Positions 1-64,000 of a stretch of DNA of 64,000 bases are shown in pieces. Origin of the DNA: Tricharina praecox (taxonomy: Eukaryota); the NCBI RefSeq assembly GCF_024521635.1, contig NW_026250421.1, positions 124,001 through 188,000 on the forward strand. Direction: 5' to 3'. Positions within the stretch are counted from its first letter, which is position 1, and every line of letters starts with the position of its first letter. Under the pieces are notes generated by a model that made no database searches, was not told where the DNA came from, and saw only the letters and a program-made list of their open reading frames with translations. Both the position numbers and the translations under genes were made by a program.

Positions 1-543
1 CCGGTCCCGTCAGGCCAGCCCTGCTCGGCTCAGCCCAGCTTGTCCTCAATCCGTTCCGACACTTTTTTTTTTCCCCTTCTTTTTTTCCTTCGCTGTGGAG
101 CGGAGGAGGGAGGGGTGTGGAGGGGAAGAGTGGAGGGGATACAGTACGGTATGCGCGAGGGAGGGATCTAGACAGCTGTTGTCTTCTTCGATTTTTTTTT
201 GATTTTTTTTTGGTGGGCCATCTCGTTGTGGGCATCGAGAAAGAGCAGGCTGCGTATGTACTGCGTGCTGCAGTGCTGCAGGTTGCACTCTACGGTACCT
301 AGGGTGGAGCAGAGTACTATCTGTAGAGTAGGGACCTTCGATGAAGTGCGTTCAATGTACTCTACATCTACATTCTTGTTACCTACACATACATCCACAC
401 ACACACATGCACACACACATACATGAACGAAGGGATTGACTGACTGGGAGAAGTCCGCAAAGTAAGTACGGTACACTAACTACGGTACTCTACGACACAA
501 CACGACGACGTCGGCGTCCCATTGGCGGCTAACGACCGGGTTA

Positions 544-600
544 GCCCACTAGCCCTCTAGCCCACTAGCCCACTAGCCCACTAGCCCACTAGCCCACTAA
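544..600. repeat. Tandem repeat (CCCACTAG)n, about 7 copies
   Basis: Direct reading: cccactag ccctctag cccactag... with one variant unit. Confidence 0.9.
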
Positions 601-1867
601 CTAGCCAGAGACATACATCATCAGCATCAGCATCAGCAGCAGCAGCAGCATCAGCATCATCACCACCGACGACACCGACGACACCGACGACGACGACGAA
701 GAAGAACCCGCACGCACGCATGGTAAGTTGTAACCAACCCCCCCTCCAGGACTCGGAATGCGGGGAGCCGTAGTTAGCACCGGTAGCTACATACATACAT
801 ACAGCGCCTGAAGACTTACTTAGGCACATACATACATGGTTGGGTGGTTAGCGGAGACTCATTCACTCACTCACTTCCTCACCGCTCGCGCTCACCTCCC
901 CTCCTGCCCTCCCCATCCAACGCCCAAAGCCTGGCAGGCTCCCCCGATCGTATGTACCACTGCAAAGCCGCCAGCTATCGACGCTGGCGATCCCGATACT
1001 GGGTTGGCCTAGGTAGCTACCTAGCTGTCTACCTAGCTGTCTAGCCAGAGGAGCGCGATAATCCCGTATCTCTCCGGATCCGCTCCCGTCTTACTGTACA
1101 GTACAGTACATGCACAGGTGGGACCGAACGACCGACCGACGGGGTGGATGGGTGGGTGGGAGTGGAATGGAATGAATGGAAGGAACAGTATCAATTGTCT
1201 GGACGGACATATCACAGCTGGGACTACATAGAACTAGGACGAGGACTAGAACTAGAACTAGAACCGTGATCGCCTGCCACCCTCCCCGACACCCCCGACC
1301 CCCCGACCCCCCGTCACCCCCGGTAGCCACGGCCAGCAACCGCCAGCGAACAGACAGCAGATCGCAGCAGCAGCAGCAGTAGCAGTAGCAGCAGCAGCAG
1401 GCGCAGGGCAGGGCAGGCTGTGCTAGCTTCCCTCGTCTTCCCTCGTCCCTCCTCCCACCTGCTACCGCAACCTGCCTGCCAACCTGCCAACCTGCCACCT
1501 GCCACCTGCTATAGGCCACCGCAAACCTGCCTGCCTACCTGGCTGCCGCCGCCTGCCACAACAACCTGCTACCTACTACCTGCTTCCTGCTTCCCGGCCC
1601 TAGGGCAGTTAGTTAGTTAGCACCTCACCTATGCAAGCAGCAAGCAGTAGTGAACAAGTGTCCACGTTCGCGCCCCCCTCCCCCCCCCCCCGGAAAGACT
1701 GCTGCCACGCAGCGTGCGGATCATGCCCGCCATCAAGGCGTGGCACCTTGCTTGACTTCAGCTGCATTTGCCTCCCGGACTCCTAGACCAGGTTCCCAGG
1801 CTCACGGAGAGCTCTGAGCTGGCTGGATGGCTGGCTGGCTGGATGGGAGGGGCAACTGCCTGGGCTG

Positions 1868-2057
1868 GTTGTGGTTTGTGGTTTGTGGTTTGTGGTTTGT
1901 GGTTTGTGGTTTGTGGTTTGTGGTTTGTGGTTTGTGGTTTGTGGTTTGTGGTTTGTGGTTTGTGGTTTGTGGTTATGGTTTGTGGTTTGTGGTTTGTGGT
2001 TTGTGGTTTGTGGTTTGTGGTTATGGTTTGAGTTTGAGTTTGAGTTTGAGTTTGAGT
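1868..2057. repeat. Microsatellite (GTGGTTT)n, more than 20 copies, followed by (TTTGAG)n
   Basis: Direct reading. It generates the spurious WFVVCGL / HKPQTTN ORFs. Confidence 0.95.
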
Positions 2058-2094
2058 TCGAGGGTGGATCGCAAGATCTACCGCGGCGAGGTTC

Positions 2095-2141
2095 CGCGGG
2101 CGTGGCGGGCGTGGCGGGCGTGGCGGGCGTGGCGGGCGTGG
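2095..2141. repeat. Tandem repeat (GCGGGCGTG) x5
   Basis: Direct reading. Confidence 0.9.
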
Positions 2142-2525
2142 CCTGCCAGGCCTGGTGCTCGATCATATCACCACGATCATCACGATTTCAAACCGCGGAT
2201 TCAGTGGATTCAGTGGGTTCAATGGGCTCAGTAGGTTTCTGGCATGACATCTGTTGCATTGAGTGAGTTGAGTGAGGGAAATCGAAGTATTGCCCCACTG
2301 CACCGTCCGGCCGTCCGTTCGTCTGTCCACTGTCGATCCATCCATCCAGCCACTGTCTGTCGATCCATCCATTGTGCATTCCACATGCCGTACGACTGAG
2401 GCAATATCGGCGGTATATGGCGTTGGTAACGCTGCAATGCTGAAATGCTGTAACGCTGTAACGGAGTAACGGAGTACGTACATAGCAGTAACGTAACGTA
2501 ACGTATCACCGTGCCATCGTGCCAT

Positions 2526-2600
2526 CACCACGACCACCAGCACCACCACGACCACCACGACCACCACGACCACCACGACCAGGACTACGACCACGAGTCC
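2526..2600. repeat. Imperfect (CACCACGAC)n repeat
   Basis: Direct reading. Confidence 0.8.
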
Positions 2601-3083
2601 ACGACCGCGGCAGTTGAGATGATGAGGCAGCTAAGATGCTGAGGCACTGAAGCTGCACAGATCACTTGCTGTCGTCTGTAGCTGAGCGAAATACGCCCCT
2701 CCATCTCCATCCATCCATCCATCAAGGTAATTGTTGAACTTGAACTTGCAAACCGTCATTCCGGCGGCCGATTGACTTTCGAGTGCTGTCTGCTCACTCG
2801 CATTCGTCGTGATATACCCAAGCCACCACTTATTTACATATACCATACTATACTATAATATGCATCCATGCGCAAGTACCGTAACCACTGTAGAGTAGGT
2901 ACTTCAAACCCATCCAAAAATACTAATCACAACAAAATCAGAAACTCCCCCATTGGCCACCGTCACAGCCCATCATTCGATACGATTCGATTCGACGGTT
3001 CACCCGTTGGTACTCTTTAGTTAGTACTCTTTAGTAAGGTGTAAGGTGTAAGGTGTCCCGCTGCTGCGGCCGCCGTTGGTTCG

Positions 3084-3150
3084 AAGCACAAGCACAAGCA
3101 CAAGCACAAGCACAAGCACCGGCAGGCACAGGCACAAGTACAAGCACGAG
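3084..3150. repeat. (AAGCAC)n hexamer repeat
   Basis: Direct reading: aagcac x6 plus variants. Confidence 0.85.
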
Positions 3151-3970
3151 GTAGTCACTCTAAGAGTCTAAGGCAAGGTAACGACGGCTGCACCCGTGGC
3201 ACCCACCCACGCGCATCGGTCGGCCGTGTGCTTTAAGCTCGATCGGATGTATGTGCTAGAGTACCTGTCCGCTCTGTGGGGTAACTACGGCCGACCGTAG
3301 GTGGATGTAACCCAAAAACGCCTTGCACCACTACCACCACTACCACCACGAGGATGGATGCTTCCCATTTCCGTCACTTTCCCATTGGCCGCCAGGAGCC
3401 GAAGATTAGCGGGTTGCCTCCAAATCTCACACGAACGCTGTAATCACCATTGCACGGGACACTATCTGTACAGCACTGGAAACGAGCGTCGATTGATGGT
3501 TGCATCCTCCGTCCATACACCTCACGCAAAGAACGATGAAGTCCTGTTCCTTGGGAATGCAAACCGACACACCCTTTTCCCTCCTCTCCATCTTCCCCCT
3601 AACATCCCCGTACAACAAACTTCATGGTATCGTCGACACTCGCCATTGGTAAACCTTCATCTGAAATGCAAAGGAAAAAAAACATGGAAAAAAGAAAAGC
3701 AAAAAACCGAGGGTAAAAAAATGAGAAAAACAGTCAATCAGGACGCCTCCAGCCAAACTTCAAAGAAATGCAGCAGACAACCAACCGATACACGCCGAGA
3801 AGCATGGTCATTCCTCCAAGCCATGCCAAAGAAAAGCCCTCAACCTACAAGTAGTAAGGAAGGGGACAAAAGCAAATACATCATGAGGAAAAGAAAGGAA
3901 AAAAATGTAAACACCACAAGCCACTAATCCATCCCGTCAACCAGAGCTCCGCCAAATAGCTCCAACCTGT

Positions 3971-6139
3971 CTAGCAGATGAAACTTCCGTCCTTGCGGTA
4001 CTCGCGGCCACCGTAACTGTCACCCGGATCAGACGCGCTGCCACTAGAGGTCCTACCCGCATGGGGGAGCTGTCCGTAATCGTGTCCATTCGCAGTGCCC
4101 TCCGAATGAGCTTCCGAGATCGTGTCTCCGTCGTCTTCGTGGACAGTCTCCAACTTGGATGGGTCGGTAGCGGCGTTTCCGGGAGCCCTCCAACCGGCCG
4201 GCTTGTTTTCGTCGCCGATACCCTTCCAGTCCTGGGACCTGTCCCAGTTCTTTCTATTGGTGCTCGACGACGAGTGAGAATCGCGTGAATTCAGATGAAC
4301 ACCGCCATCACTACAACCACCATAAAGTTAGAACACGCTCACTCTGATGTGTAACCGCTACTAGTAAACTCACCCGTTGGAACTCATGGAGCTCTGACGC
4401 AACCATACACGGTTTCTAAAGTGCGGATTTTGTCCTCCATACGACATGTGCGACTGATTGTTGTAGTAAGACCCATTGACAACACTATTGTACTCGTTGG
4501 AGCGATACTGGCGCTTCTTCGTGGTAGTTGCCTTCAGGCGTTTCTGGGCGCTGGTGTCTGCGTAACGAACCTGCAGGGCGAGAGCCTCTTCTCCGACCGG
4601 CATGCCGTGGAAATTCTTGATGATCTCATTGCAGATCTCGCGTGATTCGAATCTGTAACCTCATCAGACCAACGACACCATGGGAAGCTACGGATCGGAG
4701 ACAGACCTAGCAAATCCGACACCGCGGCTAACTCCGTGGCTGTCCCTGAGTATCCTGTTGGAGATCACAACATAGCCGGCAAAGATGTCTTGCATGTCCT
4801 GGATCCGGAGCATCAGTAACCGAAACCAGTCAAAGAGTTACTCGTGGAGCTCTCACCTTCTCAGTCATGCTGCGTGGGAGGTTGGAGACATAGATATTCG
4901 TCGAGTTTGGATCCGCCAGAGTCTTGAGACGAGCATTGAAGGATTCCTTGTTTGGCGTACAGTCAGTCATAGAAGCTCTGGCGAAGCGAAAGGATATTCA
5001 AGGAAAACCAATAGCTTACACGAGCAAAGCCAGCCTCGTACTTCTGACCAACAAGGCCACGAATGCAGTTCTCGGCCTCTTGCATGGACGCGTAACGAGC
5101 GAATCCATACCTTTGGTCAGAAGTTAGCACTATATTCACTTTCGGGGGTTAAGAGAGAGATATACCCCTTGCAGGTACCATGCTCCGTGTCCATGATGGC
5201 CTTATGCGAGACCACAGCACCGAACCTGCATGTCATCTCGTAGAGCTTGTCATCGTCCGTGTCCGGGGGAAGACCACGGATGTAGACGTTGGTGGTGTTG
5301 GTAGGGTTGTCCAGAGGGTTAGAGATGATCGGAGCACCAGGTGGGTAGCTGGCGGGGACGGGGCGGGGGAGCGGAGGCCCATTAAGGACAAGCGTCTCGA
5401 TGGCCTTTCCGATGTCTTTGGTGCGGTCGTCGACGGCTCCGGCATCACCCACAATGGCAGGGACCGGATCAACCGTCACCGGGAAAGGCGTGGTAGGAGT
5501 GTCGGTGGCTCCAGAGGATGACCACGAGTTGCGCCTATGATCCAAACCGGGAACACGATGGTTGTTGAGATTGTTGCCATGGTTGTTGTTGCCATGGTTG
5601 TTGCCGCCGTGGTTGTTGTTGCCATGGTGCGTATGATTGTGGTTGTTATGGTAAGTGGCTAGGGTCGAATTATACTCATGGCCTTGGGCCAACACGGGAT
5701 AGCCGTACGGCACTTGTGACTGCGGAGGCGACGACGGCGGAGATGTGTATCCCTGATGAGGGTAAAGATGGTGCACTGGAGCTTGTACACCGGGCCAGAC
5801 ACCGTTCGGACCCTGATAGTAGTAATACGGATGTTGTTGCTGGTCATGAAGGCCTCCAGTGTATGGCTGCATGAATCCCGGATTCGGTCCGTAGTACTGT
5901 CCATTGGGGATGTTCATATGGGCAGGGTACTGGACGCCACTTCCGTTTGCAACAACCACCGATCCGTAAGGATGATGTTGAGTATTCCCTGCACCCTGAA
6001 TATGGCCCTGAATGTGACGGTAGGTATTCTTGTTGTGATAGACAGGTCCAGAAACAATGCCGGCGGGCTGTCCATGGAAGGTCTCGGGGGAACTACCGGA
6101 CGAAACGGAATTCGGGGACTGGTTGATATTGGTCGTCAT
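3971..6139 (-). CDS. Two-RRM RNA-binding protein, MSSP/RBMS-like (Spo5/Rim4-related); 6 coding exons
   Basis: RRM1 has RNP2 TNVYIRGLP and RNP1 CKG|YGFARY across an intron. RRM2 has TNIYVSNLP...SRGVGFAR|FES, followed by LQVRYADT. The N-terminus is Q/H/Y/N/G-rich and low-complexity. Five GT-AG introns with branch sites restore one frame to the TAG at 3971. Confidence 0.88.
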
Positions 6140-6609
6140 GACGGCTTTTGTTTATGGATACTACATCCTTTCTATCAGCACTCGAAACAAAAACGGACTT
6201 CCAAGCCTAAACGGGGTAGTGGGGTGTGGGGGAGTAGCGGTGGGGGTGTACTCACTTACTATCAGGTACCGGTAACGACTAGAAATGTGATCTGAAAGAG
6301 TCTGAGGAAGACTCCTGCAGCGAGCAGCAATGGAAGTGGGAAGGGCCACTCCTTCTACTGAATGCCCGAGCGAAAAAATACGCAGCTGTGATTGGACCGG
6401 TGTTGAAGGCCAACAGCCGGAGGACAAGGGATCAAGGGCGAATCAGTGTGGCGGTGGGTCTCAACCCAAGACTCGTCAGGAGATTAGGAATCGAATGCAG
6501 AATGGGATGGATGCAGATGAGACGGGGGGGTGAGTGGGTTGAATGAGGGATGAGATGGGATGAGGTGTGGAGGGGAAGAAGAGGATGGGGTGGAATGAAT
6601 GGGGGATGA

Positions 6610-6695
6610 GAGGACGAATGAGGGATGCGAGGATGAATGAGGGATGCGAGGATGAATGAGGGATGCGAGGATGAATGAGGGATGCGAGGATGAAG
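6610..6695. repeat. 19-bp tandem repeat (GATGAATGAGGGATGCGAG) x4 in the upstream region of the RRM gene
   Basis: Direct reading. Confidence 0.9.
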
Positions 6696-6943
6696 AAGAA
6701 AGAAGGGATGAAAGAAAGAGAAGTGAGAAGAAGAAGAAGAGAGGGGGGGAGGGAAGGAAGGAGGGAGAGAGGGAGGGAGAGAGAGAGAGAGGTAGCCGGG
6801 GGTGGGCCACAAGTTATAGGTTGCTACGGAGCCGTGTTGTTCAACGGTGAGCGAATGTCGCCGTTGGTTGGATGAGGTGTGGCTCAGATGAGAAGGCTGG
6901 ATAGGGCCGAGGTGGCAGCACGAATGGGCATGCGAAGTGTTGT

Positions 6944-6977
<34 letters not shown>

Positions 6978-7782
6978 GTTGCGGTTGCGGGAGGGGATAT
7001 TCTGCTGTGGAATCCGATCGAAGCTGCTATTCTGCTATTCTGCTTGCTTGCTTGCTCGATAGAATGGAATGGAGAGCGGAAAACTACACTTGCGAGTCCG
7101 CTTGCTTTTCTCCAGTATTCTCATTCTTCATCTCTCTTCTTCTTCTGCTTCTTCTTCTTCTTCTTCACTTTGTCTTCCCGTTTCCCCTGCTTGGCAGCTG
7201 TCGAGTGGATGAAGTGCTAGTATCAAGCAGCTCGACAGTGGGGGAGAGAGATCAATATACACCTCCGGGATGGAACGAAACGAAACGAAGCATTCCTCCG
7301 CTCGTCCTCCTGCTTCCCTTCGGCGCTATCCGATCAACAGTCCAAATAAAAGTAAGAATAAGAATAAGAATAACACCGACTTTTGGTGCCGCTAGGGGAG
7401 GGAGATCATCTAGTACTAGAGTGTATGGAGACTCCGACGAACGGCAGCCTGCGGATCCCCCCACTGTTGCGCGGTAACTTTCTGCCGACATGGAATAAAG
7501 AACGAAGGTTAAGCTTGCAGCATACAGGGGAAACGAGTGGCCGGACGCTGAGCAAACAGCGTGGAAACCAGCACTCTTCAAGAAAGTCTGCACTCGGGCT
7601 GCGAACATGGGGAGACTCTCGACGGACATGCACCTCCAAGTGCACCGGGCAGAGCGGTATAAAAACGTGAGGGAGACTCCGCTCCGGAACATGTGCGAGC
7701 GAATGGGGAAAAAAACAAGACGAATGATGACGGTTGTTTTCATTGTTCTGATTTTGATTTTCATTTTCTGATGAAAACAATG

Positions 7783-7947
7783 AAAAATAACAAAAATAAC
7801 AAAAATAACAAAAATAACAAAAAATAACAAAAAATAACAAAAATAACAAAAAATAACAAAAAATAACAAAAATAACAAAAATAACAAAAATAACAAAAAT
7901 AACAAAAATAATAAAAATAACAAAAATAACAATAAAATAAAATAAAA
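7783..7947. repeat. AT-rich minisatellite (AAAAATAAC)n
   Basis: Direct reading: 9-10 nt units with A-run length variants. Confidence 0.95.
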
Positions 7948-8380
7948 TGGGGAAAATGGAAAATAATGAAAATGGAAACAACGTCAACTTCAACATCAAC
8001 GAACCCGAACAGAAAAACAGGGAAAATCGAAAAGATGGCGCAAAACAGATTCTCGTCCGCCTTCATTCGTCCATCGAACCAACCTTGCCTGCCTGCCCGC
8101 CTGCCATGCTCGCCAATCAGCTGCCACGCAGTCTACACAACCGTGAGGTCCGTCTCTATTCGCATCGGCGGGTGTGCACGGGATGGGGGTTGGCCCCGTA
8201 GATGCAGGTCCCGAACAGAGATGATCTTCCAGCAGATGATGCTGCCCAGCGTTTCCTTTCCGCCTCATTCTCGAACCTCCCCCGCCTCACTACTCTCCCC
8301 ATCTTGTCCTCTGCCGACCATTTACTCTCGCCGAGTCTCTGGACGGGGCTGTTGGAAGCCGCAATTCGAAACCTCTACGC

Positions 8381-8456
8381 AAGAAGCAAACCTCGTCATA
8401 AGAAGCAAACCTCGTCATAAGAAGCAAACCTCGTCATAAGAAGCAAACCTCGTCGT
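8381..8456. repeat. 19-bp tandem repeat (AAGAAGCAAACCTCGTCAT) x4
   Basis: Direct reading. Confidence 0.92.
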
Positions 8457-11400
8457 ACCGAGCCTTCAGGATTGACATCGAGCCATCAAGAATGGCAAGT
8501 CCCCAGACAAATCCTCCTCCTCATTCCCCTCCTCCTCTACCCCAGCTCCACGGCTAGCGCCGCTGAACCTTCGCACAGGACGTCCAGCGTTCCCGAAAAC
8601 TGGCTGGCGGTAATCTACGCAGACTGTGGAGAAGTAGACCAGTGTGCTCGGGCCGCTCGCTAGCTCGTAAAGTGACACATCCCGACCAGCTTCTCAGCTC
8701 CCTGTTTCAACCTTCGCATTGGCCCGTTCTGACTTGCTTCGAGAAGGGATGGAGACGTAGCGCTGACCGAGGCGGCGGTGGCGGCAATCCCACTAGTACG
8801 CTGCACTCCCGCCATTCGGACACCTCCTATCGTGAGATATCGGAATATCTCCATCGTCGCCTGTTCACTTGCTCGCAATTCTCCGGCCTCTAATTCTCCG
8901 CGGGGGGAGCCGTCGTTGTCGCCACCGCCTCTCACCGGATGTCGGCAAACCTGCTGCGGTTGTCGTGCGGGAAGGAGGGAGGTGGCTTCGGTATCCCAAC
9001 CGCTGCCCCACCGCTGCCCCACGGCTGTGTGGGTTATGATGCGCTAGATGACTTCAAGAGTTGTTAGAGACACGCTGTTGAGGTAGACGAGTGCCTCTTA
9101 GTGCGAACCTAGTATGTAAGAGTGCTGCACCTTCAAATCTAGGGCTTGCGAATTACAATCTTCCATTCGCCTGACTTTGGTGGCGGCTCTACCCTAGCTG
9201 TCCCGCTGTTTCACCGCATCAACTACATCTCATAGCTGGGAGGTGCAGAATCATAGGTACCTTTCTTCCTTACGAACCATACAGTGATCCCCAATGCCAG
9301 ACTTCTAGGTAATCCAGGCTCCACTCTACATGCGGCCCTGACACGGATCGGCAGCATCGTCAGCAGCTCAAGCACGTTATATTTATGTCCCATCTGTTTG
9401 CCGCGTCATACATATTAGTACTGCAGTGCGCGCATCTTCCACATTGCTTTCCCCCCCATCGACGAAGTGTGGTGGTGGGCATCATCTACATGGTTGAGTC
9501 CGGCCGTTACACGGCTACCGCCGCGGTCTGCACGCCACAGGCTTAGGTCTTGTGACCATCTCGACGTCTAGCAGAAATGCAGAAGCTCCCGGGAGGGCTC
9601 TTTTTTTGTTTCTTTTCGTCGTCGTTTTGGGCTCGATCCTAAGGAATGATATCCAAGGTAACTCCCCTGATTCGTCACAGCGTAGTGAGCATAGAGATAA
9701 TTGTGATGCAGGCACGAACCGGCCGACGCATGAAACCAACATCCTGCGCGGCCATCGATAACTAACTATCGCCAACCACGAAAAGTGCACTGCATGTTTG
9801 AAATTCCACGGATGACATCTCCGAAATAATACTGACTGCCTATCAGTTGTCCCAGCGGCCCGAAGTCCAACGTCGAACACACAAACGCCAAACATCGTCA
9901 TGCACGGTCACTCATCCCATCGACCGATCCTCCCCCCACCCCCGGCAACATGCAAGTTTGCGCAGCGCTCCTTACGCGAGCTTTTTGTATGTATTTTCCA
10001 TCTACATACGCCTGCAACACGTTTTCCCTCTTTCTTTGTCCACGGAACGTGACAGCAGTTTGCCTGTCGAAGAAGGCTTTGAAGTTTGAAGTGTCACATC
10101 ACATTCTCCGCTCAATCAATCTTGTACACTCACTTCCGTGCGCCAGAAGAATCGTCGGACTGGAGTATGTATGATATACAGTAAATACATATTCCATCGA
10201 CATCGACCATAGCCGAACCCTCGGAAACGTAAAACAGCATCCATCCTCCCATGGTCCCATGGTTGGTTGGACAGAGTCCAGGAACCGGACTGCCGGGAAG
10301 AGGTGGGGTGCGATGGTGTTCAGACCTCCTTGTGGAGTTGGTTGAGGTGAATTTAGACGAGGGGATGGGGAGGGGGGTGGTGGGAACGTGGGGGGTTCGG
10401 TAAGTACTCTACTATACACAGTCATACGCTGCCTGGCTGCTATACTCGCGGCGAATATAGTAAATCTCGTCTCGTTTACGACACGACAGAAGCATCAAAT
10501 TTCTGTTCTCGTTGTGCTTGTGCTTGTGCTCCGAAAAGCGGTTTGCCCGTACGCGTACTCTAGAGTAGAGTACATACCCGCCCGGCCGGCCCGACGCCAC
10601 GCGGAGGAAGGAAGAAAGCCTCATCCACCGGCGCCGGCCCCACCTGCACATACTCTATGCACACAGAGAGAACTCTGTGGCGTTTGTTTTGTCTGAGGCA
10701 AACTGCTGCTGCTGCTGCTGCTGCCCACATGAACTTGTGCCAAGGTAAATCATCTATGTATGATGGTGAAGAACATGTTGCTGATTGGACAGGCTGGATC
10801 TAGGTTCTCGGATCATGTTGCTAAAATAAAAACGTGGGCGGGCCGTGCGCGCTGCGCATAAGCAACTCTTTACATACGCTCCAAGATATCTGCCGAATGA
10901 TATGTGAGAAGTCCATGGCTCACCGCTACATACCTTGGGTAGATAGCCGCCCATTTGCATGCGCAAGTACATACTCTACCAGTACTAGGTATGGGGGTAA
11001 TTTGCCTCCAAATCCAATATTACCATTACCATTACCATTACATACAGTGGCGGAGGCGGTGGATTCCAAAGGGCGGCGGTGGATTCCAAAAGGCCGCGGA
11101 GGTGCAATACATAGCAGAGTTTCCAAGCTGCACCTGAGTCCCGACAAAAGGGCACAGGGCGAGAATACTCTACATGTACTACATATAGAACGATGGAGTT
11201 GGAACTTGGGCATCCAATCAGCCGTCGCTGATCTGCGCGTTTGTCGATCTACATATGTGTGTACGCACCTAAGTTTTTGGCGCCCTAAACATGGTACCAA
11301 CAAGAGTGATGATCTGTGATGGGGGTAAGTGGTTGACCGTATGTAGAGTATGCGAGCATGGTGTTGGGCGGTGAGCGGTGAGGCGGAATAGTGGTTGGTG

Positions 11401-12733
11401 GGCGGTTAAAGGAAGATATTCCGTAATAGCTAGATAACTGCAACGGAGGCTCGCCGAATAATATCTATTCGAGCTGGCTATTCAAGTCGTATGCGGCTTG
11501 AGTAGTATGGAGTCCTGGAGTTAGGACATCAATATCGTACTTTAGTCCTGCACAGAACTGTGTTTGAGTAAACTTTCAAGGTGATAAGTTACCAAAACTC
11601 CAGCCGTGATCCGTCCTATGTACCTACATCAAAGCCAATAGATACGCTGGAATCCCGTCGAGTATGAGTCAAGCCTACATACCTGCCCGGAGCTGTCCCC
11701 AGAAGTCGCCGAACCCGTGGAGTCCCAGGTCAGCGGGGGTGGATCAAAGTAGGTCCTATGTACGCAGAGACTCTATTCGACGAAAGACGTTCCCTGCGGT
11801 GCTGGGAATCAGGGATAGCTTTCGTCCCTATCTCCGACGACCTCTGGCTGTGAAAAGTCCGGGGGGAACGTATGGGGAGATTTCCGTTAAACCTGGGTTC
11901 AACCAGCCACCTACTTTGTACCCAGAGGTTGGGTCGAACCTGAGTGATATTCCATGTACCGCTGCCTACCTGCGATAACTGCCACGCTCGTTGCGAGCGG
12001 TGAGCTCCGGAGGGCGAGTAAATAGTAGAGATTGGTGCGATAGGTGTCGATAAGCCTTGGAACTCTTTGGGGTAGGGAGTATGTATGCGCGATTGGGATA
12101 ATGTATCACTCGGGCTTGGAACGGTCTTGGATAAATGGCTGCTTTTTCTTTCAAGGACTTCTGCATTGAGGATAGAGCAGACGCTTAAGGATAAGCTCTC
12201 TCTGGGAAGATACCCATTCACGTTATGTACGATGTTTGGTTCACCCCGAATAAAGGCTGAGAGAGAGAACATCAATTTGTTGTCTCATACGACCTGGCCT
12301 GTCTAGACTATGGCGACGCCTTATCCAGCCTTTCCCACCAGCTGGCCTTGCAGAGGTCTGGATGAAGACCCCGCTATCTACTTTACAGTTCGTTGCTGTG
12401 CCTGGCTTCACTTTGTCCTTTGAGACATGAGAAGTCACCCCGCCAGCCGAGTGAGATTACGTGCGACGATCTACGACCGTGGTATGCGTACACTTAAGCC
12501 TTATACAATCAAAGTGAATGGTATGCTCACTACACCCGGACAATACATTTCTCTCCCCATCTTTTCCGGCGGGCTCATCACTGCTGTTATCACTGCATAC
12601 ATATACACTTACGCTCTGCCAGTGCCACAAGCATCATAACTTTACGCGCACGCGTCTTGTGTCACCCGTGACCCACAAGGTACCATGTACGGTAGTTACC
12701 GCGGTTAACCCTCGTGCAACGAGCTCACGCACG

Positions 12734-13271
12734 ATGCAGAATTCCCAGCCAGCTCCACCACCTCCTCCACCACCACCGCTGCCGCTGAAAGAGATGACTA
12801 CCAGCATCACCTCCCCCCGCCAATCCGCCAGCTCCTCCGGTACCTCGTGGCAAGCAAAATTCGCGCAGGGCCTTGCGGCTCGCGACCGCCGCGAGAAGGC
12901 GTTCGACGAGATCATCTCCGCTTGTTTGTCCCCGCCCGTCGCTTTCCCCTCCACCACACATATACACACACAGCTGTTAACAAGCTACAGACTCCACGCT
13001 CGCGATCCAGCTGCGGTCGTCACAGCCGGCGCGCGCAGACGCGGAACGTGCACGGCTGGAGCGGCGGTGTAAAGACTATGCGGAAGAGGCGCGGGAGAGA
13101 GAGAGGTTGCTGCAGAAAGCGTTGGATGAACAGGTCGCCCAGGAGCTGGAATTGAATATGGCGTATGAGCGCGAGAAGGCGCTGAAGGAAGATAACGCCG
13201 AGCTCCTCGATCGCTGGATGAAGCTGAAGAAGAAGGAGGCTGATGAGATGAATTTGGCTAGTCAGTGGTAA
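12734..13271 (+). CDS. ATG16: Autophagy protein 16 (coiled coil), 2 exons, intron 12924-12990
   Basis: The N-terminal Atg5-binding helix reads WQAKFAQGLAARDRREKAF. After splicing (GTTTGT...TTAAC...TACAG) the C-terminus reads LELNMAYEREKALKEDNAELLDRWMKLKKKEADEMN, which is typical of Atg16. An alternative start ATG lies at 12794. Confidence 0.85.
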
Positions 13272-16192
13272 TCTGGTGGGCCCGGTGGGTGCGTATTGTG
13301 TAAGTGGTGACATCCGGCGTAGATGTCGAGGGAATGGAAAGATGACTGCGGATCGGTCGGATACGATGCGGAGTGCAGTGCGCTGCGTGAATCATCTGTC
13401 TATCACCGATGCAAACTGTTTGCACTTAACTATCATCCAGTGTTCTGGCCACCGGGAGACGCGCCGGCCGCCTATGCCTCGCTTAGTTATTCTCGTCCGC
13501 CATGGTGTATAGTTGGTAGCCTTTGCCTCCACGTGGTTATGCTTCGTCCCAATTCTCTTGTACTTTACGCTGTCACCTCTAAACCTCACAAAGCATGGAG
13601 CTTGGTAGCATTATCTATCTGGTTGCGGACTTGTCTGACCAGAGCTTCCACTCTCAAGTCTAACACGGCCAAGAAGCTTGAAGTCCACATGAGAAGCTAC
13701 ATACGTAGCAAAAATCCGCGAGTGAAACTCCTCAAGGCTCAGAGACGACAGCGCTATGTATGACTGCTACCTAAAGTTGGAAGGTTAGGCTATAGCTAAG
13801 ATCGGTCCCGTCAGATAGGTACAAGTGTGCCGTCCATACCAGTAGTATGTACAGGTTTCGGGGTCGGATGCGTGGAATATTCTAACGCCACTACCTATCG
13901 CCCGACGGTATGTAGCCTGTAGGGCTGAACCCATCAGCGGAGATCTTTGGCTCTTTGAGTACGGAGGAGGAGCTTGGAAAAGCCAAGTCATTGGCTTCTA
14001 AGTTTTAACCCAACACCCTCCCTCCCACTCACTCATCTTCGCCGTCGACATCAACAACAAGAAGAACATCCATCTTCGGACCGCAGCATTGGCCCATCAA
14101 TAAACGCAACTCACACGGAACTGAAATGCCGACAAGAAGCCCATCCCGCTAGCTCACGTAATGCTGATGATGCCGCCGCCGCTCGCTCACAGGATTCTAC
14201 GGACTGAGGGCGGGCCCGGCCAGCATCACGCCCGGCCGGCCGGCCGGCCGCCGAGGACCCGGTGGATCTTTCCCTAGGGAGATGGAGGGGGAAATGCCAC
14301 GTCTCGTTACCATTGCGCAGCGAGGCTATTGTTGGCAGCTACGCACCTAGTCAAGCACGTCGAGATTTTCGTCCGCGACGGCTGTTCTCGCTCGGTGCTG
14401 GTCCATGGGACGAACTGCATGAACTCCGTCGAAGACGCTCACCGTGGATCACCTTCGGTTTTTGTGGCTCCCTCACTTCGAACGTACCTACTCCAATCGG
14501 AGAATGCCCACTACGGACATTGTATGTAGGAAAGATCAAGCCTTGTGGCCATGTGGCTCTGACGTTAATGATTACCTGCCTAGCTTCATTTCGGGCTTCT
14601 GTGGCTTCCACCCCACCCCACCAGCACCACATCGAAGCATGTATCGAGATGGGGGCACGACGTTAAGCAGGACTGCACCGTGTCGTTATGTCGTCCCCGG
14701 CAGTCACTTCGAGACGAATAAGCATTACCTACTACACAAGCTTCCAAACCCCACTTCACTCCGAGCCGCCCACTTTCCATCCCATCCCACATCAACCAAT
14801 CGCTCACAAGTCCTCCAGCGGCCAGCCACAGCTCGCCTATCCGCTATTTTACTCTTGGATAGCCGATGTGGGGGAGCTTGCACTCGAAGTGGGGCAGCTG
14901 GGTATGAATGTGGGGTAGTTAGTTCCCTACGCACGTATCCAACATACCTCGTACCTCCCGCCCGAGAAGTACCGACCCCACCCCACATGGGCCGGTACGT
15001 AGGGCTGATGCGCTGATCCGACCGTGTCCCTCAGCCACACCCGTATAGTACCTACTCGGTAGGCGTAAAGATAGACGGCCCGGCGTGTCATCTGCGGCTG
15101 AGGGCTGAGCGCACGGCGTCGACGGTCGGGGAGTGAGTCTTCGAAGTTCGGCCGAGAGGTTCGGCCGTATCACGCTCTGTCACTCGAGCGGTCCGTATTT
15201 ATAGTATGATGTAGCCTGCACTGCCCCCCGCACCCTTTCCTGTGGAAGCTGATAATCCATACAGCATGAAACCCTAAGCTTATGGCCGTACCGTGGAAGC
15301 TGAGACGCGCAGAGCCAGCCACAACGCAGGCACCCGGCTTGGTCTTGCACCCCCGGACCCATAGTGAAGTATGCACATACATGATGGAAATACATGCATA
15401 CAAACTTGCATCGCTCAGTGCCCACTGCCCACTGCCCACTGGGCCACTGCCCACTGCAACGAAACTCACCTATCTCCGATACTCTACTCTACCCTACGGT
15501 ACTCTACCGATAGGTACTCTATCTTCCCATCCGGCGATCCCGGCTCCAGAATCCGGATGGAACCCCTGGCGCAACGCAGAGTCGCAAACGATGGATCATG
15601 GATCATGGTACGGACAGCATCTCTTGTGCCCTCCGGAAGTGCCGGGAGTCCGGGACGGGCCCGGGACGGTTCCGTGGGTCTCGGCTCCCGAGTGCCCGGA
15701 ATGCCGCGGCGATTCCATGATTCCACGATTCCACGGGCTTTACAAGTCTCCGAAGTTCCCACAATATATAGCATGTGTGATAGGGTAGGTACTATATGTT
15801 GTATGATATGATGGATATATCGGATGAAATTCAATCCAGCCCAGCCACCCAGCCAAAGTTAACAACAAACTAAACCAGAATATGACCCAAACCAATGTAG
15901 CGTAAAAGTGCCCCTCGTTCAGAACGTGTGTGTGTATCGAGCGAGAGAAGAACCCGTAAGGCTAAGTATCATAAAAGAAGAGTATGAAGCGAACTTTAAA
16001 AGTAAAGTAAAAAAAAAGATGAAAGAAGCAAATGCCTACGAAAACAGTTTGGAGACTCCGCCCACCTCTCCCGCCTCCCAGACTAGATCAGACTAATTGT
16101 TACAGCGAGATACGACTATATCTATCCAATCCAATTAACGCCCCTCCTTGTATGAAATGTGAAAGAAAACGGTATAGTGCGGCAAGTGGTGT

Positions 16193-18415
16193 TCATGACC
16201 ACACGTCCTCCTGTAAACGCGGTAGGTTAGTACATGGTTACGTGACGGGTAAGAGTGTAGGATAGTTGAGGGAACATACCTGGTACAAGTTGCTACTCCG
16301 CAGCCTCTTGACCAAATCGTGGCCTTGCTCCTCCGTCAATCCCCGCTCAGCAGACAAGATCTTGCCGAGCGTGGAGTTGACCTCTCGCGCCATGTGAGCG
16401 GCGTCACCGCAGACATAGAAGAACGCGCCCTGCTTGATGAGCTCGTTGACCTCCTTGGCGTGTTCGCTCAGTCGGTGCTGGACGTAGACCTTTTGTGGTC
16501 CGTCGCGGGAGAAGGCAGTGACCAGCTGGAAGGCATCACCTAGTTTTTCGGCGTATTGCTGTCACATGTTAGCTCGAGCTCGAGCGACAACATCTCGGCA
16601 CAACGGAAAGTTGCAACTTACTTTCCATTCATCCTGGTACAGGAAGTCTTCGCTCTCCTTGCGACATCCAAAGAAGAGAAGTGTCTTTCCAACCTTCTCG
16701 CCCTTCTCCGCGAGGGCGGCGCGCTCCTGGATGAAACCGCGGAAGGGGGCGACACCGGTACCGGGTCCGATCATGATGATCGGCTTAGAGGGGTCGCTGG
16801 GCAGCCTGAAGTTGGAGCTCCGGACATGGACCGGCACGTGAATTCCATCGTACTTGTTGCGGGGTCCAGTGATCGCGTAAGTCAGTCCGTGGGGATCGGG
16901 TGACGGGTCGCCTTCCTGCTTCTGCTTGAGTGCCAAAAGGTAGTTGGTCGTGACACCCTTCAGAACGTGAGGGGCGCCGGGCATGCTGACGCGCTCGACG
17001 ACGGCGGTGATGGTCGGGACCTTGTTATTGACGAGAGACGAGGACGAGATCGAGTAGTAACGGGGCTGGATGCGGTTGAGACCTTCAATGATGATCGAGA
17101 ACGGGACCGCCGACCAGACCTGGTTGGGTGAAACGATTTCGAGAACCTGGGCGATGTTGAGGTAGCGCTGAGAGATGAATTCCGAGAAGTAGGCCTTGTC
17201 GCCTCCGAGGCGGGTCATCTGCTCCTTGGCTCCCTCGGTGGGCGCGAAAGCGGCAAGGGAAGCAACGTACTGACGGGAGACGGGGGCGCAGATTTCGATG
17301 TGGTAACGAACCGCAGCATCGTACGTGGTCGGCGTGGGGAAAGGGACCTTGGAAGTAGAATCGAGACCCTTGACGTCGATGACCTGGTGGCGTTTTTCTT
17401 CCATTCCGAGGACCTTGAAGAGCCGATCGACCTCTGCTCCAGCATTGGTGGGCCAGACCGCCAGGTGATCTCCGGTGGTGTAGGTGAGGTTAGAGTTAGA
17501 CAGATCGATCTCCATGTGAAGGCAATTGCGGCCCTTGACGGTAAAGCATTCCGTGGACTGCTTGATCGGGGCGATGTACGGGTTGTGCGAGTTGTAAGGT
17601 CCGACGGATTTGCCCTCGAGGTGGTTCTTGTTGGGTTCTCCGAGGTACACGATGTCGTCTTCGGGGGTGAGGTCGGGGCGCTCGGTAACGGAGAAGACGG
17701 CCTCGTAAACTGCTTCACGTTCCTCCAGACCCATCTCTTGCTGCAACTCGGTCCACATGGTCTCCTTCCACGACAGGAAGTCCTCCTCCATGGTACCCGC
17801 TCCATCGTCACCTTCTCCGGCAGGACCGATCCTCTTGGCGCCCAGCTTGGAGAGGGACTCATCGATGCGGCGGACGACGGCATTGTAGTGCTCGTAGGTG
17901 TTGTTTCCGAGTCCGAAGGCGACGTATTTGAGGTTGGTGAGAGGCTTTTCCGCGTTGTCTTCCGAGAAGGTGGGTTCGCCGTTGTGGATAAACTCGTAAA
18001 ACTCGACCGCGTTGTCGGTGGGCTCTCCTTCTCCGTAAGTGGCCAAAACGAACACTATAACCTTATCTTCGGGGAAAGTATCGAGGTTCTCGTAATCGTA
18101 ATCTTCGAGGTCCGCAACCATAGTCTTGAGTCCGAAACGTGCTTGTCCTTCCTTGGCTAACCGAGAGGCGTAATCCTCAGCGGTACCGGTCTGCGATCCG
18201 TACAGGATAACCATGTTCTTATCGGACTCGTCCATCTTCTCAATCAAGTTCCTCGTTTTGCCGGACTTGCCGCCGGCACTGAGAGCCTTGTTGTAGGCAT
18301 CGGCGGAAGAGCCGCCCTTCGACCACAAAGTTCCTTTCGTGAAGTACGCGACTGTGCCGAGAAGAAGAATCGCGAGGACAACAATGTCCAGTGTATCGAG
18401 AGGTAGGTCTGCCAT
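16193..18415 (-). CDS. cprA: NADPH-cytochrome P450 reductase, 3 exons
   Basis: N-terminal TM anchor; FMN motifs YGSQTGTAE and ATYGEGEPTDNA; FAD motif PRYYSISSS; NADPH motifs GPGTGVAPFRGF and FYVCGDA; ends YQ|EDVWS*. Confidence 0.97.
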
Positions 18416-20188
18416 CGCTGTGTTTGGAGGGGTGTGAAACACAATGGAGGTGGGGAGGGGGTAGTGGGTAGAGATCAGCAAAGAGTTTTTCTCTCTTTCT
18501 GTCTCGGTAGGAGGGCGGAGGTTGTGGTTGTGATGGAGTGCTCAGAGAAAAGGAGAGACGGAAGCAGGAGCAGTCGTAGTTATGAAGACCCGAATCGGTC
18601 ACACCCAACCGAGGAAAGATTTGAACAGATTGCAACAACCACCAGATGCGCAACCAACAACAACACAAGCCTTCAGGGCAAGCACACACAAATGTATGGA
18701 CTTATGTACCGTGGAGCTAAGTTGAACCGGAAAGGAAAGGAAGCGATTCCACAGAGCAGGGGAGAAGGTGGGATGAGGGTTTCTCGAATGAGAGTGAGGC
18801 GAGGCGGCTTTAAGCGTACAGAGATCGGTGGCAAGCGTCGGGTTCCCGGGTTCGTGCAGTGGGGGGTTGCTGTGGGGGGATGGTTCCGATAGATAATATA
18901 GTAGTAGATATCTCTCCACTCACTCGCTCGTTCGCTTTCTATATATTTATTCTGAACCACCAAATCGAGAAGGATCGAGTAGTTATAGTTCTTACTTCGG
19001 GTGAGTGAGACGGGGAGGAAAGAAGCCTTGCTTGATGACATGAGATGGGGGCGCGGCTTCGACTGATGGTGGCTCGTGAGTGGCCATCTGCCACCTGCCA
19101 TCCGCCATCCGCCGTATGCCATCGCTCTGTCTGTGTCTTTCTGGTACCATAGGCCCAAGTAAATATAGAACTGTTTGACGGCCGAGACAAAAGTTCTCAT
19201 GAGTGCGAAGGAGAGAATACCTGTGCACGTAAAACACGTTCCGCACGGAAAATCCCACTGCCGGAAGAGTGATTCGGAGAAGGCTTATGCTTCCTTGTAC
19301 ATAGCATGCGGACGTGTGTATATAGTAGTAGGCCTCCACATGGTGTTTCGTGGGCCGGGCACAGGCCAAAATAGATCTGCTCGACCTGCTCGGTGGAGAT
19401 GGGCGGCGTGTATGTAACCACTGCAGAGTAACTTCAAAAATCTTCTTGACCTGCTCGTTGGAGATGGGCGACGCACGACTTCAAAGCTGTCACAATGTCG
19501 TTTCAACTCCAGGTGCATATGTTCATACCTATGTACTCAGGTATCCCATAGGTACCGTATTTCTAGACGTTGATCGTCCTGGAATCCTGGATGCGCCGGA
19601 TGTTTCCAAATACCCATCGCCGTCACAAGGCATCTGTTCTTCTCCCGCCTTCCGCGTCCAGAGATCCGAGACACTCGGTTATCTGGTTGTCCCCCGCCAC
19701 CTGATGGTCCGATCAACTGTCGAGCTTTCGCCCTGTGTAACATCGTCGACCAATTCAACCGTCGCAAAGACAGCAACGGGCGTGTCGGATGTTTGCGCGG
19801 GACATCATCCGTGACCGATTGGTGGGGAATTTTGTGGGGTTGGTTTGCGGGGTAGCTTCTTGGTACTACATATTGTGCTCTAGCCATATAGCTACCGGTA
19901 CTTGGGTTTGCCGAGACGGCGGTCGGGTTCTCCTCTTGGACGTGGGGATGGATATACGGTTTGATACCGATACTAGCTCACGTGCAATGGAGCCCGGAAT
20001 GCTTCCGCTGCACTTTGGGGAAGACCCGCTGTAAGGTGGGTCTGTAGATTACGCTTCCTGCATGACAACAGGGCGCGTGCTCGATCTCCTCGCCTACCTA
20101 GTAGCTGACCACCGGGCACCGGCTGTGGGATCTTTTTGGTGGTGTCAGTAGCTCTCACTCGTTTCACAATGCCAAGTCTCCCACTACC

Positions 20189-20195
20189 TATAAAA
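20189..20195 (+). promoter_or_regulatory. TATA box (TATAAAA) of the U1 snRNA gene
   Basis: Starts 45 nt upstream of the ATACTTACC 5' end, followed by a pyrimidine-rich spacer. Confidence 0.7.
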
Positions 20196-20233
20196 TCCTC
20201 CACCCTCCTCCTACTCTCCTTCTTTTCTTTTTC

Positions 20234-20370
20234 ATACTTACCTTGACACGAGCTTGTTGGCTCACTAAGCAGTGAGCTCCGGAAGCGACGACCCCCATTG
20301 CACAGAGAGGGTCAAAGCCTTTGCGAAACGTCTTCGGATCTTTCGGTGTCGCAATTTTTGATTTCTTTCT
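20234..20370 (+). ncRNA. U1: U1 spliceosomal snRNA (3' end approximate)
   Basis: 5' ATACTTACCT splice-site recognition sequence; helix H GACAC/GTGTC; SL1 GAGCTTGTTG-[GCTCACTAAG]-CAGTGAGCTC; SL2 GACCC...ATTGCAC...GGGTC with the U1A loop; SL3 capped by C(TTCG)G; Sm site AATTTTTG at 20353-20360. Confidence 0.92.
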
Positions 20371-22217
20371 CTCCTATGATGTGTATAGTATTTTTATTGT
20401 TGCTTGGGCGAGTCCGAGGCTGCGAGGAAGATACATCCATATACATACCAAATCAGGTAAGGAGGAGATGCACAACCCGTGGTAGATTTCGAAGGAGGCT
20501 ATGGGTGATCAGTGATTCACTCGTCGTCATAGATGTCACGCGAAAGAGATAACTTGCCCCCGGTTTCAGGCGATCACCGCGGGCCGCTCGACGAGAGCCG
20601 GGTCGGACACTGGATGGGAAACGGAGTGTGCGTATTGCCATGATCTAGTTGGGTCGCATGATGCAATCACTGATCAAACAGAACCCGCGGGCCGGAGGTG
20701 TCCGACAAAATCACACCCCTTCACCGAGCGTCACCCCCGTTTACGTTGCATTCATCGAATCTTGTCTACATCTTTCCATCCGTACAATGGCAAGAATCGT
20801 GAGGCCATTTCCAATCCATCTGCATGTTTCCCCGAGTGACATCATGTGTTTACACTCGCTTTTGGTATGTACCACATACTGGAAACATCTTCTGGAAGCC
20901 TGCTCGTACTATATAGGTACTTACTTACCCAGCAGGCACAATCATGGCCTCCTCTGGGAAGCCCCCGATAACCAAGTAGATAACCCAATACTCTCCATCC
21001 CACGTGTCACCACTACCTACATCGGCAAACACGTCCCAATCCCTCCCGCCCACTCGCTGCCCCCAATCGACAAGCCCGTACGTATGTACTGGCCTCACTG
21101 TACTGGTACATAGCCCACCCACACTACAGTACTTCGATCGCCGGGTGGAAGGGGGTTCACAAGGAAGGCGGCCGGTCTACATACGATGCTGTTTACACCG
21201 CCAGAATCCACTGGAAACATACCAAACCCCAACGGAGTCGATATATACCAGAAAAGGACGGCATAGGGATAACTGCAAGATAAAGGGCGGTATCCTCGCT
21301 ACCGACAACCGCTCGAACGGGCAGGAGTGGATCGCCTGTCTACTACATAGTTATACCGGTAGCCTGGCAACGTCCGACCGAGTGGCGCCGCATCTGGAGG
21401 TTTTATTACGGTGGATACCTAGATACCTACTCCGCGCAGGTGCGCGGTGCGATTGTGTCTCTGGAGATTAGGGGAAAAAACGAACCTCAAAATGACCATG
21501 TGGCATGAGAATGATGAACCCCCCTGCAATTGCCGTCCGTGCACCCAGCAGAAACTCAAGATTCGGGAGAGGCACCCACGGAAGAACAGCTGAGTGGCTA
21601 TTATCAGTTACTGGAGTCTGGAATACGGGAGCAGAACTTTGTTGCTACGATAGAACGGCCCGGAAGGTTTTGGAGGGCTTCGATAAGTACAAAGTACCTA
21701 CTTGCGAGGAGGTTATGGTACCAGTAGTGGAACGACATGTCATTCGTGGTCGTAAGGTGCTCAGGTTTGAATATCCGGCGGAGTCTCACCGTCAGTAGAG
21801 AGGAAATGATAGTAATAATGATGGTTAATGTCCACTTCCTACCGGCGGTATGTGTAGTAGGCCCAGGATTGTCTGGAATGTTCCATTTTATCGGAGGGAG
21901 TTCTATGAAGTTTGTACTTGCGCTGCACCATGACTCCATAGAAATCTAACAATCTTCTCTCTGCTTAAGAATATTCTAAAGGAATCACTCCATTTCCCTA
22001 ACCTAACCGGATGCATGCTATAACAGAAAACATAAACGATTGCATAAAGGCATTATAAGAGACACACTCAAGTTGGTATGTACTGGTACAAGACAAGTAG
22101 AAAAGAGGGAAAGGGAATGATATGTAGAGCGGAATGGAGAGAAAAAAAGAAAAAGAAGAAAAAGAAAAAGCGCACTCGCGTTACCAGCCGGGACCACCAT
22201 CATTTCCAGCCTCTCCT

Positions 22218-25200
22218 CTACAAACCACTCTCCCCCTCCTCCTCCTCCTCTTGCTCACCATCCTCCTCATCTGTAAGCTTTTCCTCCACATCCTCCACCG
22301 TTGGTTCCTCCTCCTTACACGAGCACAACGCCGCGATCTCCACCTCCCCCAAACCCGCCAACTTCTTCAATGCAATCTCCGCCGCGGCAACACGCGCAGC
22401 TTTGATTGAATCGGCATTTGCCCCTGCAAAGACCTTTCCGTGAACGACAACCGCTGCAAAGTTGGTCACATACTCGGCAGTCTTAACTTGGTCTGAGTCC
22501 CAACCCCATTTTTGGCAACCGAGGACCTCAAGTTTTTTGGTTAGGAAAGTGGTCGGATGCTGGCCTGCGAAATCTATTTCTTTGGATTAGTATATCGAAA
22601 GCGGAGAGGATCGGGGAAGACATACTATCGTACATGCTCATGTCCGTGAAGAAGTAGCGGATGTGATTGTTGAAAAAGTCTTGGACCAGGGAATAGTCGA
22701 ACTTGGAGTCGACGAACAGAGCGCCGATGAAGGCTTCGAGAACATCAGGAAGAATCTCTGGAGAATGTATGGTCAGCTAAGCGGGTAGATTAGAGGGTCG
22801 GGGTGCCTACTGGGCGGGTCCTCGATTCCATTATCCATCCAGAAATTCAGTTTTGTAGATCGTTCTTTTGCTTCGAGCAGAGTGCTGGCATATTTATCGA
22901 TTGCACCATCCAGCGAGCCACTCATCTTCCGGATCCTCTTGTGAAAACCGAGCAGGACACAGATGGCTCCTAGAAAACGATTCGAGACCATTGCCATCTT
23001 GTGCTCCGTGAGCCACTGGGGATTGGCCTCCGGATGGGCCAAGAAAATGTGGTCCACACACGCCAGGTCGAGAAGCGCATCGCCTATGAGTGGTTAGCGA
23101 CAGCCAGAGAAACAATATATATGGGAGCAGTGATCACTTACCTAAGAATTCAAGCCTCTGGTACGAAGGCACCCTCTCGAAGGTAAACGGATTGGAGGGG
23201 TGAGTGAATGCCGACATTAGAAGCTTTGGCGAATCGAAGCGGTAGCCGAATTGCTCCGCAATGTCATCGGCAAGCTTCGTTTGAATAGCCGTGGGTTTGG
23301 CCAATTGATAGTCAGGAATCTTATATTGCTGGTAGTATTGATCGAAAGACTGCTGGTTGTGATGCTCGGTTCTCAGCAGCGAGGTGACCATCTTCGTTGC
23401 GCCATCGTGGCCAAGGCCGATAAGCGCAGCTCCGATCAGAGCCTCGCAAACATCAGCAACCGACTTGTCTCCGAGACTCACAATACGTGAGCCCACTGCG
23501 TCGAGTCCAGACTTCTTTCCGTGGAGCAGCCTCATGTGAGGGTACCAAGTACGCCTTGAGAAACCTAGAGTCTGAATGAAATCTGGAATGCCAATCAACA
23601 TCGCTTTCTGGAAGAGATTCTGGTTGCAAATGAGGATCATGCGCTGAACGTGGAGCTGAAACTCGTTGTTCGAATGGGACTCGCAGTACAGACTGATTGA
23701 TGTGGCGAGCTTAAGATAGCAGTCGCCGAGGAATTCGAGACGCTCGTAATTGGCACCTATGCCTCTACGCTTCTCCACAGTAATTATGTTTGTGTTCTCG
23801 GAATCCTTGGTGATAGCTTCGAGTGCCAGATTTAATTCCAGCTGGTCCAATCCCAATTTCATATCCGCATCAAGCCTCCTGAGCAGCTCCCAAGCGTGGA
23901 GGTATGCGTCGATGCGCGTGCTGACAGCGGGAAATATGACAGCGGATCTAACCAGGCTTGCGGGTAATATTGAGATCATGAAGTTGGACGGAGTAATGAC
24001 TGCATCGTACACGAGTGACTTGTCTTTCTCGGTAGGAGGGTCCAAGAAGTTGAGGCGGTGCAAAAGGCGTTCTGCACGAAATACCGGCTCCTTTTCAGGA
24101 ATATCCCACTTGACACCGCCCCACTTCTTGCGCTTTCCAGCATTGTAGCTGTAGTCTTGGATGCTGTCGAAGTAATCGTGGCCAGTGATCGATTCTGGGA
24201 CTGCATCCTGGGAATTGAGCTCAGGTATAACCTCATGAGCAAAAAATCGACGTGATTTGTCAAGTTTATCCACCCAGTATCTGTCTCGGATATGGTGGAG
24301 ATTATCAGCGGTCAAGTCAAGGAATAACTCCCGGTCAGCAGCAACCCGTCCAATCAGCTCCCAATCTAGAACATCGGCCGCCCTCGGCTTTTCATCAAAC
24401 TTGTAGCCAATCACAGGCGCAAACCAGTATCGAAGAGTTTCATAGGACATTTCAAAGTGTTTGTTGAATACATCCGTGAATACCCGATTGGTGAATGTGG
24501 TCAGTAGTTCCACTTGTGCATTTGTGAGCTCGAACGGTTCTTCAAGTCGGGTTATCTTCACCTTTGAATTCCCGCCTCTGGTACCGTAGACATCGAAAAG
24601 AGACATTTTGGGTAGTTTTTCTCGGGTTCCGATGCAAAGTGGCTGCATTGCATCGCCTAGAAACATCTCATGAGGCTCCTCAACGGTGATTATTGCGATC
24701 CAGAGCTTTGTTGGCGCTGTTCCATCCTTGATGTCCCAAAAAGCGGGCTTTCGACGGAGAGTATATGTGTTTCTCTTTTTTGTGTCGACAGCAAGACGAG
24801 CGTTGGCATACTTGGGAAGTATCTTCCGGCGGACGGGGGGCAGAAAGTGCCCATTGATCGCTCTCTGTTTCCGAAGAAGCAGTACTGTCTCGAAGGCTGC
24901 TGCTCTCTTGGCGAGAGCTCTCGTCCTTTGGGGCTTGCACTCATACACTCTAATAGGGGAGCCTTCCGGTAGAATCAATTGGCAAGTAAATTGTCCACAT
25001 CCAGCCGGCCGCACGACATATATTGGTGGTGAGCTGGCTTCGCCGTACCCAGTATTCTGGGTTAAGTTAGCCATCTAGAGACACGAGCGAGTAAGAGGAG
25101 GTGCCTTACCAAATGTGCGGCGTATGTCGAGATGAACTGCATGGCTAAACTGTGAGTCAATTTGGCTCCAGTTTCTTCCTCATTATAGTAGAGCTCGTTG

Positions 25201-27370
25201 CCTGTGTTTCCTTCGGGGACAGGTTCGCTCTCGTCTAGAAATCGATCTGGGGGAAGGCTCTTGCAGAAACTCTTCATCGTCTTCTCGAACGTGAGGACGT
25301 CCCTAATGAGGTTGCTATGCTCCAGATTTCCTTTCTCGATCATGTGGAGATACAGAGAGCTACGGTCACGAGCTCGTCCACGAGACTGCACGTACTGGAT
25401 CATGGTGTTGTATATGTCGAATCTTATCACCAAGTTGCAATCCGGAACGTCGAGTCCTTCCTCGGCAACTGATGTCGCAAACAAACAGTTCAATATGCCA
25501 AGCTTGAAGCGATGCACATTGACCATCTGCTGCCGAATCGTGAAGGTCCCGTCACTATCAGCACCAGTCCGACTACCAAGGAGCACTCCTGCACGAAAGT
25601 TCTCAGAAACTTGATCTTTGAGGCATTCGTAGATAGTTCTGGCTGCTAAACGTCTCTCGATGAAGATGATGCATTTTGTCTCAGGGTTTTCGTTGTATGC
25701 CTTTTGGAGTTGTCTCCAGAGCAGCCAGACCTTAGGGCTGACGTCTCCTTCCAGCATCTTGGGAGGTCCGTATTCGTGTAGAGCAACATAATCCTGGGCT
25801 TCACGGATCATTTGGAGGTCTCGCTCTAGTTTTTCCCATCGCTCAGCTGGATCGCGGGTGCCAGCTGCCTCCTCAGATTCTCGCTCGGCTTGTCTCGCCA
25901 ACTTCTGAGAATGTCGCTCAGACAGTGCAAACGACCAGGATCGATCCGCACACCAAGGGCCTGAAAACATCATTTAGCAATGGACCCATATGCCACTGTT
26001 GAATCGGGATAACCTACCAAGCTCGGTACTGGCCTGCTTTGCGAAGGCAAAGGCGCGTTGCAAGCAGGAAACGTTTCCGAATTTGTCGTGAAGCTGTCGG
26101 TAAAGATCGGTCTCAAAGGGCTGTTTTCTAGCCCCTTCATAGATCATCACCCTCTCCTGGGGACGAAATTCGCTCCGCTTGAGGAATGAGATGTGCTCCG
26201 ATGTGTAGATACGACAATACAGGAGCTCCTCTAACTCCCTGGATTGTGTCAACAGTCAATTCAAATTGGCCGAGAAAATGGGGAATCACTTACGATGCCG
26301 CCCGATCAACTTTGGTCTTACTATTCGTGTCAATTGGAGATGCCGTCATCCCAAAGATTTTAGGACGGTTTTTCGCTGGCTCGGGGCTGTAAAAGTCCCT
26401 CATTATTTTGGCATACGCATGATTCTTCTTTGCATGGTGGGCTTCGTCAAAGCAGATCAGATTGATGTCCTTTATCAATATGAAGCCGCGACTGAGGCAG
26501 ACGTTCAGCACGTCGGCAGTCATCACGATGACTAGCTCATCGTCGAGAATCTTGGACCAGGTCTCAAGTTTCCACATCTTCTCGGTGTCGCATTTGGCGC
26601 CGTAGTACCTTCCAACCTTGGCATCGAGATTGTTGGCCAGGACCGAAGATTGTTGAAACACCAGATTGACAGAGTCCACCAGGAAGAAACTGGCGCGACG
26701 ATGTCCACCGGCTTTGCGGTTTTCCAGCTCCTCGCTGATCATGTGACGGATGAGTAGGCAGGCAATCAACGTCTTTCCAGAACCTTTGACTTGATTAGCA
26801 CGACCGTTTGAGTTTACCCCAGGGTGGAACTACCGGTGTCGAGAACAGCCAGCACGTTCATCTGCTTGGCTAGCTCGAAGATCTCCAACTGATACTCTCT
26901 CGGCGTTGAAATGACCTCTGCAGCCCCTCTGTTCGCTAAAGCGGCCATAGAGAGCTTGTGATCATCCTCGTCGGCGATTGTCTTCTTGGGACTCTTTTCT
27001 TCGAACTTCCTAATTTCTTTTTCGAGCCTGTCCATGTACAAGTGATGAAATCAGTCCCCGACCGACACTTAAGATTGAGGCTGAGTGATTACCAAGCATT
27101 GAATCCGGCCTTTCGCTCGAGACGAGCTGCCGACATCTTCTTTTCCTTTCGCCGGTCTAGCGAGGTTTCGGACACACGGAGGGTGAGAATCTCTCGTTCG
27201 TCGCCGTTCGACCGAGCATCAGCATTATTTCCGATCTCATGGCCGTTATCTTGGTCGTTTTGGTGATCTTTCGTGAAAGTGTTCTCGTCTTTTGGATCGA
27301 TCGATGAGGTCTCTCGATCCTGTGCTTCCTTCGCTAGGATGTGATCTAACAAGTCGCCCATGGTAGACAT
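22218..27370 (-). CDS. dcl1: Dicer-like protein 1 (helicase, Dicer dsRBD, PAZ-position region, two RNase III, C-terminal dsRBD), 9 exons
   Basis: Helicase motifs DTG|SGKT, DEAHH, GMTASP, ATSVAEEGLDVPDCN and YVQSRGRAR. RNase IIIa NYERLEFLGD...ADVCEALIGA; RNase IIIb SYQRLEFLG|DA...PDVLEAFIGA. HPTTFL plus the C/H/CxC zinc ligands point to the DCL1 type. Confidence 0.93.
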
Positions 27371-28317
27371 CGTGAATATGCGGTATGCGGTATGCGGTAT
27401 GCGATGAGCAGTGTCAGCTCCACCTCCGTTGTCGTCTGGCGTGCGAAAGAGTAACTCGTGAGATCGTTGCGGGGGGAAGTCGAGGAGAATGATCGCTGCA
27501 GACTGAACCTGTTCAATGTGATGGGAAGTAGAGTGTTGGGAGAGTGAGCAAACAACTCACAGTATGGCGTTACTGGCAGCTTAAATATATAGAGGTTTGG
27601 AACTTCGTGTCTAGCCTCAACTCCACGATTCCTGGCGTGATGTAGTGAGAAGATTGCAATTGATGGGGTTGTTTGATGGCACGATAGGTCTACTAGTAAT
27701 TAGGTCGCACCCCGCTCGCTAGATCCCTGCTTCCGCACTCACATCATCTCTAAATGTGGATGCAGATGTCAGATCAGGGTCAGCGATTCTGCAGTGTGAG
27801 TTTGGGCTTCAACCCGTTTGGCCTCTGTCTACTAGAGGGTGCTAGAATAGTTGTGAAGTCTATCTACGGGTTAGGGTTGTAGGGCTGAGGTACTTATTGA
27901 TAGCTCCTCTAGGTTGAATATGGTTGGGGACTCTTAGAACCGATGGAAAATATAGCCTATTTTCTAGCTCCAACCACTTCACCAAAGAGCTTCTTTTCAA
28001 CAGAAACTTGTTATTAACGGATGGAGAATCGCATGGCCGACATTAAAATAACGTCCGATTGATCTTGAGGAGTGTGGTTGTGGAGTTTAAGGATTTACAA
28101 ATTAAATCATTCTGTATGGAGGCGTACTAATGCCCCCTGTTATCGACCAATTCACTTATGTTTGCACCAAATTTACCCATTTTGGGCCTATCTATAGGTA
28201 GCCAAATCGGGTAATCTAAGAACAACCATAAGCTGAGAATTGGACTAAATAGGCCTAAAATCGAATTGAAAATCTCTATTTCTTCTAAATAAAAGAAAAC
28301 TCATAAATTGCTATTTG

Positions 28318-28467
28318 CTGTAATGTGTGAGGGGGGGGGGGGGTAAAAAAATACGCTTTTTTCCGTATCGGTACGGTCAAAAAGCGCATTAGTACGGTCA
28401 AACCACGTATTTTGACCGTATCGATACGGAAAAAGCGTATTTTTTACCCTCCCCCTTCACTATACAG
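28318..28467. mobile_element. MITE-like inverted-repeat element (about 150 bp)
   Basis: The left arm GGGTAAAAAAATACGCTTTTTTCCGTATCGGTACGGTCAAAA is the near-perfect reverse complement of the right arm TTTTGACCGTATCGATACGGAAAAAGCGTATTTTTTACCC. Pairing extends outward imperfectly. The context is AT-rich and no TSD is clear. Confidence 0.6.
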
Positions 28468-28838
28468 TTACCCTTTTTGTAATTAATTCGATTTTTCAAC
28501 GAATGTCCCATCTTTTGGTTCAAGGAGTCTCCAACCATGACTCCTCTAGGTTAGATAGCTCCCGGTACGATTAGAAACCTTTCGGGCAATGAGCTGAAGG
28601 ACGTAGGGTGGTCTTGGGAGATGGGAAGTCACAAAGTAGATGCAAGTACTTTCTACGCCCAAAGGTCGAAGAGCCAGTTCTTTCGGCAGGACTGCTGCTG
28701 CAGTATTTCGAGAAAGTGCTTCCACTGAGTCTGGCTTTAGAAATTTAGAAGATTGGTGTAAACGTCTCTTAATTGGTACAGAGATCTATGATTCTCTATG
28801 AACGAAGAGCCGATATGACACCCATTTCCCATGCTCCA

Positions 28839-29523
28839 TCACTGCAAAAACTTCCACTTCCTCGCAATTTCGAATCCCTCCGCCAACGTTCCCACCCTTG
28901 CATCGATAGCATACCCATCCTTCTCCAACCGCCTACATTCGGTGTAGAGATCCTTCAGTGGCACCGTGAAGCACTCAATAAACTCATTGTCCTCTAGCTG
29001 CGGCTTCGGGTTCTTGTTTTCCTCCTTGTCCAAATCAATCTTGACGTGGACCATGTGCAAATTGGTATTGCACATTCCAGGGTCGTTGAACATGAGGCAG
29101 CTCTTGTCCTGTTCCGCGATCTCGCCGCGATACCCCGTCTCCTCGTAGAGCTCTCGGAGTGCGCACTCTTCGGCCGTCTCATTGGCGTCGACGAGACCAG
29201 CGGGGACTTCGATAGTGATCTTGCCGATTGGCGGACGAAATTGTTTCTGCAAGAGAAGCTCGGGAGAGGAACCGGGGCGCTCAAGAATCGCGACGATACC
29301 GACGCCATCGTAGTTGACACCTACAGGACGTGTGCATCGCTCAGCGGACTCCCAGTCGCGCGTGGTGGAGTGCGGGTCAGTGTAGACGGTTCTGCAAGTT
29401 ATCGACGTCAGCTCTGAGTTGCTGCAGGAGATAAAGCGACACTCACTTGACGAGCTTGACCCATTTCGCATCCCGGAGCATCAACGGCTCACGGGAGACT
29501 ACCTCGCAGCTTTCAAGAGACAT
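28839..29523 (-). CDS. YSA1: ADP-ribose pyrophosphatase (Nudix, NUDT5/Ysa1 family), 2 exons
   Basis: Nudix box GLVDANETAEECALRELYEETGY, plus KQFRPP, WESAER and IDARV. Exon 1 reads MSLESCEVV...KWVKLVK. Confidence 0.92.
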
Positions 29524-29687
29524 TCTGGTGATGGTTCGGAATGTGTGGTGCGGCACGAGGGGTTGATGTAGTGGTGGGGTGGGGTTGATCGTGTCATCGC
29601 TTATTTTAGTGTCCGCCGCAGGCCGATTATGTTTCTTCGCATTCCACACTCTGTTTCAACGTCATCTCATTACCCCGCCAAACCGCT

Positions 29688-31001
29688 ATGGCCAGCTCCG
29701 ACGACCAACAAAGCTCGATCTCCTCGCTCCTCCGAGAAGCCGACATACTGAAGGATCAGCTCAGTAGCTATCCAGATACCAACGGCGATGAGTACCAGAC
29801 GAAGCTTGGTCTTGCCATCAAAAAGTACCAGCAGTGCAAGGATCTGGTCGCGCGAGCGTCTCTGCTGAGTTTAAACGAGTCGCTGGAGGATCTGGCGACT
29901 TCGGATATGCGGTGAGCAGCTACCGTTGGGAATATGCTGTCGTGTTGTCGCGTTATAGCTTCTGATGTATGCAGATAGATGTCTTGCCATCCCCTTCACC
30001 ATCGCGGAACTCAACACGCGGGTCAAATCGCCGGATCGGAAGCCTGTCTTGCTGCGTTCGGTGGCGCTCTACAAGAAATTTATCTCGCTCTGCGATGCGT
30101 ACGATCTTGTCTCGTCAGCGGAACGGACTGCCGCGGAGAATGCGGGGACCGGAAAGCCTGTCTCGGTTCTGCCGACGGATCCTGGAGCTCGTCGAACGGC
30201 GAAGATAGCTCAGTTCAAGGCGGAGAAAGAGCTTAAGGCCAAGATAGAGGTATGGAAAAAAATCCTCTCAGGATCGTCTGTTGCTTGGCCCAGCTTAAAC
30301 TAAGGCTTCTCCGTGTGTGATTGATAGTCGCTAGCAAACCATGCGAGCGCGGACGACGAAGATTTACGGGAATTCCACAAGGCATCACTGAAGCTTGCAA
30401 TAATGCAGACCATTCAATCACTGGAAATGATTATGATGGAGCTCGACATGTTAGCAAAGGCGCCTCCTCCGTCGTCCGAACCTCGCGCAACACAGGAGGA
30501 GGAGGACGATGCCCGGCGTCGTGGGCGCAAAAACGATGGATACAACGAGAAATTGGATTCTATTCCTAGCACAATAAAGGGAGGGAATTTGTTGACCAAG
30601 GACGGGAAACCACTGCGGCCTTTCGTGTTGCTGGACAAGCGACAACAGCTCAAGGATGGTGTTTTCGGGTCTGGGCACAATCTACCCACGATGACTATTG
30701 ATGAGTACCTCGAAGAAGAGAGGAGACGAGGTGGAATCATAGAAGGCGGAGGGTTTGTCCTTTGATTCCATATTTCGCTTCTGCTTTATACTCACAGTGT
30801 ATAGGGAAAAATCGGGCGAGCGACCAGAAGTCGATGAGGATGACTACGAAGCTGGTGACGCTGCGACCATGAAAGCCCGTGCCTGGGACGAATACACAGA
30901 ACAGAATCCAAAGTACGTTGCTCCCATCCATCTATATGCTTCATGCACTCGCACCTGACAACGTCAATAGGGGTTCTGGCAATACTCTCAACAGAGGCTA
31001 A
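29688..31001 (+). CDS. TAP42: PP2A-associated protein Tap42/alpha4, 5 exons
   Basis: SLNESLEDLATSD, RRTAKIAQFKAEKEL, GKPLRPFVL, VFGSGHNLPTMTIDEYLEEE, KARAWDEYTEQNPK|GSGNTLNRG*. Confidence 0.95.
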
Positions 31002-31070
31002 TAGTGGTGGAACAATAATAAAATGATCTTTCCCCACGCCATGCAATTTAATTGAGCTGTGTTTACATAC

Positions 31071-32207
31071 CTAAAGCTCGTCGTGATTCTCAGCACGCTT
31101 CTTCCTCTCGAACTCTTTGACTACCTCTAAATCCCCCGCCCAAGGAGCCTATGCCATCACGTCAGTATCAGGCCATGCTGGTCTAATGTGCAAGGGGAGC
31201 TTAACCATCAACGGGATATTCTTTGGTAATATCTCTGGCCAGTGGTTTTCCACGTGGACCATGAATGCTCCATAAAGCAGCTGATAACCCTGTCGTACAG
31301 CCACCGTATCAATCCCATTCAGACGGAGTAACATCATACTAGGCCACTCAACTCACCTTGGGCCCCAAATGCAGCCCATCAGTCAGGTACTCCCTCAGCG
31401 ATGGCGATCCTTCGTCATTGAGTGGAGCATTCGCAACCTTCTTCATAAACACAGTATAAAAGTCGAGCACCCCGAGATGGCTGTCGTCCGTTCCCAGGTC
31501 CAGAATCAAGTCCTTGACGGCTGCAGCATATTCTGCGGTCACGTCAAATGACCTGTCAGCACCCTTTCGACGATGGTACTTGCCGAGCATCTCTCGATCG
31601 ATGGGTGGTGGTGTGATGAACAGAATCCGACTGTGCTGGGAGCGCTCATTTTCGCGTATCATCTTGATCATTTTGCAAATGTTCTCCTTGTATCTTTCCA
31701 GTGGGACCTGGAAAGCCGAAAGAAACTCACGGGCTGACTATCAGTCTCCTATACCTTGAATATGGGGATTTTCGGAGAAGGAAACGGTGACAAAACGTGC
31801 GTGGTGAACAAATTCCGGTAGACAAGCGTCGTTCGTCCCAACCCACACGACCCATAGAAGCACCTCCGATATCTGTGCGGCCAGAACTCTCTCCAACCAT
31901 GGCAGAAGCCAGTCCGAGTTGTAACCCGAGAGTCCTACGAACAGAGAAAGCCATTCCTTTAGTGCTTGAATTTTCTGGGGAGAGAGAGGATTATTCACTC
32001 TCCCCCCCGAGCTCTCTCTCACGTAGAAGCGGGGAAGGGGGAAGGGGAGCTTAAACCTCGGTTTAGAACATCCGCACGCCGGACATATGCATCCGCGAGG
32101 GTAGCTCCCGAGCCGTCTCTGCCCGGAGAGTAAGCTTGCTCGATGAGCGAGTCGCCAAAGAGGATTATTGCGGGGAACGATGCTGCTGCTGCGGGAGAAG
32201 CCATCAT
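31071..32207 (-). CDS. IAH1: SGNH/GDSL esterase, IAH1-like, 5 exons
   Basis: Block I LFGDS; block II RADVLNRG|LSGYNS; block III GTNDA; ITPPPID; block V DGLH. The last exon ends ...ENHDEL*. An upstream in-frame ATG lies at 32369. Confidence 0.85.
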
Positions 32208-32968
32208 CAGTTTGGCCGACCGGGAGAGTTCGAGCACACGAGAAACGGTTTGGTTAGTGATGGAAGGTTTAGTCCCACTTGTAAAGCATAAGAGGAGTCG
32301 GGTAACGAGGGAATTATAATGACCCGTGACAGGGTGGGGGCCGTCTGCCGGAGCGGAGAGCTGAGACATCTTGCTTGCCGTGGGTCATGACTCAAAATAT
32401 TGGCCGGGGGTTCGTCGGAGCACTCTATGGCGAGCTGGCGGTTTGAATCACATGCATTTGGCCTTGAGCTTGTGGATCGGATGTGGTGGTTCGACTACTC
32501 CGGAGCTATGGTGTACGATCATCGGATCAAAGCGAGCAGTCGCAACAAGTTCCTCTCAACCCATGCATCCACCCAGAGCCCCGTCTTGGACCAAAAAATA
32601 TGACGAGTGATCGCCCATGCGCAGTCCAGCGGAGTCGGGGCCCCGTTCCAGGCACGTAGAGTATAGTGCCGCGGGTTCAGGGACTTCCATTTTGCTTCTG
32701 CAGCATTCGCCGGGCATCCATCAGCAATCTAAATTGACTTGACATGATGAAACACAATTTGGAGAAGCTGCCGGGCATTAATTGCAGTTGCTGAGAATAT
32801 GGGTGGGGCATGGCTTGGCTACAGGGTAGAGAAATCTGAGAACGTCATCTCCACTTCCTACCCACACATTTCCGCGATACTTTCGAGCTCCCCCGCCCCG
32901 CCCAGCGTCAACAACCAAGCTTGCACCAATCCATCCCACCACTTCACACTCACTCCCGGGAGTCTTCG

Positions 32969-35286
32969 ATGGCGTCGTCAGCCACTGCGAACCCTGACTC
33001 GCGTCCGGGAACTCCAGGAACGACCCGGAGCCGCTCCGCACAGATTCGTACATCGACCCTCCGTTCCACGAGCTCCACATCGTCGCTCAGCTCGCTCTTC
33101 TCCGCCTCCCCCCTGAAGGATGGATTGTCGGGAGGCCGAAGATCGGCGGATCAGTACGATGCGCGATCCCTTATCTACCGCGCGTTTGTTCCGCACATCG
33201 CCGTGCATGTCTCCGCCGACACCGACGAGCTCGCACGCGAAAAAGGATTTGCGAGCTTCCACGAGATGCTACGGCCCTACGGCGACGACCTACAGGGACG
33301 GCTAACGGTCAGGGACTCGGTGGGCAGCAGCAATAGCTTTGATGACTTCGGAGTGAGGTTCGTGGGATTACGGGAGATGGCTGCGTCGGGTGAGAATTGG
33401 GAGACAGGAATATCCGCCTGGGCGAATGGACGGGGCACTGCGTCGGCGGGGGAGAAGGGTTCCGCTGGGGGAGCAGGGTCGCAGAAGGTTTTCGTGGGAG
33501 GTAATATAGATGAAGTTGAAGAGCTGGCCAATCTACACCTGGAACGGAACGAAGAGGATCTTCTGGAAGCGTCCTCCCCCGTTGCAAATGGTGGTGGCAG
33601 CGGTAATGGTGGAGGAGGAGGAGGCGGTGCTGGTGCTGCTGCTTCTCCGCCGTCAGATCACCTGTTCTATCTCCATTTCCTCCGCAGGCTACTCTCGGCA
33701 ATGCCGGTATCGCCCCACGAAACGTTTTCACATCCAGTAGCATGTGTCATTGCAATATCTTCACGAAACCAATCGCCCATCGAGACTCTGCGCAACCTCT
33801 ACGCCTCCGGAAACGATGTGAACATGCCGCAATATGTAAACAATGACTACTTGAGATACTACGTTCTGGTCCACGATGAAGATAGGGACGACATTCAGAA
33901 GTCGGTTGCATCCACTCAAAACGCAGATCCGTGCATGGCTAACTTGCGGGTGCGCTTAGATCTACAACGTTATTCGACCAGATGAAGAAACACTTTGGCT
34001 TGAGCTGTCACCTGTTACGCCTTAGGTCGGGAGGGAAAACTGCGGTCACAGACGACGATGCGGTCATGGTGCCGACAAGTCAATGGCGCTCGGCGGCTGA
34101 GGAGCTTGCGAGCATCCGTGCGAAAGGTGGGGATCTTCGGGCTCGACACATCACTGCATTGGCTAACACTCGCTTCCAGATGCCGAGGACACCCCACCGT
34201 TATGCCTCCCCGAGACGGACGCATCAGGAATCCAGACGATGGTACGAGAGATGACACAAATGAGCGTAGTGCCGTTCATGGAGCGGTGCATTGCAACATG
34301 GAACGACCAGGTCGCATCCAGGCGGCGAGGACTTAGCGGAAGGTTTCTGTCCATGTCCAAGCGGTATTTCGGCAGTACTTCCACACGAAGTTCGACCTCA
34401 TCTTCAAGTAACTACGATCCCGTGTCGGCATCCTACCCTCCCTCCACGCCCGAGGCTCAGATGCGAAAGTTGGCGGACTTCGCATTCATGCTTAGGGACT
34501 GGAAGCTAGCACACAGCGTCTATGACCTCTTGCGGACAGATTTTACAAATGACAAAGCGTGGAAACATCACGCGGCTGCTCATGTGAGGATCCTATCTGC
34601 ATCACTATCGTACGGAGACTAACAGTCGACAGGAAATGACCGCAGTAAGCATGATCCTAACCGGCACACCCCTCTCGCACAAGGTCCGACAAGAAACGAT
34701 AGAACCGATGATCGACCTTGCCTGTTACTCCTACGTCGCCCGCTGTTCAGCAACCTACTCCGCACTCCGCTGCCTCCTCGTCTCGGTGGAGCTCCTCCGC
34801 CTCCGCGGCGGCGGCGCAGTCGACGAAGCTGCCAAATGGGCGATGCGTGCTCGTGACTCCAGCTCCCTCGGTCCGATCGGCCATGCCCTTGTCACCGAGC
34901 GCGTCGGCGATTGCTACGTGATGCGGCAGGGGCGTGGATCACAAGCCCTTGGCAGTAGGAAGCGAAAAGCGGCCATGTGGAAGATGCTCGCAGCTAACGA
35001 GTGGGTCGCCGCTGGGAAAACCACACGCGCACGGCATTGTCTGGACGATGCGCTGCCGCGCTACGAGGACACTAGATTCGATGTAATCAAGGGGTTTGCG
35101 GACTCGCTGAAGGCACGGACGGGATACACACCCTTGTCTGGGCGAAATGTGGGGAATCTGGTAGATGATGACGACGACGACGATGAATGCCTCGAGCTCG
35201 GGAGCAAACGCAAGAGCATCGTCATGTCCCCCAGTGGTGTGGAGGACTCGAGGGTCGCGGAGGATGATAAGTTTGTCGAGAGCTAA
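32969..35286 (+). CDS. TRS85: TRAPP III-specific subunit Trs85 (TRAPPC8), 4 exons
   Basis: HETFSHPVACVIAISS, YLRYYVLVHDED, MKKHFGLSCHLLRL, VVPFMERCIATWNDQVASRRRGLSGRF, EAQMRKLADFAFMLRDW. Confidence 0.92.
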
Positions 35287-35844
35287 GGGAGGCGGGTTTG
35301 TACTGGGGCGTAATCACTAATGTTGTTTTTTGTAACGTTGGGAAGTGGATGCTTAGCATGGCGTTTGGGCGTTCCTGGATTGAATGGTTGTCCGTTGGCT
35401 TCGAGAGGAATCATGTGTTGTGTATAATTTTCCTACACTAGATGAGAACGCTTAGGTCCAGACTTCGGAGAGGAGAGGAGGATGGAAGAGCGATATTCTG
35501 TAGTTATATTCGCAAAGGCAAGGAATTTACGTGCACCTCGTTCATCGTATCTACCATTCCGTCCGCGCCGCTCCACTGGACAACTTCTCTAGGGAGTGTC
35601 CATTCATCAATCCACCTGAGATAATATGGCGGATAGAGGTGAGATCATCAGATAAGTACATAACAGGCAAATACTCCACTCGGAGTCCAACGATAAAAAT
35701 AGAGCTTCTATGTACCCTATGTCAGCGATGACTCCAACTCCATGAGTCGCGACTTGCAGCCGAGTGGACCACGTGCAAAACAAACACTAGCTTGGATATA
35801 CATGAAGCTGGAGCAACCAGGAAACGCGTAGATAACAACACCAG

Positions 35845-35909
35845 CTTTCCACTCGAACGAAGCTCTCTACTCCAACGGGGCTTTCTACTCGAACGAAGTT
35901 CTCTACTTT
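35845..35909. repeat. Imperfect direct duplication (CTTTCYACTCGAACGAAGYTCTCTACT, 36-nt period) in the 5' leader of CMP7
   Basis: Direct reading of two copies. Confidence 0.7.
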
Positions 35910-35939
35910 ACCGACGCGGATCCCCAAAGTTTGCCGGCC

Positions 35940-37300
35940 ATGTCGGAGCTTCTCGCCTTCATTCTCGAGCACGAGCAATTCCGCAAGTGCGTCCCCCTCA
36001 CAAATGGGTGTAGATAAGATATGTGCTAACACGCTACAGGGCGCGTCTTCCAAGCTTGTACTCCGACTTCCGCAACCTCAAGACCACGAACCTCAACGGC
36101 TACCATGCCAACGTGACCGCGTGGAAAACGATCCTCTCCGCCGCCCTCGCCGCGGGCAAAGGTCCAGATTCCAACAAGCTGGTGCTGACCACCAGCGACG
36201 ACCTCGTATCGTCTCTGCAAACACGAGAATGTGGCCGGCCTCTGGCGCTGGGTGTCGTTATCGCTGAGGCTTTACACAACAAGGAGCTATGGAATCTGGA
36301 TACATTCCTAGCGCGGCAGGAGAGCATCTACGCGTGGAGCTATACCGGCGCCGTGCTGAACTGGGGGTTGACGAAAGCGGGGATCCGCGGGCAGCCGGTG
36401 GATACTCGCGGGATGGTTCACGGCCGGTTCGTGATCGTTAAGAACGTCGAAGAAGCCGCCAAACAGATCACGAGCACGTTCGCCGGGCACAGCTCGCTCA
36501 CCGACCGGATTTTCACCGCCGACCTCTTCGCGTCCGAACATGCACCCACGCTATCCGCAACCGACCTGAAGGTCCTCCTCCGCCACCTCTCCCGCGACAA
36601 CCGAGTATGCGCCTACAGCGGCGCCACAGTAAAATTCCTCGCCCCTGGCGAGCCCGCGATAATAACAGAAACCGACACGACAATCGCACACCTCAAGTCG
36701 CTGCTGCACTCGCTGAGCACACGGATCGTGCAGCTGAGCACCGACATCGCCGCGTGCACCGCCCGGGCGCAGGCCGCCGTGGCGAATAAAAACCGCCCTG
36801 TCGCCCTGGCCGCGCTGAAGAGTCGGAAGACGGCGGAGGGGGTGTTGACTACGCAACTGCGTGCCCGTGGGCAAGTCGAGGAGGTGATGGCCAGCATTCA
36901 GACTGCTGCGGACAATATCGAGCTAGTGACGATTCTTGATCGCAGCTCGAAGGTGCTCAAGGGCCTGAATAAGGAGATTGGCGGGGTTGAGGGCGTGGAT
37001 ATGGTTCTAGATAAATTACGGGAGGAGACGGATACGGTGGAGGAGGTCAATAGGGCTATTACTGAGGGAGGTGTGGTTATTGATGAGGAGGTTGTTGAGG
37101 ATGAGTTGGAGGCTATGATGAACGAGGTGAAGGATGCGGAGAGGGCGGAGAAGGTTAGAAAGGAGTTAGAGGAGATTCCTGCTGTCAGAGAGCCGAAGCA
37201 GGACGAGGTGATTGACAGACAGTTGTCGGATTCATTGGAAAGTATGAAGCTAGGGAACGAGGAGGAAAAGGAGGAGAACTTATCGGTGCACGCTTCGTAA
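35940..37300 (+). CDS. CMP7: CHMP7/Cmp7 ESCRT-II/III hybrid (winged-helix N-terminus + Snf7 domain), 2 exons
   Basis: MSELLAFILEHEQFRK|ARLPSLYSDF and GRPLALGVVI. The Snf7 core is ALAALKSRKTAE...IQTAADNIELV...GGVEGVDMVLD, followed by acidic DEEVVEDELEAM. Confidence 0.85.
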
Positions 37301-37540
37301 TTCCAGGCAATTAGAATATCGTAATTCATATTCATCCAAAAAGAATGCCCCGGCCTCAGCCCACCCAAGTGATTTTCCTTCCTTCCCAGCAATGCTTGTC
37401 TACTTGCTATATTATACACCAGAAAAAAATAGAACGCCCAAGTACACGAAAGAACGATGTTACTCTGGAACGTACGAAAGAAATAACTATTAAAAAATGA
37501 TTGCAGTTCAGAAGATGCAACGCTAGGTAAATACAGCCCC

Positions 37541-39267
37541 TCACGTCGTCCCCGTTAGCGTAGACTCTTCAATGCTAGAATATTTCCGCTTCCCTTCCGT
37601 CGGCTGACTCGACGATAGCGGCGATGGTAGGGGCGGAGGCAAACGCCCAGTCTCAACTGACGGCGGTTGCCCATAAACTGGGAATGCGGAATGGAGATAG
37701 GGGTGGTCCTGCTGTGCTGTCGACTCGGGGTCCTGCGGACGTAGCATTGGTTGTATGGGGCCGGTTAAGTCTACTGCTGGCGGTTGCGATGCTGGGTATC
37801 GATTGACGATTGACGATCCGGCGGGAAACTGTGGCGAGCGTTGAGAATATGATCCGGCGGGAAATTGTGGCGAGCGTTGAGGAAACGACCCGGCGGGAAA
37901 CTGTGGTGAGTGTTGAGGAAATGATCCTGAGCTGGACACTGCTACCTGGTGTACTGCGTACCGACCGACTTGGGAAGACGAGTCTCCAGTATTTGTCCAG
38001 CCGAAGGGTTCTGGCGACGGGGGTTTCTCCATGGGTTTCACCGGTGATGGTTTATCATCTTCACCGCCGCCGGTTTCTCCCTTTTCCTTCTCCTCTCCCT
38101 TCTCCTCTCCCTTCTCCACCTTCTGCCTCTTTACATTCTCTCTTGCCTGCTCTATCAACGATAGAAAGTCCTCATCATGCGTCTTTGCCCATTCCTTCGC
38201 CGACCAATCCGGCGCCTTGGATTTATCGTTCGCCGGCCTGGTATGTGCCGTCTCCCAAGTAGCCAGTCCCTTCAACAGCTCCTTCTTACTCTTTCGAGAC
38301 AGCGGCGTTGCGTCACGGTTGGCGTTGTAGATACTGGTCCACTCAGTATGTCGCTCCTGGAGCAATTTTCGACTCCCGTGATCTGGAATACCGAGTTCAC
38401 GTAGCTTCTGCCGCAGCTTCTTTTCGGAAAGAAAATTATAGGTGAGTTTCGGGAGAGGCTCGATATCTTCTGGAACGGCGGTAGCGGAGCGGGTATTGCT
38501 AGGGCTGGTGAGTCTATGACTTTTAAGGGTAGAAGAGGGGGGATGTGTACGTGGTGCGGGCTGGACGATTGGCTGGAGCCAGTGGCTGTGATGATGTCAA
38601 TGGGGGTGTAGATCGCTTCTTATCGTCGGAAAAGTGGGATTGGTCTAGGTGGGCGTTTATCGAGGCTTCTTTCATGCGTTTCTGGCAGATCGGGCAGGGG
38701 ACTAAGCCGTCGTCTGGTAGACAGGTGTTAGCATTCAGTTCCCGCCGACTAAATGAGAGGGGATATGCCTGGTGGAGGAGACGGGCTATCTCTATAGGCA
38801 TCGTCATCATCCTCGCTGCATTCGACCACTGTTCTTTTTGGATGTTGGGGCTGAGGTGGCGGCCGATTTCGCTGCGACCTCCGTGATCTCTGCGAACTCA
38901 TCTCGATATCTCCATCTTCCGCCTCCACTTCCTGTTCCACTGCCCTCTCCGGCACCTTCGCCTTCGTAGCAAGCTCTAGCAGATGTTGCCTACATCCCAC
39001 AAACGCATCCAGCGCATCCTGTACAGTCGTATTCTTCCTCAGGTTGAACTCCTGGCTCTGGGCTCGACATATAGGACACTTTCCGTCGCGATGGAATGCC
39101 CGCCGGATACATAGCGAGCAAAATGTGTGGCAGCAGTGTGTGATCATAGGCGCGTTGTAGAATTCCTTGCAGACCTCGCACCGAAGCGCCGCATCGAGGT
39201 GTTCTAGTGCCTGGAGGGAGGTGCCTTTCCAATCGGTAGGGTCGGTGAGGGTGGTAGCTTCGGCCAT
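37541..39267 (-). CDS. RAD18: E3 ubiquitin ligase Rad18 (RING, UBZ, SAP), 3 exons
   Basis: DPTDW; RING CEVCKEFY...CCHTFCSLCIRR...CPICR; UBZ CPICQ...INAHLD; SAP KKLRQKLRELGIPDHG; RHTEW...YNAN. Confidence 0.94.
37815..37927. repeat. 36-bp coding tandem repeat x3 in the RAD18 tail (GSFPQRSPQFPA)
   Basis: Direct reading of three 36-nt units. Confidence 0.9.
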
Positions 39268-39523
39268 GGTGTTTTTGTCGAGTGGTGGGGGTGTGGAGGG
39301 TTGTCGTGCGGGGACGCGCCTTTGAGGGGACGCGCTTCGCTTCTGTTCATTTCTCGATCCCGTAAAGTGTAGCTTGCTAACGTAGTGTCTCGCCAAGAAC
39401 GTACAGGTACCCGTCACCTACATACAAGCTCAACTTCCGGTCCAGACAGCCGTCTCCAGCAACTCGTCTCATCAGCAACTGTCGCATTTCCTTCTCCGGC
39501 TCAATCACACAACCTCCATCACA

Positions 39524-40285
39524 ATGGCCCAAGTCAACTACCGTCTAATCGATGTCGACGCTCTCGACCCAGAGAATGCCTTCCCCGCCGAGCTCCTCAC
39601 CCCGCAGTTCGATCCGGTCGCCATAGGCGACATCCAAGCTCTCGCAACGCAGTGCCGACAACTGCTGCAGCGCGGGGACCAGGAGGCTGCGCTCCAAAGT
39701 GCGTTGGAGAATGTTCCGTACGGAGGGGATGACCAGGGGAAGGTAGAAGCAGCATCCACCCCCCACCCATAGCTCGGTGGTGATTGACCCTATCGCGTCA
39801 CAGGAGCTCCACCTTTCAACCATCCTCGAGATCCTCTCCTCCATAAAGCAGGCCGAGATGACGCCAATCTTGACGCGCATCTACAGCTCTCCCGCGGGGA
39901 CGGAGCTGCTCGACGTTCTCATGAAGTGAGCCACAGCACGTATGCAAGCTCGCGAGACTGCGGACTGACCGAGTCGGCATTAGGTATCTCTACAAGGGCA
40001 TGGCCCGCCACAACGCCTCCAACACTGCTACGCCCGGCGTTTCCGTGCACGCTACTGGCGTCTCCTCTGTTAGTGGCCAGGGAGGGGGTGGTAGAGAGTA
40101 CGGCGTTGCGCCAAGTAGGGGTGATGGAGGCGGGATGAGTGTTTTGTTGAGCTGGCATGAGAAGGTATGGAGCACCGGGGCATCATGTGAAAACCGGATT
40201 GACTGACTGACTGAGGGAATAGGTCGTGGATGTGGCAGGCACGGGTTCCATCGTAAGGGTCATGACGGATCGGAGGACGGTTTGA
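39524..40285 (+). CDS. ARC15: Arp2/3 complex subunit 5 (p16-Arc), 4 exons
   Basis: NYRLIDVDALDPE, ALENVPYGGD, DVLMK|YLYKGM, MSVLLSWHEK|VVDVAGTGSIVRVMTDRRTV*. Confidence 0.95.
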
Positions 40286-40831
40286 AAGCTGCGTGGACTA
40301 TACCTTGGATTGTCTTCTTTCTCTTTCTTCTGCCCTGGCATTTTATAGCGTTGAGTTGTAGCAAAAAAGAGGCCGGTTTGCACATCATCTTCTTATCGAG
40401 TGAGATTTGGTGGGATAATCTAGACACCCACTTCTGCCCGCTCGAAATCAGGACTCATAATCCGCATTTTTGTGTAGCACCAGGTATCAGGAAGATCGTA
40501 TAACGAATTAGATCAAATGTCCTATCGTTCGCTCTGGTAAGCTATTATAAAAGTCACTTCAAGATGATTCAAATTTCATTGGTTATTGGTCTAGTCAATC
40601 ATGGGCGGGACAGATTGTCATGTTGATTTATTAACTGTCATTTAGGCAAAAGGGGATTGAGATGATGGGGATAGTCGGGGGATACCCGCTTTGACAATGC
40701 CTATGGGCCGCTCCTACAGACAGACCGCTCCTACTCCGTACCCGCACAAAACAAGGTACCCAACAACTAACTTATAACCCCTTCCCCCTCCCCCCATCTT
40801 TCCTAGATACCGGCTCCGACCCGAATTTTTT

Positions 40832-43800
40832 CTAAAAACTCATGCCGTACTGGTGTCCGTGGTGCGGTTGTTTCTGCGGTGGGTGATGTAGCTGCGGCTG
40901 TAATGGTGGCGGCAGAAGCGGCGGTGGTGCTGCTTTCAGCGATACATTTTCTCTTCTCAGGAGCCTTTACGCATCAATTAGTCCACCATTTGCCCCATAA
41001 ATAAAACGACAGGAAACCGGGAACATACATATTCTCCCTCTTGAGTCTTCCCTGCTCCTCTCGTAACTGCCGCAGCATCTCCAGTACTTCGGCTTCACCC
41101 TTGCCCAGCTTGAAGCCGTTGGACATCTTCACGAGCTCCTCGTTAAAACGTTCAAACAGCACGTCGTTCTCGGCGACACAGTCATTCAGCAGCTTATCTG
41201 CGCCAGCGAGTTCCTTTTCCTTGCGTGCCAGCAGCGCTTTTAATCTTTCGACATCAGCTAGGCTGGGTGAGTTGAGTATGGGGAAGGGTGCTGCAGGGGA
41301 GGACGTGATGCGCGCCTCGAGAGCGGCAAGACGGGCGGAAAGGTCCCGGTATTTGGCGGCGTCAGCTGTTTGTGCCTGTGTGGGTGTGCGGGTACGTGAG
41401 CTCAAGTTCATAGCGGAGCTCAGTTCTGCGCCTATCAGATCAATTTCCCGCTGCAGGTTTGAGTCGACTGTTGCAGTGCTAAGGGCTTGTTTTTCGGTGT
41501 TGAGGCGCTCACGGAGCTGTGCGGAATTAGTCAGTTATGTATAGTCAATATGTACGATGGAAGTATATACCTTCTGCGTACTCTGCATCTTCAGTCTCTG
41601 GGGTACCGGCACCGCCGAAGCCGCACCAAACGACTTGCGGGCATTTTGCCGCCCCGATAATGTCGACGGTGGAGAGTTTTCGTCGCTCTGGTGGCTGTGT
41701 GATGAGCCCAGGCGGGATTGCTCTCGGGGGCTCGGGGTAGATCGCTGCAGTTCTAGCGGCGGCGGTGGTGGCGGTGGTGGTGGTAGTGGCAGGGGCTTAG
41801 GTCCATCATGGTAGACATCGAGATTTAACTCCGAGTTGCTCTTAATTGGTGGAGTGAGTGTGGGTGCAGGATGCAGTTGACGGTAATCTGGGTGGTTTGT
41901 CAGGTCCCCAAGACTACTCCTTCTCTTGCGGCGAGAATTCTGTGCAGGTTCTCCAGGTGGGACTAGATGGATGGGTGATGCGAGGATTGTTGACATTGGC
42001 CTCGGGGCGGTCTGAGTGGGAGTTATGGGTCCATTGGGTCCGCCCATGCCGCCATACCCACCGCCGGATCCCAACACTATTGGGCGGTCTCTGGAGCTGG
42101 GACGGAGAGGTGGTGGGATTACCCCGGCACGGCCATAGTCAATTGATTTGGAGCGTTCCATTCGGGTTTTGTTGTCCTTCTTGCTCAAAGTCCGCCACAC
42201 GGAATGGGGCCTCGACATATCGAGTCTAGAGCCCTCACGCACCGATGAGGAATGACTGAGGCCCAACCGTTTCCGGAGCGAAGAGGGATTGGGCACAACG
42301 TTGACCGATTTAGCCCTTTTGACTGCACCGTTCTCAAGCCGCGGTGGCGGTGCCTCTGTAGAATACACCGTCAGATACTTTACAAAGTATATCCGTATGA
42401 AAGACAAGTACTGACCACTAAACAGGGTATCCATGTCTCCAACCAACATATCAACCAGACCCATGTAATCCAAAGCATTGACCTCCTCTCCCACCAGCAA
42501 CTCCGTGAAAGCTTTCGTCAACATGCCCTTGTCATCCTCCGCCTCAACCTTCTCTTGCATCTCCTTCAGCAGCACAATGATGGTTCGGAAAGCCCTCTTG
42601 TTCTGAGGGGTCCAATCGAGGACGAAAATCCTAAAGAAGTCCTCGAAATCTCCTGGATAAAGTGTGCCGCTTTTGTCCCGTAGCTCCGCCAAAGCAGCTT
42701 CACTAATGACAGGGCCCATTTCATCCCTCCAAGGAGAGCTCAGGAATTTCGCAAAGGCGACAAAGACGACATCGATGCCAATGTCTTTCTCAAGGCGACA
42801 ACTCCGGGGATCCGCCACCAGTTGGCCCAAAAGAAAATCAACCGCCTCGTGGTCCACTTTGTGAATCTCGTAGAGCGGTCCGAGATCTACACCCGAGCTT
42901 CCTATCATCCGCATAGTGTTGACGAGTGCCTCAAACGTATCCTCGAGCTTTCTTAGTGGACTTTCAATAGCCATAGTGATTCTATGACGGCCCTCTCCAT
43001 CCGATGCCTCGCCCTCTCCGGCGAAGCCGATAACGGTTGTGCCGCGTTGGAACATGCTTATAGGCCGCAGTTCTTTGGGAGGTAGCATCTGACTTTGAGT
43101 TCGTTCCATCAAACCCACCCTCTGTTTGTTCGGGCTTCCAGGCGTGTTTAAGATGGAGTTGATGAGTTTCACTGGACTAGGTGGTCGCAGCTTGCTGAAT
43201 CTTCCTTCACCCTCAAATGGCACGCCGAGGGCGCGCAAAAGCTTTCTGTTCGCGGAGAGGAGCGCAGAAGTCAATGGGGGATGTTGAGGTGAGGTGTGAA
43301 GGCGCAGTAATGAAGATAACCTCATTGTAAACGCCGGAAGGAGTTCTTCGTAGGAAACGGTATCGGTGGAGGCATATTCGTTCCAACTTCGGCATTCAAG
43401 TCTTAGCTGCTTCGCTTTCGATTCCTCAAGGCTGAAGACGATGTCGACACCATTCTTACCCACATCACCCACCAACTGAGATCGACTGGCCGTGGAGCCC
43501 GTGGTCCCGATGTCCAGATAGACAACCGTCGAACCTTTCTGTTTCATTTGCGAATACCCGGCTTGACTTCCCCAGACACAGCTCCAGAGAGTCAGTCCAT
43601 CGCACTTGGTTTCTCGCAATCCGATAACGCCCTTCGTCTTGCGCCCCATCCGTTTCTCCAGTCTCGCCTTCGCAAATTCCTCCTCCACTTTATGGGCACG
43701 CCCTTCGTATTGATTCAATAGCCGCATTTTGCGCAGACTCGTACCGCCTGCTCTGATATCCCAACCGTCCTTCAGGTTACTTGCCAAAGTCATCCACAGA

Positions 43801-45434
43801 ACGGTGCCAACATCGCTTCCGGCCGGCTTGACGTCAGCGATGTCAACCCAGCCGATGAACTGCAGGTCATGCCCGCCGCCATCCCTCCTAGCCCCGCTTC
43901 CGGCATTTGTAGCAACACCGCCACCTGGTCGATCCACTTCCGCCATGACTCCCCTAGCAAGCACGGATTTCGAACTTGGCCGCCGGAGAAATACCACGCA
44001 GTCTGGGAATAGCAGTAATAACGAGGATGCTGCTTCGGATGTGTTGTCGTTGTAAGGAGGCATAATATCCAGGTAATCTATTGCTGTAATCAAACGTCCA
44101 GCCGGTTGTAGATGGAGCGGCCACGAAGCGATGAACGACTGAAGCCGTTTAACGGTCGTCGTCCGTTCGGTCGTTTCCGATGATTGAAGGGAACATATCT
44201 CCGTTATTATTCCACGGGCGTCGTTGAGTGGCCCCAGCGAAGAATGATCACTTGGTAGGAGGTTGAGCATATTGTCTATCAAAAGCGAATACCTCGGGAG
44301 TCTCTGGACAGGCTCGATGATCAATGAACGCAGTTTCTGCTCTCCGGTTTGCTGAATCCTCTTTGAGACAGACGAGTCTTTCTGCTTCGTGAGCTTTGCA
44401 AGCAGTTGCGGGAACTCCGCGCTGGCCTGCATGTACTCTTCATAGGGTTTCTTGAAAGAAGGAAAGCTTTCCAGGCAGCATTTGCTCACGTCCTCGATTC
44501 CGCCGGTCCTAATGCCTTGCAGAAACCGTGCATTGACTTCGATTATGGTCTCTAAACATGGCGGAAACAGAGTATCCAAATCCTTTGGCGACAGAGTTGA
44601 TCCCTCGCCCTTCCTCGATGAAGGTCGCCGTTGCTTTAGAGGTTTGGCAATATCTTCCAATAGCTCTCGCAATTTCGCAACATAGTTCTCCTCCGTGTGC
44701 CGCAGCTCCTCCAGCTCTCGCTCTAGAGCTTCGGCTGTATCCTTGAGGGACTTAGGTCGTATAATCGTTGACGCCGGTCTACTCGCCGCGCGCTTCAGCT
44801 TCGAAAACGGTAGGTACGTCGGTTCACCGAAGCCGCTCAGAATCTTCTCGACGTCCTCGGGAACCAAATCTGGATCGACCGCAAGGTTGCTTTCTGACGA
44901 CCGCACAACAATGTCCAGATCCACAGCGCCGACGAACCGCTCGGCCAGCGCGCACATCAGATCGGTCGCCAGACTCTCCGTCTCCACCTCCTTAAGTCGT
45001 GCCGCCAGGTCCCCCGCATGCATTTCATCGAAGGCTACCGCCTGCGCCTCCCCCGGCGTAGCACCATTGCCCTGGCTCCTCAGCAGTGTTTCCTTGACAG
45101 CCTTCGATAGCTCCGAGAAGTACTTCAGCACGGCGATGGCGAATCCGCGATGTATCTCCGAGGTCTGCTTCTGCAGCGGAAGGTGGTTGACGGCGGCATA
45201 GAGCGGCGACGAATGTGACAGCGCAAGCTTCGGGTAACTCTGGAAACCCGCACAGCTGAAGATGTGGGCTTCGATCCTGCCGTGGGACACCGATGGAGAG
45301 GATGGATGCGACGGAGCCGACGACGACGAGGACAGCGAGCTGTAGAAAACGATGATGTGGCCCAGGACGGGATCGGTTGCGGCGTACGGCGTGCAATTGC
45401 TTAGGTTCGGAGGAGGTGCTGAGAGGGAAGCCAT
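40832..45434 (-). CDS. BUD3: Large DH-domain RhoGEF, Bud3-like (septation), 4 exons
   Basis: DH domain: EELRHTEENYVAKL...LRSLIIEPVQRLPRYSLLIDNM. The N-terminus (HIFSCAGFQSYPKL...PLYAAV) resembles filamentous-fungal Bud3 as I recall it. The C-terminal coiled coil contains ENDVLFERFNEEL. The RhoGEF call is firm; the Bud3 orthology is less certain. Confidence 0.78.
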
Positions 45435-46675
45435 GGTCTCCGAGGGCGGCGAGCGCCAAGCGCGCAAGGCTACTCACTACCTGCTTGCGGGGCGGGGCTG
45501 CTTGCTTTGTTTCGCTTCTGTTCTAGAGTTGGAACAACACTTTGCAGGCGGGAGAAGCGCGGGGTGGGATGGGATGGGTACAGTACGGAGGTGTGGAGGT
45601 GACAGGAGAACAGCAGCAGCAGCAGGAGCAGCAACAGCAGCAGATAGCTCGCGGTGCATACATCCAATTAAGGAAAAGATAGAGTGGGCACCTGTGTCGA
45701 GTGACTTTAGTGTTTTTTCCTCAGCCCTTTGGGTTCTCCATCATTTGACAAAGGGCGACGTTCGTCGGACTGTCGGACTCGCGCTGCTTCGGTGGCCTGC
45801 TGGGAGCGAACAACAACGCAGCTTCGGGGCATACAGCAGGAACAGGAAGATGTGCGGGGGCGGGCTGGCGACCCGAGGAGAAGAAAGAAAGAAAAATCCC
45901 ACTTTGTACATAAACCGTCGCCGACTACGGAAGGAACTGGGTGGTGGAGGATTGTCTATTTCGAAGGCGTGAACTGCGGGGCATACTCTATCTACTTGGC
46001 TATCCTCAGAAGCTGTCGCGCGGTGGTCTGGTGCGCCACATTGGATGTGGCTAGGTATGGTTGTCAACCCCCACGTTTCCTCATGAAAGCCTGGTTGTCA
46101 TGCGTGCCAAAGTCGTAGATACATACCCTGTTGACAGGCCCTGCCAATCGAATTGGGGTTCTGTTGTGCTTTTAGTACATCGAGTGGCAAGCCGCAGAAG
46201 CCAGCGTGTGATTGGAGCCGCTGTGCCGTGCTTCGAGCTCAAAGGTCTGTTGCTATGGGGTTGTTATGCAGCAGATTGGAGAGAGAGGGAGAGGGGGGGA
46301 ACCCGCAACGCTGTCGATTGGCGGAATGCTGGTGGTTGTGGCGATTAACGCGCCTCATGAGGTGAAGAGTTTAAACATTCGAAACCACCGCCTCGCTCAT
46401 GAAGGTCCAGTCCAAGATCTACACGATGTTATCTCCACTGTGGAGTAACGACCCAACTGGAGCATTCGCTCTAGCTGCCGTCCATTCCTAGGCCTAATGC
46501 AACAAACAATGACATCAAAAAACGGTCAAACAACATGAATAAACATACAGAAACAGTGTAAAACAGCCAACATCCACATTCCGCACTGTACCTTATAAAC
46601 CTCCGCACCTCCTCACCCCTTCCCCTCAACCAGAGCTCAAATGGCTAAACAACCCGCTCAACATATAAAATTCAT

Positions 46676-49600
46676 CTACACAACCGTACCCGTATATGGC
46701 GTGGGCGTGGGAGTGGTCTCACCAGCGCTGTTTTCTGCCGGGGCAGAAGAATCACCATTTGTCTCCGTGGGCGCAGCTGCAGCTGACGGCCTATCCTTCC
46801 GCCTGTAGTAAAGCATCACATCCCCACTCGTCTTCCACACGTATGTTCTCATGGTAGCCAGTGACATAGTAGGCGGGACGACCTTGCAGATGCATCAGCA
46901 CTGACCTATATGCAAAGACGGGGGACAAACCTGATCATGACAAAGAAGCTCCAACCAGTCCTCTGGTTTTGCGGGTTCTTCTCCCTCGGCGACGGTGGGA
47001 AGATAACCGGATGCCATGTACGGTGGTGCGAGATGCTCCGCCACGTATGACATAATCTTTTTGGCACGGAGCATGCGGTTTGCGTTTAGGCGGGCATTCT
47101 TCCCTTCGCTGTTGAATTATGAGATTAGGTGTACTTCCAGTGATGATGGGGATGGGGAAGCGCACCTTCCGGACTCGCTAGGGAGTACTGGTAATTCATC
47201 TTGCCATGGAACCAACACGAAACTGACCTTCATGGTTTCCTTGAACGGGATGCGGTTGAGAAGGATCAATTCTCCGAGCCACGCTGGGGCAACCCTCTCC
47301 AGGAGGTCCGCATCCTCGCCCAGACTACCCACCGTTCCACGGTATAGATCCGCCACGCCGCCAGAATCCGGTTTGTCCTCTTGGACTATTATAGTAGTGT
47401 TTCGTGGCGGCTTCAATACCGGTGTTTCAGTCGGCAGACTGGGAGTAATCGCCGTGGTGACCTGTTCTCCATCTCGGTCCTGATTTTCGTACATCGTTCG
47501 GATGCGTCTTATCACACCGCCCAGCGTCTCCTCGAGGATATCCGGCTTGTCAATTTCCTCCAAGACTGTTTGTTCCAGTGGCCTTTCGTCAGTGGTTGCC
47601 AGCGGTTTGGATCCGCCCATGTCTGTCGACGCGGACCGACCCATTTTCTTGCCCGCGAATGGACGCCAACCTCCGACGTTAAAGCGGGAACCTTTGTCTT
47701 CCTTTTCCTTCTCGGCTGAGGGCGACATGGGGACGGTGTCATCCAGATCACCTCCGGGTGTAGTACCACCGTTCTTTGCCGATGTCTGGAAAACACCGGC
47801 TCCTGATGAGAAGTAGTCGCCACTCTGTCGTTCGCCTGACCTGTTGCTGTTACCATCGTCCCAGGGAGTCGTAATGAAGGGAGCGGGCGTGGCAACGCCA
47901 ATTCCCATTCCTGGCGTTTGGGGGAAAAGAGAGTATCCGCTGGGATTCGCCTTCCCTGTTGGGGTTGTTAGGGGACTACCGGCTGCCTCAATCATAGAGA
48001 AAGTCGGAGGCGGGAGCGTTAATACATTCTCCTTTCGTAATTTCTCACGGCTTTGGCGCTCTGATTCGAGGATCTTTCGGTGGTCTTCGTCGCGCCGAAT
48101 TTCCTCGTCGATCAGGTTGCTGAATAGGTACCGCAAGACCCACTTGCCCATGTTGACTTGAATGTATTAGTGATGGAGATTGAATGGAGAGAAGAGATAA
48201 ATGTACTTCTCTGATCGTCTCTAAACTCGAGCTTTTCCTCTATGGCCGCCTCGTCCACATACATCTCCGCATCAAAGCAGTAGTTCTCCTCCAATACGCA
48301 TGCCAACCTCCCCGTACGAGTATCAAGCTGACACCAGTTCGCAATGGTGTCTGTGGTATTAACCTCCATGGCCACATCGTCCATGTGTCTTTCTCCGAAC
48401 GATTTAATAGGCACACATTTCAGCAAGTCCCACATCACTACCTCTCCAGCAGTGTCGACAGTCAAAACCCGCCGTCTATCGTTGAGCAAAAAGTGCTTTA
48501 CGAGACCCCGCTGGCCTTCGATGGTTTCGTCTGGAGATTCATTGTAGGGCACTGTGCCTCCCGCCTCACCCTCGAGCAAAGTCTCAGCCATCGACGCGTG
48601 CCGTACGCTGGCTGCCGAGTAAACGGTTACAGCATCTGGATCGCGGACATTCGATGGGAAGGAAGATGAGGATGACAGGCGCAAAAGAGAGCCAACCGGG
48701 ATCGTACTCCGTGTTGGAGGCGATGGTGGCGAGACTGAAGTTTCGCTAATACTAGGGGCAGAGAAAGGAACCCTTGGACGAGAGCTTGCAGAGGAAGCCA
48801 CCCGCGGCCTGCGGATATCTGTGGCGATGTCCAGGTCGGTATCGACGTCCAGCCAGCGGTTGATGCTGGAACTGGATGTTGCCGCCCACAAGTAATCACC
48901 TGCTGCAACGACTTTATTGATACCGTCTTTCTCTTGGCATACAGCGACGCATATCCCGTCTTCGATTTCGGCCACATTGCGGACATCCGTTTTGGCAACG
49001 AGGCCAGAGCGATCGCTGGAATGGAAGACCTCCAGACGTGGGTGTGAAGAGTGCAAGGACCACACACTGTCGTTATGCATGCTGAAGGTGTGCAGACACC
49101 GTCCTGCGGTCATGCTCCAGAGCTTGATGGTCGTGTCGGATGACGCCGTCAAAACCATATTGCCCTGATCACTGACCAAAATTGACCGGACATTGTCCGT
49201 GTGGCCGACAAACTTTGTGATCCGTTTTCCAGACCGTGGATCCCAAACCCGCACCACGCCTTCAGGCCCACCACTGGCGAGAACGTTTCCCCCAATTCCC
49301 AATGAGTAGATTGAACCTTTCGGGTTCTGGCCTTCGTCCCCGACATCGATCTGGAGCCGCTCTCCGCCTCCGTTCAAGTCCCAGAACTTGATCTTTCTGT
49401 CGAGTCCACCACTTGCTACCCATTCGCCATGTTCCTTCGGCGCCGCAAGACACTTGACATAGTCGCTGTGTTCTCCGATAGTGTCGGCCTGCTGACTGGT
49501 CGCGGAATGTGGTCTCCAGAGCTTCACCGTAAGGTCGGAAGAGCAGGACACAACAACTTCGTTCGAGTTGCAGAGCGCAAGGTCATTGACCCAATGCGTG

Positions 49601-50043
49601 TGCGCTTGAATTTGGTCGCGAAACGAATACGGCAAAGGAGTCGGTCGAGGAACGTATTCGGACGGTGGTCGCTTTTCCGAAAGGTCGACACCGAGATTCC
49701 ATGAGCAGATGACACCGTCTCTGCCAGCCGTGTATCTGCATGACGCGTGAGCGACCCGTCAGTTCATCCCATTTGCCCACTGCTAACGCTTTCTTTCTTT
49801 TCCCTTGTCTGCGCATCCATTCTCTGCAGCTTTCCACTCGCACACGGCACTCGCACTCACAGAATACCCTGGCGCCCATCAATGGCAAGACTGTTGACAC
49901 CCAACCTGTGGCCGCCCGGCGAATTCGCTAGAGGTAGAACTGCAGCGACGCGACGACTCGCGTGTCAGCCAGCCAGCGAGCAGCGATCGCAGAGTGCAGT
50001 TCGACAAACCATAGCTTATCCTCTGACGGGCTTTCTTGGCCAT
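46676..50043 (-). CDS. WDR48: WD40 deubiquitinase activator WDR48/UAF1 (Duf1/Bun107), 6 exons
   Basis: MAKKARQRISY|VLP...GHRLGVNSL, HTHWVNDLAL, HSDYVKCLA, GHTDNVRSIL, INMGKWVLRYLF, RLNANRMLRAKKI, MSLATMRTYVWKTSGD. Confidence 0.93.
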
Positions 50044-51779
50044 TGGGTTGTGGAATAAGCGCGGGGGGCGCGCTGTCAAAACGATAGCGATTAAGTAAGT
50101 GCGGAATCGACGGGGTTGACGATAGGGAGGATCTGGATCTCTTCTGCCGTTCTTCTTTTCCGTTGGATGGATGGGGTTTGACAGGTGGACGGTCAGCCCA
50201 GCTTCATGCGAGGCTCTGCAGGCTGATATGGTGCTTGTCGGTTCAAGGTTGCGTCCTTAAAGGTGCGACCACCGGTGCCAGTGCTATTTTGGAGTCGGTT
50301 AAGCTTGACTCCAGGCTTTAGGCGGAATGTTTGGTTTGCGGGGCAGCCCATGGACGAGGCAGCCCACGGACAGTGCAGACGATAGTGGCCGAGATTAGAT
50401 AAGATCTGAACAGATTGGACCGAATGCACGAGAGCTCAAAGCCATCTCTTGAAGGTTTCCAGGAACTTCTACTGCATTCTGAACCTCTCTCTGACTTCTT
50501 GTTTTGCTGTAGACTCAGAAGGCAAACTTTGGTGCACGATATATCACTCCAATTTCACGCTTGGAGGCTGTGTATCATCTGGCTGATGGAATTTTGGCTG
50601 TGTATAAGTAGAAAACTTACCCATGAGCCTTTGGAGTACTTCACATATTGTGTACCTACCTCAGTACTTACTTGTTGCAACCAGGAATGAGGACTTGGAA
50701 AAGTGGTTTCCATCTTGGACCAGTGCAAACCGTACCTGGATCACGAAAGCACCGAAGCATGAAAAGCACAGCCTGTGTAATATCGATCACCCAAGGATCC
50801 AGAATCAGGGTCAACCATCCTCTTAATCAGTTAATTCAAAGACGGCTGTCGTTGATATCGACTGGTAATGGAGGCATTATGGTGGTCATAATAAGCAGTG
50901 ATGATCAGCATACCGAGCTGGTGTGCGCTTTGCAGCATGAGGTTCTTCGATCCTCACTCGGATACAAGGACTCACAATCCTGAGATCTGCGGGGTAGTCT
51001 GGGTATCCCGTAGCTGCAGTATGTGAAGCCCGTACCAACACCGAACATATGAAGTTCGATATGTCACGCATACTAGAAAACCGCAGACGAACATGCTCTA
51101 ACCGCCCTCTGCAAGCTGGCCCGTGCGCGGCCCGGGCGCCTATATCGTGGCGGTACGCGGTAAAATTGGAGTTCTGGCGGAAGATTGGTTATCGCCGCCA
51201 AGATGTCTTAGCACCAGGATGCCTCTCTAATTGGAGCTCTCTTTCGACACCACGCAAGGTCCCGCAGATGCTTACAAGGGGACGATGCTCGACGAGATGC
51301 CTCACTAACGAGCCTCTTCCTCGGTGCATCAAAGCTCACACCAAAAATGTTCCATAAGACGTATATGAAGGCAAATAAAGGGAGTCGCAATGCCTCGCGA
51401 TAAACCTTCACGTGTGTTGAGAGGCACCGTTACATAAAGCTGCAGGGCAAATGTACCCTGTGCTCTTCTTTTGCTCTAACCCAAACCGTCGCACAAAGTG
51501 CCCGTTGCTCCCTCCACCACTTGTGAAATTGCTCCTCGCGCAATCTCCCTACAACACGGCACGATACTCTCTCCTATCACCACCCATCCAGACTCAACCT
51601 TCACCACTTCGTTCGATCGTAGGAGCTTCATACCTATTCGCTTTAATCAACCCACCTCGCCTTTCTTTCGACGCTTTCTGGCTTCATCCATGCTCCCAGA
51701 TCCTACCATAGCTTGCTAAACCCCACCCCATTTCCACCAGCAAACTTACCGAACCGACAGCTGCAATCAAACCGCCGTC

Positions 51780-54700
51780 ATGGACGGTCCGGTGCTGGTT
51801 CCCGCCAACAGTGGCCCACCCAATCCTGTGACACCGGGAGCTATGATCAGTGCATTCAATCCCGTTGTGCTTGCTGATTACCTCGCGGAAGTGCTTGCCG
51901 TAACTCTAGGTTCAAAGAGGTCGGATCTTGAAGCCCCCGGAAGCTTGTTTCACAGTGACAAGTACCCCGAGACCCTACAGAAACTCTCACGATATGCGAC
52001 GGAGCCCGTAGTGGCGCTGTATGCTTCAAAAGATACTCTCGAGGCTGAAGAAGCGCTCAGTGATTCCGCTTGTGGGATTTCTCTTCCCGGCCCGCGCCAT
52101 ATCTCAAACTGACCCTGATGATGTAGCATCCCACTTAGGCGTTACGTCCATCCGCCATGCATACTCAATATCATCCGAACTATCGTCGTCAGCGTCGACG
52201 GTGGCCTCGGTGGCCTTCATCAAACGGCCGATCCCCCTCGACTCCGCCGTACCGCTACATGTACAGCTACAGATCATGAATCTTCCCGGAACACTGGCGC
52301 TCAGTGGTGGCGCGCAGGGCTCAGTGTCTCCTTTCGAAATTCTACATTCACTCGTACACTCGGCTCTTGCTCCGTACTTTGACGCGTACACCAAAGGACA
52401 GGAGAGTCAGATTACCGTGCGATCAAACCGCTACGCAGATGCAGAGGCCAAGACAGGTGTTCCGGTGACGAAGAAGAAGCTTGCCGAACTGGAGCTGTCG
52501 TTGCTGCATTTGCAACAGAACATCGATATTCCCGAACTCTTCCTTACATTACATCCTGTGATCCAGCAGGCTTTGGACGACGCTGCGGCCAAGGGCTCTC
52601 GGGCTTCTCTTGACCTGGTACCGGCAGAGTTGCTGCAAGACAGTTCGTTCCTCAACAATCTGCAGTCGACCGTCAATGCCTGGATCAAATCAATCCAGTC
52701 TATAACCAAAATGTCGAGGGACACGGAGAGTGGCTCGGCTACGCAGGAGATAAATTTCTGGCTGTCGATGGAGATGGCTTTGGAAAAGATTGATGAGCAG
52801 CTTCGGGGAGACGGCGTCCAGCTTACCCTTGACGTCTTGAAGCATGCAAAACGTTTTCTTGCCACCGTCAGTTTCATTGCTGATACGGGGCTCAAAGAAG
52901 CCACCGATCGAGGTCCACACTCCTTCTTTGTACTGCCCTTCTAGCACATACGTTGACTTTGTTTTGTAGTACAAAAATATAACCAGCTTATGCGGGATTT
53001 CCCTCTTGACGAACTCTTGTCGGCCACTAGTCTGCAGAAGGTCCAAGATGCAGTCGTTGGCATCTTTTTGCACTTGAACAAGAAACTCCGTATCTCGCCG
53101 TACCCAATCCGGCGCGCGTTGCCACTGGTGGAAGCTATATCTGGCGACCTCGACTCGCAATTGCACAGCCTTCTAAGCGGTCGCCGCCTCATGCACCTCG
53201 AATACCGCGACTTTGAGTCCCTAATGAACGTAGCCGAGGGCATCTTTAAAACTTGGGATGAAAATGTCAAAGAGTTCACTAACATCGCGAGAGATGTCAC
53301 TCGAAAACGTTCGGAGAAGTTCATTCCCATCAAGATCCAATCCAGACATCTTAAGACACAGGAGAGATTGGCGTACATCCGTGCGTTCCGACACGGCCAC
53401 GAGCAGCTGCAGCGGACCATCGCGAATGTCTTAGGACCTCAGAGCGGAGGTCCTGCTTCGGACGCTGCGGCTGTCATGGACGACATAGGAGATGTTGATG
53501 CGGTTGATGAAGTGGCTCAGGCTTATGCCGTGCTCAAGGATGTGGATGTTCTGGACGTGTCACCCGAGGGAACTGAGATCTGGATTGCAGCGGAGAACGC
53601 CTACAACGAGAGGACCTCCCGAGTTGAGAATTCCATCATCGCCAGACTGAGAGATCGACTGGCGACGGCTAAGACCGCCAATGAGATGTTCCGGGTGTTC
53701 TCCAAATTCAACGCGCTTTTCGTGCGGCCAAAGATCAGGGGTGCAATCCAAGAGTACCAAACACAGCTTATCGACAGTGTCAAACACGACATCGCCGCGC
53801 TACACGAGCGGTTTAAGCAGCAGTATGGTCATTCCGAAGCCCATGCCATGGCCCAGTTGCATGATCTTCCGCCGATCTCGGGTGCCATCATCTGGGCTCG
53901 CCAGATTGAGAGGCAGTTGGTTGCATACATGAAGCGTGTGGAGGATGTCCTCGGACGAGGATGGGAAATGTACCATGAAGGCCAAAAACTGTCAGGAGAG
54001 AGCCAGTCGTTCAAGAAGAAGTTGGATACCCGGCCTATCTTCGATTCCTGGTTGGCCGATGTGAACAGGCGCAATATCGCCATATCTGGGAGGTTGTTCA
54101 ACATCAATCGTAACCGAGCTGCAGGCAACACCCTTGAGCTGGTGGTCAACTTCGACCCCCAGGTCATTGCCCTCTTCAAGGAAGTCCGGAATCTTACCTG
54201 GCTTAATTACCAAGTCCCACATGCTATCACCAACATTTCAAAGGAGGCGAAGCGGGTCTACCCTTATGCTGTGAGCTTGATGGAAACCGTCAGGACTCTG
54301 GCTCAGACAAATCGTACTATCTCGGAAATGTCAGAAGTTTCGGTCCTTCTCAGTGGCTATCAGAATGAAGTGCATTCCCTCATCATGAAGGGTGTACCGC
54401 TCAAATGGGAATCATTTGTACATTCATATGACCTCCATCTCAGACAATTGCAGTACTTGCCGAATGGCGGTGTTGACCCTTCGACTTCCTTGGCTGGTCG
54501 GGAAAGCAGGCATGTTCAGTTTGTTCGTGACTTCGCAGCAGCCGTCTCGATCCTGCAGGGCAAGACCGGTTCGTTGGCCACCATCCACGACACTATCCAA
54601 AAAGCCATGGCGGAACTTCGGACTTGTCCCTATGATAACAATGCATTCCAACACACCATCGACACCATTCAGGCGGCTGTCGATCAGCTGAACCTCGAGA

Positions 54701-57700
54701 ACTATGTCAACCTGGCCCACTGGGTCGGTGAATTGAATCAGAAAATCGAGATGATATTCCTCACAAGGCTCCAGGAAGCCGTGGTACTGTGGATCGACAT
54801 ATTCAAAGGGGAGAGAGATGATGGTGTGGACAGTGATATCATCCGCAAGCGGATCAGTCGCATTGAGGACACTGGCATGGATGGAATTGTGAGGGATGAT
54901 GGCGCATACAACCCCAAGATGAAGAGGCTCGTTCACGAAATAAGTATTCGGAACCAAGTCATCTATCTTGATCCTCCGTTGGAGTTTGCCAGGGCGAGCT
55001 GGTTCCTGCAGTTGCACCAGTGGCTCGGCGTGGTGTGCAATCTCCACAAGCTCAAGGCCAGTCGGTATGAAATGAACATTAATATCGATGCCAGCGAGGT
55101 GGAGATTTTCCATGAATTGGTATGATTCTTGCCCTCCCCGGTGGATGACTGCGACTGATGAAATTAGCCTGCACATTGTGCCCCAACAATTTCCGAGGCC
55201 TACCAGGCAGTGGAGACCAAGATCGGCGTGATTGCAGCGTATGTTGAGGAGTGGCTCCGCTTCCAATCCCTCTGGGACTTGCAGTCAGAGCAGGTCTATG
55301 ACGCTCTTGGAGACAACCTTGGAAAATGGCTCCAGCTGTTGCACGAGATCCGCAAATCAAGGTCCACCTTCGATACCTCCGACGTTAGCCGGTCCTTTGG
55401 CAATATCATCATCGATTACGAGCAAGTGCAGACCAAGGTCAATGCGAAGTACGACCAGTGGCAACACGACATTCTCATCAAGTTTGCCAACAAGCTTGGA
55501 AACCGCATGCGAGAGGCGTACGCCGAGATTGGAAAGGCGAGAAAAGACCTGGAGGGGCAGTCCCTTGAGGCTTCATCAACTGCACAGGCCGTGGCATTCA
55601 TCACCGTTGTCCAACAATCAAAAAGAAAGGTGAAGGCATGGGCACCCGAGGTGGAGATGTTCAAGCAGGGTGAAACAACCTTGACTAGACAACGTTATCA
55701 ATTCCCTCAGGACTGGCTCTATGTTGATCAGATTGGCGGTGAATGGACCGCACTCAATGAGATTTTGGCTCGCAAGAGCAAAATCGTACAGGACCAGACC
55801 GGTATGTTATCATCTTGAATCCCAGCGGTGTACCGATACTTACAGTCTCGCAGATGCGCTTAGAGCGAAGATCGTCGCCGAGGATAGAGTTGTCGCGGAC
55901 AAGATCAATAATGTCGTGGCGGAGTGGAACGACCAAAAGCCCGTATCCGGCACGATCCAGCCCGAGGATGCCTCCGCTACGCTCAGCACATTCGAAACCA
56001 GGCTGACGCAGCTCAAGGCCGAGTCGGAGATGGTCTCGAAAGCAAAGGAGGCGTTGGATATTGCTGCTGGTCCGGACAATTTGTTGACAGGCATTCTCGA
56101 GGAAGTGCAGGACTTCAAATCCGTTTGGTCGGCGTTGTCCACCATCTGGAAGAGCTTGAACGACCTGCGCGATACCCTATGGTCGAGTGTCATTACTCGC
56201 AAGATTCGACAGGGCCTTGAGGGTCTCATCAACATGACCAAGGAGATGCCCAGCAGAATGCGGCAATACGCTGCTTTCGAACACATCCAAAACGTGCTGC
56301 GGTTGCTCGTGAAGGTTAATCCACTGTTGTCCGATCTCAAGTCAGAAGCCGTCCGGGAGAGACATTGGACCAAGATCTTCAAGGCACTCAAGCCTGGACA
56401 GAGGGTATACCTCAGCTCTCTCAACCTCGGAACCGTGTGGGACCTCAATCTGGTAGCCAGTGAGCCCATCATTCGCGACATCATCGCACAGGCCCAGGGT
56501 GAAATGGCGCTTGAGGAGTTCCTGAAGCAAGTCCGCGAGACCTGGACCGGTTACGTTCTTGACTTGGTCGGATATCAGAACAAGTGCCGCCTTATCCGGG
56601 GATGGGACGATCTGTTTGCGAAGTGCAGCGAGAACCTCAACTCCCTTCAGGCTATGAGACACTCTCCCTACTACAAGGAGTTCGAAGACGAGGCATCTTC
56701 TTGGGAGGATAAACTCAATAGGGTACATGTGCTCTTCGACATCTGGATCGATGTTCAGAGACAATGGGTTTACCTTGAGGGAGTTTTTACCGGTAATGCC
56801 GATATCAAACATCTTTTGCCCATCGAGTCGTCACGATTCCAGAATATCAACTCGGAGTTCTTCACAGTTATGAAGAAGGTGTACAAGTCGCCGTACGTCC
56901 TCGATGTCCTCAACATCTCTGGTGTGCAAAAGTCTTTGGAGCGACTCGCAGAGTTATTGAACAAGATCCAGAAGGCGTTGGGAGAATACTTGGAGAAGGA
57001 GAGGGTTTCGTTCCCGCGGTTCTACTTTGTCGGTGATGAAGATTTGCTCGAGATCATCGGAAACAGTAATGACTCGGTGCGGATCCAAAAGCATTTCAAG
57101 AAGATGTTCGCCGGTCTGTCTGGCTTAGTTCTTGACGATGACTCGACGATCGTTGCCTTCACCTCCAAGGAGGGCGAAGAGGTCCGTTTGAAGAAGGAAA
57201 TCTCTTTGATCAAGACTCCGAAGATTAACGACTGGTTAACGGCACTGGAGACGAACATGAAGTTGACCCTCGCCGAGCTTCTATGTGAGGCAGTCACGGA
57301 ATTCAAGGCGATATTTGCTGCCAAGGACCTCGACATGGTCGCGTTCAAGGAGCACATTACCAAGTTCCCGGCCCAGATCGTGGTGCTGGCGACGCAGGTT
57401 GTTTGGACGACAGTGGTGGAGAAGGTGTTGGAGGAGGGTGGATCGGGGTTGCAGTTTTTGTACGAGCAGGAGGTTAAGGTCCTCACCCTGCTGGCTTCCA
57501 TGGTCCTGGGTGATATGGAGGCTATTCAACGAAAGAAGTGCGAGCATCTCATCACGGAGTTTGTACACCAACGCGACTGCATTCAGAGACTGGCTGCCAA
57601 ATCGGCTTCTACCGCGCAAGATCATCTCTGGCTTTTGCAGATGAGGTATCATTACTCGGATGAAGGGGACTTCATCAATCGCCTCTGTATCCGAATGGCA

Positions 57701-60700
57701 AATGCCGAACTGGACTACGGCTTCGAATACCTGGGTGTACCTGAGAGATTGGTCCGCACACCACTAACCGACCGCTGTTTCTTGACTTTGACGCAGGCGC
57801 TATGCCAGCGACTCGGAGGATCTCCATATGGTCCCGCCGGAACAGGAAAGACCGAATCAGTCAAGGCGTTGGGTGTTCAGCTCGGAAGGTTTACGCTGGT
57901 GTTCTGTTGTGACGACACGTTTGATTTCCAGGCGATGGGGAGGATCTTTTTGGGTATTTGTCAGGTTGGTGCTTGGGGTTGTTTCGACGAGTTCAATCGT
58001 CTGGAGGAGAGGATTCTGTCCGCCGTTTCCCAACAGGTTCAGAACATCCAAATTGGACTCAAGAAGAATATCGAGAATCCGGATGCGCAGATCGAGATGG
58101 TTGGTAGACAGTTGAAGGTGCACAAAAACACGGGTAAGTCTAACTTTATTGCGGATTTCTATGGTCACTGACATTTGCCAGGTATCTTCATCACCATGAA
58201 TCCTGGATATGCCGGCCGTTCGAACTTGCCGGACAATTTGAAGAAACTTTTCCGAAGTGTAGCCATGTCCAAGCCGGACAAAGAGCTCATCACGGAAGTC
58301 ATGCTATACTCCCAGGGATTCATCCAGGCCAAGGAGTTGGCCAAATCCACAGTACCGTTCTTCGACTCGTGTGCTCTCCGACTGTCAAAGCAAGCCCACT
58401 ACGATTTCGGCCTGCGAGCTCTCAAGAGTGTGCTGGTCAGTTCCGGTGGTCTCAAGCGTGCAAAGATTACGGATGCTGGTGACAACGCTAGTGACGTCAA
58501 GTGGGAGGCGCAAATCATTGTTCAGAGTTTGAGGGAGACCATTGCTCCTAAGTTGATCCGGAGTGATGTTGAGATTATGAAGGAGATCGAACGCGAGGCA
58601 TTCCCGGGCGTGGAGTATGTGCCAGGAAACATGAGCAAGCTGGAAGACGCCATCAAGAAGATAGCCGCGGAACAGAATTTCGTCGTCACCGATACCTGGA
58701 TGACCAAGATCCTTCAGCTCTACCAGATTCAGAACATTCATCACGGTGTTATGATGGTCGGAAACTCCGGATCTGGAAAGTCTGGTGCTTGGAAAGTTCT
58801 CCTACAGGCTCTGCAACAGGTCGAGGGGCAGGAAGGTGTCCATCATGTCATCGATCCTAAGGTCATGTCAAAGGAGGCGTTGTACGGAAGTTTGGACTCC
58901 ACAACAAGAGAATGGACCGACGGTCTATTTACCAGTATCCTCCGGAAGATCGTCGACAACCTCCGTGGAGAGGATACGAAGAGACACTGGATTGTATTTG
59001 ACGGTGATGTAGACCCCGAATGGGTAGAGAACTTGAACAGGTACTGCATTTTCCTTTGTGGCTGGCTGGTGGACGTCTGTGCTGACATTTTCTAGTGTTT
59101 TGGACGACAACAAGCTCCTCACACTGCCTAACGGAGAACGTTTGAACCTGCCTACGAATGTGCGGATCATGTTCGAAGTCGAAACACTCAAGTATGCGAC
59201 GTTGGCCACTGTCAGTCGATGCGGTATGGTGTGGTTCAGCGAGGACACCGTCACCTCCGATATGATGGTCACGAACTACCTAAAGTCTCTCCGCACCGTT
59301 GCGTTCGAGGATCTTGACGAGGACAACACTGTCAATGCTGGACAAATCTCGGCCAAGGCACTTCAGACCCAAGGACAAATGGCAAAACTGCTCACGCATC
59401 TACTCCAGAGTGGTGGCTTTATCATCAATGCCCTCAACGAAGCGCGGAAGTACAACCACATCATGGAATTTACGGATGTTCGCGCACTGAACACTCTCTT
59501 CTCACTGCTGAATAAAGTCGGCCGCACCATGATTGAGTACAACATCCAGCACGTGGACTTTCCCCTGGAGGATGAGCAGATCGAGGCTTTCGTTTCCAAG
59601 AAGCTTCTGACTGCTCTAGTCTGGAGTTTCACGGGTGACTGTCCCCTAGTTGATCGTGAAGCCTTCGGCCAGTATGTGAGCGGACAGTCAACCGTAGACC
59701 AACCCCCAGTCTTCGAAGGTGGCTCGCTCATCGACTACGACGTGACTATACCCAAGGCCGAATGGAGCAGGTGGCAAGACCAGGTTCCCAACATCGAGGT
59801 TAACACGCACTCTGTTACCCAGACGGATGTCGTCATTCCTACTCTCGACACGATTCGCCACGAGGAGATCCTGTACTCTTGGTTGGCAGAGCACAAACCT
59901 CTTCTGCTTTGTGGTCCGCCTGGTTCGGGTAAGACGATGACGCTGTTCAGTGCCCTTAGGAAGTTGCCGAACATGGAGGTTGTCGGTCTCAATTTCTCGA
60001 GTGCTACCACACCGGATCTCTTGATCAAGACTTTCGAGCAATACTGCGAGTACAAGAAGACACTGAATGGTGTTGTCATGTCTCCCAACCAAATTGGAAG
60101 ATGGCTGGTGCTGTTCTGTGACGAAATCAACTTGCCCGCCCCGGATAAGTACGGCACACAGCGAGCCATCTCTTTCCTCAGACAGTTGGTTGAGCAGAAT
60201 GGTTTCTGGAGAACCTCGGACAAGACATGGGTTACTCTGGACCGGATTCAGTTCGTCGGAGCGTGTAATCCCCCGACAGATGCCGGACGTACACCTATGG
60301 GACTTCGTTTCCTGCGGCAGTGCCCGCTTATCATGGTCGATTACCCCGGAGAACAATCCCTCAACCAGATCTACGGAACGTTCAACAGTGCTGTTCTAAA
60401 GATCATCCCAACGCTTCGCGGTTACTCTGAGCCTCTTACCAAGGCAATGGTGCAGTTCTATCTTGAGTCTCAGAAACGGTTTACCCCTAAGATTCAGCCT
60501 CACTACGTCTATTCTCCTCGTGAGTTGACTAGATGGGTTCGTGGATTGTACGAGGCGATTCGTCCATTGGAGACCTTGTCGGTGGAAGGACTTGTTAGGA
60601 TCTGGGCTCACGAGGCCCTGAGACTGTTCGAAGATAGGCTTGTTGGCGAGGATGAGAGGAAGTGGACGGATGACGCAGCTCGTCGGATTGCTCTAGAGCA

Positions 60701-63700
60701 TTTCCCCAACATTGACGAAGAAAAGGCGCTCAAGGGTCCCATCCTATACTCGAACTGGCTATCCAAGAACTACGTACCAGTCGACCGCGAGCAACTCAGA
60801 GACTTCGCGAAGGCCCGCCTGAAGACTTTCTGCGAGGAAGAAGTGGATGTGCCACTCATTCTGTTCAACGATGTCCTGGAGCACGTTCTGAGAATCGATC
60901 GTGTATTCCGTCAACCCCAAGGTCATTTGATTCTGATCGGAGTCAGTGGATCCGGAAAGGTTAGTACCCTCCTCCGACTTAATCTTGTATGCCCTATTCT
61001 GACGATGGTGCCAGACTACTCTATCACGCTTTGTTGCTTGGATGAACGGATTGAAGGTTTTCCAGATCAAGGTCCATGGTAGATATTCCGCCGAAGATTT
61101 CGACGACGATTTGCGAGATGTTCTGCGCCGATGTGGATGCAAGGGCGAAAAGATATGCTTCATCATGGACGAGTCGAACGTTCTGGACTCCGGTTTCCTC
61201 GAGAGGATGAACACGCTACTTGCCAACGCCGAGGTTCCTGGTCTTTTCGAGGGTGATGAATTCGCTGCTCTGATGACTGCCTGCAAGGAGGGAGCCCAAC
61301 GACAAGGTCTTCTGTTGGATTCTCAGGAAGAATTGTACAAGTGGTTCACCCAGCAGATCGTCAAGAACCTACACGTAGTGTTCACGATGAATCCTCCCGA
61401 AGATGGTCTCTCGTCCAAAGCAGCTACGTCTCCGGCGTTGTTCAATCGTTGTGTTCTCAACTGGTTCGGAGATTGGTCGGACCAGGCGTTCTACCAAGTT
61501 GGTTCGGAGCTCACCCAATCACTCGACCTGGATCGTCCATCGTACCATGCACCCGACACCATTCCCGTGGCCTACAGAGAGCTTCCATTACCCCCGACTC
61601 ATCGCGAGGCCGTCGTCAATGCGATGGTGTACATCCATTACTCGCTCCACAGGTTCAACGCGAAGCTTCGGAAGCAGCAGGGAAAGGTTACGTTCCTTAC
61701 CCCACGTCATTTCCTGGACTTCGTAGCGCAGTATGTCAAGCTCTACAACGAGAAGCGCGAAGATCTGGAAGAACAGCAGCGTCACTTGAACGTGGGTCTG
61801 GAGAAGTTAAAGGATACCGTCGACAAGGTTCGGGATCTCCGTGTCAGTCTGGCGCAAAAGCAAGGCCAGCTCGAGAAGAAGAGTGCCGAGGCGAATGAGA
61901 AGCTGCAGCGCATGGTCGCCGACCAGCAAGAGACCGAGAAAAAGAGGGCCGCATCACTCGAGGTCCAGGCTGCACTGGAGATCCAGGAGAGGGTAGTGGC
62001 AGAGCGGAAGGAGGTTGTGTTGGACGACCTTGCCAGGGCAGAACCTGCTGTCGCGGAGGCTCAGCGCAGTGTCAAGAACATCAAGAAGACACATCTTACT
62101 GAAGTCAGGGTCATGGGCAAGCCTCCTATCAACGTCCAACTCGCCATGCAGTCTGTCTGCACTCTGCTCGGCCACAAGGTCAACGTTTGGGGCGATGTTC
62201 AGGCTATCATCCGTCGCGAGGACTTCATCTCTAGTATCGTCAACTTTGATAACGAGAAGCAGATGACCAAGAAACTTCGGCAGCAGATGCAAACCCAGTA
62301 CCTGTCAAACCCATCGTACAACTTCGAGGCGATGAACCGCGCTTCCCAGGCCTGTGGGCCTTTGGTGCAGTGGGTGGAGGCGCAAGTCAACTACTCTGAG
62401 ATCCTCGATCGTGTTGGGCCGTTGCGTGACGAGGTTACCCAGCTCGAGGAACAGGCTCTCCGGACCAAGGCCGAGGCGAAGGCCATGCAGGACACCATTT
62501 TCGAACTGGAGAACAGTATTGGACGGTACAAGGAGGAATACGCGGCGCTTATCAGTGAGACTCAAGCTCTCAAGACGGAGATGAAGCGCGTGCAGTTCAA
62601 GGTCGACCGCAGCGTGAAGCTCCTTGACAGTTTGTCATCCGAGAGAGTCCGTTGGGACGAGGGAAGTAAGTCGTTCGAGACCCAGATCGGTACGCTTGTT
62701 GGCGACGTTCTGGTCTCTGCTGCTTTCCTTGCGTACAGTGGCCTCTACGATCAGCAGTACCGAAAAGCCATGACCGACGACTGGCTCAACCACCTCCACC
62801 TTGCTGGCATCAAATTCAAGCAACACAATGCTGTGACCGAGTACCTGTCGACTGCAGATCAGCGTCTGGCATGGCAAGAGAACGGACTACCTGTGGACGA
62901 TCTTTGCACCGAGAATGCTATCGTTCTGAACCGGTTCAACCGTTATCCTCTCATTATCGACCCGTCGGGTAGAGCTACAGAGTATCTGGCGAACGAAAAT
63001 AAGGAAAGGCGTCTCACCATCACGAGTTTCCTCGATGACTCCTTCACGAAGCAATTGGAAAGTTCGCTGCGTTTCGGAAACCCCATTCTCATTCAAGACG
63101 CCGAGCATCTGGACCCGATCCTAAACCATGTTCTCAACAAGGAGTACCAGAAGACAGGAGGGCGTGTTTTGATCCAGCTAGGAAAGCAGGAGATTGATTT
63201 CTCGCCGTCATTCCGTCTCTTCTTATCGACTCGGGATCCCTCCGCTTCGTTTGCTCCCGATGTGTGTAGTAGGACGACGTTCGTCAACTTTACAGTCACC
63301 CAGAGCAGCTTGCAGACTCAGTCCCTCAACCAGGTCTTGAAGTTTGAACGCCCGGACGTTGATCTGCGCAGAACGAACCTCATGAAGCTGCAGGGCGAAT
63401 TCAAGCTCCACTTGCGACAGCTCGAGAAGAGGTTGCTCCAGGCGCTGAACGAGTCCAGAGGAAATATCCTTGACGACGATCGGGTCATTGACACCCTGGA
63501 GACTCTCAAGACCGAGGCTGCGGAAGTCTCACGAAAGATGCAGGAGACTGACGGCGTCATGACGGAGGTTGAAACAATCACCAAGCAGTACCAGATCATT
63601 GCGAAGGCTTGCAGTTCGGTGTTTGCTGTTCTTGAGCAACTTCACCACCTGAACCACTTCTACCAGTTCTCTCTGCAGTTCTTCCTTGACATCTTCCATT

Positions 63701-64000
63701 CGGTTCTACACGATAATAAGAAGCTGGACGCTGAAAAGGATTACAACCGTCGTGTGGACATTATCCTGCGCGATCTTTACATTACAGCCTACCAGCGCAC
63801 TTCGATTGGTCTTCTCCAAAAGGATCGAGTCACTCTAGCCATGCTTCTCGCTAAGGCGTCTACGTACGAGATTGATCAGTCGTTGATTGACAGGATCTTA
63901 GACGAGCAGATGCCTGGAGTCGACGTGTCGACTGAGACTGAGCGTAGAGATGAGGTCATGGTCCGTGCTTCACTGCTTCCAATCTTCAAGGACAGGCTCC
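51780..64000 (+). CDS. DYN1: Cytoplasmic dynein heavy chain (3'-partial, at least 8 exons)
   Basis: The tail contains QEINFW and RIKG-like [15 protein letters not shown]1 GPAGTGKTE and [12 protein letters not shown]2 [11 protein letters not shown]3 [11 protein letters not shown]4 GVSGSGK|T; then the stalk coiled coil and AAA5 [10 protein letters not shown]. The last exon stays open from about 61015 to the window end. Confidence 0.98.

Follow-up and report, generated by a model that had tools for sequence, protein, structure and literature searches.

A 64,000-nucleotide stretch of Tricharina praecox DNA (hereafter the window) contains a locus that a preliminary description placed at 20189-20400 and read as a U1 snRNA gene departing from human-type U1 in loop I, at its 5′ end, and in lacking stem-loop IV (SL4). 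The locus raises two questions: (i) whether this is a genuine U1 gene, with features of its own or those of a wider class, and (ii) how the 3′ end of a U1 without SL4 is formed.

The locus is a genuine U1 spliceosomal RNA gene. We identified a single match to Rfam RF00003 in the 64-kb window, at 20234-20365 on the forward strand, aligned across model positions 1-166 with 46.5 bits (E = 1e-10 in a 401-nt search; 1.7e-8 when both strands of the window were searched). This match and direct reading of the sequence bear out the core U1 architecture and the TATA box reported earlier; the range first given contains the gene but also spans the promoter and part of the 3′ flank, and is not that of the RNA alone. 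The RNA begins with AUACUUACCUU, carries AUUGCAC, the U1A site, in the loop of stem-loop II (20297-20303), and has 3′ of the junction the sequence AAUUUUUGA, which conforms to the Sm consensus AAUUU(U/G)UG(G/A). With Rfam and human-type U1 it shares AUACUUACCU, the four-way junction, the stem-loop I core G-UCA--AA, AUUGCAC, stem-loop III, and the Sm site. It differs in having U rather than G at nt 11, C at loop-I position 2, and no SL4, so that all three features described earlier are present in the sequence. The Sm site is followed by UUUCUUUCUCUCC, where no hairpin is formed, and a human-type SL4 directly after the Sm site is absent. The score falls below the RF00003 gathering score of 69.5 bits because two nucleotides stand in place of 30 SL4 model positions, and a default Rfam scan is therefore empty at this locus. 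Features of the locus are listed in Table 1.

Table 1. Features of the U1 locus, in window coordinates
Feature	Position	Strand	Basis
GCCAAG upstream motif, -63	20171-20176	+	Enrichment; putative promoter role
TATAAAA box, -45	20189-20195	+	Direct reading
C/T-rich tract up to transcription start	20196-20233	+	Inspection
U1 snRNA	20234-20365	+	RF00003; consensus fold; length equal to A. fumigatus cDNA length
5′ splice-site-binding sequence AUACUUACCU	20234-20243	+	Direct reading; required by scan pattern
Stem-loop I, with U1-70K loop GCUCACUAAG at 20260-20269	20250-20279	+	Fold and alignment
Stem-loop II apical motif CAUUGCAC, U1A-type loop	20296-20303	+	Required by scan pattern
Stem-loop III, UUCG loop	20325-20344	+	Consensus fold; C-C mismatch in window copy
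Sm site AAUUUUUGA	20353-20361	+	Direct reading and RF00003 alignment
Pyrimidine-rich spacer of presumed 3′ extension	20366-20388	+	Variable among loci
Conserved hairpin, presumed RNase III processing/termination signal	20389-20433	+	Model R1, fold, covariation

For comparison, metagenomes were scanned with an exact pattern that demanded the 5′ AUACUUACCU, the loop II motif, and a AAUUUUUG Sm site, leaving loop I, nt 11, and the 3′ flank free. The scan recovered at least 115 loci, which, because AAUUUUUG was needed and the count is a lower bound, form a sample and not a census; the invariance of AUACUUACCU in the set is likewise no evidence, since the pattern demanded it. The SL4-less set comprises 64 distinct U1 sequences, from 63 metagenome loci and the window. 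These metagenome loci carry no assigned taxonomy, and we call the class fungal on three other grounds: the P450-reductase neighbour, the grouping of the window with metagenome loci on the tree, and the size of Aspergillus fumigatus U1. The P450-reductase gene neighbouring U1 in the window resembles Ascomycota clusters.

The consensus fold of the 64 sequences contains helix H and stem-loops I, II, and III, with 36 pairs, 35 of them showing compensatory changes. Nucleotide 11 is U in 63/64; in the window this U (20244) pairs with G20351 in helix H, a column pair that is U-G in 56/64. At loop-I position 2, 37 sequences carry C and the other 27 A, and SL4 immediately after the Sm site occurs in none of the 64. 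G is found at nt 11 in 46 of the at least 115 loci, 44 of which carry an SL4 hairpin directly after the Sm site. Mean minimum free energy (MFE) of the 45-nt tail is -15.1 kcal/mol in these 46 loci and -5.4 kcal/mol in the 67 rows that have U at nt 11 and a complete tail of this length. Scores against RF00003 divide in the same way: all 11 SL4-less loci scanned fall below the gathering threshold (43.6-62.3 bits; 12/12 with the window), and all five SL4-bearing loci scanned reach or exceed it (69.8-155.5 bits). U at nt 11, C in loop I, and the absence of SL4 are class-typical and not specialisations of the window gene. Given the 64-sequence set and the Rfam scores, in which this loop I and the loss of SL4 are standard, the features are not the departures they were taken for; a lineage-specific remodelled U1 is an apt description insofar as they mark a large U1 class rather than this gene alone. 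The 69.5-bit threshold appears too strict for SL4-less U1s, and because all 12 scanned here miss it, default annotation would tend to omit U1 in such genomes. A useful negative is that comparable matches in other stretches of fungal DNA may be taken as ordinary U1.

The variable loop-I position does not call for a changed protein partner. Human U1-70K contacts G28, U30, C31, and A32 in loop I, and A36 too, and A29 pairs within the loop with A36 (PMC4383343). The A-to-C position of the SL4-less class corresponds to human A29. The co-evolved U1-70K proposed earlier is unneeded because the contacts are near-invariant (G27 in 64/64, U29 in 63/64, C30 in 64/64, A31 in 63/64; A35 is present in 58/64) and the A29-equivalent switches between A and C on the tree no fewer than 12 times, with supported branches forcing at least four of the changes. 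Two U1s that are 96.9% identical (L049 and L090) nonetheless differ at this position. As read from its sequence, the window loop retains all five putative contact nucleotides (G27, U29, C30, A31, and A35), and GCUCACCAAG, one nucleotide away from it, was seen three times among the 64.

Budding yeast provides a second example of a U1 without SL4. The 5′ end of Saccharomyces cerevisiae U1 goes on with U at nt 11, and the RNA contains yeast-specific insertions. It is 568 nt long and, in the available text of PMC8833184, has no SL4 analogue after the Sm ring; the window U1 likewise lacks SL4 but is only ~132 nt, and its core is compact and metazoan-like. Since budding-yeast U1 also lacks SL4, this element is not a defining feature of U1 in fungi generally. 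In humans the UBL domain of SF3A1 contacts SL4 in U1-U2 bridging; according to the same text, Prp21, the S. cerevisiae SF3A1 orthologue, is without the UBL half. With no SL4 present, the SF3A1-UBL/SL4 contact would not be available to join U1 to U2 in these intron-rich fungi.

Upstream of the genes, GCCAAG/CTTGGC was identified in 27 of 57 regions (-130 to -41), against a shuffle mean of 2.5 and a top count of 14 for any 6-mer over 200 shuffles. In the window, the TATAAAA box begins 45 nt upstream of A20234, where AUACUUACCU starts. In the compared loci TATA[AT]A starts lie nearly all between -58 and -34, with one at -134; 15/57 loci have this motif between -50 and -25, and TATA-like variants were seen by eye elsewhere. 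By inspection, and uncounted, most of the 57 upstream regions also have a ...TTCTTTTCTTCTTC-like tract before ATAC.

Bearing on the second question, we identified a conserved, covarying hairpin 3′ of the SL4-less U1 genes. The earlier remark that no SL4 is evident holds for the sequence directly after the Sm site, where there is no hairpin, but overlooks this one further on, at 20389-20433 and partly past 20400. Its model, R1, matches the window at 20391-20431 (17.2 bits, E = 0.018), and the local fold there has -14.3 kcal/mol and z = -2.24; folding the whole 197-nt stretch was uninformative (z = -0.02). Among loci L001-L100, there are 58 R1 matches in 57 of the 62 SL4-less loci and none in the 38 that bear SL4; two of the five SL4-less loci without a match have a flank of <20 nt. 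Loci outside model building still match (L001 40.4, L034 39.9, L008 34.9, and L026 34.8 bits). Scores are mostly 26-53 bits, and the window's clade mates score similarly low to the window (L052 17.2, L099 16.6, L053 15.0, L071 12.6). Compensatory changes occur at 12 of the 17 pairs; 92.2% of cells are paired, versus 51.5-62.6% with partners slid, and double changes number 183 cells versus 24-45 slid; none of 500 shuffles attained the observed value. Stems have a median of 17 bp (range 7-21; window 17) and loops 3-6 nt. The base of the stem, CUUUUCA...GAAGAAG, is conserved in sequence (C-G in 54/54, U-A in 49-51/54), and the inner two-thirds covaries freely without conserved sequence. The hairpin lies 3-39 nt from the Sm site in loci with a typical 40-52-nt hairpin (28 nt in the window), across a spacer with no sequence conservation among loci.

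Is the hairpin part of the mature RNA? The closest size comparison is A. fumigatus, whose U1-1 and U1-2 are 132 nt long as cDNAs and 130 nt on northern blots in the available text of Jöchl et al. 2008 (PMC2377427). We liken them to the window gene by size, the cDNA length being that of its 132-nt Rfam match. In that text, U1-1 is the most abundant clone, rRNAs and tRNAs aside, the stem-loop arrangement is said to match Rfam, and the missing SL4 passes unremarked; the two RNAs differ only at nt 128, which corresponds to the class's variable position after the Sm G. Across the class the segment from nt 1 through the Sm G measures 124-130 nt, so RNAs of 130-132 nt, as given in the available A. 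fumigatus text, leave room for ~4-7 nt after the Sm site. We infer that the mature 3′ end lies about that far beyond it. The same sizes are the reason for placing the hairpin outside the mature RNA. They also weigh against its retention as a displaced stem-loop IV in a U1 of ~200 nt, a reading that draws on the conservation of both structure and base sequence, as in a functional RNA domain, and on the hairpin always lying on the same strand 3′ of the Sm site. This we consider highly improbable: the spacer between Sm site and hairpin can be anything from 3 to 39 nt long and shows no conservation, and the analogous hairpins of Schizosaccharomyces pombe sit outside the mature snRNAs in the available portion of PMC8421224.

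We predict instead that the hairpin acts in 3′-end formation. RNA polymerase II would start at A20234 from GCCAAG (-63), TATA (-45), and the C/T-rich tract, and the primary transcript would pass through the hairpin at 20389-20433. A nuclear RNase III (a Pac1/Rnt1 orthologue) could cut the hairpin and, in doing so, also promote termination; 3′-5′ trimming would then halt at the Sm ring to give an RNA of ~132 nt. The mature RNA would consist of the 5′-splice-site-binding end, helix H, stem-loops I-III, and the Sm site, without SL4. By analogy with the Pac1 sites of fission yeast, the hairpin is most likely an RNase III 3′-end/termination signal. The locus as a whole, this proposed processing included, is probably a standard U1 gene of the short, SL4-less type of filamentous ascomycetes, a reading in which we have reasonable confidence.

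The nearest parallel is S. pombe, where, in the available portion of PMC8421224, Pac1 binds snU1, snU2, snU4, and snU5, Pol II reads through when Pac1 is removed, and each of the four genes has a predicted hairpin with a 3-5-nt loop immediately behind it. The hairpins described here are alike in their small loops (3-6 nt) and in lying directly behind a Pol II snRNA gene. They differ in their shorter stems (median 17 bp, against the 23-32 nt predicted in that source for S. pombe) and in a base whose sequence is conserved across many species. In S. cerevisiae, Rnt1 substrates occupy the same position and have the same presumed role as entry points for 3′ trimming, and Rnt1 is said to cut pre-U1, a result attributed to Seipelt et al. 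in 1999. Rnt1 substrates have AGNN loops; none of the 54 distinct hairpin loops here is an AGNN tetraloop, and four are UGNN. If the hairpin is an RNase III site, the absence of AGNN loops would thus make it one of the loop-independent Pac1 kind.

These differences also lend something to a different reader of a 3′-end or termination hairpin, either a protein on the CUUUUCA...GAAGAAG base or a pause or terminator element. The base is conserved in sequence as well as in pairing, and we know of no requirement for a conserved stem-base sequence in Pac1-type RNase III. The loops, with AGNN in 0/54 and UGNN in 4/54, fit such a reader as well. The median stem of 17 bp also falls short of the helix of ≥20 nt that Pac1 substrates have in the available portion of PMC8421224. 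For RNase III processing hairpins, a stem of ~20 bp or more, in which bulges are tolerated, would be expected. A reader other than RNase III nonetheless seems rather unlikely. Free covariation across the inner two-thirds of the stem, with no conserved sequence, is what would be expected with a double-strand-specific reader, and in the available parts of the sources cited, every documented fungal case of a hairpin directly behind a Pol II snRNA gene is an RNase III site. Another route to a 3′ end is seen in fungal telomerase RNA, where spliceosomal cleavage forms it. We rejected this for the U1 class, as inspection found no 5′-splice-site-like sequence after the Sm site.

Favouring RNase III processing of an ordinary U1 leaves the weak fold of the window copy to be considered. 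Of the 36 consensus pairs it makes 30, in a set that ranges from 27 to 36, and this places it among the five lowest of the 64 rows. Stem-loop II has A-C and C-A mismatches and stem-loop III a C-C mismatch, at positions where the nearest relatives among the matches listed are paired. The predicted MFE of -36.2 kcal/mol is the weakest in its clade (clade mates, -39.0 to -53.7 kcal/mol). The canonical stem-loop I has a 10-bp stem with three G-U pairs and -8.1 kcal/mol, and is predicted to give way to a competing hairpin at 20259-20278 (-11.1 kcal/mol) in which nucleotides G27-U33 of the loop would be hidden. The closing pair of the canonical form has a probability of 0.03 in the local ensemble, and the alternative 0.90. 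Complete loss of the canonical stem in this way is predicted in only one of the 64 sequences, the window. The alternative hairpin was rejected as a conserved feature, since the nearest relatives, L052 and L099, retain the canonical stem.

The window copy could accordingly be a variant U1 or a young pseudogene, with a better-folding U1 elsewhere in the genome doing the main work. The low pair count, the three stem mismatches not found in the closest relatives, the clade's weakest MFE, and the predicted hiding of the U1-70K loop point this way. So does the end branch on the tree, at 0.11 against a median of 0.07. A. fumigatus carries two U1 loci in the available text of PMC2377427, so paralogues do occur in this group. 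We regard this account as unlikely, for the invariant class positions (the 5′ end, G27, C30, the loop II motif, and the Sm site) are all kept, and by inspection helix H is maintained by paired substitutions (ACAC/GUGU, against AUGC/GCGU in relatives). Its promoter elements and 3′ hairpin are likewise complete and correctly spaced, and the low score of the hairpin is common to the whole clade. The nearest relatives among the matches listed are just 76-79% identical to the window U1 over all aligned columns (82% for L052 over 120 tree columns), so the differences may be ordinary lineage divergence. The window copy is presumably the working U1 of its genome, and a variant paralogue with a specialised role, the other option raised in the preliminary description, is weakly suggested by the predicted weak stems. 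The one contig obtained from three soil metatranscriptome runs, of 147 nt, was rejected as a transcript of the locus: it is <90% alike, covers 20317-20365 only, and has flanks unlike those of the window. It is at best a relative's U1 and uninformative on the window locus.

In the literature covered, which excludes subscription journals, we found no description of SL4 loss or of snRNA 3′ hairpins in filamentous fungi. The hairpin with the CUUUUCA...GAAGAAG base, present in 57/62 SL4-less U1s, may be an undescribed 3′-end/termination signal of filamentous-ascomycete snRNAs, conserved in sequence and structure, a counterpart of the metazoan 3′ box that would be read by Pac1/Rnt1 and perhaps shared by U2, U4, and U5; combined with a conformational switch in stem-loop I of the window U1 that would compete with U1-70K binding, this is a tentative proposal to which we give somewhat less than even credence. 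The 3′-flank hairpin offers a testable handle on snRNA 3′-end formation in filamentous ascomycetes. One further R1 match in the window, at 69-127 (19 bits), pairs a pyrimidine run with a purine run, has a 17-nt insert and no upstream Sm-like site, and is probably compositional.

We identified a U1 gene at 20234-20365 (+) that is really present, far above chance. A default Rfam scan of the window was blank. With an E-value threshold, Rfam aligned this interval to the whole of the U1 model RF00003 at 46.5 bits (E 1e-10 in 401 nt; E 1.7e-8 over the whole window), and it is the sole U1 match across the whole window. The score lies below the RF00003 gathering score of 69.5 bits because the alignment has just 2 nt in place of stem-loop IV (SL4), which takes up 30 model positions. 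A preliminary description had listed three departures from human-type U1, in loop I, at the 5' end and past the Sm site; all are as described by sequence reading and the Rfam match.

Features of the U1 gene and its neighborhood in the window
Feature	Position	Strand	Basis and remarks
NADPH-cytochrome P450 reductase-like ORF	16562-18481	-	Similar clusters, commonest phylum Ascomycota
GCCAAG/CTTGGC hexamer	20171-20176		At -63 of the U1 gene
TATAAAA	20189-20195	+	Sequence reading of 19900-20700; C/T-rich tract comes next
U1 start AUACUUACCUU	from 20234	+	Sequence reading
Alternative SL1 hairpin, 8 bp	20259-20278		Computed fold
Loop I GCUCACUAAG	20260-20269	+	Sequence reading
Loop II CAUUGCAC	20296-20303	+	Sequence reading
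Sm site AAUUUUUGA	20353-20361	+	Sequence reading; UUUCUUUCUCUCC comes next
3' hairpin	20391-20431		R1 match, 17.2 bits, E 0.018
Two long ORFs	23134-25973	-	Resemble parts of a Dicer-like helicase/RNase III gene (translations, by eye)

Metagenome loci were collected with an exact pattern (ATACTTACCT, gap, CATTGCAC, gap, AATTTTTG) that leaves nt 11, loop I and everything past the Sm site free; at least 115 loci match. Among the matches listed, nt 11 is G in 46 loci, 44 of which have a hairpin of the GGGG...CCCC type directly 3' of the Sm site (mean minimum free energy, MFE, of the 45-nt tail -15.1 kcal/mol, n = 46). U occupies nt 11 in 69 rows (68 loci and the window) and A in one locus; among these matches, no hairpin directly follows the Sm site in any of the 69 rows or in the A locus (mean tail MFE -5.4 kcal/mol for the 67 U-at-11 rows whose 45-nt tail is complete). 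In L015 and L034, the remaining two loci with G at nt 11, the 3' flank is of the SL4-less type and contains a conserved 3' hairpin that scores 27.8 and 39.9 bits, respectively, with R1, a covariance model of that element. Thus, SL4 loss is not strictly tied to the identity of nt 11.

With duplicates removed, the window included, and L015 and L034 left out, the SL4-less class comprises 64 distinct sequences (matches listed plus the window), and nt 11 is U in 63. RNAalifold recovered the four-way junction of helix H and stem-loops I-III (SL1-SL3), with compensatory changes in 35 of 36 consensus pairs; past the Sm site the consensus of the 64 contains nothing. Judged from these alignments, the class is a real U1 under selection. 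The low Rfam score of the window is typical of it: all 11 SL4-less loci scored 43.6-62.3 bits, under the gathering score, and five of five SL4-bearing loci scored 69.8-155.5 bits. The window gene is a genuine, ordinary U1 of the short SL4-less type. Its features are ordinary in this class, and its earlier reading as something special is mostly not borne out.

In loop I of the 64 sequences (matches listed plus the window), G27 and C30 are invariant, U29 and A31 are each present in 63 and A35 in 58, position 2 is occupied by C (37 sequences) or A (27), and positions 32, 33, and 36 show free variation. The loop decamer of the window occurs once in this set; GCUCACCAAG, which differs from it by a single nucleotide at a free position, occurs three times. 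In a tree made with the loop columns left out, A and C at position 2 interchanged at least 12 times, and well-supported branches force at least 4 of these changes. Two loci that are 96.9% identical (L049 and L090) differ there, and all 8 rows of the window's clade have C. According to the structural account of the human U1 snRNP (PMC4383343), G28 is stacked between Arg172 and Tyr112, U30 is packed on Leu175, the RNP phenylalanines stack with C31 and A32, and A29-A36 forms an intraloop pair. The protein-contacting residues described there therefore correspond to the invariant loop positions of the SL4-less class, whereas the A/C position equals A29, one half of the RNA-RNA pair. U33, the other nucleotide at which the window departs from the human-type loop, equals human G34 and is a free position in the class. 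With the described contacts kept and the A/C position matching a base that pairs within the human loop, the co-evolved U1-70K suggested earlier is not needed.

Published RNA sizes are consistent with loss of SL4. Aspergillus fumigatus U1-1 and U1-2, cloned by Jöchl et al. 2008 (PMC2377427), come from two loci that differ at nt 128 and measure 132 nt as cDNA and 130 nt on northern blots; the available text carries no remark that this is too short for SL4. Among the matches listed, SL4-less loci have 124-130 nt from nt 1 to the Sm G, so an RNA of 130-132 nt such as that of A. fumigatus ends only a few nt 3' of the Sm site, leaving no room for SL4. For the metagenome loci, we infer a fungal origin from the inclusion of the window in the class, from the tree, and from this size. 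De Vries et al. 2022 (PMC8833184) describe budding-yeast U1 without an SL4 analogue and Prp21 without the C-terminal, UBL-bearing half of SF3A1. Our literature search found no paper on filamentous ascomycetes that describes SL4 loss or 3' signals of snRNAs.

Past the Sm site, the lined-up loci have a variable spacer (unconserved, 3-39 nt among the matches listed), then (C)UUUUCAYYR, a short hairpin of unrelated sequence, and YRRRGAAGA(R). The U-rich and purine-rich runs pair on folding, so the whole is a single hairpin of 40-52 nt that includes a 1x1 internal loop. An alignment of 49 hairpins, from which R1 was made, has 17 pairs with compensatory changes in 12. Over L001-L100, R1 gave 58 matches, in 57 of 62 SL4-less loci and 0 of 38 SL4-bearing loci; the five SL4-less misses are L033, L075, L100, and L063 and L098, whose flanks are only 16 and 7 nt. 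Loci outside the building of R1 (L001, L034, L008, L026, and L015) score up to 40 bits. In the covariation test, whose alignment was fitted to R1 and hence favored, 92.2% of cells are paired versus 51.5-62.6% with partners slid 1-3 columns, controls that carry equal bias. Cells changed on both sides number 183 versus 24-45 when slid, and 0 of 500 shuffles matched the observed values. Loops are 3-6 nt, the median stem is 17 bp, and no AGNN loop occurs among the hairpins of SL4-less loci. The window copy folds at -14.3 kcal/mol (z = -2.24). Behind the U1 gene of L045, the first R1 match (440-484) is followed ~70 nt downstream by a second, weaker one (L045:556-599 (+), 20.2 bits). A further R1 match at window 69-127 (+) (19 bits, E 0.005) sets a run of pyrimidines opposite a run of purines and contains a 17-nt insert; no Sm-like site occurs in the 68 nt upstream, and the match is probably compositional.

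By analogy with Schizosaccharomyces pombe, the 3' hairpin is most likely an RNase III cutting site. According to PMC8421224, the S. pombe RNase III Pac1 binds snU1, snU2, snU4, and snU5, cells without it show Pol II read-through, and predicted hairpins with 3-5-nt loops lie directly behind all four snRNA genes. An orthologous RNase III would cut the 3' hairpin, and exonucleases could enter at the cut and trim back as far as the Sm ring. Stems of the SL4-less class are somewhat short for Pac1, and the stem base is conserved in sequence; given both, another factor might read the hairpin instead of RNase III or alongside it. Alternatively, the hairpin could be a displaced SL4 retained in the mature RNA, but the reported A. 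fumigatus U1 size and the lack of conservation in the 3-39-nt spacer disfavor this. As a cutting site, the hairpin would belong to, or vary on, the known class of RNase III hairpins behind snRNA genes; it may be the sole new element of the locus.

Upstream signals were compared for the 57 loci, within L001-L113, whose upstream sequence is complete. Most TATA[AT]A matches begin at -58 to -34, and a C/T-rich tract reaches as far as the start site. GCCAAG/CTTGGC, a possible promoter element of snRNA genes, is present in 27 of 57 upstream regions at -130 to -41 (shuffle mean 2.5; top count for any 6-mer in 200 shuffles, 14). CTAGCG, TTAGCG, GTGCAC, and CACGTG are likewise enriched (11-13 of 57). 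With the hexamer, TATA, C/T tract, and 3' hairpin present, the window gene therefore retains the upstream and downstream signals of its class.

The window copy has 30 of 36 consensus pairs (class range 27-36) and the weakest MFE of its clade. Compared with its nearest relatives among the matches listed (L052, L099, and L100; 76-79% identity over all aligned columns), SL2 has A-C and C-A mismatches and SL3 a C-C mismatch. The SL1 stem contains three G-U pairs, and loop nucleotides G27-U33 are perfectly complementary to its 3' strand. The alternative SL1 hairpin folds at -11.1 versus -8.1 kcal/mol for the canonical one (pairing probability 0.90 versus 0.03), and the window alone among the 64 (matches listed plus the window) gives up the canonical stem this way. 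As modeled, the alternative would conceal the U1-70K site. Ordinary divergence could account for these oddities, the canonical fold then being selected by U1-70K binding. They could also mark a weakened paralogue. The promoter, Sm site, 3' hairpin, and compensated helix H favor a working gene.

A weak match to the C/D-box snoRNA snoR125 (RF02409) lies at window 28296-28493 (-), at 35.8 bits (E 1.7e-4) relative to a gathering score of 100. No other snRNA genes were seen by Rfam scan in the 300-nt flanks of 11 SL4-less loci. Contigs with SL4-bearing U1 have other snRNA genes <300 nt away: U4, U1, and U6 share a strand in L078, and U5 adjoins U1 at L014:40-154.
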